From the NCBI GenBank assembly GCA_964016885.1, contig OZ024742.1, forward strand, positions 98,022,001-98,086,000: DNA of 64,000 nt, given 5' to 3'. The notes under the pieces are model-generated. The model saw nothing but the letters and a program-made list of their open reading frames with translations. It did no database searches and was not told the origin of the DNA. Shown here piece after piece: positions 1-64,000 of the stretch (position 1 is its first letter; each line of letters opens with the position of its first letter). The translations under genes were made by a program, and so were the position numbers. Source of the DNA: Eledone cirrhosa (Eukaryota).

Positions 1-129
1 ATCTTCACTATGAACATTTTCGCATATTTGTATATACCAATTTATATTAACATATATTTTTTACATTACTAAACGATTTAATGAGCGTTAATGCGCTCAG
101 CTCAATCAGATACGATCTTTATATTAGGT

Positions 130-345
130 CGATCAACCCTGTAGTGGTTCTGTCCTTGGCCCGTTTGTTTTTGTTATGAATACAATATATTATCCGCCAG
201 AACTTCGCCTTTGACCAGTACTTTATTACTGAGCGCCGAAGATATGACCGGACGAATTGATATACATTTTGACTGCAGAATACCGAAAATAGACTATTAC
301 ATTTCAACCTATGTTTGTACAAATCTGCCAATGATGTTTCTCTCT
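130..345 (+). mobile_element. Highly decayed LINE RT fragment (CR1/L2-like)
   Basis: Translates to GSVLGPFVFV (cf. QGSVLGPxLF) and, downstream, LYKSANDVSL (cf. YADD region); frameshifted. Confidence 0.35.
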
Positions 346-1402
346 GGTAGATGGTGTGTTTATATGGAATCGTAAATATGTATTGCGTTGTAGAGGGAAA
401 TTCATGCTACACAGTCTTGGGAATCTAAACCTGTTGGATCGCATCCCATTTCCAGGTCTGAACACAATCGATTTCTCCCAGGGAAGGAGAAAGATAGAGA
501 GTGATAGAGAAGGGATTAGAAAGAGATAAGGAGGAAGAATTCACTCAAATACTGTAACCGTACATTTTATCTACTAAGCAAGAAGGGAATCAAAGCCGAC
601 CTCTGTGGGATTTGATCTCAGAGAGCGCAATGAGCCGGGAATCGTAATACATTTATTCCAGCTCTAACAACTTTGCAAATTCACCACGTCTTTTGCTCTG
701 TTACTGTTACTGTTCAATAAAAAAAAAATGCCATAGAAACGTAAGCCAGTTCCTACTGGAAAGATATCTGTGATTTAGGTTACATTCTAATTTAAAGTTA
801 TAGGTATTTTCAGTTCCATCATACCTCAAAAGACTTTGAGGAAATGCATAAATATCATATAATAGAATTTCCTATTATATAAGCACATTAACTATGTGCT
901 TATGCGTCTATGTGAATATCAATGTGTGTAACTATTTAAAAAAGAGATCAATATTATGTAAATATTGAAAATATAACTGAAAGTATTCAGAGTTTTATGT
1001 TATTCAATAGAATACCCACCACCATGCAAAAAATATCAGAGCGATTTTTAAGGAAAATGTCACACATTTTATTTTATTTTAAACTTATTTCTTTTCAAAA
1101 TTCCCCTATAGATAAATTAGAAAAAGTATAAACTTATATAACGTAAAACCATAGCTATATTTAACTATATACATATATATATATAAATGATGTATAATTA
1201 TATATGTATTTTTATGTTTATAAAATGTATGTCTATGCACATCTATACAAAGTAAGTAATTTTATGAATATCAATATATATGTTTGTTTGTTATATATAC
1301 ATACATATATATGTACACGGCAACACATATATATATATATATATTTCTATGTTTGTGTGCCTCTCTTCCACTTTCTATATCGCTCTTCTTCTCTCATATC
1401 AA

Positions 1403-1489
<87 letters not shown>

Positions 1490-1601
1490 GATATATTCAA
1501 TGTAAGTACAGCTACTGTTTTTGAATTAAACACCTTCGAAGTGAAATGAACGAAGTACAAGCACATTTTTCCCGCTTCCTACTGTACAAAGAAATTCGTA
1601 A

Positions 1602-1653
1602 GATATTATCTGAGCTCATTTCAGAGATTATTGTCTCCTCATCAGAAAATACC
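1602..1653 (-). ncRNA. Hammerhead ribozyme-like motif (minimal, PLE-type)
   Basis: Minus strand: CTGATGA-ggaga-caataa-tctct-GAAA-tgagctca; 5-bp helix II; weak helix I. Confidence 0.55.
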
Positions 1654-1869
1654 TTCCAGTATAGTTTCACACACAGAAATAAGTAGTCTCACTGTAATTT
1701 TTATCAAACAACATGTAGTCTAATTTGAATTTCACATACATAGTCAGAGCGTAGATATTGAAAGTTAAGATTCACTGAAAGAGATTGCGTAGCAAAGAAA
1801 GAAGGCGAAAAATATATATATTAGTCTGAAAGGTAAATGGAGAAGAAGCAGAGTGAAAATAAGATATGT

Positions 1870-2040
1870 CAGTATGATGCAAAGTTACGGCATATATTAC
1901 GGCCCTTTACATTCTGAGATCAAATCCTGCTGAGGTTGGATTTGCCTTACGAGGTCGAAAAAGTAAAGCACCAGTAACGCAATGGGGTCGATCTAATCGA
2001 CTTACCCCTCTCCCCAAATTGTTGGCCTAATGCCTAAACA
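1870..2040 (+). mobile_element. Degraded tRNA-derived SINE
   Basis: ctgagatcaaatcctgctgagg...gaggtcgaaaaagtaaagcaccagta resembles the young SINE copies elsewhere in the window. Confidence 0.6.
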
Positions 2041-2894
2041 AAAAAATATTATTGATAGTTCTTCCGGCGTCAATAAGCAATAATCATCAATCAACTAGTG
2101 GGCAATATCATCGTCCCTTATCTTCTACCAGGAGGGTTAGCTTTATGTCTATCTAAAACATAATATAAACTTAATTTTAAGTTAAAAAGAAACCAACCAT
2201 GCTGATTGAGGCTTAAGTAGAAACTAAAAGAATAATGGAGATAGAGTTGAAGATATAAAAAGAGAGAGAGAAATGAAAAATAATCAATGGACACGAAATA
2301 AAATGTAGTGATAGTGAGAAATAGAGAGTAGCAGTAAGAGAAAGATTAGTAAACCACATTGTTTCATCACTGTAGTGGTAGGTGAGAAATAGGTGATAAC
2401 TCCGTCCAAACGAAAGCGGGGAATGGCTACGTACAACAGAAACAGAGGTGTGGAAATGAAAGTAGGGTGAGGAGTAGCAAGTGATTCTTAAACATTATGG
2501 GAGAGAAAGTGAGGCAATTAATTCTCCATTCCTTCATTTTAGATTCTACTAAAATGCTTAAATTCTGTACCACATTAAATATCTTCAGAGATTCAAGAAC
2601 CCACGAATAATCATATTGTTGCTAATGAACTAATGGTCGCCAAATATGTTTATTTACAAAATTTTAAACATAAACCTAGGTGTGTAAACAAAGCAATTAC
2701 CTGAAGAATTATTGGCAAATTTGAAAATTTGAAATATGAACGTCTCAACACAAATAAATACAAAAGTAGCCAATCATTATAAATACTAGCAGAAAAAAAC
2801 TGCCTGCGGGCGGTTTTCTGCTAGCATATGTAGTTTGCATATTGGTATTATACGCAAATATATATATGTAAATTGAAAAGTAAATCGACAATAT

Positions 2895-3545
2895 CTTCTT
2901 CTTCAGCCACTTATTTCTGAGAGGGCCGTGGGGGCAGTGTCCTGCTCAAAGACTCCTTCCAATGAGTCTGTCAGAAGCAAACATCTCTAACTGATCCAGC
3001 TAGATCCAAAAGCGAGACCAACCAGCTGGTGGATGTTAAGCAACTATCTTGCTTAGGGTATACCTCTAGGTCCCTTGCCGTTTGGTTTTGCCTGTAAAAT
3101 GTGTCCAATGATTCCTTAGTGAGACATTCTCACCACATACTCATAATATCGGAGTTGTGATCTCTCAATTCGGAGAAGTAGCGGCTCTACCAGGAGTGAC
3201 TCTCTAGACTCTGAGCTATGCACTTTATCGAGTAACGTTACTCCAAAGACTTTTCGGAGGAACCCCGTTTCTGTCGCTTTTATTTGCAATTGTATTATTT
3301 TGATCATTACTCAAGATTCATGATCCTCGGTAAGAGTTGGCAGGAATACCAGGAAGACAGCGAGTTTGGCTTTTACACCTACCCACTTCTTCTGATTGCT
3401 GAATGTTGAAGCTGGCGCATTACTGCATCAGCTTTTGCAATTCTTGCAAATAATTCAGCCTCCTGCATTGCATCACTCATGAACACGGCTCCAAGATACT
3501 TGAACTTCTCTAACTGCTTCAGTAGAACTCCATTCACATGTATAT
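2895..3545 (-). mobile_element. RTE-clade LINE 3' fragment
   Basis: LKQLEKFKYLG...ELFARIAKA and ATETGFLRKVFGVTLLDKVHS...EPLLLRIERSQLR are typical of the RTE C-terminus; ends in a short (GAA) tail. Confidence 0.85.
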
Positions 3546-3749
3546 AAATTTGAGGGACTTCTGTCCACCCGTCCATCAAACAATGTGTATGTGTGTTTGT
3601 GTGAATGTATGTGTGTGTAAAAGGAAGGAAAGGGAAACACAAACACATGTCTCTAACTAAAAAAACAATGACACCCACATGTCTCTAATTTAAGAACGCC
3701 GAAGAAATCACGTGCACGCACATACACACACTGTCCTATTACCACTTAA

Positions 3750-4175
3750 GAGCTTTGGCCCGGGGAAACATCCCCTCAATTTTGGAACCGTCTGGAATGT
3801 CCAGAATTGATGGGAAAAGACTTGACAGTCTTACTCTGTGCTCCAGGTCAAGAGGCAGGTGCTTACCTGGGACGTCACAATTAGTGACTCTTTTGCTTCT
3901 TCCCACATCCTGGATGCAACGGTAAGGGCGATAGATACAGCATCCGCAGCTGAACGGGAAAAATCATATAATACCGTGTTCTGTCAGCTAACTAATTCTC
4001 CAGCCTGTGGCATTCGAAACGTATGGGGGAGTCGGGTGATTGACGGCGAGGTTCTTATCTTCACTGCTAGCTCGCCAGACAAAGGTAACTGGTGATGCTC
4101 GTGAAGGCCCTTGGTTGTTCAAGCACCTCAGCTTCGCCATCACCCCAGGTAACACTGCGAGCGTTGCTGGCTTGC
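3750..4175 (+). mobile_element. CRE-like non-LTR retrotransposon 3' fragment (RLE domain)
   Basis: LEPSGMSRIDGKRLDSLTL, LTWDVTISDSFASSH and TGDAREGPWLFKHLSFAITPGNTASV match the DGKRPDG/WDxT/QRLSxAIQRGNA pattern. Confidence 0.75.
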
Positions 4176-5057
4176 CTCAAAAATTATTAGAGAGGTTTCC
4201 CAGTGCTCCTCGCTATATTGTTATCTTTTGCTCTGGTAGCGTCTCGTTTGTCCACCCCTTTCGCCTGCCTTTTGTTGATGTGGTCTAAGATGTGGGTATT
4301 ACGTTCTTGTGTATTTTTTCTCTTTCTTTTTTTCCTTTCCCTTTCCTTTGTATATATTATATTTGTTAGTGTTTTCGTTCTGTAACTCTCTATTAAATTT
4401 TTATAGAAATGAGTTTTAAAAAAAGAGTTTAACTGTGTTGTTAATAAATAAATAAAACATTATACTTGTATTACCGTCACATTTCCAATTCACCGAACGC
4501 TGCTATCATGGATGTATGTGTGTGTTTGTGTAAATGTATATGTGTGAATGTATGTCCGTGAGCATTTATTTTTATAAGTTTGCGCGATTATAGTTACAAT
4601 ATATATATATATATATATATGTCACAGTCACGTCACTACTCTCTTTATATACTCACACATACAATCTCTCTTTATAGCTCTAGCAATTTTATAAAATCAA
4701 AGAACAACAACATACACATACGCACACGCACACAAATCGCTTCATCTTTCTCTTTCACTGTCTCTCACTATAGTATAGATATACCGGAAGTATTGAAATT
4801 TCAATTTTTTAAAAGAAGTGAGTCTTGAACTATGCAATAATATTTTTAATATATGTTTAATCATTTGTTACGAAATTTAGTAGATAAATTATGTAATATT
4901 CATTCATTATTTATTCAAAGTAATCCAACTTATTTTACAAACTGGATAGAAAATTATATTCTGGATGCAGTCCCGCACCCCTTTCTTTATTGTAGTTAAG
5001 ATTAGTAGCAACAATCAGGTAAGGTATTTCTGGAGACGGAAGAATATAAACAGTAAC

Positions 5058-5126
5058 ATCCGCCTGCAGTGAATCGAACCCTGCATTTCTCGCATACAGA
5101 GCGAATGTTAACCACTAGCCACCAAT
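5058..5126 (-). pseudogene. tRNA-like sequence (SINE head or tRNA pseudogene)
   Basis: A box TGGCTAGTGG, anticodon-like arm tcgc-tctgtat-gcga, B box GGTTCGATTC; acceptor stem poor. Confidence 0.5.
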
Positions 5127-6039
5127 TATATGTGTAAACAAAGTGATTGACTTAAGAAGTATTTAGATAATTGTTAGTTTTAAATGTGTGCATCCCAACG
5201 CAAATAATCATATTTCAATACTATAAATACGAGTTGAGATATTCGGATAAAGTACCCCTGGACATGGAAATATAATTATATTTCTGTGTTTATGTGTGTT
5301 TATGTGTGTGAATGTGTGTCCGTGTGTGCGTGTATGTATAATAAACGGTGAAGTTCTTAATCTGGAGCATTGGGTGCTGGACGCAAAATGGGTGATGATA
5401 GGAGGGGAGGAGTGTCGAAATGCATGAGATGCTAAGAAAACCAGATAGACGAACAGAGTCCATTCTAGTAGCGACAGAAAAAAGTAGAGAAAGGACATCT
5501 GTCTGTCAGAGTCTGAAGAGCGCATGTCATTGTCGTTTTATCAATTGGACAAGTGACATATTTTCGTATTCGAGTATTTACATTAATTAAATACTTACAA
5601 AAATGTTCAGCCCGTCAAATCCGTACTGAATTTGTTTTGCTTTTACAACCTTACTTTAAAAATACGATTGAAAATTTCACTGTCCAGGAGTATGTATGGT
5701 TAGGGTGACAAATTAAATCATAGTAATTTAAATTGCCACTCATATACATTAGTGCACATTAGCTCAGCGAGGAATATTTCTTGTAATTTTTCTTTTTGCC
5801 AGAAAGTAGTTGGAAGAAGCAAATATAGCCGACTCTCGGGCGCCTGCTGTAATACATGATTACAATGTCTCCGATTATTTCCTAATTTCATCAAGCCCTA
5901 GCTGGTTTTGTTTATTGAATATAATTCTATTGGATGTTTTTTTAGGAATATGTGGAGAGAGTTAAGAAATGTGAATAAAGGGTTGAAATGATGTTATTTG
6001 TTTTTCAATTCATCTTGAATGTATTGTATATAGATTTTA

Positions 6040-6104
<65 letters not shown>

Positions 6105-6331
6105 GGTGTGTGTGTGTGTGTTACTGTGATGTAGGACACGAAAAGTGCTTTGCAGTATTTTGAAATATTTATCTATTTTTTACAATTCGGTGACACTTGA
6201 AGACTGAGGTTAATGTCTCACTCTTCATGATATTAAAAACAAACACGCTAATTGTCCTAGTGTATCGATAAAATTAAAATGGACAATGATTAAATAAATG
6301 GTGCTGAGGTCTATTGCCGTTCTTAATGAAA

Positions 6332-6382
<51 letters not shown>

Positions 6383-6419
6383 AATGTAATATGAGTTTTT
6401 CGAATGTTAATAATAATAT

Positions 6420-6892
6420 TCGATTTGTTTGCAATTATACAAAGAACCCTCATTTTGAAAGCCATGTCAGTAGAATGGGCCCCTCATTCTTGCTCTTGTA
6501 TTGGCATGTAAACAGAACTGCAGACACTAATGTTTCTTGGTATTGCCCTTCATCAGCACAGTTCACTGTTCACCTGCTAATGCTAACTGTCAGAGCTAGA
6601 GTAAATATATGATATTTTCTAAAATATAAAGTGACTGACTGGCCTGATTTGCATATTAGCAGACTGGCTGATCAGTTAGATGTCCATATTAGCAGATCCA
6701 CCGATCAATCAGATGTGCATATCAGCAGACTGGCCAGTCAGTTTCTTGTATACGATTCGTTTGCAATTATGCAAACAAGCCTCATTTGTAAAGACATGTC
6801 AATGCCAGTAGAACGAGGCCCTCATTCTTGCTCTTGTGTTGGCATCTAAACAGAACTGTAGACACTAATGTTTCTGGATATTGCCCTTCATC

Positions 6893-6893
<1 letters not shown>
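6420..6893. repeat. About 140-bp direct repeat (6420-6560 / 6753-6893) enclosing a 33-bp tandem repeat (about 6640-6735)
   Basis: Direct sequence comparison. Confidence 0.85.
6518..6561 (-). ncRNA. Type I hammerhead ribozyme-like motif
   Basis: ctgtg-CTGATGA-agggcaataccaa-GAAA-cattagt-GTC-tgcag; helices I and III form; second, truncated copy at 6855-6893. Confidence 0.6.
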
Positions 6894-6987
<94 letters not shown>

Positions 6988-6988
<1 letters not shown>

Positions 6989-7892
6989 CAATCATAATCT
7001 ATAAAGCTCAGTGTGTGGTCATGCTCCTTCGTTATAGAAATCTACGAGATAGAATTTCTTCAATTGAAATTTACAATTCAGTATTCGAAATAGCTTCGAT
7101 TGCATCTTGACGGAGATAATTTTTTCAATTTCACCCACAATTACGCAAAAAAATAGATAAAACTCAATATTTTACGATTTTTCTCTATCATTTAAACTGC
7201 TGAACTCTTTCTACTACCATTCAAAATCTATACAACTTCATACTTTCTGCTACTTTCTCTTTCCAAGCTTGATGGCCATACTGTCCCCCATATCACAACA
7301 CTCCCTACTGTCTTAAATTTAGAAAACACATATCCTCTATGAGGTTACTAAACTTGCTAGAAACAGCAGCTAACTCTCCCCCATATCACACCACTCCCTA
7401 CTGTCTTAAATTTAGAAAACATATCTTCTATGAGGTCACTAAACCTGCTAGAAACAGCAGCTAACTCTCCCCCATATCACACCACTCCCTACTGTCTTAA
7501 ATTTAGAATACACATATCCTCTATGAGCCACTAAACCTGCTAGAAACAACACCTAACTCTCCCTCATATCACAACCCTCCATACTGTCTTAAATTCAGAA
7601 AACACACAGACAACCATGCAGAACAACTCCATCGCAGCTCTGTTGTTCGGCTGGCATCGTCTACGCGCGTGTTGCGCAAGTACTGTGAAACAATAAATTT
7701 CAACACTTTTTTGCACAGAGGTAATATCCATAGGCGAAACTACAATTGTCACTGCTGGCGCAGCTCCTGCTTCCAGGTCTGCAATTCAATCACCCAGTGC
7801 CTGGCAGACAAAAAAGTGCTGCCATGAAATGGGTGGTGCAACCTAACTTTGGTAACTTAATGACCCCGAGCAACGCCGGGCTTTAATGCTAG
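6988..7892 (+). mobile_element. Non-autonomous Helitron-like element with internal about 92-bp tandem repeat (7285-7605)
   Basis: 3' hairpin cccgagcaacgccggg then CTAG|T, nearly identical to the end at 59068-59098; 5' end approximate. Confidence 0.65.
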
Positions 7893-7902
7893 TATAGTGA
7901 TA

Positions 7903-8032
7903 AAATATAATATAAAAATGGCTCATACAGAACTAGAACTGTTTCATTCATATGGAATCATCAGGCATTGCTGATGATTGCATATGAATAAAACGGTTCT
8001 AGCTCTCTAGAAACTATTTCTATATTATATTT
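7903..8032. repeat. Fold-back carrying back-to-back hammerhead cores
   Basis: gtttcattcatatggaatcatcag-gcattg-ctgatgattgcatatgaataaaac. Confidence 0.75.
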
Positions 8033-8157
8033 CGTTGTTCTCAATATGTATTAAGTGCATTATTTCCTCTATTTACCCACGTTTCCTCTCGGTATCGCCA
8101 TCTATCTGACTATCTATCTATCCATCAATCTATCTATTTATATGTATATATATATCG

Positions 8158-8715
<558 letters not shown>

Positions 8716-8811
8716 TGTGTGTGTGTGCGTATGTATGTAAAAAGTAAACAGAAATAACAACACAATCGGAATATATTAGGTTAACACTTGAAATAGCAGG
8801 AAGAAGGTAAT

Positions 8812-8839
8812 GACGTTTCGGACGCCAGTCCTTCATCAG
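8812..8839 (-). ncRNA. Minimal hammerhead core
   Basis: CTGATGA-a-ggac-tggc-gtcc-GAAAC-GTC; ACGT palindrome; helix I partner not found. Confidence 0.65.
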
Positions 8840-8902
8840 AAGAAAGAAGGAGAAATAAGATAGATTGAAGGGACGGGTGGGTTGGAATTAAAAAAGGTGT
8901 TA

Positions 8903-8970
<68 letters not shown>

Positions 8971-9126
8971 AAGAGTAACGAATAACATAGTAGGCTGTAC
9001 AAAAGGGGTTCTATTTAGTGTATTAACAATTGTTTTATTGATCAGGTAAGTCCGAAGGCCGCTAATCACTCGAAATTGCGTCATTCGACCATAAATACAG
9101 TGCGTGTCTCTTATCAAATCATCGGA

Positions 9127-9214
<88 letters not shown>

Positions 9215-9440
9215 CTTGCGAGGCCTTTGATATGAAATCGTGTGCCGAAACAGATATTGTTATACTTGGGGAGGGTCACATTGTTGTAATAAATTAATAA
9301 CGGAACACGCTCACTGTTTGGTTGGTTTTCGCTTCTGTATCTTTTATATCTCCATAGTTAAATCATTCGGCAACCAATGTTTAACATTGATTGAGCAACG
9401 GTCAAAATTACAGATATAAATGCATATATATAGTCTAACA

Positions 9441-9474
9441 AAGTTCTTTCGTTGCACATCTGCAACATCATCAG
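9441..9474 (-). ncRNA. Hammerhead core in PLE-type module
   Basis: CTGATGA-t-gttgca-gatg-tgcaac-GAAA-gaactt; flank 9250-9450 related to 40522-40714. Confidence 0.65.
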
Positions 9475-9489
9475 TGGTACTATTATGTT

Positions 9490-9645
9490 TCCGCCTAAAT
9501 ATTCATGGTAACACTTTAATCAGTGAACAGGAACAACAGGTTCTACAGCTCCCACCAAAATTTGCTATATACAAAAAGATAAATCCAAAAGCTGGTAAAG
9601 TGTTTCACGAAAAGACGTTGGAATGCGAAAATAAACAACAACTAT
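9490..9645 (+). mobile_element. Penelope-like ORF N-terminal fragment
   Basis: ISEQEQQVLQLPPKFAI resembles the PLE LSxxExxVLxLGPKFA motif; adjacent to an HHR. Confidence 0.5.
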
Positions 9646-9662
9646 AAGGACAACAACAATAA

Positions 9663-10517
9663 TAATTGTTTCTACTTTAGGCACAAGGCCAGCAATTACC
9701 CAGTACATTACTGGTACTTTATTTTATCGACCCCGTAAGGATGAAAGGCAAAGTTAACCTCGGCGGGATTTGAACTCAGACTCTAAAGGCATCTAACTAT
9801 GCTAGAAAGCATGGCATCCAACCCTCTACCGTTACTGCCAATTCACAACAACAACAATAATTGTTTCTACTTTAGGCACAAGGCCAGCAATTACCCAGTG
9901 CCTTACTGGTACTTTATTTTATCGACCCCGTAATGATGAAAGGCAAAGTCAACCTCGGCGGGATTTGAACTCAGATCGTAAAGGGACGTAACTATGCTGG
10001 AAAGCATGGCGTCCGACCCTCTACCGATACTACCAATCCACCGCCCTCTCACAACAACAATAATAATGATAGAAGAAATATAAACAATAACTCGGAGTAT
10101 AGAAATAACAGCTATAATAGTAATAGTCATAACAATAACAATAGCAGGAGAGTGAGTAATAGTAATAATAATACTGGTAATAATATTAACGATAGACAGA
10201 ACAACAACGACAACAACAATTATAATAATGCTTTCTTTATTATTTATTTATTTATTGTTTATTTATTTTCGAAACATTAACAACAGACACGACAACAACA
10301 ACAACAACCACAGTAGTAATAGTGGAAATAATTGTTTCTACTTTAAGCACAAGGCCAGCAATTACCCAGTGCATTACTGGTACTTTATTTTATCGACCCC
10401 GTAAGGATGAAAAGCAAAGTCAACCTCGGCGGGATTTGAACTCAGATCGTAAAGGGACGTAACTATGCTGGAAAGCATGGCGTCCGACCCTCTACCGATA
10501 ATGCCAATCCACCGCCC
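9663..10517 (-). mobile_element. Three copies of a young tRNA-derived SINE (9663-9848, 9858-10046, 10329-10517) in CAA/TAA-rich DNA
   Basis: A box TGGCAGTATCGG-like, B box GTTCAAATCC, Nin-domain-like core gcctttcatccttacggggtcgataaaataaagtacc. Confidence 0.9.
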
Positions 10518-13059
10518 TAATAGTTGAAATAATACGAGTAGCAACATTAATGATAGACACAACCAAAACAACCACAACCACAACAACAACAAAAAAAAAA
10601 CAAGAAACATAATAATAAAAGTAACAACCACAATGGTAGAAATAACAGTAACGACAACAATAACAATAGAACAAACAACAACAATACATCTAACAATCAT
10701 AACGTTAATAAGAATGTTAATGGTAGGAACAACAACAACCATAATAACAACAATAGCAACACACACAACTATGTCGATAGATATAATGAAAACTCCTTAG
10801 AAAAACTATTCTTCAACCCAGCTGACCAAACTTATAAGATGAGTAAAATTTAGCCTACTAAGTTACCTTTTAATAAAATGGTTTGTATATCACAACAAAT
10901 AGATGACGAGACAGAGGCACAGTTCACGATAGCTAGAAATAAAATTAGACAAATAGTAGACCGATATACTAAGAGACAAAGCAGACCAGAGGCCCAACAA
11001 CTTGGAAGGAAACCTGTAAAAGGCTTAGTTAGCCTCAAGCAGCGCACAAAGGATGGTGAGGTAGTATGTCTACCCATATAGACGTCTGGCAGGATGTCAA
11101 TAGACAGCATACCGAACTACATCAAGGCTATGCAACCCCACACCACCAATACGGGCGAAATTACACAACAAACACATGAGGGGAGAGAGAAGATCATCAA
11201 CGTTCACATGATGATGATGTGGACCGACAATCTAAAGCCAAGCAGACGCACTGCCAACAAATTCCAGGCGTCTAACAATGACATACCACCCTTGTATGGG
11301 CTCCGCAAAGACAATACGACAGTCGACGACCCGAAGACAGAACAACCAACAAGACCTGTATGCGGAGCCAATATCTCTAGCAACTACAGGATCTCCTACT
11401 TCCTCTGAATGGTTATACGTCCCACAATCTAGATGTCCCCAGATGTATGTGACAGTACAGCGGACCTCCCCGGCAGAATCAATGAGTGCAACAAAAACAA
11501 AAATATGTCTAACAGCATAATAGGCAGTATGGACGTCGTATCACTATTAACATTGATTTTGCTGTGGAAAAATGTGTGGAGATAATCAGTGAGAGTGAGG
11601 GGGAGTTCTGCAACATCGACACATATGAACTGGGCCTCCTACATAGACTTACCTATGGCAGCGAGTACCTAGACAGCCATGACCTTAGCTGTTTCTGCCC
11701 TTGAAGACCCAGAAGAGGCAGACCCCCCACCATTATCTCAATGGCAAAAAAGACTCCCATGGGAATCTGGATTGGGTGGACCAAAGCCATACGGAAACCC
11801 CAAAACAATGATCAGGTAAGAAAGATCGTCGCGCATGCAATAGGGACTTGTATTAAAATTACCCTAGGCCATATATTCAAATTCAACGAAAAGATCTACA
11901 CCCAAAATGAAGGAACAGCCATTGGCGGCAGCATAGCTGGTGATGTTGCCAAACTTGTTATGGTATGGTGGGAAAGGAGACTCAAATATATACTTAAAGA
12001 GAGGTCCATGGACCTCAACATGTACTCTCATTACGTAGACGATATTAATATAGTAATAAGGACACACCCACAAGAGAGTACTAACACATATGATTTAGAA
12101 TATAGCACAATGGAAAGCATCCGGCAGATAGCTAACTCCATATACCAGAGTATAACTGTAACTATTGACTACCATTCCAAATACCCTAACAATAGTCTAC
12201 CTGTATTAGACACGGAACTCTGGATTAACACTATATACGAGAGGCCCCAAATTCTCCACTCACACTACACTCAACCCATGGCCTCCACATACCTGATACT
12301 CAAAGACTCATCCAAGTCACGTAGAGCTAAATTTAATATTCTGATCGCAGACTTGGTACGAAGGATAAAGAACGTGCCCCGCATGTGCGACCCGACAGAA
12401 ATGGAAAGACACATCCAACACTTCATCAACCGCATGCAGTTCTCTGGCTACAACCAAAGAGACAGAAGCAGAGTATACAAAGGAGCCAAGGAGAAGTACA
12501 AGACCCTTATAGAACTGAACATGAAGGAATTTGCTCATTATACAGGAGCAAATCATGGAATAGCTTAGATAAGACTAAACATAAGATAGGGAAAGCCAAC
12601 TCATGGTACGACAACCAGAGATACCAGAGTGTCATGTTCGTGGACGCTACCCCTGGAGGGAAAATGTAGAAAGGCCCTGAGAAAGATCCACTTAAAGATT
12701 AACGTGGTAGAAAAGCCAGGAACTACCATAAAATCCTTGATCAGCAAAAGATACCCTTTAAAAAAAAGCACTGTACTAATAAGAAATGTGTTATATGTAA
12801 AGTAAACCCCCAGATAAACTGTAAAACTAGAAATGTAGTCTTTAGCATAAGATGTACAGAGGGTAGTTGCAGAAACATGACAACATGCATAGGCGTGACA
12901 GCTCGAAGCATAAGAGAACGAATAGACAAACAGTGGGGGGAATTAAAAGGACAAAAAATGGTTCAGTACTATACGAACACACCAGACGACAACATGACTG
13001 TAACATACACAACATAGAAATTAAAATAATATCTAAACATAGAAATAACCCAGCAGGTA

Positions 13060-13785
13060 GGCAAATCAGAGAGGCAAACGAAATAGAGCTTAGAAAGCCA
13101 AAGCTAAACAGAAAAAAATGAATGGAATAACAACAACACCCAAACAAACAATACTGACCTAAGAGAAGTATAAATAAATAGATAAATAAATAAATAAATA
13201 AATACATACACAAGCACAATAACAACAAACACATATAAACACACACTAGTAAAGATAGAATACATTAACCAATACACAGTCACCCAATCACGAACACAAA
13301 TCAAAACAAAACACTATACACACACGCAAACGCATGCGCAAAGAAGACAAAATAAAATAAACAAATAAATAAATATATAAACAGACTAAATAAAGATGGC
13401 GTAGAAAATACAATGCAATGGGAGGAAACAATAGCACCACTGACAGCAAATCAGAGAGGCAAGCGAAATAGAGCTTAGAAAGCCAAAGCTAAACAGAAAA
13501 AATGAATGGAATAACAACAACACCCAAACAAACAACACTGACCTAAGAGAAGTATAAATAAATAGATCAATAAATAAATAAATAAATAAATATATACACA
13601 ATCACAATAACAACAAACACATATAAACACGCACTAATAAACTAAGATAGAATACAATAACCAAAACACAGTCGCCCAAACGCGAACACACACCAAACAT
13701 GATACACACACGCAAACGCATGCGCAGAGAAGAAGAAAAAAACAATAATCAGATAAAATAAAAATGGCGTAGACATACAATACAA
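13060..13785 (+). repeat. Tandem duplication (about 330 bp) of the PLE 3' end (13060-13420 / 13446-13785)
   Basis: gcaaatcagagaggcaa(a/g)cgaaatagagcttagaaagcc... is repeated. Confidence 0.9.
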
Positions 13786-13952
13786 CAGATATGTCTATCT
13801 CTCTATCTTTGTATAAATATATATGCATGTATGTTTGTGTGTTTTTGTAAGTGTGTGCATGTGTTTATGCGAGTAGATTAAGGATAGGAGAGTTGAGCGG
13901 ATTCAAATTCTGATAAAATGCAAAACCTATCTGTGAAGGGGAGTGCTAAGCT

Positions 13953-13980
13953 CTGAGGAATACCAAAGTATGAAACATGG
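13953..13980 (+). ncRNA. Truncated hammerhead at the PLE 3' terminus
   Basis: CTGAGGA-atac-caaa-gtat-GAAAC, shortly followed by (TA)n. Confidence 0.6.
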
Positions 13981-13986
13981 ATCTGT

Positions 13987-14041
<55 letters not shown>

Positions 14042-14233
14042 CCAAGGTTCATTGATTATTCAATGAATATAGTTTTACAATAGATTAAAAGCACTCAACA
14101 ATAAAGTTTTCTGGAGTTATTAATATTATTCAAATGGAGACATTCACGTAATGAAAATATATATATATTTTCATTACGTAAATGTCTCCATTTATTAATA
14201 TTTTGAATAATATATATATATATATATATATAT

Positions 14234-14381
14234 ACCCAGTGCATTACTGGTACTTTATTTTATCGACCCCGTAAGGATGAAAGGCAAAGTCAACCTCGGT
14301 GGGATTTGAACTCAGATCGTAAAGGGACGTAACTATGATGGAAAGCATGGCGTCCGACCCTCTACCGATACTGCCAATCCA
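14234..14381 (-). mobile_element. Young tRNA-derived SINE
   Basis: Near identical to the 10329-10517 copy. Confidence 0.9.
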
Positions 14382-14641
14382 AATAAATGTGAAGACTAAA
14401 ATCCAAAGAGATCTTGATAAGGAAAAATATATATCAGATATATAAGTACCGTAGACCAGATATTTATTAAAATAACAGATTAAAGTTTAGACAAAGAATC
14501 GCTGCTTTCACTCTTACCGGGATCTTCTGAAACTATCGGTTAGATAGTCACTGGATAGTCAGTATCCAGTGACTATTCAGTGATTATCCAACCGATGAGG
14601 TATGATTTTCATGGGTATGTCTATTTATAAAACAAACTTTG

Positions 14642-14704
14642 TATCTTATCTGATGAAAGCGTATCAATGTGTCTTGGTTCCCTCGAAATATATATAATAA
14701 AATA
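14642..14704 (+). ncRNA. Type I hammerhead-like motif
   Basis: tatcttat-CTGATGA-...c-GAAA-tatataTA-ataaaata; helix II decayed. Confidence 0.6.
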
Positions 14705-15249
14705 AATATGGTTTTATAAATATAGTTTCCATTTATTTAATATTATTGAATATTTACTCCAGGATAACTGTTGAGTGCTCTAAATCAGTTATAAACATTT
14801 ATATTTGTCGGACCCCCAACAAATTAAATACCCCTGCTACTTATATATATATATGAAAGGTACAGAAAACATATATATATATATTACAAACATATATTTG
14901 TCGATTAGACATGGTGTAGCCAGTATGGAAACTGAGTGGAAGAGTTGCAGGTTGCAGGATGAGAGATAGATAGAGAGATAAATAACTGGAGTGATATTGT
15001 ATGATTGGGAGAGAGAGATATAATTGGACCAGAAATGAAATTAGATGGTGTGTACAGGTCACTGTGAATGAGACGCAGTCGTACGAGAAGTGATTATTAA
15101 CTATAGATGATGTTTAATTAACTTTTGTGACAAAAATTAGGTAGACTCCCGTTGAACTGAACATACATGTAAGTCAACGGGTACACGTGAATGCAAAATT
15201 CTCAGCTACTTACAATATAAGAGGTATTGAGCATATAATTAAAAGGAAG

Positions 15250-15410
15250 TGAATTGGCAGAGTTGTTAGAATGTCGGATAGAATGCTTTTTAGTATACGT
15301 TCCATCTCGCTGTTCTCGGAGTTCAAACCTCGCCGAGGTCAATTTTGCTTTTCATTCATTGAAGATCGATAAAAAAGTACGACCAGCCAAATACTGGGAT
15401 CGATTCTTCC
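15250..15410 (+). mobile_element. Degraded tRNA-derived SINE
   Basis: ttggcagagttgttagaatgtcgga...gagttcaaacctcgccgaggtcaattttgcttttcattc. Confidence 0.7.
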
Positions 15411-16185
15411 TCGGTATCTCTTTCTCTCTCTATCCTTCTCTAGAAGAAATCTGCAGTATTCAAGAGAGACGATGGGCTCCGTCAGGTTTAAAATGTGCTG
15501 TAGAATTGCCGTAGGTCAATATGGTGACCCTACAATTCCTCAAGAGTTACGGGTCCATGATATACATCTAATTAAAGAATACAGCCTTACCACACACTGT
15601 CACGCTGAATTATCCTGATATTTACGTCAAATTTAAGCATGTCTGTAAACTACTCTGTCACTTGTGTTTTAATTTCATGAGTAGGCAGTACTGAATTCGA
15701 ATCACTGGAATACTGATCGTCGAAATCGATGGAGGTACAGATAAGGGAAGTGAGAGAATAAACGGAGAATCTACTAACACAACGGATATTTGGTGTATTT
15801 TATCCAACAGCGTTATGATTGGATGTTATTTCAAACTGGTATATATACATATATTGTTTCTGTTTATCTATATTCTTCATTGTCCTGTGTTGCCCTATCC
15901 GTGTCTACTGAGTTTGAAGTTAGTTATACACCAGTAAATTAATAAATATGTTGCAGAGAAATTATACGAAATTCCCGTTTCATCCAGTATTATCAGGGGA
16001 GGGTCGCAACAACCTCATAAAACATTAGAACTGCTGTTGTGTGTGTGTATACGTTTGTGTAATACACATAAACACACACATATATATATGTATAAATATA
16101 TGTGTGTGCATATATGTGTGTGTATATATATACAAATATATATATATACATACATATATATATACATACATACATATATATATAT

Positions 16186-16252
<67 letters not shown>

Positions 16253-16255
16253 CAT

Positions 16256-16312
<57 letters not shown>

Positions 16313-16314
16313 TA

Positions 16315-16922
16315 TGGTGGCTGCCAACTCGTTTTCGAGTACGGCCACTACTTTATGTCCATGTAGGAGAACTCCTACCGATGCGCTGAACGAGTGTGAC
16401 TTTTTAGTCCAGCCAGCGACCTGAAAACTCTGGTACAAACACTACACCTCTGACAATTATTGACACATAGTGCTGGGCGCTTGGTACCATGTGACGACAA
16501 GTGCAGAGAGATCTCTAGATATAAAGCAATGCCTGTGCTGTGAAGCTTTTATAGTGAGCAAAGGCACTGCACAAAGCCAGTCCCACTCTCTTAACCAAGA
16601 TGATATTTACCAAAAAGAAGATCAAGTCAACATCATTGGATACCATCAGAGTTGCAGGTGTTATATCAGAGTTTTCCTTCTCCTAGAATTCTGCCTTGAC
16701 AAAGGCTAAGGGGTCATCTCTCCCGGTGATTTTGGATGGCCATTGACTCTTAAGAGCTCCTTTGCCCTTTGATAGGTTTTGTTTTTAGTCCTGCAGGTGT
16801 CCAAAGTCACCCTCCTCACCAAGAAGCTTTAGTGGGGTTGCCAGTTTAGTCGCCAACGACCCGACCATGAGACAGGTTGTACTGGGATACATGTTACCAG
16901 TAGCACCAACTGGTGACCTGAC
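16315..16922 (-). mobile_element. Short RTE-derived element: 5'-UTR-like part joined to the RTE 3' end
   Basis: ctaggagaaggaaaactctga motif (recalled as RTE 5'-UTR-like); then [23 protein letters not shown] and the terminus tggccgtactcgaaaacgagttggcagccacca, homologous to 52616-52648. Confidence 0.7.
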
Positions 16923-16992
16923 ATATACATATATATACATACATACATACATATATATATACAGAGAGAGAGAGGGGGAGAGAGAGAGAGAG

Positions 16993-17017
16993 AGAAGAAG
17001 AAGAAGAAGAAGAAGAA

Positions 17018-17048
<31 letters not shown>

Positions 17049-17202
17049 AAGAAGAAGAAGAAGAAGAAGAAGAAGAAGAAGAAGAAGAGGAAGAGGAAGA
17101 AGAAGAAGAAGAAGAAGAAGAAGAAGAAGAAGAAGAAGAAGAAGAAGAAGAAGAAGAAGAAGAAGAAGAAGAAGAAGAAGAAGAAGAAGAAGAAGAAGAA
17201 GA
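16993..17202. repeat. (GAA)n microsatellite, about 70 units
   Basis: Seen directly. Confidence 0.98.
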
Positions 17203-17389
17203 ATACATAATGGGTTTTATAACGATTTATTCGGAAATTTTCCACTACAAATGTTTCGACGGATTTGATGACTGTGCGGTATGCTGGTTCCATAGTATCA
17301 ATCCGGCTTTTCTTAGATGGTCTCCCTAAGATTGCTTTATTCAACCCTAGTTCTCTATAGAACTCGGGGTGGAGAGATTGGGAACTGAT

Positions 17390-17925
17390 AACATTCAATC
17401 CCCTTTCTCCCAATAGGAGATATGATATTGATTGCGCATGTCAATCTTGTTCATGAAAATAATTAACAGGAGAGGTGAAAGTAGACATTCTTGGTAGAAT
17501 CCAACTCCCACATTAAAGAAATCAATTTAGTCCCATTTATCCGAACACAAACACTCAGGCATACGTATAAAGACATCAGGGCAACAAGAAGCTGACCATC
17601 GATCCCATCCTCCTGCACAAACTTCCACCAAAAATTCCGAGTATCACAATACTCTTACAATTTCTCGAAGAACTGCCGTAGTATGAATATTTGGTTGGCT
17701 TTGATGCGTCTGAGGAAAAAAACCACACTACTCATCAGCTAGCTTGGACTCGACAATCTCTCTAGATCTTTTTGCCAGGCACTTATCATAGACTTTACCG
17801 GGGAGGCTTAACATGGAGATCACTTTGTAATGGGAACAATCTCTCATTTTGAAAATTGGGATTATAATTCCCGATGGCCATTGCTTAGGTGCCTTTCCAG
17901 AGATTCAAGCCACTCGGCACACACG
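17390..17925 (-). mobile_element. RTE LINE RT fragment
   Basis: GIIIPIFK..., ISMLSLPGKVYDKCL and downstream RT remnants. Confidence 0.75.
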
Positions 17926-17971
17926 AGCAGAAATATAGTATGTATTTATGTTTATAGAGGAACATAAATAA

Positions 17972-18162
17972 ATAATTGTTTCTACTTTTGGCACAAGGCC
18001 AGCAATTACTCAGTACATCACTGGTACTTTATTTTATCGACCCCGTAAGGATGAAAGGCAAAGTTAACCTCGGCGGGATTTGAACTCAGAATTGCAAGAG
18101 CCGTAACTCCATGCGTCAAAGCATGGCATCCGACCCTCTACCGATACTGCCAATCCACCGCC
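17972..18162 (-). mobile_element. Young tRNA-derived SINE with apparent TSD (aacataaataaataat)
   Basis: Full-length match to the family; flanking direct repeat. Confidence 0.9.
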
Positions 18163-18182
18163 TAAATAAACATAAATAAATA

Positions 18183-18262
<80 letters not shown>

Positions 18263-18438
18263 TGTGTGTGTGTTGTGTGTGTGGGTGTGTGCATGTGTGT
18301 ATTTATACAGATAAATATTTAACATTTTGGTTATATATATATATATAGCCAAATTGTTAAATATTTATCTGTATATATATATGTATGTAAAAGGTAAACA
18401 GAAATAACACAATCGGTACAGTATATGGTAGGGATATA

Positions 18439-18528
<90 letters not shown>

Positions 18529-19265
18529 CCTATACAGATAAATATTTAACAATTTGGCTTGAGACCAGACATTTTGGGGGAGGGTAAGTCGATTAACTCG
18601 ACCGGAGTATTTTCCTGATACATTATTCATCCACCTCGGTGGTATTCGAACCCAGATGGTAAAGAGCTTGAACAAATACAGCTACGAGTTGGTCCGATGC
18701 TTTAACGAATTTGCCAATTCACCGTATTATTATACGGATACATATACTAAATAATCGCAAGCCTTAATCTGACGTCAAAATCGAAATTCTAAGAAATGAT
18801 AAGAAACGTTTGTTAAAGCTCACTCGACTTTTTTGTTTCAAATCTAGGAATTATTTGCGAAACCTACAATAATGTTGTACTCTTTACTTAAGTGTGATGT
18901 AATTAACCTTTGTATGAATTTAATAAAGATCTCAAGATTAATTTTGCTAGCTATATTTTCTTTTTCAAAGTTATTTTATTGTTATTTAGCTGAAGAATGA
19001 TCGTTCTACAGTACATTTAGTTAACCTCGTTACAGAAGTCGAAGTGACCTTGTTGTCAATCAACTTTAGCATATTATGTATCACACCGCTTTTTCAAATT
19101 ACATCTTGTTTCTACTTCTGCTCATTTGACATTAAAAGAGGAAATGAATTTCGTTTAGAATTTAACCAAATTTTTTTTGCTAAAGTGAATCCAACAGTTG
19201 GAAATTTGCTATGAGTCGAATATGTTTCGTTATCTGTGTAAGCTTGTGTAAGTGTATGTGTGTGT

Positions 19266-19337
<72 letters not shown>

Positions 19338-19346
19338 GAGAGAGAA

Positions 19347-19410
<64 letters not shown>

Positions 19411-20107
19411 TTTGTGTGTGAGAGAGAGAAGAAGGGAGGGACAGACAGAGAATATATCTGTTGAGAATATAAGATGCGTGCTTATTCCGATGTACATATT
19501 GCTGTGGGTTTTGTTGTCTTTTGTGAGGTAAAATTTATAATGGAATACAAAGAGAAGACAAGTAAAACCAGCAAAATATATATGCCTCTCAAAGAATAAA
19601 AAGCAGTAGCTAATATTGCTGCTCGATGTACCAGGTGTAGAAGAAATACTAATTGTGACACGTTTTAGGTTAACCAATGCCAGTATGGATTATAGAATAT
19701 AAAGAATAGTAAATATATTCATACACACATATATAGGTATGTATAAGACACGGGCATAGGTATAGCTCTATATACAAAACGTCTATTTTTTCCATTTAGC
19801 CACGATTGGTTACTACCTTTTAAAATAATATTCTTACACGAAACGCTAGTATCAAGAGTTTTCTGAGAGTTGTCGACATGACTGGACCTGTTAATGTTTT
19901 CTAAAATAATTTCTTTCTTTGTTTCCGTCACTGACCGTCTCCTCAATCATTCTATTTCCTCATTCTATTCTACGATGAAGGACTAGCCTCCTAATTATAA
20001 AGACACTTTTCCGACTATATCAAGCGTAAATTAATCATATATTTCTTCAGTGTATTGTGTCGTTTGCTTTGTTATTTCCCTTTCCATTTTGCATATATAT
20101 ATATATT

Positions 20108-20895
20108 CATAGTTGCATTTTAAACTTATATAAATGATTAAACTTATATAAATGATTATTTATCTAGTTGATTTCTACGGACTAGGGTGGAGGAAGACTG
20201 GATATATTTTATGTATAATTCTTCAAACTTGCAATTTTATATATAGCACTGATTAATAATTATTTGCTTAATTAAATTTTTCATTGAGCCTTACCGTGAA
20301 AGGTAGCCACACTCATATATGTATCTGTGTCTATGTCTAAATATATGTTTAAATATATACATATATCCCTATGAATGTAATATATACTCACGTTCGGTTG
20401 CTTTTTCTAGCAGTATCTGGTTGCTTTTTCTAGCAGCCAGCCTACCTGCCACCTGGCCACCATTCACAACCTTCTACTTTGACCACTAGCCACGTGATGA
20501 TTCTTAACCTTCTTTTAATTCATTTCTGGCGGAGATCATTGTAGAAATGTTAGTCCAAATCTGAAGTACGAGCGAAACTATCGATAGTGGGCATTAAAGG
20601 AATTTTGGTAGAGTTTATATGCATTTTTTCTTCTAACTTATAATTTATACTTAGCTCCGTTTAATTGATTATTTGTCTAGTTAATTTCTACGGGCTAAGA
20701 GGAAAGACTAGATAAATTTTATCTGACTGTTCCTCGCGGGAAATAGTCTGTATCGTTTGTTTATTATTTTTTCATAGTTACATTTTAAACTTATAGCCCC
20801 GTTTTAATGATTATTTATCTAGTTGATAACGGACTAGAATGAAGAAAGACTTGATATATTTTATCTATGATTCTTCAAACTTGCAATTTTATATA
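20108..20895. repeat. Three imperfect direct copies of a 90-130-bp unit
   Basis: tgattattt(a/g)tctagtt...ggaagact..ata.atttt at about 20150, 20665 and 20810. Confidence 0.75.
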
Positions 20896-20989
20896 TATAT
20901 ATATATTTGATTAAACCTTGAATTCACCTGCCTAAATATATATATATATATACCCGCCTAAATTTTGGTAGAATGCTTACCTGTCTCGT

Positions 20990-21720
20990 CCATACTGATC
21001 TACGTCGGATAATATTGAACGAACACTTTCTGAGGAAAGGATTTTCCGTTCTATAGCTAGGTGCACTTACGACTTGCATATACATTGTGCAACATGTGTT
21101 GCACCTTCCGGAATCCCTGACATCTATCAAAGATTTGCGTCAATTTCTATCGTTTATTATCAATTCGAGATGATATTATTTGAAAGATATATGGTTTCAT
21201 TCGTATATTAACAATTTAACGTCTTTATATAGAAGCATTCATCGAAACAAGAATGAAACCAATGATTTTTACGGTCAAAGCACAGAAGGAAAAATAGAAT
21301 ATTCAATATTTCAGCAATGTACGTGTATTAGACAGTATGAACATGTTAATGATTTTCTGACAGAACATATCAACACTATTTTGAATAATTTAAACTTCAT
21401 ACGTAACAAGAATAGCAACATAGACTTATATACGCCTATACATTTCCCAAAATTAAGGAACGAGTGGGACAACTGATGTGATCTCGAAAGAAATAACTTC
21501 TATTCATCAATTAACAACACGACGACTCGCAAAAGTAGCCACAAGCTGATAGAGAAGACTTCCTGAAAAGGCAATATGACAAAAGAATATCGATTTCAAG
21601 TCCTATACCTTACCGATCGGTTAGAAGGCTTTTTGCCTGCCAGCGAAAGAGCAAATCCAAGCATCAATGCACAATATGTAGAACACCGTGCCCTACATAG
21701 CATACGAAATCCTTTCCATA
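20990..21720 (+). mobile_element. Decayed piggyBac-like transposase C-terminal half
   Basis: NDFYGQSTEG...QQCTCIRQ (cf. FYNxTKGGVD...YTCxR) and RRLFACQRKSKSKHQCTICRTPCPT*H (cf. piggyBac Cys-rich domain). Confidence 0.45.
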
Positions 21721-22743
21721 GTATTCACATGAGAGTATGCGACTAGAAAAAGGAATAATGATGGGTCAATGGCGGTGAGAACCTTTTGACACATGTGTTT
21801 CCCATGTTGAAGAGAGTGTTAAACGAGAAGATGACACTTCCATTGCAAATTCGTTAGGGATCTTCTCAACTGCAAAGCAAAATAATTTATTCCACATTGT
21901 GAATCTTTTCTATTTACTATTCGTTGGCATGCGTAAACATGGGTTTCTTCAATTTGTTAAGAAGGTGAATTTGAAAAAGATTTAGGGCGTTGTACCAAAT
22001 GTCATACGCCATTCTTTCAAGCATTTTGACGTTCTGAATTCAAAATTAGTCGAAGTCAATGATGCCTTTTCTTCTCACCACGGTGGATAAATAATGTACC
22101 TTCTAGGTTAGTGAAATTTAGAAATCACCAGAGCATAAACGAAATACGTTGTAGTATTTCTTCCGGATCCTTGCATTCTTAGTTCAAATTCCTCAGAGAT
22201 TAACTATTAACTACCTTTCTATTATTCTGGAATTAACCAAAGATGAGTTGTCTGTCCTACACATCAGAGTGTCTTGAGATATTTCATTTAACACTTTGCA
22301 TTCTGAGTTCCAATACAGCTGAAGCATAGTTAATCCGTTACACATTTAACACTACTATTGGAAACCACATTATTGCAAGCATTCAGAACAGGTCAACTGT
22401 TTGAGGATAGTTTCTTCCCTCACATGTATTCGGAAGGAGACTGGAAAGAGTTAGGATAAAAACACATGGACACATTCCCCACCACTATTGTTAAATGATA
22501 AAAACAAACAAATATTATTCGTGTTGACACGTTGTCCCGGAGAAATACGATTTAAAACACAGTTACTTAAGAGTTTGTTAGAGGAGACTCTACCGGTCAA
22601 ATGACTACATAGTAGCTTTCTATTTCAGTTATCATATGCTCAGTAGATATGATGTAGCTATGTGTGACATACTGACATGATTTCATTTGTTTTAGATATA
22701 ACGTGATTTCCCCCTTCACTCTCGTTTTACTGTGCTTTTTCGC

Positions 22744-22839
<96 letters not shown>

Positions 22840-23046
22840 TCCCCCGCTCTGTGTCACTGTGTCTCTCTGTTTCTCTGCTCCCACCCATTTCCCTCTTCCA
22901 ACTTCATCTTATTGCAAAATGTTACAGATGCCACAGATAAAAAATAAAAAAATAAAACAACACAAAATAATTTACTGTGAATACAAAAGTAAAACAATAA
23001 CACAAAACAATAAAAAGAGCAATGATAACAATAACAAGGCGAACAA

Positions 23047-23119
<73 letters not shown>

Positions 23120-23787
23120 ATAATAATAATAATAATAATAATGTTATATTTTAGCTGAACGAAAATTTCCATTAGATATATGAAGGTAATCATATACAAC
23201 AATCCATGAAGACAACAAAACCAAAACAGAAACAGGAAGAAATACAACGTAACAAACGAAAAGAAATAAGGTGAAGAGTGAAAGAATAAGAAAAAAGAAA
23301 TACAAATAGAAGGAAAGTAAGATAGAAAGAAAGTAAGAACGAATGAAGGAAAGAAAGAAAGAAAAAATGATATATCCAAAACTGCATTTCTCTCGTGATA
23401 ATCAGATTATAGAACAAAATATATATAAAAAAGACAAAGACAATAATAATAATGTCAAACAAAACGAAAAAGTAAAAGGAAAAAAAAATATTACAATACA
23501 TACAAGTAAAAGCACAACCTAGAAGAAGTCAACAATAATAAACAATAATAATAAAATAACAATTGTATTTGCTACGCATACATATAAACATGCAGGCAGA
23601 AAAGCAAGCAGGCCAGTGCTTTCTTGAAAAGAAATGTTTAAAGTTATGATTAACAGTGCCGAAGTACATTGGTGAAATCCCCATTCTCTCTCTCACACAC
23701 ACTTCCTTATAGTTCTATGGATAAAGAAAAGGATGTAAGTTTGTATGAATGTATGTTTATATGTATATATGTATATATATATATATT

Positions 23788-23938
<151 letters not shown>

Positions 23939-24091
23939 AGTACGTATGTTTTGAAACAGTGAGCATGTTTGAAATTAGAAAATAGAATAGCTTTCACCGT
24001 ATTTTTTACTAAAGGAATTTTAGCCTGATAATGGGGTTTAGAACCCTCAGATAAATGGAAAAAGATGAGTATTGACGTCAAAAATACGGTG

Positions 24092-24133
<42 letters not shown>

Positions 24134-24355
24134 GCACAGTAAACATGACAAACAGACATATACATATATATCAGTATCTATGTTTTCAGGGAATCTTACA
24201 TTTTATTCAAAGAAATACTGTTTTATGAGTGGTCATATATAAGTGTGTGTGTATTTGTACGGGAATAGAATTGATATGTTATGATGTATGATGTATTCAT
24301 GTATTAAAATGTGTAGCCAAACACACACGAATCCATAAAAATATACATACACACA

Positions 24356-24425
<70 letters not shown>

Positions 24426-24492
24426 CACACACACACACACATTATATATGTATGTATATATGTGTGTATATAAATATATATATATATATATG

Positions 24493-24534
<42 letters not shown>

Positions 24535-24616
24535 TACATATAAAACACACACATATACATATATATATGTATATATATATATATATTGATATATATATAG
24601 AGAGAGAGTGAGAGAA

Positions 24617-24706
<90 letters not shown>

Positions 24707-25350
24707 TTATTTTATATTTCACAACACGAGGAATGGCCTAGAGCTCAGAAAAGTTAAAGTATAAAAGAATAGAAATATGGCGAACTCTACTGAAGCTTGA
24801 AGATTATATAAATGTGATAAGTGGGCTATGAAATGGAATATATTGTTGGAACCAAATATACACTCGTACATCGAGACACATATGCATCTATAAACATCTA
24901 TGGAAATAAGTGCACATACTTCGAAACTCATGCCTACACACAGACTACAGAGAAATAGAAATTTTATTCCATACAGTATTATAGCTTGAATCTTTCTTAT
25001 CAGAAGATTTTTCATTACGCACACGCACACACACACTAAGATAACCATACTGAACTAAACGCAGATTCAGACATATACAGAGAAATATATTTCAACAATG
25101 ATGTTTATTACATCATATTTGTACGCAAGGTGGAAAAAAAAAACGAGAAACAAATGCCAGATATTAAAATCGTATTCTTCAACATAAACTTACTAATAGT
25201 TATGGAATGTTCATTGATATTCCTCGTGGTATTACCTTTGTAATCAGTGCTTACCATTCGACGTTATATAATACAAAGTTTAGTCGACAGGAGATTATTA
25301 AAATCATCTAGAAAAGATCACTTAGTTAAACTGCCATTTTCTTTGTTAAC

Positions 25351-25382
<32 letters not shown>

Positions 25383-25390
25383 TATAAGCC

Positions 25391-25721
25391 AAAGAATGAG
25401 TAAATGAAAGAGTTACAAGCTGTTAAAATATATCTATATATAGCTATTACACGTGTTTCGCCCAGGGGTCTCATCGGAGGCAGATATTAATAAGAAAGTC
25501 CTTAATTACAGACCCTGAGAGGGTATAATAATAATATCATATCACCATGCAGAGTGATATGACGATGTGATTTTATTATTATACCCTCTTAGGGTCTGTA
25601 ATTAACGACTTTGCTTATTAATATCTACCTTCGATGAGCCCCTCCTCTGGGCGAAACACGTGTAAGAGCTATATAAAGATATGTTTTAACGGCTTGTAAC
25701 TCTTCCATTCACTCATTCTTT
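25391..25721. repeat. About 150-bp-arm inverted repeat, each arm with a degenerate hammerhead
   Basis: Plus arm: tcGATGA-gccc-ctcctct-gggc-GAAA-cacgtg-TA; mirrored at 25440-25480. Confidence 0.85.
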
Positions 25722-25858
25722 TGTCTATTACAGTTCTGCTTATCTTTACACTAAATATTAACTTTCTCTAATATTTAACCCTGATAACCCAAGCATTGAG
25801 CACATTACGCATCCAATTCGCACCTCTTTATATCTCTTCTTTCTATACTGTAACCTAT

Positions 25859-25919
<61 letters not shown>

Positions 25920-25987
25920 CAAGGTTTAGCAAATAAGAAAAAGTTTCAAAATAAATTTTAAAAAATTAACTTTACTTACTATGGTTA

Positions 25988-26069
25988 CCTTTACCGAATC
26001 GGTTTCGAGTCTCAAAAATAAACGGAGTCCATACGGCATCCGTTGCAAAGAAAAACTCTCGTCAAAAGG
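25988..26069 (-). ncRNA. Type I hammerhead with long helix II and closed helix III
   Basis: cctt-tTGACGA-gagtttt...aacgga...tccgtt...gagactc-GAAA-ccg-att-cgg-TA-aagg. Confidence 0.7.
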
Positions 26070-26286
26070 ATCTTTTCACTCGGAGAATATAAAATTCCCG
26101 AGTTCAAATTACGAACTGGCGCTATTCAAAATGGTTCCCGAGATGAGAGTAAATGAAGTGGAATCAATTCTTTCAAGTGCCGTGTGTAAAGATAGAGGCA
26201 GAGACAGCGAGGTCAGTCGGCTCCCGCTATAACTATCAGCAGTCAGAACGACCACATTTTTTTCTCAACCAAGAGGAGTATAGTAA

Positions 26287-26476
26287 TAATTGTTTCTACT
26301 TTTGGTACAAGGCCAGCAATTACCCAGAGTATTACTGGTACTTTATTTTATCGACCCCGTAAGGATGAAAGGCAAAGTTAACCTCGGTGGGATTTGAACT
26401 CAGAATGACAAGGGCCGTAACTCTATGTGTCAAAGCATGGGGTCTGACCCTCTACCGATACTGCCAATTCACCGCT
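26287..26476 (-). mobile_element. Young tRNA-derived SINE
   Basis: Family match; flanking ggag..tagtaataat direct repeat. Confidence 0.9.
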
Positions 26477-26635
26477 CTCCGGAGATTAGTAATAATAGAC
26501 CTTGATCATATTTGTTTTGGCTTGTTAATTTATTAACCTGCCATTGAACCACATTGGCATATGGTTGGACAATACATGTGTCCCTTAGCGCCTTGTGCAT
26601 GTAGGAACATATACTCTATTATATATATATATATA

Positions 26636-27758
26636 TATATAACGTCGAAAGTGATAGCAGACTAAACAATGCAAAATGGAGTGTAAGATGAGGCAACGAA
26701 AGTTAGTTACCTGCTAATATTTTTTTGTTTTTGTTTTTGTTATTCTTTTTGTTGTTGTTCTTTTTTCAGTTCAATATTTCGGGGCCCGAAAAGTCCATGC
26801 TTCACACAGCACACATCATAGATGTATTGAAGACGAACGGATTCACAACATCCACATTGAATCGACTTAAGAACTGAAGGCTCCGCAGGCATAAGACCTC
26901 CTAACCCTAACCCTAACACATGCTTCTTGAAATTACCATATTTCAGCGAAAGCATAACCACACCTATCCGCAGAGTAGGATGGACGTACTATTAGCACAC
27001 TCCGGCCCTTCACTGTATGGATACCTCTCTAAAAAGTAATCCAGAGACAACAACAATCAATGCTCGCTGACTAACTACCCTATCCGCGATACAGATATGT
27101 GCCAGCGGAAACATGTGGTATACCGGATTGAAAGCAACAAATGTAAGGAGTTTTAAATTGGTAATACGACTCGAGCATTCCACACTCGCATTAAAGAACA
27201 CCTCAACACACACGCATCCTCATTCAAAAAGCACATTGAGAAATGTAGAAACATCAACTACCATATTACTGCTACTATTAAAGCCAGTGATACAGATGTG
27301 GGCAATTTAAGAATTAAGGAAGCCTTGCTCATGCTTAGACACAATCCGCAAAGAATAGAATAGATTAGAACTCAGCACTCAATACATAACATAAAAGACA
27401 CATCCACAGGCACACAAACTAAATACCACAGTCGAAAAAATATTGATTCGACTAAATACTATATTGGCAACAGAGGCCATTCGCGTGAAGAGCGACATAA
27501 CCACCAAACACGCTTTAAAACGACTTAGAAAAAAATGTTAATCAAAATCAAAATTTAATCCCAAAGAGTGGAACATTATCCACTGAAATTTCCTTAAACA
27601 CCGAAGAAGGGTCTTTTAGGTCCCGAAAAATTGGACAGAAAAAAGAACAACAACAACACAAAATAAAACAAAGATTACCAGGTTACTTTATTTTCGTTTC
27701 CTCATCTTACAGTCCATTTTGCATTCTTTAGCCTTATATCTCTTTCAACGTTATATAT
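26636..27758 (+). mobile_element. 5'-truncated Penelope-like element (GIY-YIG end) with inverted pseudo-LTR
   Basis: 27061-27363: HVVYRIESNKCKEF*IGNTTRAFHTRIKEHL...LRIKEALL; arms 26636-26804 / 27601-27758 inverted, with HHR-like ccGAAGA-aggg...ccc-GAAA; (TA)n on both sides. Confidence 0.9.
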
Positions 27759-27794
27759 TATACACAATGCTTCAAGCAAACTGCAACATTTTAT

Positions 27795-27827
<33 letters not shown>

Positions 27828-27828
<1 letters not shown>

Positions 27829-28494
27829 AAAAGATGAAATCGAAAATGCAACTGGAGTCTTTTTAAAAAAAAAAATATATATATTTATTTGGTTCCTTTA
27901 CCGGTTTCGCAGTTCTTCTGCTTTTCAAAAGTAGAGTTGAGATGGAGGGTCTGTGGTTTTTCTCACATCTGGAGGGGCTTTGAATGTTACTTGTTTTATA
28001 TGGAAAAAAGTGGCTCGAAACGCCAGGTTTTTAGAGAAGTAATTTGATTGGTCGGTCAATAAGTATAATAAATTTCGCGCTAGTTCGCGTTACAAAGTTC
28101 TTCAAACAAGAGGGGAGGGGTCAGGTTGTTTTTTCACATATGAGTGAAGTTTGGTTGGTTGATGCAGTCAGTGAATAAGCACATCAGCTTTCGCGCCAGT
28201 TTGTTTGAATTTCTTTTTACTTAAAAAAAAGGGCTCATGATGGCTTTTTTTTTTATAAATGTAATTTGATTGGTTATAAATGAAATTATGGCTGTCACAA
28301 GTTCATTAAATTTCGCGCCCGTATTTGGGAATTTATTTTGTAGAATTTTAGAGAATTTTATGACAAACAAAAGATAATGGTCAAGAGAAATGGGATGGGA
28401 GAATTGTTCTGGTTCAGTGAATATGGCTGGTTCGCTGGGGTGTCAGAGTTCAGACTTTCTATTGAAATAAAGAAAGTAGACATATGTATGATTA

Positions 28495-28536
<42 letters not shown>

Positions 28537-29250
28537 GGAAGATGATTCCATTAGTAGAAATGGGGGAGAGAGTTGTGTGTGTGTGTATATGGGTGTTATG
28601 TGTGTGTGTGGGAGTATGTTAAGGAGGAGAGAATATATATATTTTGTGCGTGTGTATGTGTGTAGGAAAGTGATTTCATTAGTAGAAATGGGGGAGGGAG
28701 TTGTGTGTGGGGGGTGTTATGTGTGTATGGGTGTTATGTTAAGATGAAGAGATGTGTGTGTATTGGTTAGCATGTTAAGATGAAGAGAATATATATTGTG
28801 TGTGTGTGTGTGTATATGTGTATGTGTGTGTAGGTAAATGATTTTTGGCGCGAAATTTATTATACTTATTGACAACCAATCAAATTACTTCTCTAAAAAC
28901 CTGGCATTTCAACCCACTTTTTTCTATATAAAACAAGTAATCTTCCATACACTGGTGGTTTTCCTTGTTTTATTGATGGCACATTGTATCTCTATAGTAT
29001 GTTACCTTTTCAACATATTGTATTTTAAAGAGCTCAGGATTCCTTTTCCTATGAGCAGATTATTGACAGGGAATAACGAGAGTCTATGGCTCCGTTAATT
29101 TATCGTGATATATATATATATAAACAGACCCTCCATCTCAACTCTACTTTTGCAACGCAGAAGAACTGCAAAACTGGTAAAGGAACCTAATAAATATATA
29201 TATATTTTTAAAAAATAAGACTCCAGTTGCATTTTCGATTTCATCTTTTT
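27828..29250. repeat. Long inverted-repeat module with degenerate hammerheads
   Basis: 27828-27953 mirrors 29125-29250; 27985-28082 mirrors 28846-28940; minus 27895-27931 reads tTGAAAA-gcag-aagaa-ctgc-GAAA-ccgg-TA-aagg. Confidence 0.85.
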
Positions 29251-29396
29251 TTCTTTATACTTTCACTCGTTATTTTTCATTTTGATTCCAGTTCCTCAGT
29301 GAAATAACAACCAAACCAGGAACTGGGCATATCAGAGTATTGACAAAATTATACAGCTCAACAACATATGTACTTGTCTATACCACACTAATTCGG

Positions 29397-29451
29397 ACTG
29401 CCTGAAGAGGTCACAGCCAAATATGACTGTCACCGAAATATATATAGCAGT
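29397..29451 (+). ncRNA. Type I hammerhead ribozyme
   Basis: actgc-CTGAAGA-ggtcacagcc-aaatat-gactgtcacc-GAAA-tatataTA-gcagt; helices I and II plus a palindromic helix III region. Confidence 0.85.
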
Positions 29452-29723
29452 AATAAACGAAGCTAAATTTTAAACATTTGACTTATTTATTTTACTTTAT
29501 TTTACATTACTCCGGAGTAACCAAACCAACCTGCGCACCACGTCGAGAGATTCAGTCTGCATATTGAGGTGTTGGTATACAACCAACATATACTCAAAAT
29601 CTATATATATATGCAACGTTTTTGGAATTTTCCACTTCTGCGTTTACAGATTGACTTTGTTAGTTTCAGAAGATCCCGTTAAGGGTGAAAGCAGCGATTC
29701 TTTGCTTAAACTTTAATCTGTTA

Positions 29724-29773
<50 letters not shown>

Positions 29774-29971
29774 GGAGGTGAGTAATATTGTAGAACACTA
29801 AAACAATGCATATATCCGATTTTTCCAATCTTTCTTTTTTCCTCTCTTCTATTTCTTTTTCCTTTTTCCTTCTCCTTTTTCCTATTTTTTTCTTTTCTCT
29901 TATATTTTCGTCATATGTAGACTGGACACTTTCTTGTTCACAAGTGTTTTAGGTCTCATATCATATTACCT

Positions 29972-30041
29972 TATTTTATCTGATGAGAACAAAATTGTTG
30001 TCCCATGATGATGTTGTTTTCGAAATGCGCATAATAAAATA
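29972..30041 (+). ncRNA. Type I hammerhead ribozyme
   Basis: tattttat-CTGATGA-gaacaaaattgttg-tccca-tgatgatgttgttttc-GAAA-tgcgcaTA-ataaaata; perfect 8-bp helix I. Confidence 0.85.
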
Positions 30042-30410
30042 TATGGAACTTTTTTAACCATCTTTTAATTTCTTCTGTATATATATATATATCACGATAC
30101 ATTGGATGATGTGTTATGTCTTTATTAAGTTTATTGAGTAGTGGCGCGCGTTTTGCTCTTGATCACCTCAAGGTTTTATATGTATCGATCTAGCCAGACT
30201 CTGGAATCTAAAGCTCGTCATTACGACAGCAGAGATCCGAGGAACTTCTGATTCCAGAGCCGGACTAGAACGATATATATATATACTCACATACGCACAT
30301 ACTTATGAACGCCGTGATACGTATACAAACATACGGCATGTAAGTAAACACATGCCTACACACAGGCATGCATATATACATAGAGATATGAATATATATA
30401 TATTTATATA

Positions 30411-30457
<47 letters not shown>

Positions 30458-31059
30458 CTATGTTTATCAGTGGACCCGTGCTGTCAATAATGACGTTTGT
30501 AATACATGGAATCCATGTAATCCATGGAATCCATATATTACAATAATCAGAGCAACTAGGTAATTTGCGTTGTAATAAATTAGTGATTTGCATGAAATAA
30601 ATATTATAGTTTATGTTAAATAATATGTCACTTGGAAGTAATTAAAGATTGGACTGATATTTTGATATTTATTTTCAAGATACAATTGCACAAACGTTCA
30701 GCATATATGTACAAATGGTTATTTACAGCGTGAAAAGTAGTATTAGATCCCAAGACCTTGAGATTGGCAAATGAACTACACATTTTAGTTCCAGAAATGA
30801 TAGGGGAAATGATTTCTGTGTATGTGGTTATGTTTGTGAGTGCAAATTTTAAAGAATTATGCATATACATATAAACAGATTTAAACCTGAGTATCTTTCT
30901 ATCGAACTATTTGTATATATTACAAAATAACGTTGAAGTTTCGTTTACATATATTTAGATTGCTATTGTGTATCCACCGCTTACGTGCGTTTCGCGTAAC
31001 AGGTCATTAACATGTCAACGAAACGTCATCGACTTTTTGATATATACATTCTGCCTGTA

Positions 31060-31807
31060 CATAGAGTACTTGTTTTCGTACCACCACCAGTAATTCACCA
31101 AATCACCTAAACTCCCTTGGAGCAGATGAGTAGCAGTGTTATTATTGCATGGATAGTCTCTTTGTCTCCGGAGACAAAGTTAACATCAATCTTTTTTTTT
31201 GATGAAGCAACACTCATCCTGGTTTAGAAAACGCTGGATCTGCCTAAACAATGTAAGAATTTCCTGTGAGATAATCAGCTTGGTGAACTTTTGATCAGAT
31301 AACTGAAGTCGTTGCAACCTCCGAGCAAAAACCGACGTCGCGCCAAGTTCATTGTGCAAAATATTCTCAAATTTCTCGCGGGTTATGCTAATGTTATTTG
31401 ATTTATACTCAATCGCCTGTCATCCATCACCATGCTGTACACACGTACAATGTTTTCCTCGGTGGTGGAAGTAACAAGACGTTCAGACTTAGACTCATTT
31501 TCAGGACTCTCCCTCCCACCTAAATTAAGCTGCCCAATTTTGCACTGATGATAAAGCTGGAGCGTCGTTACCTAATGTAGCAAATACGTCGGTATGAATG
31601 TCTTTTCTCTGTAGCTAAATGATAACACCATGATGCCAAATTGTATCTATTTTCAAGAGAATTCACCTGTAGTTACTTTTGAAATCTACTTTGAATAGTC
31701 TGATGTCTGTCTACCTTGAATGAAACAATGCAGCTATTAATAAGAGTTGAAATTTTTGCATGCAGTATTTCGCAGCGCGAGCATCTCTCCTCAGCCAGCC
31801 TACACTC

Positions 31808-31810
<3 letters not shown>
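31060..31810 (-). mobile_element. Decayed mariner (Tc1/mariner) transposon, 5' half
   Basis: DIHTDVFATLGNDAPALSSVQNWAA, TSTTEENIVRVYSMVMDDRRLS, VFARRLQR, FLNQDEC, PETKRLSMQ; TIR-like tacgagtgtaggctg next to (TA)n. Confidence 0.85.
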
Positions 31811-31872
<62 letters not shown>

Positions 31873-31914
31873 TAAATCTACCAATCAATGGTAGGGTCGC
31901 ATTATTTCTGAAGA

Positions 31915-32101
31915 TGGCGGTGGATTGGCAGTATCGGTAGAGGATCGGACGCCATGCTTTGACGTATAGAGTTACGGCCCTTGCCAGTCTGAGTTCAAAT
32001 CCCGCCGAGGTTAACTTTGCCTTTCATCCTTACGGGGTGGATTATATAAAGTACCAGTAATGCACTGAGTAATTGCTGGCCTTGTGTCAATAGTAGAAAC
32101 A
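31915..32101 (+). mobile_element. Young tRNA-derived SINE with 14-bp TSD attatttctgaaga
   Basis: TSD at 31901-31914 and 32102-32115. Confidence 0.92.
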
Positions 32102-32283
32102 ATTATTTCTGAAGACAGCGGGTAGTGAAGACGTATGTATTTTTTCTTACTATGATATTTTGTAATATATTTTACATAGATCAATAATTGAATGGACATA
32201 CGCGGGGCTACCCCCCAGAAACGATCGTAAAATAATGAGTTTTACTTTGAATTAACCTTTTTTTTTGTTTAATTTCATCGTTT

Positions 32284-32379
<96 letters not shown>

Positions 32380-32683
32380 GATGATATTACGACACTTTAT
32401 TTCCGACATATTTTCCAACGCTTCTGACCCCTCTCGCGTCATAAGAGTTATGTCTAACTAATTTAATCACGGATGTGATCTAATCAAGAATGGAAAACCT
32501 TATTAGTCTTCTGAACTTATAATATGTGCCCCGTTGCCCCTTCTATCTGAAAATCGACTGTGATTGTTTTCTCTGAAATGTGTGCTCTGGCTGACATGTA
32601 CCCTTTTCCGGTGAAGCTATGCTGAGACAAATGCTCTCGAGGAATTTTGCGTAACCTTCAAACATTTGTATATATATATATTT

Positions 32684-32796
<113 letters not shown>

Positions 32797-33849
32797 TTGA
32801 CGGAATACTAGTTTCGCCGACTCCACAGACGATCCAATCTGCGATTCAAAATTCGTCTGCAAATAACTGAAATCATTTTTTAAGGTATATTTCTTTTGGT
32901 CATACACAGTAGCTCAACTTATTTTCTATCATATATAAAACACATTGAAATTGGATTATGAAACATGCAATCCTCCTAATTTAGGATGCACGGTACATAT
33001 TCGATGCCTATTTTAGAATAAACCGTAGCATCTTCGTCGCCGGTAAATACATTAATCTATAAATGCAGTGAATACCCATTAAAACTCTTAAATATATATA
33101 TGACTGTGGAGGTAGGCATAACCAAATTTTTCAGACGTTCGCCATGCAATTATGCAATCTCGAGGATACATCACATATACATAATTTGCAGGAACATTCA
33201 AATTCTGCCATAAATTATTTTCACAATATGTGCAACTATATGAAACAAAATATTTTTACTTTCCATTAATAGAACCTAATATTCTGATGTAGTCTTAAGG
33301 GCTTCATCATGACATATAAAACCTGCAGAGACCATCCTTCTCCAGGTATGATCTCATTCCGATTTCTTCCAGAAGAAAGAGATTGTGAAACAGATAGAAA
33401 GGTGAGATAGTGAAAAATCAATCCCAGTAATGTTCACGTACATCATTTATTGACGGCAAAAGAATGAAAGGCAGTAGTGACTTCTGTGGAATTAGCACCC
33501 AGAGCAAATAAACAGTAAGAATACCACAAATCATTCTAACATACATTACTATTTAGATATGTTAATCAACGATATGACTATATATATTCTCCTCTGCTTT
33601 CATTTATTTTTATACATATTCTTACATATAATTAATACTTCTAAACTTCTTGAATAGAGCAATACCATTCACTTTCAACACTCACCTGGGGTATCATTTA
33701 TTAATTGACTGTATTGGATATCACTTCGTTTTTCATAAGTGAAATTGTTCCTCATCGGAATCAATATTTCTACTCTTCTCTTCTTCTGCATCTCTATTGA
33801 GTTACAATCCACATGCACATATATGAACCACGCGCACATATATCAACCA

Positions 33850-33927
<78 letters not shown>

Positions 33928-34591
33928 TATTATCTACTGGTATACATTGTATTATATATTGTTGTTATCTCATTTATGTCTGCAAATTGTCTGCTTTATT
34001 CCATATTCTTTTCTTATAAATCTAATTTCCTCCGGCTTATTCAATTATAAGTTGTTTTTTTAACTTTCTACTTTGATTTTGCTTTTATTGTCTTCGGTTT
34101 TTACTGCTTTCACCAATTTTCTTTTTAATTATCCTTTTAATATATTTTCATTAATCATTTCCTGTTGATGCTCTTATGTGATACTTCAGAAGAGATCAAT
34201 ACATGCACCTATACTTGTGTTTTAGTAATCCATTGTATTTCTCCTTTCTATTTTCATTGTTATGTATATACACACGCGCAACTACATTCACATTCATACA
34301 CACACACACACACACGTACAAACACACACGCACACACGCACGCACACACACACGCCCCCCCCCCCCACACATATATATAGAGAGAGATAATTCTGAGTTG
34401 ATAAACCAACATTAAGGCGTTCAGATACATTTTTATACCCCAAATGTGGTTTATATTATATCCAAAATAACGAGAGATACTTCAGAGTTAAATCCAGTTA
34501 GTAAACTTTCGGTTATCTTAGATTTAATTCCCAGAGCATATATTAACAAAGAAATAAGTCATCAAGTTCAACAGTTAATACATCAATTATT

Positions 34592-35176
34592 TGATCTGCA
34601 TGTGTTTCAGTCCCTTTGGATATTACTCACAATATACTCATAAAGAAATAGTTAGGATCAATTATATATTTAACATATTAAAAAGATTTTAATTACCGAC
34701 GAGGTATTCCTTAACCACATGCTTCAGGCGTAAATTGTAAACAAAGATTTTTCGAAGGTTATGGAAGGTTAGAATTGCCAGAATTATTTAACGGTAATTT
34801 TAAATGTAGATGTTCTACATGATATTTCCAGCAGTTCTATTGTGATGTTAATTTAAGCTATGTCTGTCATTATTGCAACTATATTTAGTATTTACTGAAA
34901 TTATTAGCAAATTTCACCTCGGTACATAGTTATTTGAGCGTTAATGTTATAAGGACTAAGGAAGCAAGTAATAGCTAAAAATACCTAGGGTTTATCAGCT
35001 TTTGTTTTATCAGGTTAGCCTTATGTACCATTTTGATTTACTAATAAATGAAGCCACGAACTATTCCTATTCGTTTCTGTAGCCAAAGCATAAATGTATG
35101 GATGCCCACGCCCATACACGCATAAATATACGTACATACATATCTACACACGCACACATATCTACACACATATACC

Positions 35177-35235
<59 letters not shown>

Positions 35236-35238
35236 AAT

Positions 35239-35306
<68 letters not shown>

Positions 35307-36340
35307 TTGTGTGTGTTTGTGTGTGTCTATATATTTACAGGTTTTATGCTCATAAAAGCGTACAAACGTCTATCTATATATAAGAATGCCCGTTGCACCT
35401 ACATTTACATCCACACATGCATATTTGCATGTACGCATATAAACATATATACACGATGTCTGCAACTCGATTTCAAGTAATTCCATCGCGTGTTACTTAA
35501 GCGTGAGCATCACGGACGGGGCTTTCTAGTCCTGCTAGAGACATGCCGATGTCCAGCAATGCGTTGAATCGCAAAATCATGTCACTTATCAAGCCATGCC
35601 TGTGATTGAAGCTTGTTTACATGAGAAAAGGCGTTACACAGAGCCAATCCCATTCTCTGAAATCGAATGCATTTACCTCAAATGAGGAATTGGTTTACAT
35701 CATCGGATGTAAAAGAACGTTTCATATCAGAGTGACATTCCCCTGACATTAATGAAAACTAGGAGTCTCTCGCACCTCAAAAAAAAAAATAATAATAATT
35801 TATTGGATGGTCGTTGACTCTCTTGACTTCCTCTACCCCTTGACAGGTTTTGTTTTTTTATCCCACAGGGTGTCCAAAATCACGTCCTCACCACACAAGC
35901 TTCGTGGGGTTGTTGGTTTCGTCGTCGACGACCGCCCATGCACAGGTTGTGCTCGTTTACATGTTACCAAAAGCGCTTAAGAGCGACCTGACATATATAT
36001 GTATATATACACATACATAAATATAGTCATATACATGCACATATTCACGTACATAACACACATATACATCTATAAAAACACATACGTATCAATATACAAG
36101 TATATATATACTCACACACACACATACACACACGTATATATATATAACTATATATATATATATATATAACATTCAAAAAATCTTTGTTTACAATTTACGC
36201 CTGAAGCATGTGATTAAGGAATACATCGTTGGTAATTAACAACTTTTTAATATGTTATATATATAATTGATCCTGACTATCTCTTTATGAGTATATTGTG
36301 AGTAATATCCAAAGGGACTAAAATACATGCACATCAAATA
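34592..36340. repeat. About 165-bp inverted repeat (34592-34756 / 36171-36340)
   Basis: Direct reverse-complement match with few mismatches. Confidence 0.9.
35520..35992 (-). mobile_element. Interspersed repeat related to 16740-16922 (RTE 5'-UTR-like)
   Basis: Shared tgtccaaa.tcac..cctcacc...gtggggttg...acaggttgt...acatgttacca...gacctgac; 5' coordinate approximate. Confidence 0.6.
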
Positions 36341-36677
36341 TAGGTGTATTTTTTCAAACTGTCAGTTATTTCGTTACTTTGGTATTGTGTGTTAGATTTT
36401 GCCTGCCACAATGTTCAATTTGTCAAGCTATTTAAACGTATGTTATTACTCTCAGGACCTACCCTTGTCGAGTGCTTTGTTAACTCATTCATATCGTAGG
36501 TCGAATTTGCTTCCACACCGCCAAAGATTCGATTTTACTAAGCCTCCAATTATATATATATATATATACTTGAGGGCGGCCGACCGAAGTAGATGCTGCT
36601 AGATGTTCGGTCGCCCTCATGTCTCTGATTTTCAGCCCCATGGATTTTGTCTATTATATTGCTTTGTTATATTTCGA

Positions 36678-36735
36678 ATACCTGAGGATGTCCCCGGATT
36701 CATATTGAACTCGGTCATTGAAATGATCATAGTAT
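36678..36735 (+). ncRNA. Type I hammerhead ribozyme
   Basis: atac-CTGAGGA-tgtccccggattca-tat-tgaactcggtcatt-GAAA-tgatcaTA-gtat. Confidence 0.7.
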
Positions 36736-37002
36736 AATAAACCTTTTAAGGAATTACACCTCTCCAGCCTCCTGTTATTTTATAATAATTAACTCCGTAC
36801 TCGCACCACCAACTACACAAACGAAGACGGATGAGTTGCATTACGTTGAGTGCACTCCATAATATTACATCGAGATTGACCATACGGAATGACCAGTTCT
36901 GTGGTGAACCAACAAACCTAAATAAATATATATATATATATATATTTTATGAAATAAAGTAAAATAAATAAATCAAATGTTTAAAATTTAGCTTCGTTTA
37001 TT

Positions 37003-37057
37003 ACTGCTATATATATTTCGGTGACAGCCATCTTTGGCTGTGACCTCTTCAGGCAGT
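37003..37057 (-). ncRNA. Type I hammerhead ribozyme (best-preserved copy of the 29397 family)
   Basis: actgc-CTGAAGA-ggt-c-acagcca-aaga-tggctgt-c-acc-GAAA-tatataTA-gcagt. Confidence 0.88.
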
Positions 37058-37592
37058 CCGAATTAGTGTGGTATAGACAAGTACATATGTTGTTGGGGTG
37101 TTTAATTTTGTCAATACTCTGATATGCCCAGTTCCTGGTTGGGTTGTTATTTCACTGAGGAACTGGAATCATAATTTTATCATTATTTTACATTACTCCG
37201 GAGTAACCAAACCAACCTGCGCACTTCGTCGAGTGCTCCAGCCTGCATACTGAGGTGTTGTATACAACCAACATATGCTCAATATATATATATTATTATA
37301 TATCAATTTTATTATTATTACTATATATATATATATATATATCAAAGTTATATATTGAGTTAGGAACTCAAAATGGTCTCTTACAACAAATTAGCACTAA
37401 GAAAGAGATATTTCTGAGCCGTATATTATAATAGAATATAAAAGAAAAACGAACAGACATATACATATATGTGTTAAAATCGTAAGGGACCAGATTCGCT
37501 AAGGTAAAAAGAATACTAACTATAGACAATTGTGTTTGCTTGTCTCAATTTAAGATTTCAACACATATATGTATATGTCTGTGTTCGTTTTC

Positions 37593-37653
<61 letters not shown>

Positions 37654-38654
37654 TTATATATAAATACATACCGTATACACATGTTCGCACATATGTACCT
37701 ACAGATGTACAACCCAACCATATTATCCACACGTATCCATACCTAAAACTTAATGTAGCACAATTTGTATATATTTTTTAACCATTTTTTCAACGTACTA
37801 ATATGTGCATATATCTGCATACACCAAACCCACTTATATGTACGCATATAAATATATATATAGACATATAAATATAGTTACTTAACATTTGTTATTCGTA
37901 AGAAAATATCATATAAAATCTCATGGTTTAGTCACATATTCTAGAGATTTCTTCAGAACTATTTTCTAACTTCTGTTTTTTATGACAAACCCTTCCTTTT
38001 AAATTTAATGTTTTGAATGCTTATTTTATCCCAAGGACTCTATGAATTCCTTTAATCAACATTTTAAGTTTATTTCATTATATGACATGATATGAGCATA
38101 GCTATGTTAATTAATGTATTAGCTGAAACCATGTAGTGAATTCTCAAAGTTACTCTATTTAAACGCCTTCTTTCTCTCTCCCACACTTTCTCTTTTTCGC
38201 TGCAGTATTTATATGACTTTAATCTTATTGGCGGTTTTCCCATCTGTTACAATCCATCATTTCTATAGTAATATTAAACAGACATATGCCTTGCCTAAAC
38301 ATACATAGATACATGATTCAATATTGGTATAATGTACTGCTAAACATATTGATACGTATTGTAATTTTTGTTTTAAATTGATGTAATTTAAATAAGATTT
38401 TGAGATCTATTAGTTAAATAAAGATGCATGTATGGTCTAGTTGTTCAGAAGTGCAATCAGTCCATCGGTTTGAACCCACATATTGCCAGCTTGGGCAACT
38501 AATTGTCTATATCAGAGCTAACAAAATATTTGTGAATCAAATTTGTTGAAAAAATGCTCGGAAGGTTGTTGTATTCCAGTAATTCAACTTGTCACACATA
38601 TATAGTGAGCAAGGGATTAAAAAAACATTACAAAAAGACAAGATAATGTATGTT

Positions 38655-38693
38655 CTATTTAACGTTTCGGGTCACGCCTTTCTTCAGGAATAG
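38655..38693 (-). ncRNA. Minimal hammerhead ribozyme
   Basis: ctattc-CTGAAGA-aagg-cgtga-ccc-GAAA-cgtTA-aatag; AACGTT palindrome. Confidence 0.7.
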
Positions 38694-39613
38694 GCAACAA
38701 AATAATGGAAAAATAGAGAAACAGTAGGAACAAAAAAAAAAAGAAAATGAGAGAGAAATAAATCATGTGTTAGTGTGTATTTGCATAATTGTTTCAAAGA
38801 CTGAAAAGCGTTGTAAACTATACATACATATATACATATGCATACATATATATATATATATGTATGTATAGTTTACAACGCTCCCCAATTTCTCTAATAC
38901 CCCGTCCATTATCACACGCCTAGATTCCTATCGCTTTCTCTTTTCTCATAGCTTCGTACTTACATGCACACACACTCGTTTACATACATATACACACATA
39001 TCTCTTCTTAGCTTCGTACGGACCTATAATAACCCCCCCCCCCCCACACACACACATACATACACACACACGCACTCATCCTTACGCACGTGTTCAAATA
39101 TAGCTCTTTTTACAAGACGTTTTTTTTCCATTTCAGGTAGACGCGTTCCATCATCCACTTTTCTAAAAAAACAAATCATACACAAAACGCCAGCACCAAC
39201 AATTTTGCAAGAGATGTCAACATGAATGGCCCTATTATTTTTATCTAAAGTCATTTTTTCCAATTCATCCCACCCGTCTATATATATATATATATAAAGT
39301 GGCCAGCTTGCCAGGTTACCAGGTTGCCCAATGGCAAGTTGGGCCTCATGGGGCCCACAGTAGCATTTGAAGAGTCGATACTAGCATTGCAAGGCCCTCT
39401 GTAGTATTTTATGGGCACTTTGCTTTAAAAAAATACCTGATATCTAAGAGAAAGAATAAAATAAAAAAAATAATAAATAAAACAATTAAGCAAAGCATTT
39501 GTTCGACCAATTCCTCAGGGAATTACTAGAAACCAAAATGTAAGATAGTTCAAATAGCTGGAATCATTGGTTGTACATTCTAATAAATTTAAAGATTAGT
39601 GTATTCACTCATG

Positions 39614-39656
<43 letters not shown>

Positions 39657-39754
39657 TTGCACACGAACTACTGACCAAATAATAGTTTTTATCAACTGGC
39701 TAAAGACATCTGTCTCAAATCAATTAGTGGTGAAGGTGGTGTATATATACACAA

Positions 39755-39808
<54 letters not shown>

Positions 39809-39829
39809 TGAATGAGTGTGAAAGACCAA

Positions 39830-40270
39830 AGATCATTATTGAAAGTCTCTGGGTTTCGCAAAATACATAATATTATTTATTGAAGAAGCTAAAGTACCAG
39901 TAATGCACTGGATACTTGCTGGCCTTGTTCCAGAAGTAGAAACCATGCTTTGACGCATAGAGTTACGGCCCTTGCCATTCTGAGTTCAAATTCCGCCGAG
40001 GTTAACTTTGCTTTTCATCCCTACGGGGTCGATAAAAAAAGTACCAGTAATGCACTGGGAATTTGCTGGCCTTGTGCCAAAAGTAGAAACAATTGTTTAT
40101 TGACGAAGATAAGATACAAGGTTAGAAATTTGATTGCACTGTTTTGTTTCCACCTATATAATTTTTGAAAATGTTATTTATTCATTATAGAAATTAAATG
40201 ATAGAATTCTATATGTAGGTGAGCCCACTTCATCTGCCAACTAATATTTTTAGACCTAGTACGCAACTGT
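39830..40270 (+). mobile_element. Putative DNA-transposon end (second copy at 41860-42078) interrupted by a SINE (39890-40096)
   Basis: About 220 bp shared with 41860-42078, which ends ...ccgccactg|ta; the SINE is present only in this copy. Confidence 0.6.
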
Positions 40271-40340
40271 ATATATATATATAAGGCTCTGATACCATCA
40301 ACACCATAATCACCGAGCTGGCATATCTAAGAACTGACTA

Positions 40341-40396
40341 ACTGCCTGATGAGGTCATAGCCATTCAATAGCTATCATCGAAATATATATAGCAGT
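40341..40396 (+). ncRNA. Type I hammerhead ribozyme
   Basis: actgc-CTGATGA-ggt-c-atagc-cattcaata-gctat-c-atc-GAAA-tatataTA-gcagt. Confidence 0.85.
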
Positions 40397-40521
40397 AAAT
40401 AAAGGATTATGAGTTCATGCAATTGACTTATGTTTCGTCAATATATATATATATATATATATATATATCGTTTCTGAATTTGTTTAGCAAGATTCTTTAT
40501 CTGAAAACGTGTGTGAAACCG

Positions 40522-41152
40522 ATATTGTTATACTTTGGGAGGATCATGTTGCCAATAAGAAACACAAGCACCAGTTGCTTTCACTTCAATTTATTATATT
40601 AAATTTATAAATTAAGGAATTTATAAATTTCCGGTTGGTTGGTTGGTTCCACAACCAGACGATTGTTCATATATTGTCAAAGTTCTTTCGTTATACATTC
40701 TGTGACCTCTTCAGAAAGCATGAATGGAATAACAGCATCACAACTTACAATTAAGGACAAAATGACAACACACACACACATAGAACAAACAACCAACCAG
40801 TAACATGTAAATAAACAAATAAATATACAAATATAAACACACACAGACACCCGGATGTAACACATGCGCAAATTAAGCACACAACACACACACAAACAAG
40901 ATGGCGTAGGACAGAACAAAGGAGAGGCACAAACACAAAGAAAATAATCCCCAGTCACTGAAGAGGTCACATAATGTGTGACGAAAGAACTTTGACAATA
41001 TATGAACAATCATCTAGTTGTGGAACCAACCAAGCAACCGGAAATTTAAAAATTTCTAAATTTCTAAATTTAATTTATAATAAATTGAAGTGAAAGTAAC
41101 TGGTGCGTGTGTTTCTTATTGGCAACATGACCCTCCCAAAGTATAACAATAT
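40522..41152. repeat. About 190-bp-arm inverted repeat with hammerheads at the inner ends (40676-40714 minus, 40954-40996 plus)
   Basis: gtca-CTGAAGA-g-gtcacat-aat-gtgtgac-GAAA-gaactt-tgac. Confidence 0.88.
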
Positions 41153-41419
41153 ATATATATATATATATATATAATGCCAATCATTGAAAACTTGAATCTA
41201 ACTGACATATATCGGAACAATAGTAGATTCAAATATCACCGAGAGAAAGACAGAGAAAGACAGAGCGAGAGAGAGACAGAGTGAGAGAGAGAGAAAGAGA
41301 GGGGGCGAGAGGAGGGAGAGAAATGAGGTGGAACAGAAATGAAACATGGATTACAGGTTAAAATGTAGTCTAGATAAATGAGAAACAAAAGCAGGATGTA
41401 GTTTATGGAACACCTAAAT

Positions 41420-41862
41420 AATTTAGAAGTCGACCTTAAGTAGGAACAATAACATTAAGAAAGACATGAACGACATCATTTTGTTTTGAAAATTTTGAAA
41501 GTAGCCTTATAAGTATGAATTTTCATAAGGTTTTTGTAGTTGTCTCTGTGGCCTAGCAGTAAGTGCTAGAGACGGTGGATATCCTGACTTTGGGTTCAAT
41601 CCTGGTCAAGTTGTACGTGTAAACCTTTTTCAGTTTTTATTTTACAACAAACAGAAAACAAATGAGAAGGTTTTACGGGAACCTTACTCCGCACCAGGAT
41701 CGAACTTCAGACCAGGATCGAACTTCAGGCCAACGAGACAGCTACAAATGTATAACGAAAACTGATAATTATAAACCTACTTACAAAATTAAAGTTAAAA
41801 AGCTGTGGTGTCATCCATAGCTTTCCTAGAGCAATTAGTAATATTTAGTGTCGACTTCTGAT
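41420..41862. repeat. Old fold-back (about 440 bp) with tRNA-like A/B boxes in the arms
   Basis: agaagtcgac/gtcgacttct; tttgtagttgtctctgtggcc/ggccaacgagacagctacaaa; ggttcaatcctggt/accaggatcgaac. Confidence 0.65.
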
Positions 41863-42247
41863 CATTATTGAAACTCTCTGGATTTCGCTAAACACATTTT
41901 TTTTTATTGAATAAAGTAAGATATTTTTCCGCAAAAATGTGATTGCACTGTTTTGTTTCCACTTATGTATTTTTCGAAAATGTTATTTATTCATTATAAA
42001 AATTAAATGATAGCATTTTATATGTTGGTGGGCCTCCTTCATCAACTGGCAATATTTTTAGACCCACTCCGCCACTGTATATATTTGACAACAGCTGGGG
42101 ATATGCATGTAAGTAAATATTCTCCTTATTTGATATTTTGTAACTAACCTTACATATATCGATAATGAGGTATAATTACGATGTATTATCATCACCTAGA
42201 AACGATCGTAAAGCAGTGAAGTATATTGTTTTAACACATACACAAAC

Positions 42248-42318
<71 letters not shown>

Positions 42319-45300
42319 TGTGTGTGTGTTTGCGTGCTTGCTTGTGTGTATCCGTTTTTCTGTGTGTGTATTTGCGTGCGTGGTGTCTGTGTCTGTATTA
42401 TTTTGACGTGTGTGTGCACGTGAGTTTGTATAAACCGTCATACTAATTTCCAATAATGATGAATCTATCGAACAGCTTTTCCAAAAATAGTGTTCTTTAA
42501 CGTTTTTTATTCTCCAACTTATACGTATTTATCTATAAAATATTCTAATTCTACTGTCAAAGCTCGTTTTTTTACGATAAAAGACTTTCTGTCTTCTCCT
42601 CACCATCTTCCTATTGTAATGCTGAGTTCGATTATCTCAAAGACTACGCGATTTCCTCTTTTCTAATTTCAGAGTTTATTTCAAACTTTCTTATCTCATG
42701 TTCATCGTTATGTTATATCATTAAGGATTAATCCAGAATCATTAATTTTCTTGCTTTCCTTTTTTAAGCGCCTCTCTCTCGCCTCTCTTTCCTTTTCTTC
42801 CCCTTTCTTTCCGTCATAATATATTCCTTTTATCTTATTTTGGCAGTGTGTTTCATCTGTTTCAATTCATTATTTTCCTACTCACTCGCTCACTTCACAT
42901 GTTTAATTCTTTTGAAATATACAAGAATCTTACATGCAGACATATACACATAATTGAATAGTGTTACACTGTATTGGCAAATATATTTTTACGTATACTG
43001 AGTCTTGCTTTAATCTGTTATGCTTTAATTAAAATCGTTGTGCTAAATAAGTCAGTTAAAAGATAAGTAATATTTAGTACTAGGTCATTGGATTGCCAGA
43101 ATCGTTACGATGTCAGATAAATACTTAGCAGTAGTTGTTCCTGTTCATTACTTTCTTAGTGCAAATCCTGTCGATGTCAGCATGTCCTTTCACTTCTCTG
43201 GTGTCGATAAAGTAAAATACTAGTCAAGCACTGGAGCTGGTATAATCGACCTTGTGATTACCAACAATTATGTTAGTTACTATAAGCCATTTCTTTGGTT
43301 TTACTTGTCAAACTTGAATCTCATCCTTTCAAGGTTGACAAATAAATTACAAGTCTGGGGATGTTTAATTGTCAAATTATTAAAAAAGATTTGCGGCATC
43401 TGATCCGACTTTGTGCGTTCTATCTTCAAATCCTGCCTCGTTCTATCAGCAGTTGCTACCGACAGGTAGTATCAACAATGGAAAGGGTAAAGGATAGCCT
43501 GATCGGACGATTAGAATCCATGCTTACCATAAGGTTACGCTCATTGTACTGTGTTTAAAGTAAATACATCTAACCCGTTTTAGAGTTATTTCATCAGGTT
43601 GTTATTACGTATCATGCAAATGTATATATATTTTCTGACAGCTTTGTACAAATGATAGGTTTGTTAACTTTCAATGTTGCATTCAAAACTAAACCAAAAG
43701 TGCTGAAACCCCACCTGGGTCTACAACAAAGACTGTTTCTATTTATCTAAAATTATTCTGCCTTAATTTTATGTTAGAACATTTACTTAAGTTCAAAACA
43801 CCAGCTTCATAATGTGAAAGTTAGATATATTACTAATTCAATCGAAATTTCAAATTATTTTCAAAAAGTAGACTTTCAAAAAACGTCGGTATACAAAGTG
43901 AAAAACACTCTAATGTATTGGAATGTTTTGTAGTGTCATACAAAACATGAGGAGGGGCAAAAGAAAGAAAAAAACAGGAAAACAAATAATTTCTCTTCTG
44001 TTTCAAAAATCGTAGGAAATCTATAGACGTTTTCTATTGTGATATGAAATATATGTGTTCAGCTTTTGACATTGATATATTTATTTCAAATTTGGTAAAA
44101 GTCAGCAAATTTGGGGTGCTGGTAGCAAATTTGAGCAAATAGACCCCAATACTTCACTGATACTTTATTTTAGTGGAAATGCGAATTTGAACTTGGTATG
44201 TTTTGAACTCTGTTTTGAACTCTGAATGTAAAAGCCGGAACAAAATACAAAATAGCATCAACCGACACTTAACCAATTCTACCAATTCACCAACCTCACC
44301 TTTGACATTAATATAATGGCAAGTGTAACAATTATCAATTTATGTATATTATAGTTAATAAAACAATATATATGTAAAGTATATCTGCGAAAACTATTTA
44401 TCAATTTAAATAACACAAATTAAATGCCATATATAACCGCTGGTTATATATGGCATGATAATTATAACAGCTGATCTATTGGCTGACATGACAGAGAGCT
44501 TGATCAAATGCATTGCATATACTTTATGTCGTAACTGTATTCTCTCGAAAATGTTTTTATCAATTATGATTACACTTGTAATAATGGAAAACGTTAGAAC
44601 TAGTGGAACTGTTAGCAGGAAAGGCAAGTGAGCTCACATTGATTAGAATTTGTATAAAAGTACTGCAGTGTTTAGTCTCAGTAGACACGTATTTACACCA
44701 AAATACCGAGATATAAGCGACATCAATGTCCGTAAATACGACTTATAAGTAATAAGTGTGGCTACGTTTGAGAATCACAATTGAATCTTTATTAACAGAC
44801 AAATGTGCGCATATATATATTTTATCGACCGATTGTGGCAGAGTATGTGTCCATTCACCCATTATATTACATAATAATTTCCTTTCTCCAAGAATCTAAA
44901 AAGTTTTTATAAATAATATACGATGTGTAATAAACGAATCTCAAGGTTTAAGTTCATATCAGAACATACATTCCATTATATGGCATCTTGTGACAACTTT
45001 AGGTGAGAATCAGTTTGCAATCCTACATAAATATAATACCCATAGATTTATAGGAAAATATAATAAGAGTGTGTAATGTTCCCGTTTCTCTTGAATTATG
45101 TTCGTGGCGTTGTAATTAGCCATCTGAGTGAAATGAATTCTCTACCACCAAAAGCTGTGGATTCAATTTACCTGAAGTTTATCACTACTCATCGACACTT
45201 ATCATTTATATAGTAGAAAATTGATCTCTTTACATAGAATTCTCAGCGAAAATGAGATTCTGTGATGTCCACGACTTACCCAAGAGAATTAGATATGAAA

Positions 45301-46589
45301 GCATAGAAATATTGCTATAATTGGAAAGCCTAAGACCAGTTACGAGTATAGGTTTGCAAGCTCTGTTTACCTCTATTACACTACGGTGTTCAAACTAATA
45401 TACGCACGAAAATATCAATAAAAATAGGTGTTGATACGAACAACAGTAGAGTGCACAATACATATATGTACATACATGCACACACATGTATATAGATGCA
45501 CACACATGTATATACATATACTTGTGTGTGAATGTTAAAAGTTCTATATTTATATGTAAATATATACATGTGTGTGTGTTTGCGTATGTGAGTATTCGAG
45601 CGCGCGCGCGGGATTGTGTTTGTTTGTGAGTGTGTGTGTATGTGTGTGTGTGTGTCTGTGCATGTGTGTGTGTGTGTGTTAGATGGTATGCTCTGTTTAG
45701 AATAACATTTCAAAGACCTTTGATCGAATATATATATATATGATATATTCCCTGGGATCCTCTTCTAAAGATGATTTAGTTTTCATATAGGTATGAAATA
45801 TGCAGTGGCGATGATTTATCTTTAGCGGACTACTTTTTTCGAGTTGGTCCCTTTGTGCTGTTTCAGGTGTCTTGGACTTGCTGCCTATGCCCCTGTCTAT
45901 AACAATGTTTTTCATTCTTTCTCTGGAAAGCCAGTGACACGTTTCGGCCGGCTCCTGTTACGATCTGACGAAATTATCTTAGTTTTTGCACCTGGCTGAC
46001 TTGACAAAACTATGCCTGATATTGTCGGAATATTGTTAACGGAACCTGTAGTGCTAATGATAGCGTTTTGATCGTTGAACTCAGTGACAACGGCATTAGC
46101 GATCTTATATGCTAGAGTCTGTAGGTGCGCTCTTGATCGTAATGGTGATGATGGTAGTGTGTTCTCTTTTAATTTGATGGTTGTATTAAGAGTTCTGTTT
46201 TTTCTGGTGCTATTCTTCCTTCGTATAGTGTTCTGACTATTTCCTAATTTCAAAATACAGTGTTTGTTGCTTCTGCTAAGTACCTACTATTTAGTTGGAG
46301 GTGGGTATTCAGAATTATATCTATGAGGGTGAAATGCGCCTAGTAGGTTATTTTCATTGTGTGGAAGATTTTAACTGTTCTGTAATACAGAATGCGAAAA
46401 GCAATCTTATTTTAAAAAAAAGTAATAATAATAAAATAAATAAATAAACTGAAAAAATACATTAAAGTATTAACAACATTTTAACGTAATTTTATCAAAA
46501 CACATGTTATAAAGTAATGAAAACCAAAGTAACTTACATAACTGATCGAATACGTTTGAAGCAAACGTAAGTAGTAACATAGACAACAA

Positions 46590-47120
46590 CAACGTTTCCT
46601 GATTTAGGCCCATGTCCAGCAATATTGCAGGAGGAGCAAGCCGATTAAATCACCCCAATGCATTACTGGTATTTTATTTTATCGATCCTGAAAGGATGAC
46701 ATGCAGAGCTAACCTTTGTTTTCTTTGAACTCAGAACATAATGGACCGTAACTATATGCCTCAAAGCATGTTTTTCCTCATTCTACCGATTTTGCCAATC
46801 CAGCGCCCTTATGGTTTGTGATTTAGGCACAAGGTCATCAATTTTGGCGGTGAGGAAATTCGATTAAATAGATTCCAATGCGTTACTAGTACTTTATTTT
46901 ATTGACCCCGTAAAAAGGAAAACGACGTTAATCTCAGCCGGATTTGAAATCAGAATGGAGAAAGTTGCAACTACATAGATTTTATCGACGACAGAAAGAT
47001 GAAAGCTAAACATGTAAAGCTAAGTTGACCTCGACAAGGTTTCAACTCAGAAAATTTAGAGCGTGAACAGCAGAAAGTAATTCATCATACGTTCTAACAG
47101 TTGTGCTGAACCAACGCTCT
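46590..47120 (-). mobile_element. Cluster of 2-3 degraded SINE copies
   Basis: Repeated cattactggta..ttattttatcga and ttgaactcagaa remnants. Confidence 0.75.
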
Positions 47121-47209
47121 GATATTCAAATGTTATATGAGGGAAAACCGTTAAAAGCAGAAGCCCCATTTACACGGAAATAAATCTGATATTCAAGAGT
47201 GTATTATAG

Positions 47210-47247
<38 letters not shown>

Positions 47248-47478
47248 CTGTGTGTGTATATGTATATATATGTATATATATATATATATATAATAACGAC
47301 GAATCATTAACTTGTATAGATAGTATCATCTCCATTAAAGATTGCCGTCAATTTTCGAGATCTTTATGTCTTAATTATATACATTCTTATATCTCTATCT
47401 GTCTGATAGAGTCTTTTATCTCCACCTCGCTCATTCTCTCCGTCCCTCTCTTCCGATTTCTGTCCAATTTCTCATGTA

Positions 47479-47541
<63 letters not shown>

Positions 47542-48534
47542 GTGTATGTGTGTGTGTCTTCGTTTCTCTATATCACTAACCATCGAAATCCTCTCCCCCA
47601 TCTCTCTCTCTCTCTCTCACTCACTCTCACTCTCTCTCTCTCTCTCTCTCTTCTCAGTTTATTTATCAATTTGCCAATTTATCTAAGTGATCCATCCGCC
47701 ATCAATATATCAATGTGCATAGATATCATCAGCCATTTGTTGCTGCTGCTGTTATGGTCGAGGTTATTGTTGCTGTTGCTATTGTTCTTATTACGGTAGT
47801 AGTGTGGGTACTAGTGGTCTGTTGTTGTTGTTGTTGGTGTGTGCCTACTGCTGTATTGCTGTTGGTATTGTTGTTTCTGTAGTTGTAGTGGAAGTGGTGG
47901 TTATGTGGACAATGGTGCACTATTGCTGTAATTATTATTGTTGTTGTGTGTGTGATTGTGGTGGTAGTGGCTGTGGTGGTGGTAGTAGTGGGTGTGTTGG
48001 AGTTGGTGCACTGTTGCTCTGGTATTTGTTATTGTTGTTGGAGATAGGGATAATGGTTGTGGTGGTTTTGAGGCTACTGGTTTACGGCTGGGCTTGTTAT
48101 TCTCATTGCTGTTGTTATAGTGAGTGTGGGTGCTCATGTACTGTTTCTCTTGCTGGTTGTCGTATTCATGTTGTTGTGGTTGGTTGTCGTTTCGCTGTTG
48201 TTGTTGTGTATGTTGTTATTGTTGTTGTTGGTGGTCTTGTTATTGTGGTCAATGAAAGCATTGATCTCTGAAACTCTTGAGCCATTTGTCTAATCAACAA
48301 TCTATAGAATTTGTCTGACAAGCTTGCGATCTATTTATTTGGTAATCCATCTAGATATGTGTGTGCATGTGTGTGCATGCATCTGTGTATAAGTGTGTGC
48401 ATATGTGTTTGTATAGAAGAGTGTATAGATGTGTGTGTGTGAACAAGAAAATGGGGGAGAGAGTATGAGAGGAAAAAGAGGGATAGATAGAAATAAATTC
48501 TGTGTGTGTGTATTTGTTTATGTGAATTTGTATG

Positions 48535-48653
<119 letters not shown>

Positions 48654-48725
48654 GTACATATATATATAAATATATATATGTATATATATTTACATATATA
48701 TACATATGATAAATATATGTGTATG

Positions 48726-48756
<31 letters not shown>

Positions 48757-48786
48757 GTACATATATCTATATATGTATATATGTAT

Positions 48787-48822
<36 letters not shown>

Positions 48823-48877
48823 GTACATACATATAATATATATATATATGTGTGTGTGTGTGCGTGTATGCGTATAT

Positions 48878-48940
<63 letters not shown>

Positions 48941-49279
48941 CGGGAGGCATGTAAATGAATTACGAAAATGGGTGATAAAGAAAGGAGAGAAAGAGAGGGA
49001 GAAAGTACAGAGAGGGTGAGATACACAGAAGAAAAACAGAAAATATGTATGGATGTGTATCTGCGTATGTGTATGTGCGCATCTCTATCTGCATCCATGT
49101 AGCAGCTGACCTGACTGCCAGCCTGTTTACAAATTGTATTTATCTAAACATCCACACGTAATCCTTACACAGCTTACATGTACAAAATAACCAAGGCTAT
49201 TCTTTTATTATTTTGCAAGTATTTCAGTAAATACGGCTGTGGCCATGCTATTCATGGATCACGTAACTATATGTGTGTG

Positions 49280-49311
<32 letters not shown>

Positions 49312-49337
49312 TGTATGTATGTATGTATGTATGTATG

Positions 49338-52300
49338 GAAATATCCCTCAGGCAGACAAAGTCATCGTGCTTGGTGACTTTAATGCTAGAGTGGGTAGGG
49401 ATTTTAACACATGGAATGTAATCGGAAGGCATGGGTGGGAAAGTGTAACAACAATGGTATGCTCCTGCTGCAGATGTGTGAGGATCTGGATCTGTGTGTT
49501 ACCAACACCATGTTCCAACAAAAGAACAAATTCAAGACCACATGGTTGCATCCTGCATCTAAGGAATGGCATCTTTTGGAATACGTCCTAGTCAGGATGC
49601 GTGACAGATAGGATGTGCAGTGTGTTCGTGCTCTACGTGGATCTGAGTGCTGGACGGACCACCGCCTGGTACGCGCAAAAGTGAAACTAATCACTAAACG
49701 TAAAATCCGGGCTCCTGGTTTTGCCCTGCCCAAAAGATTGAATGCTGCTCGTCTTAAGGATAAAAATATGAAGAGAACATTGGAAGAAGAGATGCAGGCT
49801 GCAGATCTTGGTGAGGATTGGCCGACCCTTAAAAAGTCGGTTTATGATGTAGGCAGGCGTGTTCTGGGATTGGTGCAGAGAAAACATCAGGACTGGTTTA
49901 ATGAGAATGATGTACATATAGAAGACTTGTTGGCTGATAAGAGGCGTGCTCTGTCACGCTACTTGACGGCAAAACCACAGGAGAGGAATACGTTGCATGA
50001 GGAACTCAGGGATGTAAAATCACGTGTTAGGCGGAGTCTTTCTCAGATGAAGGATCAGTGGTGGAGTGAGAAGGCTGGTGAGATACAAACTGCGTCAGAT
50101 TCCAATAACACAAAGCTGTTGTACAGCCTCTTGCGTGAGGTTTATGGACCGTCTTCTTCTTTGGTGACACCGCTTCGCAGCAAGGATGGCAACGAACTTC
50201 TTCGTGACTCACAAGGAATTCTACGAAGGTGGCGAGAGCACTTTGATGATCTTTTGAATCAGCCGTCTGTCGTCAGTGAAGATTTCCTCAATCTCATTCC
50301 AGAAAATCCTGTGAAAGTAGCTCTCGCAGCACCTCTGACGCTTGTGGAGATTGCAGTGGCTATTTAGAAGCTGAACAGTGGAAGATCTCCAGGTATGGAT
50401 GGCATACATGCTGAGCCCCTACAATATGGTGGTGAGAGACTCCTGCAATATCTTCACTCTTTGTTTGGCAGGATATGGGCTAATGAATCCGTACCTGAGG
50501 ACTGGAGAGATGCAGTAATGGTGGTCTTGTACAAGGGAAAGGGTAACAGGAATGATTGTGGGAACTACAGAGGTATATCATTGCTTTCTGCCGTAGGGAA
50601 AGTTTTATGTAGGGTGCTTCTGGACCGTCTGCTGACACACATTGCAGATTATGTTCTTCCTGAAAGTCAATCTGTTTTTCGTGCTGGACGCGGCAATACT
50701 GATATGATCTTCTCAGCTAGACAGCTCCAGGAGAAGTGCATGGAACAAGGCTTGGATCTGTATCAGGTTTTTGTCGATCTGACAAAAGCTTTCGATACTG
50801 TTAACAGAGATGCATTATGGAAGGTTCTCCAGAAACTTGGTTGCCCTAATAAGTTCCTTGCTTTAGTTAGGTCATTCCATGACGACATGAAGGCTTGGGT
50901 TAATGTCGGAGGTAACATGTCGGAGCCTATCTCAGTAAAAAATAGAGTGAAACAGGGGGATATTCCAGCACCGACCCTGTTTGCCATATACTTTGCAATG
51001 GTTTTCTGTATTGCATTCAGGAATTGAGAGCATGGTGTTTACATTCGATATCGAACCTCAGGCAGCATATTTAACATCAGGCGCTTTGCTGCTAAGACAA
51101 AAGTATTTACATCAATCATAAGAGACCTCTTGTATGCAGATGATTGCGATCTTGTAGCGCACACAGAGAGTGATATGCAGCACATTATGAATGCATTTTC
51201 TGACGCTTGCACTGCCCTATGATTGACTGTCAGTCTCAAGAAAACCGTCGTCATGTACCAACCTGCCCCTGGTAAGCAGTACACTGAACCAAACATCTAT
51301 GTGTATGGCAAACGACTTGGAGTGGTTGATCAGTTTGTCTACCTGGGAAGCACTGTCGATCGATACAGCAACCTTGACAGTGAAATCTCACTTAGGATTA
51401 GGAAAGCAAGTGATGCTTTAGGAAAGCTAGAAAGGCCACTCTGGTGTCGGCGAGACATATGCAGGAGGACAAAGATAAAGGTGTACAGGGCATGTGTGCT
51501 CTCTTGTCTTCTTTATGCCTGAAAGACCTGGGTCACATATCGACACCACCTTAATCAATTGGAGCGTTTCCATCAGATGTATCTCAGACGGATCCATGGT
51601 GCTCACTGGAGGGACCACACCGGTGATGTCGAGATTTTGGAAAGCTCTATGTGTGACAGTATAGAAGCTCTTGTGCTTAAGCAACGACTCCGTTGGAGTG
51701 GTTACCTTGCCAGGGTGAAGGATTCCAGAATACCAAAACAACTCTTATATGGAGAGTTGGTTAAAGGAAAACGACAGTCACATAAACCAAAAAAGAGGTT
51801 TAAGGATTCTCTGAAAGACGCTAAAATCTGCTGATACATGGGAAAACGTTGCTACTGATCGTAATAAATGGAGAAAGACTGTATATGAGGGAAAAGTTGC
51901 CTTTGAGGCATCTCGAATCGCATACGAGAAAGTAAAGCGGGATGTGAGGAAGGGCATTGCTGTTGCACTTCCAGACGGCGAGGGTCCTCCTATGGTGCTG
52001 ACATGCAGCGTCTGTGCGAAACTCTGCCTAAGCAAAGCTGGACTCGAAAGTCATCTTCGCAGTCATAAAGCAAGACCAGTGGTTGACTACCAGGCTGCTG
52101 TTGGAGATGCTACTCTTCATGCTGGCCAAACATGTGGTAGAGAATGTAAATCAGCAGGAGGGCTCAAGCGACATGCAAAAGTACACGAACTCCAACCACA
52201 GCCGACTATTCCCAGTGAATGTTTTGGTTGCCGACTCTGTGCAAGACATTTTAGATCATTGGCTGGGCTAAAAAGCCACATTCGATCGCAGCGCTGTTAA

Positions 52301-52437
52301 TTGCTATCGTGTGTGTGTGTATAGATATGCTTATGTGTGTGCGTGTATGTGTATATATATATGTATATGTATATTATTATTGTTGTTGTCGTTATTATTA
52401 TTGTTGTTATTATTATTATTATTATTATTGTTATTAA

Positions 52438-52503
<66 letters not shown>

Positions 52504-52508
52504 TATAA

Positions 52509-52575
<67 letters not shown>

Positions 52576-52648
52576 TTTTTTATATATTTATTAATTTTTT
52601 TTTCTCCTCGTGCAATGGCCATACTCGATAATGAGGGGGCAGCCATCA
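49338..52648 (+). mobile_element. 5'-truncated RTE-clade LINE (partial APE, RT, three C2H2 fingers), pseudogenised
   Basis: GDFNARVG, WTDHRLV, SPGMDGI, NYRGISLLS, FVDLTKAFD, KQGDIPAPTLF, LLYADDC, YLGS, RLRWSG; several stops and frameshifts; flanked by (TATG)n on both sides. Confidence 0.96.
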
Positions 52649-52809
52649 TGTATGTATGTATGTATGTATGTATGTATGTATGTATGTATGTATGTATGTA
52701 TGTATGTATGTATGTATGTATGTGTGTATGTACGTAAGACTTTATGTATGTATATATATACGTATGTATATATATATATATATATGAGTATATATATAAA
52801 TATGTATAA

Positions 52810-52889
<80 letters not shown>

Positions 52890-52949
52890 GCGTGTGTATG
52901 TGTGTGTGGTGTGTGTGTGTGTCTGTGTGTGTGTGAGTGTGTGTGTGCT

Positions 52950-55470
52950 TGGTAAACATAGATCTCTGCTGAGGGTGTTACTGTACGCAGTCTACGAATG
53001 CAGGAGATAACGCCTCATCAGTTGGTGAAGTATCTCTGCAGGTGTGTCGGCCCCTTTCACCGCGACACTAGAACTACTCGGGGTCTCCCACCGGTGTAGG
53101 CAATGAAAATCCTGCGCCACAGCACAATCTCTGATGAGCTTGGTGTTGTGATTAGGTCCAGCTCAACGCCTCAGCAAATCGGAGTCATAACACCTCCGGT
53201 CGAGCGTTACCATCCACCTCATTTTGTTAATATCAACATTGATCTTCTCTTTTGTGTCATGTGTAGTAACCCACTTTCTAAAATCTTGCCGATAATGCTC
53301 TGAAAAAGGATTTCCTTTCCTTTCCCGCCCGTTCAATGCACCTAATGAACGAATTAACACTGGTTTCGATAAATCCTCTGAGTACTTCATTTACATGAAA
53401 CAGGATGTCTCCTATCCACAGGCTTCATAGAGTTCAACAAACTCACTGTAATTCCTAACTTTCCTTTTGAATGTATCATCCATATTAGCCTCCCAAGGGA
53501 TAGTAAGCTCTACCATCTTCGCGATCTCCCTTTGCTTGCACCAGAACACGAGGTGGGTCTTTCTGTGATAATAAGGAGAAAGTAGTATTTGCCGTCCTGT
53601 TCAAATGAGACCTCCTAGATCTCCTTCTATTTTGAGTCAGTCCCTTTCAAATTGTGGCTGGCTTGAGGTGTTCTTCTATATAAAACCTCATCTTGTTTTT
53701 CCGCTCTAGCCGTAGTATCTCTGTGTTGTTCATCCTCTTTACCATCTCCTCCACTCAATCAGCCAGTGCTCTAAGCACCTGGTTATGCCGCTATGTTCCT
53801 TAAGCCCAGTAGGTAGCTGGATAGTATGTGTCTCACCCTTTCCGTCTTTCCTCATTTGTACAAGCCTCTCTCTTTACTTTCGAACGTTTGGGGTTTGTGG
53901 AACAAGGAAGCATCTCATAGACAAAGCGAAACAGAAAACTAGGTCTGACTGGCTCCAATGACCACAATTACTTCCAACCGATCTTCCGCTCAACCACAAA
54001 CTCCTCTAAGGACACACATTGTTCTTGTTGGCCACATAACGACTTCATATTTCCTCCCTTTTTCTCTAGTCAACTACCGTAACGCTTCTCTCCCTCTGAT
54101 ACATACCGTAATATGGTCTGAATTAGGAACTGCCAAGTGAAGGACTTACTATAAAATTGTAGGCCATGAAGAAAGGCCATGAATTACTCCATTTCCTCCG
54201 ATGCCATCCATTTTTTATCTCTCATGAGACCAGGTTGGGAGCAGCAGATGTTTTGGTTACTTGAATGGTGCAGCATCAGCACGGTCTAAACGTTACCCAC
54301 TTGTATTGCTTGACCACCGATACGATAAGTAATTCTAATGGACCACCATTTTTGTGCAAATTGGCACATGCAGCCACCTGAGCAAATTGCCAAACGCAGC
54401 CACTTTAGGAAATAGATGTTGTATTTCCACTCAATGATCTCAACAGGCATTAAAGCAGCTTCATACACCATTAGTTGCCACTGCAGTCGGTGGCACAATG
54501 GAATCTGCATGCTCCAGTTCTTGAACTTAACTGGATATAATGTCTCCTCTATTGCTGAAAGTTCATCCTCGGCCATCTTATGGATGCCTAACCCCTCACT
54601 TCTATCATTGAGTAACTCATAGTAAAGTGTCCCTAGAGGCTTCAAAGACTTTTCTGCAATCGCGGCATGATCTCGTCTACAGATGTATACTTCATTTTAT
54701 GTTGGCCTCCACACTACAGGAATATTTGGTTTGAAGTTCGTCACCACCCAGCGTATTAGCTCATGTAGTTGGTGCAGGATTTCCACCATTAACTTCTTGT
54801 ATTTTGTTAACAATGTTATGTTACCCATGAACTCTTTCACTGGGGAGCGAATCTTCATTTCACATTCCTGAAAGTTTGTACCTCATCTGATGAATTCCAT
54901 TTCAAGCACGAACCATTTGACTAATATTGCGTACTCAGCTGCAATCCCTACTACCAGCTTGTGCCTCGGTGTTGTACAGTTCCTATAAACGTCAGTAAAA
55001 CATGCTGTAATAGTTCTTCATAAGTATCCCGTCCTCCGGAGGCATCCAGAAGAGCTGTTTGTGTAAGACTCACCCTAAACCATTTGCCAGGTCAAGTCAC
55101 ACAATTGCCATGTCACTTTTCACTCTCTTCCTTGTCTGTATGTGATCCCTGATCATGTTCACCTTTTCTATGCATGCATATTCACAGAGACACCAGCTTT
55201 TTGAGATACCAGCCTTTTACACCGTACCGCTGATGTAGACATTATCCAACAGAAATATTATCAGTCATCTGGCAATAATCCCGAGGAATATTTTTTCATA
55301 TAATTTCCGTAGAAAAAATGGCGTAAACGTGTCAGGTGTTGGGGAATTTTGCAAATGGGGAAGACAGAGCCTTCTGCTCTAGCACAGCAATCCACAAGCT
55401 TTTCTAAGAGTGATAAAAAGCCTGTTCGTCAGAGTGAGGCAATTCTTGTAGACACTGTATGGCACAAATA
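52950..55470 (-). mobile_element. Decayed HERO-like RLE non-LTR retrotransposon
   Basis: VPYSVYKNC, V*LDLAN, KPLGTLY...PVKFKNWSMQ...LMVYE...KWL, and RLE region LVFWCKQ...VELTIPWE. Confidence 0.8.
52999..53068 (-). ncRNA. Permuted/pseudoknotted hammerhead-like structure in the HERO-like 3' UTR
   Basis: gtGTC-gcggtgaa-aggg-gcc-GAcA-cacc-tgcagagatac-ttcaccaa-CTGATGA-ggc-gttatctcctgca. Confidence 0.55.
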
Positions 55471-56051
55471 AGTGATAATGACACAAAAATGGCATTAACT
55501 TCTTCTTGTTTAAAAAGCGTTTCTTAGACTATCACTTGTATCCTAATTCTCATGCATCTACTACTATAACTGACTTCATATATTTGGGCTTCATTTAGCC
55601 AGATGTATTTTTTCCATTGTTGCAATAACTTGGTGAGAACGCTCTCAGTATTCGTCACTCACTAGAATTTGATGGGAAGAAATCCAAGAATAAATGAAGA
55701 ACGTGGATATGCAAGGGCATATTACAGACCAGCATCTAGTGAGAAATCAGTAGATTTGGCGCAGGCTTTAAGTAGTTTCCGCTCTGTAATTTCCTAGAAA
55801 ATACTGTAATATTGGTCGAAAATTTTCCACACTTAAAACTTTTTCCAAAAGAATTCGGCCAAATTCTTCGTTTTTTGTGAGTTCACGAATTTGGAGTCCG
55901 ACAAATTGCCCACGTTAAATTTCGCTTAACTTAGTTTTGGCAACTTCCTTCTCAGATACTGTCTTGTTTCATATAGAATTTCTATCAAATTGTTCAGGAA
56001 AAGTGAATGATTAGGAAGAGGCAATATGAAAACATTATTGCATTATATTTC

Positions 56052-56237
56052 TGTGGATTGGCAGTATCGGTACAGATTCGGACACCATGCTCTGACGCAT
56101 TGAGTTACGCCCCTTGCCATTCTGAGTTCTAATCTCGCAGAGGTTAACTTTGCCTTTCATCCTTACGGGGTCGATAAAATAAAGTACCAGTAATGTACTG
56201 GCTAATTGCTGGCCTTGTGCCAAATGTAGAAACAATT
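56052..56237 (+). mobile_element. tRNA-derived SINE with TSD attatatttct
   Basis: Family match; flanking direct repeat. Confidence 0.9.
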
Positions 56238-56640
56238 ATATTTCTTTAAAGCATTTGGCAATTCCTAGTTGATAAATCATAAACAATGATTGAATCATAC
56301 ACCTGCATTTTACCATATATAGTGATATTACATGGAAAGACGAGTTTTGGTTTTAGTTAACGTTTATTTAGTTGCTTTTGATCAATATATGTTCAGTGAA
56401 ACAAAAATGTTTACAACCATTGTTATTGGTAAGAAAATATTTGACCTATATTTGTTCCTACTCTGTTGACAGTGACCCAAGTTCTTTTAATTTCATTAAA
56501 AACGGAAAAGCAGTCTTTGAACTCAATTTCGAATATAGGAGGAACACTTTAAAAATGAGTTTTATTTTCGAATTCAACGCCGCTAAATTAGTAAAGATGA
56601 ACTGTTCGGGTCACATTGTAGGCCAGCGTTATCTTAGGAT

Positions 56641-56755
56641 AATTGTTTCTAGTTTTGGCACAAGGCCAGCAATTACCCAGTGTATTAATAGTACTTTATT
56701 TTATCAACCCCATAAGGATAAAAGGCAAAGTTAACCTCGGCGGGATTTGAACTCA
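56641..56755 (-). mobile_element. 5'-truncated SINE with 15-bp TSD ttatcttaggataat
   Basis: TSD at 56629-56643 and 56756-56770. Confidence 0.9.
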
Positions 56756-57939
56756 TTATCTTAGGATAATGTAAAACAAAACCTACGCCAGAATGCAAAT
56801 ATGCATATACAACAACCTGATTTAGTGATCACTTAGAAGTGAATAGATACGGAAGGCTATATAATCTAGAAGAAAGACATGGTGATCTTTTATGACGTCC
56901 TAGCAGTGAACATCTGTATTTTGCCTAGATAATATTATTTGTGTTTTATATTTAAAATAGTGTGATGTGATGCTATGTCTAGAGGAGATAATGTAAAGCT
57001 CCTTCGCTGTTACCTGTTAATATAAGTGTTCAGGTAAACTCGGCTATTCTATCAATGCAAAGGAATCTTTAATGAATATGTTTTTTCTTTTGTTCTAGTA
57101 GATTGTGTAGTGTATATCAGCTACCAGTGCCTTATAGTATGGAGAGTAACGTGTTAAATTACTTGAGACAATATTTGTTTATGTGCTTGATTTCAGCATT
57201 AACTATATTATATTTAGTTGAATAGCTGATAAATTGTGTCAAAATATGGTATTTCTCTGCCAAACAAAGATCACTTTTCTTGGCACATTCATGGTAAGCT
57301 TTGGCAAGCTCAGTGATTGACCCTTTTATTGCTATAGTGATTTTGCTTTTCTCTCTTAATAACTAAATAGGGTAATACAGAGGCAGGTAGTTTTAAAGAC
57401 GCTAGTTCCTGGTGTATAAGAAATGTTAAACATAATTCCTGTGAACTTACGTAAAATTGGTTTTGATAACATTCTTAGCATTACCATAGTATGATAAACA
57501 AAAAAACTTTCCTAATATTCTCTCTTTAACATGGTCACTAGTTTACGTTTTTGCACATTCATTACGATTCTGCGATAAGATTAACCTTTAATAATATTTA
57601 CTCTATATCAAGCTCCACGTAAAATAAATAAATCTGATTTTCATATTTTATTTTAGGTTGTTGCACATATCAACACTGATCGAGTATATATATGATCAAA
57701 AGTATTCCAGCCATCTCATTTATTTTTTTTTATTTTCAGAAATGATTAGTCAAGGATAACACAATATATCTGTACGGAAAAATTCAGGATTCCGATGGCT
57801 ATACTCCGGCCGTTTTGACAGCTAGATTCTAAACAGTTCGGATCTTTTCATATTACCTACTCTACTACCTCAAGTATTGAGTACTCTGGCGTGTCATGGT
57901 CCACCTGCTATCTTACCACACCCTCTTTGTTATATATAT

Positions 57940-58022
57940 ATAGGAACAAGTAAGACCCTGACGGCTGAGCTCAAGCCGTTTCGACGGTTGAGCTCAGCCG
58001 TCAGGGTCTTACTTGTTCCTAT
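57940..58022. repeat. Near-perfect 39-bp hairpin (TTCG loop) between about 88-bp direct repeats
   Basis: ataggaacaagtaagaccctgacggctgagctcaa(g)ccgt-ttcg-acggttgagctcagccgtcagggtcttacttgttcctat. Confidence 0.95.
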
Positions 58023-58261
58023 TACCCACTCTACTACCCTAAGTATTGAGTACTTTAGTGCGTTATGGTCCACCTGGTTCCTTACCACATTTCCTTCGTT
58101 ATATATATATATATATATACATATAAATATAAGAAAAATGGAGTGCTGCGTGGATCACATGGGTTACAAATGAATAAAATTAGTCCTTCATCAGTGATCT
58201 TCCAACCTTCATTGGTATTTCATCGCTTTAAAAATCATATACTTCTGGTTGGTGCGAGCAA

Positions 58262-59098
58262 TCTATATATATAAAACTGTGGTTGTCTGTCTGTCTATCG
58301 ATTTTTGGCACACATCTCCTCTTAGAATCTCTGACGGAATTGCACCGAAATTGCTATACATTGAGCCCTAGCGAAGACATCGGAAAAAAAAAATTTCAAA
58401 TTGATCCACCCTATGTGACGAAATCAAATATAATGTATCGATTTTTGAGCGTAAGTTATCAGTTATTTCCCTTTGTTCTGTTTACATTGAGCGTCTTACG
58501 TAAACAAATTACGAGCCAGCTAAATATTGACCTGCAAAATTCATCAGTTCGAACACTAAGCTTCCGTTTTGCATCATTTCCATTTAAAAGCATTTTAAAA
58601 CAATATTTTTACTTGAAAACAAGTCTATTTAAAGACTACGTAAAACAAGCAAATATTTCGTCGTTAGGCGTGCAGACAGACAGTCGTGCAGAGAGGTGAT
58701 ATAGGCGTGCAGACAGACAGTCGTGCAGAGAGGTGATATAGGCGTGCAGACAGACAGTCGTGCAGAGAGGTGATATAGGCGTGCAGACAGACATAACTGA
58801 TAATTTGGTTACGCTAATGTTTTTCTCTGCGTTGCAGTGTTTACATTTTCGATCTTTGTTAATAAATAACCAGTGCAGTTTCTATCCCCAGCATCCTCTT
58901 TTGTTATAACATTCGGGTTATCGTTATGCTTTCTTAACTTCATAAGGCATATTGTTGGTTGAGGGAATATTAATCAAAAACACCACATGCAAGTCTGCAC
59001 AATAGACACTACAGTTTTTAAGCCAAGAAAGAAACTTAACATTGTAACTTTAACACAGCTACTGAGCGACCCCGAGCAACGCCGGGCTTTACTGCTAG
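58262..59098 (+). mobile_element. Non-autonomous Helitron-like element with 37-bp tandem repeat (58665-58793)
   Basis: A|TCTATATATATAAA start, (GTCT)n, 3' hairpin cccgagcaacgccggg then CTAG|T; no TSD. Confidence 0.8.
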
Positions 59099-59236
59099 TA
59101 ACTAAATAAAGTTATTGGGACAAGTAAATTAGCGTGAAGCGAGCGAGACGTGTAAACAAACAAAGATGGTATTGGAACGCAAAGATAAGAAGAGACAAGC
59201 ACATGATATCTATAAGCTTAAGCTTAGTGAAATCAT

Positions 59237-59280
<44 letters not shown>

Positions 59281-59352
59281 CCTGGTGGTGCTATTAAGTT
59301 AGACATGCCTGGGCCCAATACTGGCCAAAACCTATCAAACTTATACATGTAT

Positions 59353-59433
<81 letters not shown>

Positions 59434-59599
59434 AGAGTAGTTAAGACTGGGTTATTTCACCATAATTGTTTTATTGCATGGTATATATTACTGTTACTTG
59501 GTTAGGCATGTGCCGTCATGAAACGCTTGTGTAATCATAAGTGTAGGTATGCAATCATTAGGATATGCAGTTGATCATATATTTCCATCCTGTTTTGAT

Positions 59600-62115
59600 G
59601 CCAGCAGACATACGAATCGCTTTTCTTATTAAGTCCTGGTAGTATATGCATCACCCTTCTGATTGGCTGATCATGTAGGGTCCGGGTAATGTTCCCATAC
59701 TTAATTTTTCACATTAACCTCTAGCATTTGAAATAGTCTTGCCATCTCCACATTTTATTTTGAATGATTGGTGATTTTTTAAACCTCATAAGGCGCAATA
59801 TTCATGTCATTTGGTATGGCTCCGTCTATCATCTGAAAATATGTGCTTTCCCACTTCAATGTCTGCTCAGCCATGTTTCACTACACTATCAGTCTAAAAA
59901 TCATATCCCTAGCATACCGTTGCCTATCCATGCCCCTACATTATGTAGAATTCTCTATTACTCTGTATTAGTATTTCAGATATAACTACCAATGAAGATA
60001 CAAACAGACTTTATCATGGCGACGCATGTATTATTTTTGCGCAAGACACTCATATCCTCTAACCAAGTGGGTTACATTTTTCACTGTCGCTTGATAGAGT
60101 TTACATTTCTGGGTATCAGAAATTTTCTACTTACGGAATTGGTAGCAGGAGCTTGATTTTGTGGTGCGACTAAAAGGCTTTCAGTGGAATGCTTCAAATT
60201 ACCTTTCTTAAGATATGACCATCATGTTATTTCACCCTTGATATTCTTCGTCTTTCCTTTAAATGGCCCTCGCATTCTCATTTCCAGAAGTTCTTTTCTC
60301 TTGTCTTCAACATTTTGTTTAAACACTTCTTCACCAACCATTGTGTCTGCATTCACACTCATATCCTCTGCTGCATATTGCAACAATTCTTCGTTACTGT
60401 TTACGTAATATTCTGCAAATATTCTCCTTTTACGCCTTATACAATAATCCACATTCACGAGACTACGCTCATTCTTTCTCATCATGTACAATCTATTTCT
60501 ATTTGATTTAGGCTGTAAATACCGTACAATGTCCTTAAAGTTTTTGTCATTCTATCCACATTTGCTATTTCCTCAGTCCACCTGAAAATAGACGCACTAT
60601 ATCTAGAAACTGCGACTGCCTCGATATCCATTGCAGTGACTAGATTTCTCACATTTAGGTTTAATGTTTACATCATTTTCATTACTTTTTAAATATGACC
60701 TAACTTTTTCTTTCATTTCTGCATGTAAAATGTCATCTAGTTCTAGATACTACAAATATGTGTATCCACTATCTCTCGGTTCCCCTAAGGTTTTTCCCGA
60801 TGGCAACCTTAATCAATTTCAGGCTGCTTTTTTCCACTTTTCATATTGAGCACAGCACATCTGGAGATCTTAGAATCCATAATGATGTCACGGCTACATA
60901 TCTGGAAGGCTTTGACCAAATAATCCATCTGGCTTTCGGTTTCCGCAAATAGTTTAAAGTCATCCATAAGTAGGCGATTGAAAATGAATGGTCCTTTCTT
61001 TCCCAATATTGGTAATCCATTTTACCTGTCCTAATTGTCAGTGTTATAGATATAAGCTCAATAACAAATTGTAATGGGGAAAATGAGTCACCCCAGAAGA
61101 TACCACTTTTAGTATCTACTTCTCCAAGGCATAGATTGCTCAAGTACAACTTGGTCATTCTTCCACTCAAGCACACTATTCACAAGAAAATGTGTGATAT
61201 AGTCAGCAATACCAAACATCTGCAGGCATTCGACAATCCAAAAATTTCGCACCATATCATTTGCTTTCACCATTTCATCATTTGCTTTCACCATTTCATC
61301 ATTTGCAACACAAGCCATAAACATATTCGTATGATGTCTTCTACAATGCCTTTTGTAACCCGAGATCTTCCACTACACACTTTTTGTTCATTTGGTAATG
61401 TTACTTGTTGTAAAGGTAATGTCTATGCTAATATCCCAGTAATAACCTTCCATATTAAGTCAGGCATTACCCTCACATCAGCTATTATAAGCGTAGTTTT
61501 TCCCATTACCAGCCAATAGATAGTTGTATTTCTCTGGAGATATTCATTCAATTGAGTTGGCAGTCTTTCATAAACCGAATTGCATATCTTTAAACAAAAG
61601 CAATGGTTCCTATCTAGACCAGGAGCTTTACAGTTTGGTACCTTGGCCACTTGATATTTCACATCACTTGGTAATATTCTCTGTTTATTTACTCATCGGA
61701 ACATTGTCTTGATGGTTTCTATCCACACGATATCCCTTCCACGCCTCACAGTGTTTCTCCTTTCCCATTCCCAAACTCCTGGGATTAGTCAGCATTAAGA
61801 ACAGCATCTATCCTATTGTCTACTTTTAAATTACGAAATAATTGTTTTGGATTATTTTGGAAAAATGTATTCCCCTCTAACTGCTTAGTTCTCTTCACGT
61901 ATCTTCTTATCATCTGGCCTTTCGATAAAATCCCGTTTTAATTGTTCTATTACTGTAGAAGATCCATTCTTCCGTATTTTATATTTCTTGTCTAATTGTT
62001 CTCGATCGGTGTTTTTCCCCATTTTGCATTTTCCATTTTCCTGTAAAGTGTTGCTCAATTTTATTTAGATTTTGCCTTAACCGCATTATGTCATTTCCAA
62101 TGCAGCGTATCCACC
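59600..62115 (-). mobile_element. Decayed R4/Dong-clade LINE
   Basis: VPNCKAPGLD...WLVMGKTTLI; GIFWGDSFSPLQFVI; LLMDDFKLFA; downstream Cys/RLE remnants. Confidence 0.85.
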
Positions 62116-62249
62116 ATGGTTCTTTTATCTTACCCCCTTTGTCTTCATCAGGGCAATAGCTCGGATAAGGTTGTTATTATTATCATTATTGTTTTTATTA
62201 TTATTCTTGTTATTATTATTATTATTATGAAGAAGAAGAAGAAGAAGAA

Positions 62250-62580
62250 GAAGAATATCATGTCTCAACATCTTCTTTTGGAAAGGAATGACAGCCAGTT
62301 TTCATCTGTCTGGTGGGTGAAAGTAGCGAGAATAGTCTGAATGAAGCACGTTACCATGTGTAGGAGTTCAGAGGGGAGAAACGTGCCCTCTTAGGGTGCT
62401 CATGTAGGGTAGTGGGTTTAGTTCGCTGTGGTTCCTAAGTCCCCTTGGTTTGTACTCCCCATCATTGGGATATTGTATTGTTATGTATTTTATTATATTT
62501 CTCTCTTGGTTTTATGTAAACAACTACTGTCTCCGTTTTTGTATTGTCCTTCGTGTTTCGGCCCTTGTGGTCAATAAATA
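62250..62580 (+). mobile_element. Possible L1/Tx1-type 3' end
   Basis: Short ORF end WWVKVARIV*, then a UTR ending ggcccttgtggtcaataaa; recognised only by resemblance. Confidence 0.3.
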
Positions 62581-62584
62581 AATA

Positions 62585-63170
62585 ATTATTATTATTATTC
62601 CTACTTATTTGCACAGTGATGATCTAATTTACTCTGGGTGATTTAATTGACTCCCTATCAAATTATGTAACTTCAGATAGAGAGCACATTCCACAAGAGA
62701 TTTTCTGTTTACAAAAGTTGATTTCTGCAATGTCGCAATGCTGGGGCCGATCTCAATTCTATCGAGATTTTTCTAGATGTTTTCTGCCACCGATTCAAGT
62801 GACAATCACAATTGATACCACACTTGCTGTGATATTCCACATCATCACGACATATATTCTCAAGTCTATGTACTTTACGACTTTCTCATTTTCTTTGCCA
62901 TTCAGGTAATGGTCTTCTGGGCGAGTTACATCGATCAACAAACATTTCATTTCACTACCTTTCTCCACCAAAGTTCTGTCCGGCCTTGTATTTTCCAGAA
63001 CTAAATTTCTGGATTGTAAAATCCCAGAAGTGCTTCATAGTCTGATTTTCTAGGACCTTCTCTGGTTTATGCTGATCCCATTTCTCAGTGTCTGCAAACC
63101 CATATTTCTTGCGAAAAGACAAATGGAGGTATAAACACATTTTATCGGGAGGCCTTTTATATTTCCTCTT
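62585..63170 (-). mobile_element. R4/Dong-clade 3' fragment (RLE) ending in (TAA)n
   Basis: KWDQHKPEKVLENQTMKHFWDFTIQ; KCLLIDVTRPED...KENEKVVKYIDL. Confidence 0.8.
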
Positions 63171-63496
63171 CACATTATAATTATTTATGTTGAAGTGATT
63201 GTTGCTGCTGTTTGATTTTGTAGTTATATAATTGTGTTTTGTCAATGGAAAATAGATGTACACTCAAGGATACGAAAAACTAACAGATTTTTACATAAAT
63301 TTTAGTCTCAGGAACATCAATCATTAACTCAGCATTAAAAAGAACAAAAAGGTTGTTTAATCGATATGAAGTTTAATATATAAATTGTGAAATGTTTTCT
63401 CCATTTTTTAAGGAAATTAATTCGTTTTCATTTCAGAATTTCTATATTTACTATTTTCCAAATCATGTTTTTTTTTTTTCCGTTAGTATTAATACT

Positions 63497-63660
63497 CGCA
63501 GGCATAGCTCTCTGGTAAGTAGTACATTTCGCAACCACGTGGTTTCAGGTTCAGTCAAACTGCTAGGCTTTTTTGGCAAGTCATTCCTTATATAGTCTCG
63601 GATGGACCAATGTCACCTGAATGGAATATGTTCGATGGAAATTGGAGAAGTCCTTCATAT
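63497..63660 (+). mobile_element. Degraded CORE-type tRNA SINE
   Basis: A/B-box-like head, ttggcaagtcattc core, tail running into (TA)n. Confidence 0.55.
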
Positions 63661-63808
63661 ATATATATATATATATAACTCTAAGGTAAAAGACTAATTG
63701 TCAACAATATCTTTTGCATTTGCATTCTTTATTCTATGTCCATACCTGCATTGTTTTGGCTTTATTATACATATACAAACGTTTATACCTCATTACAAAG
63801 TGCTTCAA

Positions 63809-64000
63809 GTGAATAATAACCTCCTCCTTTCCTTACGCCTGAGCCAGGCCCAGTTCACAACTGTAAAGAAACTCATCCAGCTATCTGAAAAGCGCGCCAA
63901 AGCCGACTGCCAAATAAACTTCCTAAAACGATGCCTGAATAACAACATCATCCCCAAAACTATCAACAATTTGCACCTACCAACATGCCTCAAATCACCA
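63809..64000 (+). mobile_element. Start of a Penelope-like ORF running off the window
   Basis: Open frame ...KRAKADCQINFLKRCLNNNIIPKTIN... resembles the PLE N-terminal FLxxCxxxxIIPK motif. Confidence 0.65.

Follow-up and report, generated by a model that had tools for sequence, protein, structure and literature searches.

A rewired hammerhead-like fold in the 3' untranslated regions of HERO-like LINEs and a possible route through circular RNA

The 3' untranslated regions (UTRs) of HERO-like LINEs almost certainly share a conserved six-helix RNA fold that contains the core bases of the hammerhead ribozyme. By every sequence test that we ran the motif behaves as a hammerhead, and it stands outside types I-III, SGC and PK: as read from the alignments, it combines the pseudoknotted block order of type SGC with a core that is open between A9 and G10.1. 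Intact copies would very probably be cut after an NUH triplet by the hammerhead mechanism. We lean towards a route in which the 3' UTR RNA likely cleaves itself and likely re-closes as a circle, which the reverse transcriptase (RT) of the element would copy from a fixed internal point.

A decayed HERO-like LINE and its motif

In the window (the whole stretch of 64,000 nucleotides that was analysed), a preliminary description had placed a decayed, strand-permuted hammerhead at 52999..53068 of the minus strand. The flagged copy, a member of what we call family 1, proved to be larger, with a full extent of 53116-52999, and its hammerhead words lie about 180 nt 3' of the endonuclease region of its host element. 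The features are as follows.

52948..55465, minus strand: decayed, 5'-truncated HERO-like RLE LINE (family 1), from tblastn and the shared 3' end of copies
About 55465-53740, minus strand: RT of the host
About 53564-53242, minus strand: endonuclease of the host, followed by the 3' UTR to about 52948 and then (CA)n
52999..53116, minus strand: whole rewired motif, strands in the order IVa, V, IIa, III-ext a, IIIa-cut-Ia, IIb-GAAA-IIIb, III-ext b, Ib-CUGAnGA, IVb
53107..53116, minus strand: helix IV, 5' strand, partner 53008-52999 (17-24 of 25-26 family-1 copies paired per position, 10 positions)
53086..53101, minus strand: hairpin V, flush at G10.1, read from the family-1 sequence and flush in other families too
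53080..53085, minus strand: stem II, 5' strand, G10.1 = 53085, partner 53049-53054 (17-24 of 25-26 copies paired per position, 6 positions)
53069..53077, minus strand: stem III extension, 5' strand, partner 53038-53030 (18-24 of 24-26 copies paired per position, 9 positions)
53056..53068, minus strand: stem III 5' strand, GUC triplet (C17 = 53064) and stem I 5' strand, with the cut predicted between 53064 and 53063
53042..53054, minus strand: stem II 3' strand, GAAA (GA[C]A at 53048-53045; A14 -> C at 53046) and stem III 3' strand
53015..53029, minus strand: stem I 3' strand and CUGAUGA (C3 53021, A9 53015)
52999..53008, minus strand: helix IV, 3' strand, the same strand that had been drawn as part of a clamp with another partner

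The host had been taken for a HERO-like LINE with a restriction-like endonuclease and the motif in its 3' UTR, and protein searches bear this out. With tblastn, fish HERO-type proteins matched the RT at 23-29% identity (E about 1e-28), and the endonuclease has a relative at 36-45% (E 2e-15). The same searches show the order of the HERO clade (RT, CCHC knuckle, PD..D endonuclease), but broken: the single ORF carries many stops and frameshifts. A protein search with the decayed family-1 piece gave no matches, and the relatives came from a HMMER search. Judged by the RT identity, and by a branch length of 1.47 in a quick endonuclease tree without an outgroup, family 1 is a long-branch relative of the HERO clade. 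On the plus strand at 49400-52300 lies a decayed LINE of a different kind (RVT_1, E 1e-20), with zinc-finger-like repeats at its end.

The hammerhead words GUC, GA[C]A and CUGAUGA are all present at the minus-strand positions first given for them, together with helix I (6 bp, its base carrying two mismatches) and a 4-bp helix III. Helix IV has 6 bp left in this copy, and stem II, formed with the upstream strand, has one A.C mismatch. The copy had been called decayed, and so we find it: in addition to the mismatches in stem I, A14>C departs from the core bases (CUGAnGA, GAAA, NUH), and the minimum-energy fold is no better than that of its own shuffles (z -0.36). We predict that it is a mutated and inactive fossil. 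Rfam gave no hammerhead match at E<=10 in 50000-58000, as had been anticipated for standard models.

A DNA search of the genome with family 1 returned 41 matches from the 40 of 46 candidates that were scored, so that the family has at least this many. We aligned 27 copies and kept 26, leaving out L027 as misaligned. A14 is A in 24 of the 26 and the core is intact in seven; the commonest letters of the alignment restore it, GAAA and CUGAnGA included. An exact pattern search of the genome gave a single match, because the family is old. One family-1 locus (L215) has a short local duplication of the ribozyme 3' half, beginning near the cut.

Occurrence across HERO-like elements

Conservation of the core across HERO-like families, which the preliminary description had named as a check, was found in loci selected by protein. 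We chose metagenome loci by their HERO-type endonuclease protein alone, taking the best 80 of 181, of which 69 had at least 200 nt downstream. The descriptor used only the core bases and stems I and III, so that these two stems are part of the selection. Just after the ORF it matched 40 of the 69 loci in its tighter form, with cut triplet, GAAA and CUGAnGA in order, and 41 in its looser form; the controls gave 0/69 reverse strands, 0/64 coding stretches and 0/1380 shuffles. Among the remaining 29 loci, seven have a version of the motif in which one core base is mismatched or a stem is short. A covariance model recognised 20 of the 29 with E-values, which are rough, of at most 3e-5; of the others, two scored weakly and seven gave no match. 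The seven loci in which no method found a motif (L143, L147, L151, L152, L162, L163 and L166) may have been rearranged or may belong to lineages from which it was lost. Motif-bearing loci are scattered over the entire quick endonuclease tree, which has no outgroup.

A covariance model built from 37 motifs, without either family of the window (model R1), found three of eight family-1 copies and missed the flagged copy at E<=10. The same model identified two further decayed HERO-like families with the motif in this genome (L074, E 2.5e-11; L078, E 1.6e-6). At the gathering score, Rfam had no match in 18 loci, five of them with an intact motif. Viral contigs were searched twice, with one unrelated match in one search and none in the other.

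A protein search of this genome also led us to a younger HERO-like LINE, family 2 (L062-L081), with the same block order and different stem sequences. Its single ORF holds RVT_1 and zf-RVT domains with PD and ELTVPWE motifs, and the closest solved structures to its protein are those of R2. Teleost proteins, from flatfish and mackerel, match this protein at up to 88% identity; should the host not be a fish, recent horizontal transfer would be indicated. The family-2 protein is 58-65% identical to the Takifugu BAC82598 and Tetraodon AAN12398 proteins, and both of these fall among the motif-bearing loci in the quick tree. We take BAC82598/BAC82599 to be HEROFr/HEROTn and AAN12398 to be Zebulon. 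In the Takifugu and amphioxus proteins the C-terminal tail looks like the translated 5' half of the motif, a likeness which suggests that these elements carry it too.

Wiring of the six helices

We aligned 37 distinct cores and compared pairing within and between 36 motifs, leaving out L123 as cut off. The sequences are not independent. Their kinship raises the between-motif control, which on this count makes the comparisons conservative. All 12 invariant columns of the 37-sequence alignment belong to the hammerhead core or to 15.1-16.2, and every helix varies. Stem I is 96.8% paired, with two-sided changes in all five pairs, and 15.1-16.1 is kept in 37/37. Position 17 is never G in the seven loci that were found without that filter. 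At the family level, the S-G-C order (cut site, GAAA, CUGAnGA) occurs far above chance, and the claim of a pseudoknotted core outside types I, II and III stands.

The preliminary description had drawn three helices and named their covariation as a check. Stems I and III do covary across families; stem II as drawn, with its second strand directly after CUGAnGA, does not hold, being 39.6% paired, with the first pair (10.1-11.1) broken in 32 of 37 sequences and formed in five. Its GCC/GGC pairing is specific to the flagged copy (the middle pair is paired in 4/26 family-1 copies), and across families the partner lies upstream. That upstream strand, about 20 nt 5' of the cut, is 95.5% paired, with two-sided changes and a conserved G10.1, and the 10.1-11.1 pair formed with it is G-C in 29 and G-U in five of the 37. 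A strand 19-20 nt 5' of U16.1 can make at least four pairs in 35/37 sequences, against 7, 14 and 8 for control windows of the same size. Pairing within motifs averages 4.89 bp against 2.66 bp between them (0/5000 permutations as high), and a stem of 5-6 bp turned up unprompted in six of the seven near-miss loci and in two long-UTR loci.

Two further helices have the same kind of support: the stem III extension (6.58 vs 4.41 bp) and helix IV (9.58 vs 5.14 bp), each with 0/5000 permutations as high. A9 is not joined to a stem II strand by 0-2 nt but runs into helix IV, which begins one base after A9 in 33/36 motifs and has its 5' strand far upstream; in family 1 the offset from A9 is 6 nt. Hairpin V fills the space between the helix IV 5' strand and G10.1 without a linker in most motifs. 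Family 1 fits this cross-family model with 6 bp in the upstream stem II, 9 bp in the stem III extension and 10 bp in helix IV. Minimum-energy folding cannot display pseudoknots; in four intact motifs, with z-scores between -2.8 and -4.7, it recovered IV and V completely enough to be recognised, and III in part. In effect the motif is an SGC pseudoknot that has been closed end to end and reopened at A9/G10.1; IV and V are probably stacked there.

The clamp proposed for the last strand is pairable at 8/10 positions in most family-1 copies, but it competes with two better helices, and across families it pairs no better within motifs than between them (5.19 vs 5.06 bp, 1184/5000 permutations as high). 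We rejected both this clamp and the downstream helix II. An in-trans dimer had also been suggested, and the core needs none. The loop of hairpin V contains a 6-nt palindrome in 22/36 motifs (L089-L165), against 5.15 expected, in sequences that are related: TGATCA in 16, GACGTC in three, TGGCCA in two and AAGCTT in one. Such a loop is like a kissing-loop dimer signal, and on these letters a kissing dimer may form.

A non-coding 516-nt tandem repeat with the same fold

The window holds a second case, a copy of a 516-nt element that is split in two within hairpin V by about 840 bp of inserted sequence; another locus (L232) is split likewise.

58121..58262, minus strand: 3' part of the 516-nt element, AUA cut predicted between 58238 and 58237, GAAA 58221-58218, CUGAUGA 58194-58188
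59099..59240, minus strand: 5' part of the same copy

Model R1 matches it at 58237-58188 (E 9e-6). The repeat is non-coding and young, has the same fold, and shows the insertion pattern that a circular template would leave. The family has at least 40 genomic matches at 94-99% among the 40 of 212 candidates that were scored, with GAAA in 32/32 and CUGAnGA in 30/32 of the units scored. Hairpin V, stem III and stem I are kept, hairpin V with compensatory variants; helix IV has 4 bp, with one extra A after A9, and stem II has 4 bp beyond a C.U or C.A at 10.1-11.1. The z-score of the fold is only -1.16, and the hairpin V loop is not palindromic. Close by, at about 57945-58020, a long perfect inverted repeat lies between two near-identical short repeats and is probably a foldback from an insertion event.

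There were 46 distinct loci, 45 of them resolved. The 3' end falls at unit position 109-120, in (TA)n, in 38/45 loci, and the 5' starts are spread round the unit. Copies longer than one unit make up 17/40 (six split or unresolved loci left out), seven of 45 cover two cut sites, and neighbouring units are closer to each other than to the median other locus in 14/15. We found no endonuclease match within 1.5 kb of 20 loci and no tRNA in six. It would be mobilised, as a retrozyme, by a HERO-like protein.

A circular intermediate and its alternatives

The preliminary description had proposed that the ribozyme processes the 3' end of the LINE RNA. The predicted cut is internal, 90-115 nt before the element 3' end, and inserted copies run through it; the template's 3' end is therefore not produced by this cut, and simple 3'-end processing falls away. 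The circular route that we favour would proceed in four steps. Intact copies would be cut after the NUH triplet; a transcript through a head-to-tail locus would be cut twice, giving a cut-to-cut monomer; because of the wiring, in which helices II, III, III-ext and IV keep the ends paired, these would stay held together and ligation would be favoured, by the ribozyme or by an RtcB-type ligase; and target-primed reverse transcription would begin 90-115 nt past the cut and continue round the circle. Copies made round a circle would share one 3' end, begin at random points on the 5' side and overshoot into tandem units. There is a precedent in the ribozyme-made circles that have been proposed to give the tandem cDNA of retrozymes (PMC7229834).

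In family 2, four of six loci with a 5' end have a 3' end upstream with the same junction, and 3/30 3' ends bear the first letters of the next unit. Among the metagenome loci, a 5' UTR motif follows the 3' end in 7/36 motif-bearing against 2/24 other loci. Long uncut tandem transcripts could be the source of part of the fixed 3' end and overshoot. At locus L117 (53-2969, 3783-6691), two head-to-tail HERO-like units, each with its own motif, are only 69% alike; no single circle made them, and template jumps, or insertion next to existing copies, must therefore take place as well.

We saw no pile-up of 5' ends at the predicted cut: in family 1 one of 30 is exactly there, in family 2 one of 30 is at +4 and one at -4, and in the 516-nt family 2/43 lie within 10 nt. 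This fits sealed circles and, equally, an RNA that rarely cuts. One loose contig end lies at a predicted cut and looks like a related family.

An unlikely alternative is the processing of linear RNA in the manner of R2, in which the upstream motif of a partial tandem would free the 5' end of the next unit, the protein of the element would hold the downstream motif uncut, and tandems would arise from template jumps or insertion beside another copy. R2 does leave its co-transcript by a 5' ribozyme (available text of PMC7650587), Rfam detected no ribozyme in other parts of five motif-bearing loci, and the heterologous tandem at L117 would suit the scheme. In locus L095 the sequence opens a single base 3' of the predicted cut and continues into the 5' UTR, but that start is a contig end. 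The scheme predicts just the piling up of 5' ends that is missing; moreover, two family-2 upstream pieces begin 42 and 25 nt before the cut, and the 516-nt copies that go past two cut sites do not suit it.

R2-type proteins bind their RNA in a structured 3' UTR. The motif sits in the corresponding place, its core is interrupted, and nearly all copies lack a scar at the cut, all of which would suit a scaffold of hammerhead descent that, as the structured 3' UTR of R2 does, serves to bind the RT and has little or no cleavage activity. We consider this improbable, slightly more so than R2-like processing: a scaffold gives no reason for all 12 invariant columns to be core or 15.1-16.2 while the helices vary, or for position 17 never to be G in the loci found without the filter.

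We give marginally less weight again to a reversible nick serving as an off-switch, which would separate the ORF from the 3' tail on which the RT depends, limiting transposition or timing translation against packaging, so that only uncut or re-sealed linear RNA would be copied. The wiring holds both products paired, and 29 of 30 family-2 copies span the site, the other being without the 8 nt just before the cut, as such a switch would have it; precise inherited head-to-tail junctions, overshoot past one unit and retention of the core in a non-coding element are left unexplained. Least probable by far is an ordinary type SGC hammerhead as first drawn, with stem II directly after CUGAnGA and a clamp: the block order is that of type SGC (PMC10085705), 3 bp are possible in the flagged copy, the first pair is possible in 20/26 family-1 copies and cross-pairing is slightly above chance (1.39 vs 1.11, 145/5000), but the mostly unpaired downstream stem II, with its broken first pair, and a clamp without cross-family support speak against it.

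Setting the circular route beside these, we suggest tentatively, at a little under even chances, that a whole clade of R2-group LINEs (fish, amphioxus, invertebrates) replicates via ribozyme-made circular RNA with a seventh hammerhead wiring and mobilises retrozymes of its own. If the circular model is true, an RLE LINE uses a circular intermediate, which would explain the HERO tandems and provide a second, non-Penelope driver for retrozymes. R2-group proteins are under development for gene insertion, which lends practical interest to an RNA module able to produce stable circular templates.

Comparison with known systems

A viroid hammerhead tolerates a single extra base at the A9/G10.1 step. 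Core insertions of one or two bases have been described (PMC3088659), and hammerhead variants with extra helices are mentioned, citing Weinberg 2015, Eckert 2023 and Forgia 2023 (PMC13725137). Our literature search, which covered text outside subscription journals, Repbase notes and supplements, found no core opened at A9/G10.1 in the available text of its sources (including PMC10162972, PMC12192606, PMC3636483 and PMC2790886) and no tested precedent for two helices breaking the A9-G10.1 link. Within the same text it likewise found no hammerhead, and no mention of any ribozyme, in HERO elements, and HERO is not mentioned in the available text of bioRxiv 10.64898/2026.07.22.740005. The published count of six hammerhead wirings assumes that CUGAnGA is inseparable from stem II. 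The HERO motif does separate them, and strong covariation supports this; it occurs in a retroelement common among animals and is invisible to Rfam. If the motif cuts, the hammerhead core allows more geometries than had been supposed, and many ribozymes in genomes have gone uncounted.

The comparisons that follow refer to the available text of the sources cited. Types I, II and III form a nested three-way junction matched by Rfam, and the HERO motif shows neither feature. The preliminary description had held that its block order fits none of types I, II and III, and this is right; the S-G-C order has, however, been published as type SGC, in RNAs from metatranscriptomes with validated cleavage (Eckert et al. 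2023, PMC10085705). In that text none came from genomes of known organisms, bar one GCS candidate, and CUGAnGA with its neighbouring stem strands was treated as an uninterruptible block. Like type SGC (HRIMA-1), the HERO motif has the S-G-C order, crossing stems I, II and III, a short linker between stems I and II and the same core bases. It differs in that the stem II strand lies 5' of the cut, whereas that of SGC follows CUGAnGA; that block C is broken up, with A9 leading into helix IV and G10.1 preceded by hairpin V; and that the linker pairs upstream, where the extra helix of SGC joins stems I and II.

The PK hammerhead was reportedly first found by Weinberg et al. 2015. It shares with the HERO motif a pseudoknot and an extra helix named IV (Zhan et al. 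2024, PMC11300833). In PK, however, the pseudoknot is formed by the loop of a short stem that A9, G10.1, C11.1 and G12 close; the block order is the standard one and A9-G10.1 is continuous (PMC11300833). The HERO motif has no short stem II after A9 with a loop that pairs with an extra stem-loop, and its backbone is open between A9 and G10.1.

The 516-nt repeat resembles the non-LTR retrozymes and Penelope-like elements in its non-coding tandem units with one hammerhead each, and for retrozymes a circular intermediate and tandem cDNA have been proposed (PMC7229834; bioRxiv 10.64898/2026.07.22.740005). Theirs is a type I hammerhead with a Penelope partner, whereas here the ribozyme is rewired, the partner would be an RLE LINE, and the autonomous LINE itself also carries the ribozyme. 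With the R2-group LINEs the host elements share a single ORF with RT and restriction-like endonuclease and a ribozyme in their own RNA (PMC13725137, PMC7650587); unlike those with 5' HDV-like ribozymes, they carry one of the hammerhead class, in the 3' UTR, with the cut inside the element. Within the HERO clade (HEROFr, HEROTn, HERODr), family 2 is the close relation by its identity to the fish proteins, and the flagged family is a distant relative.
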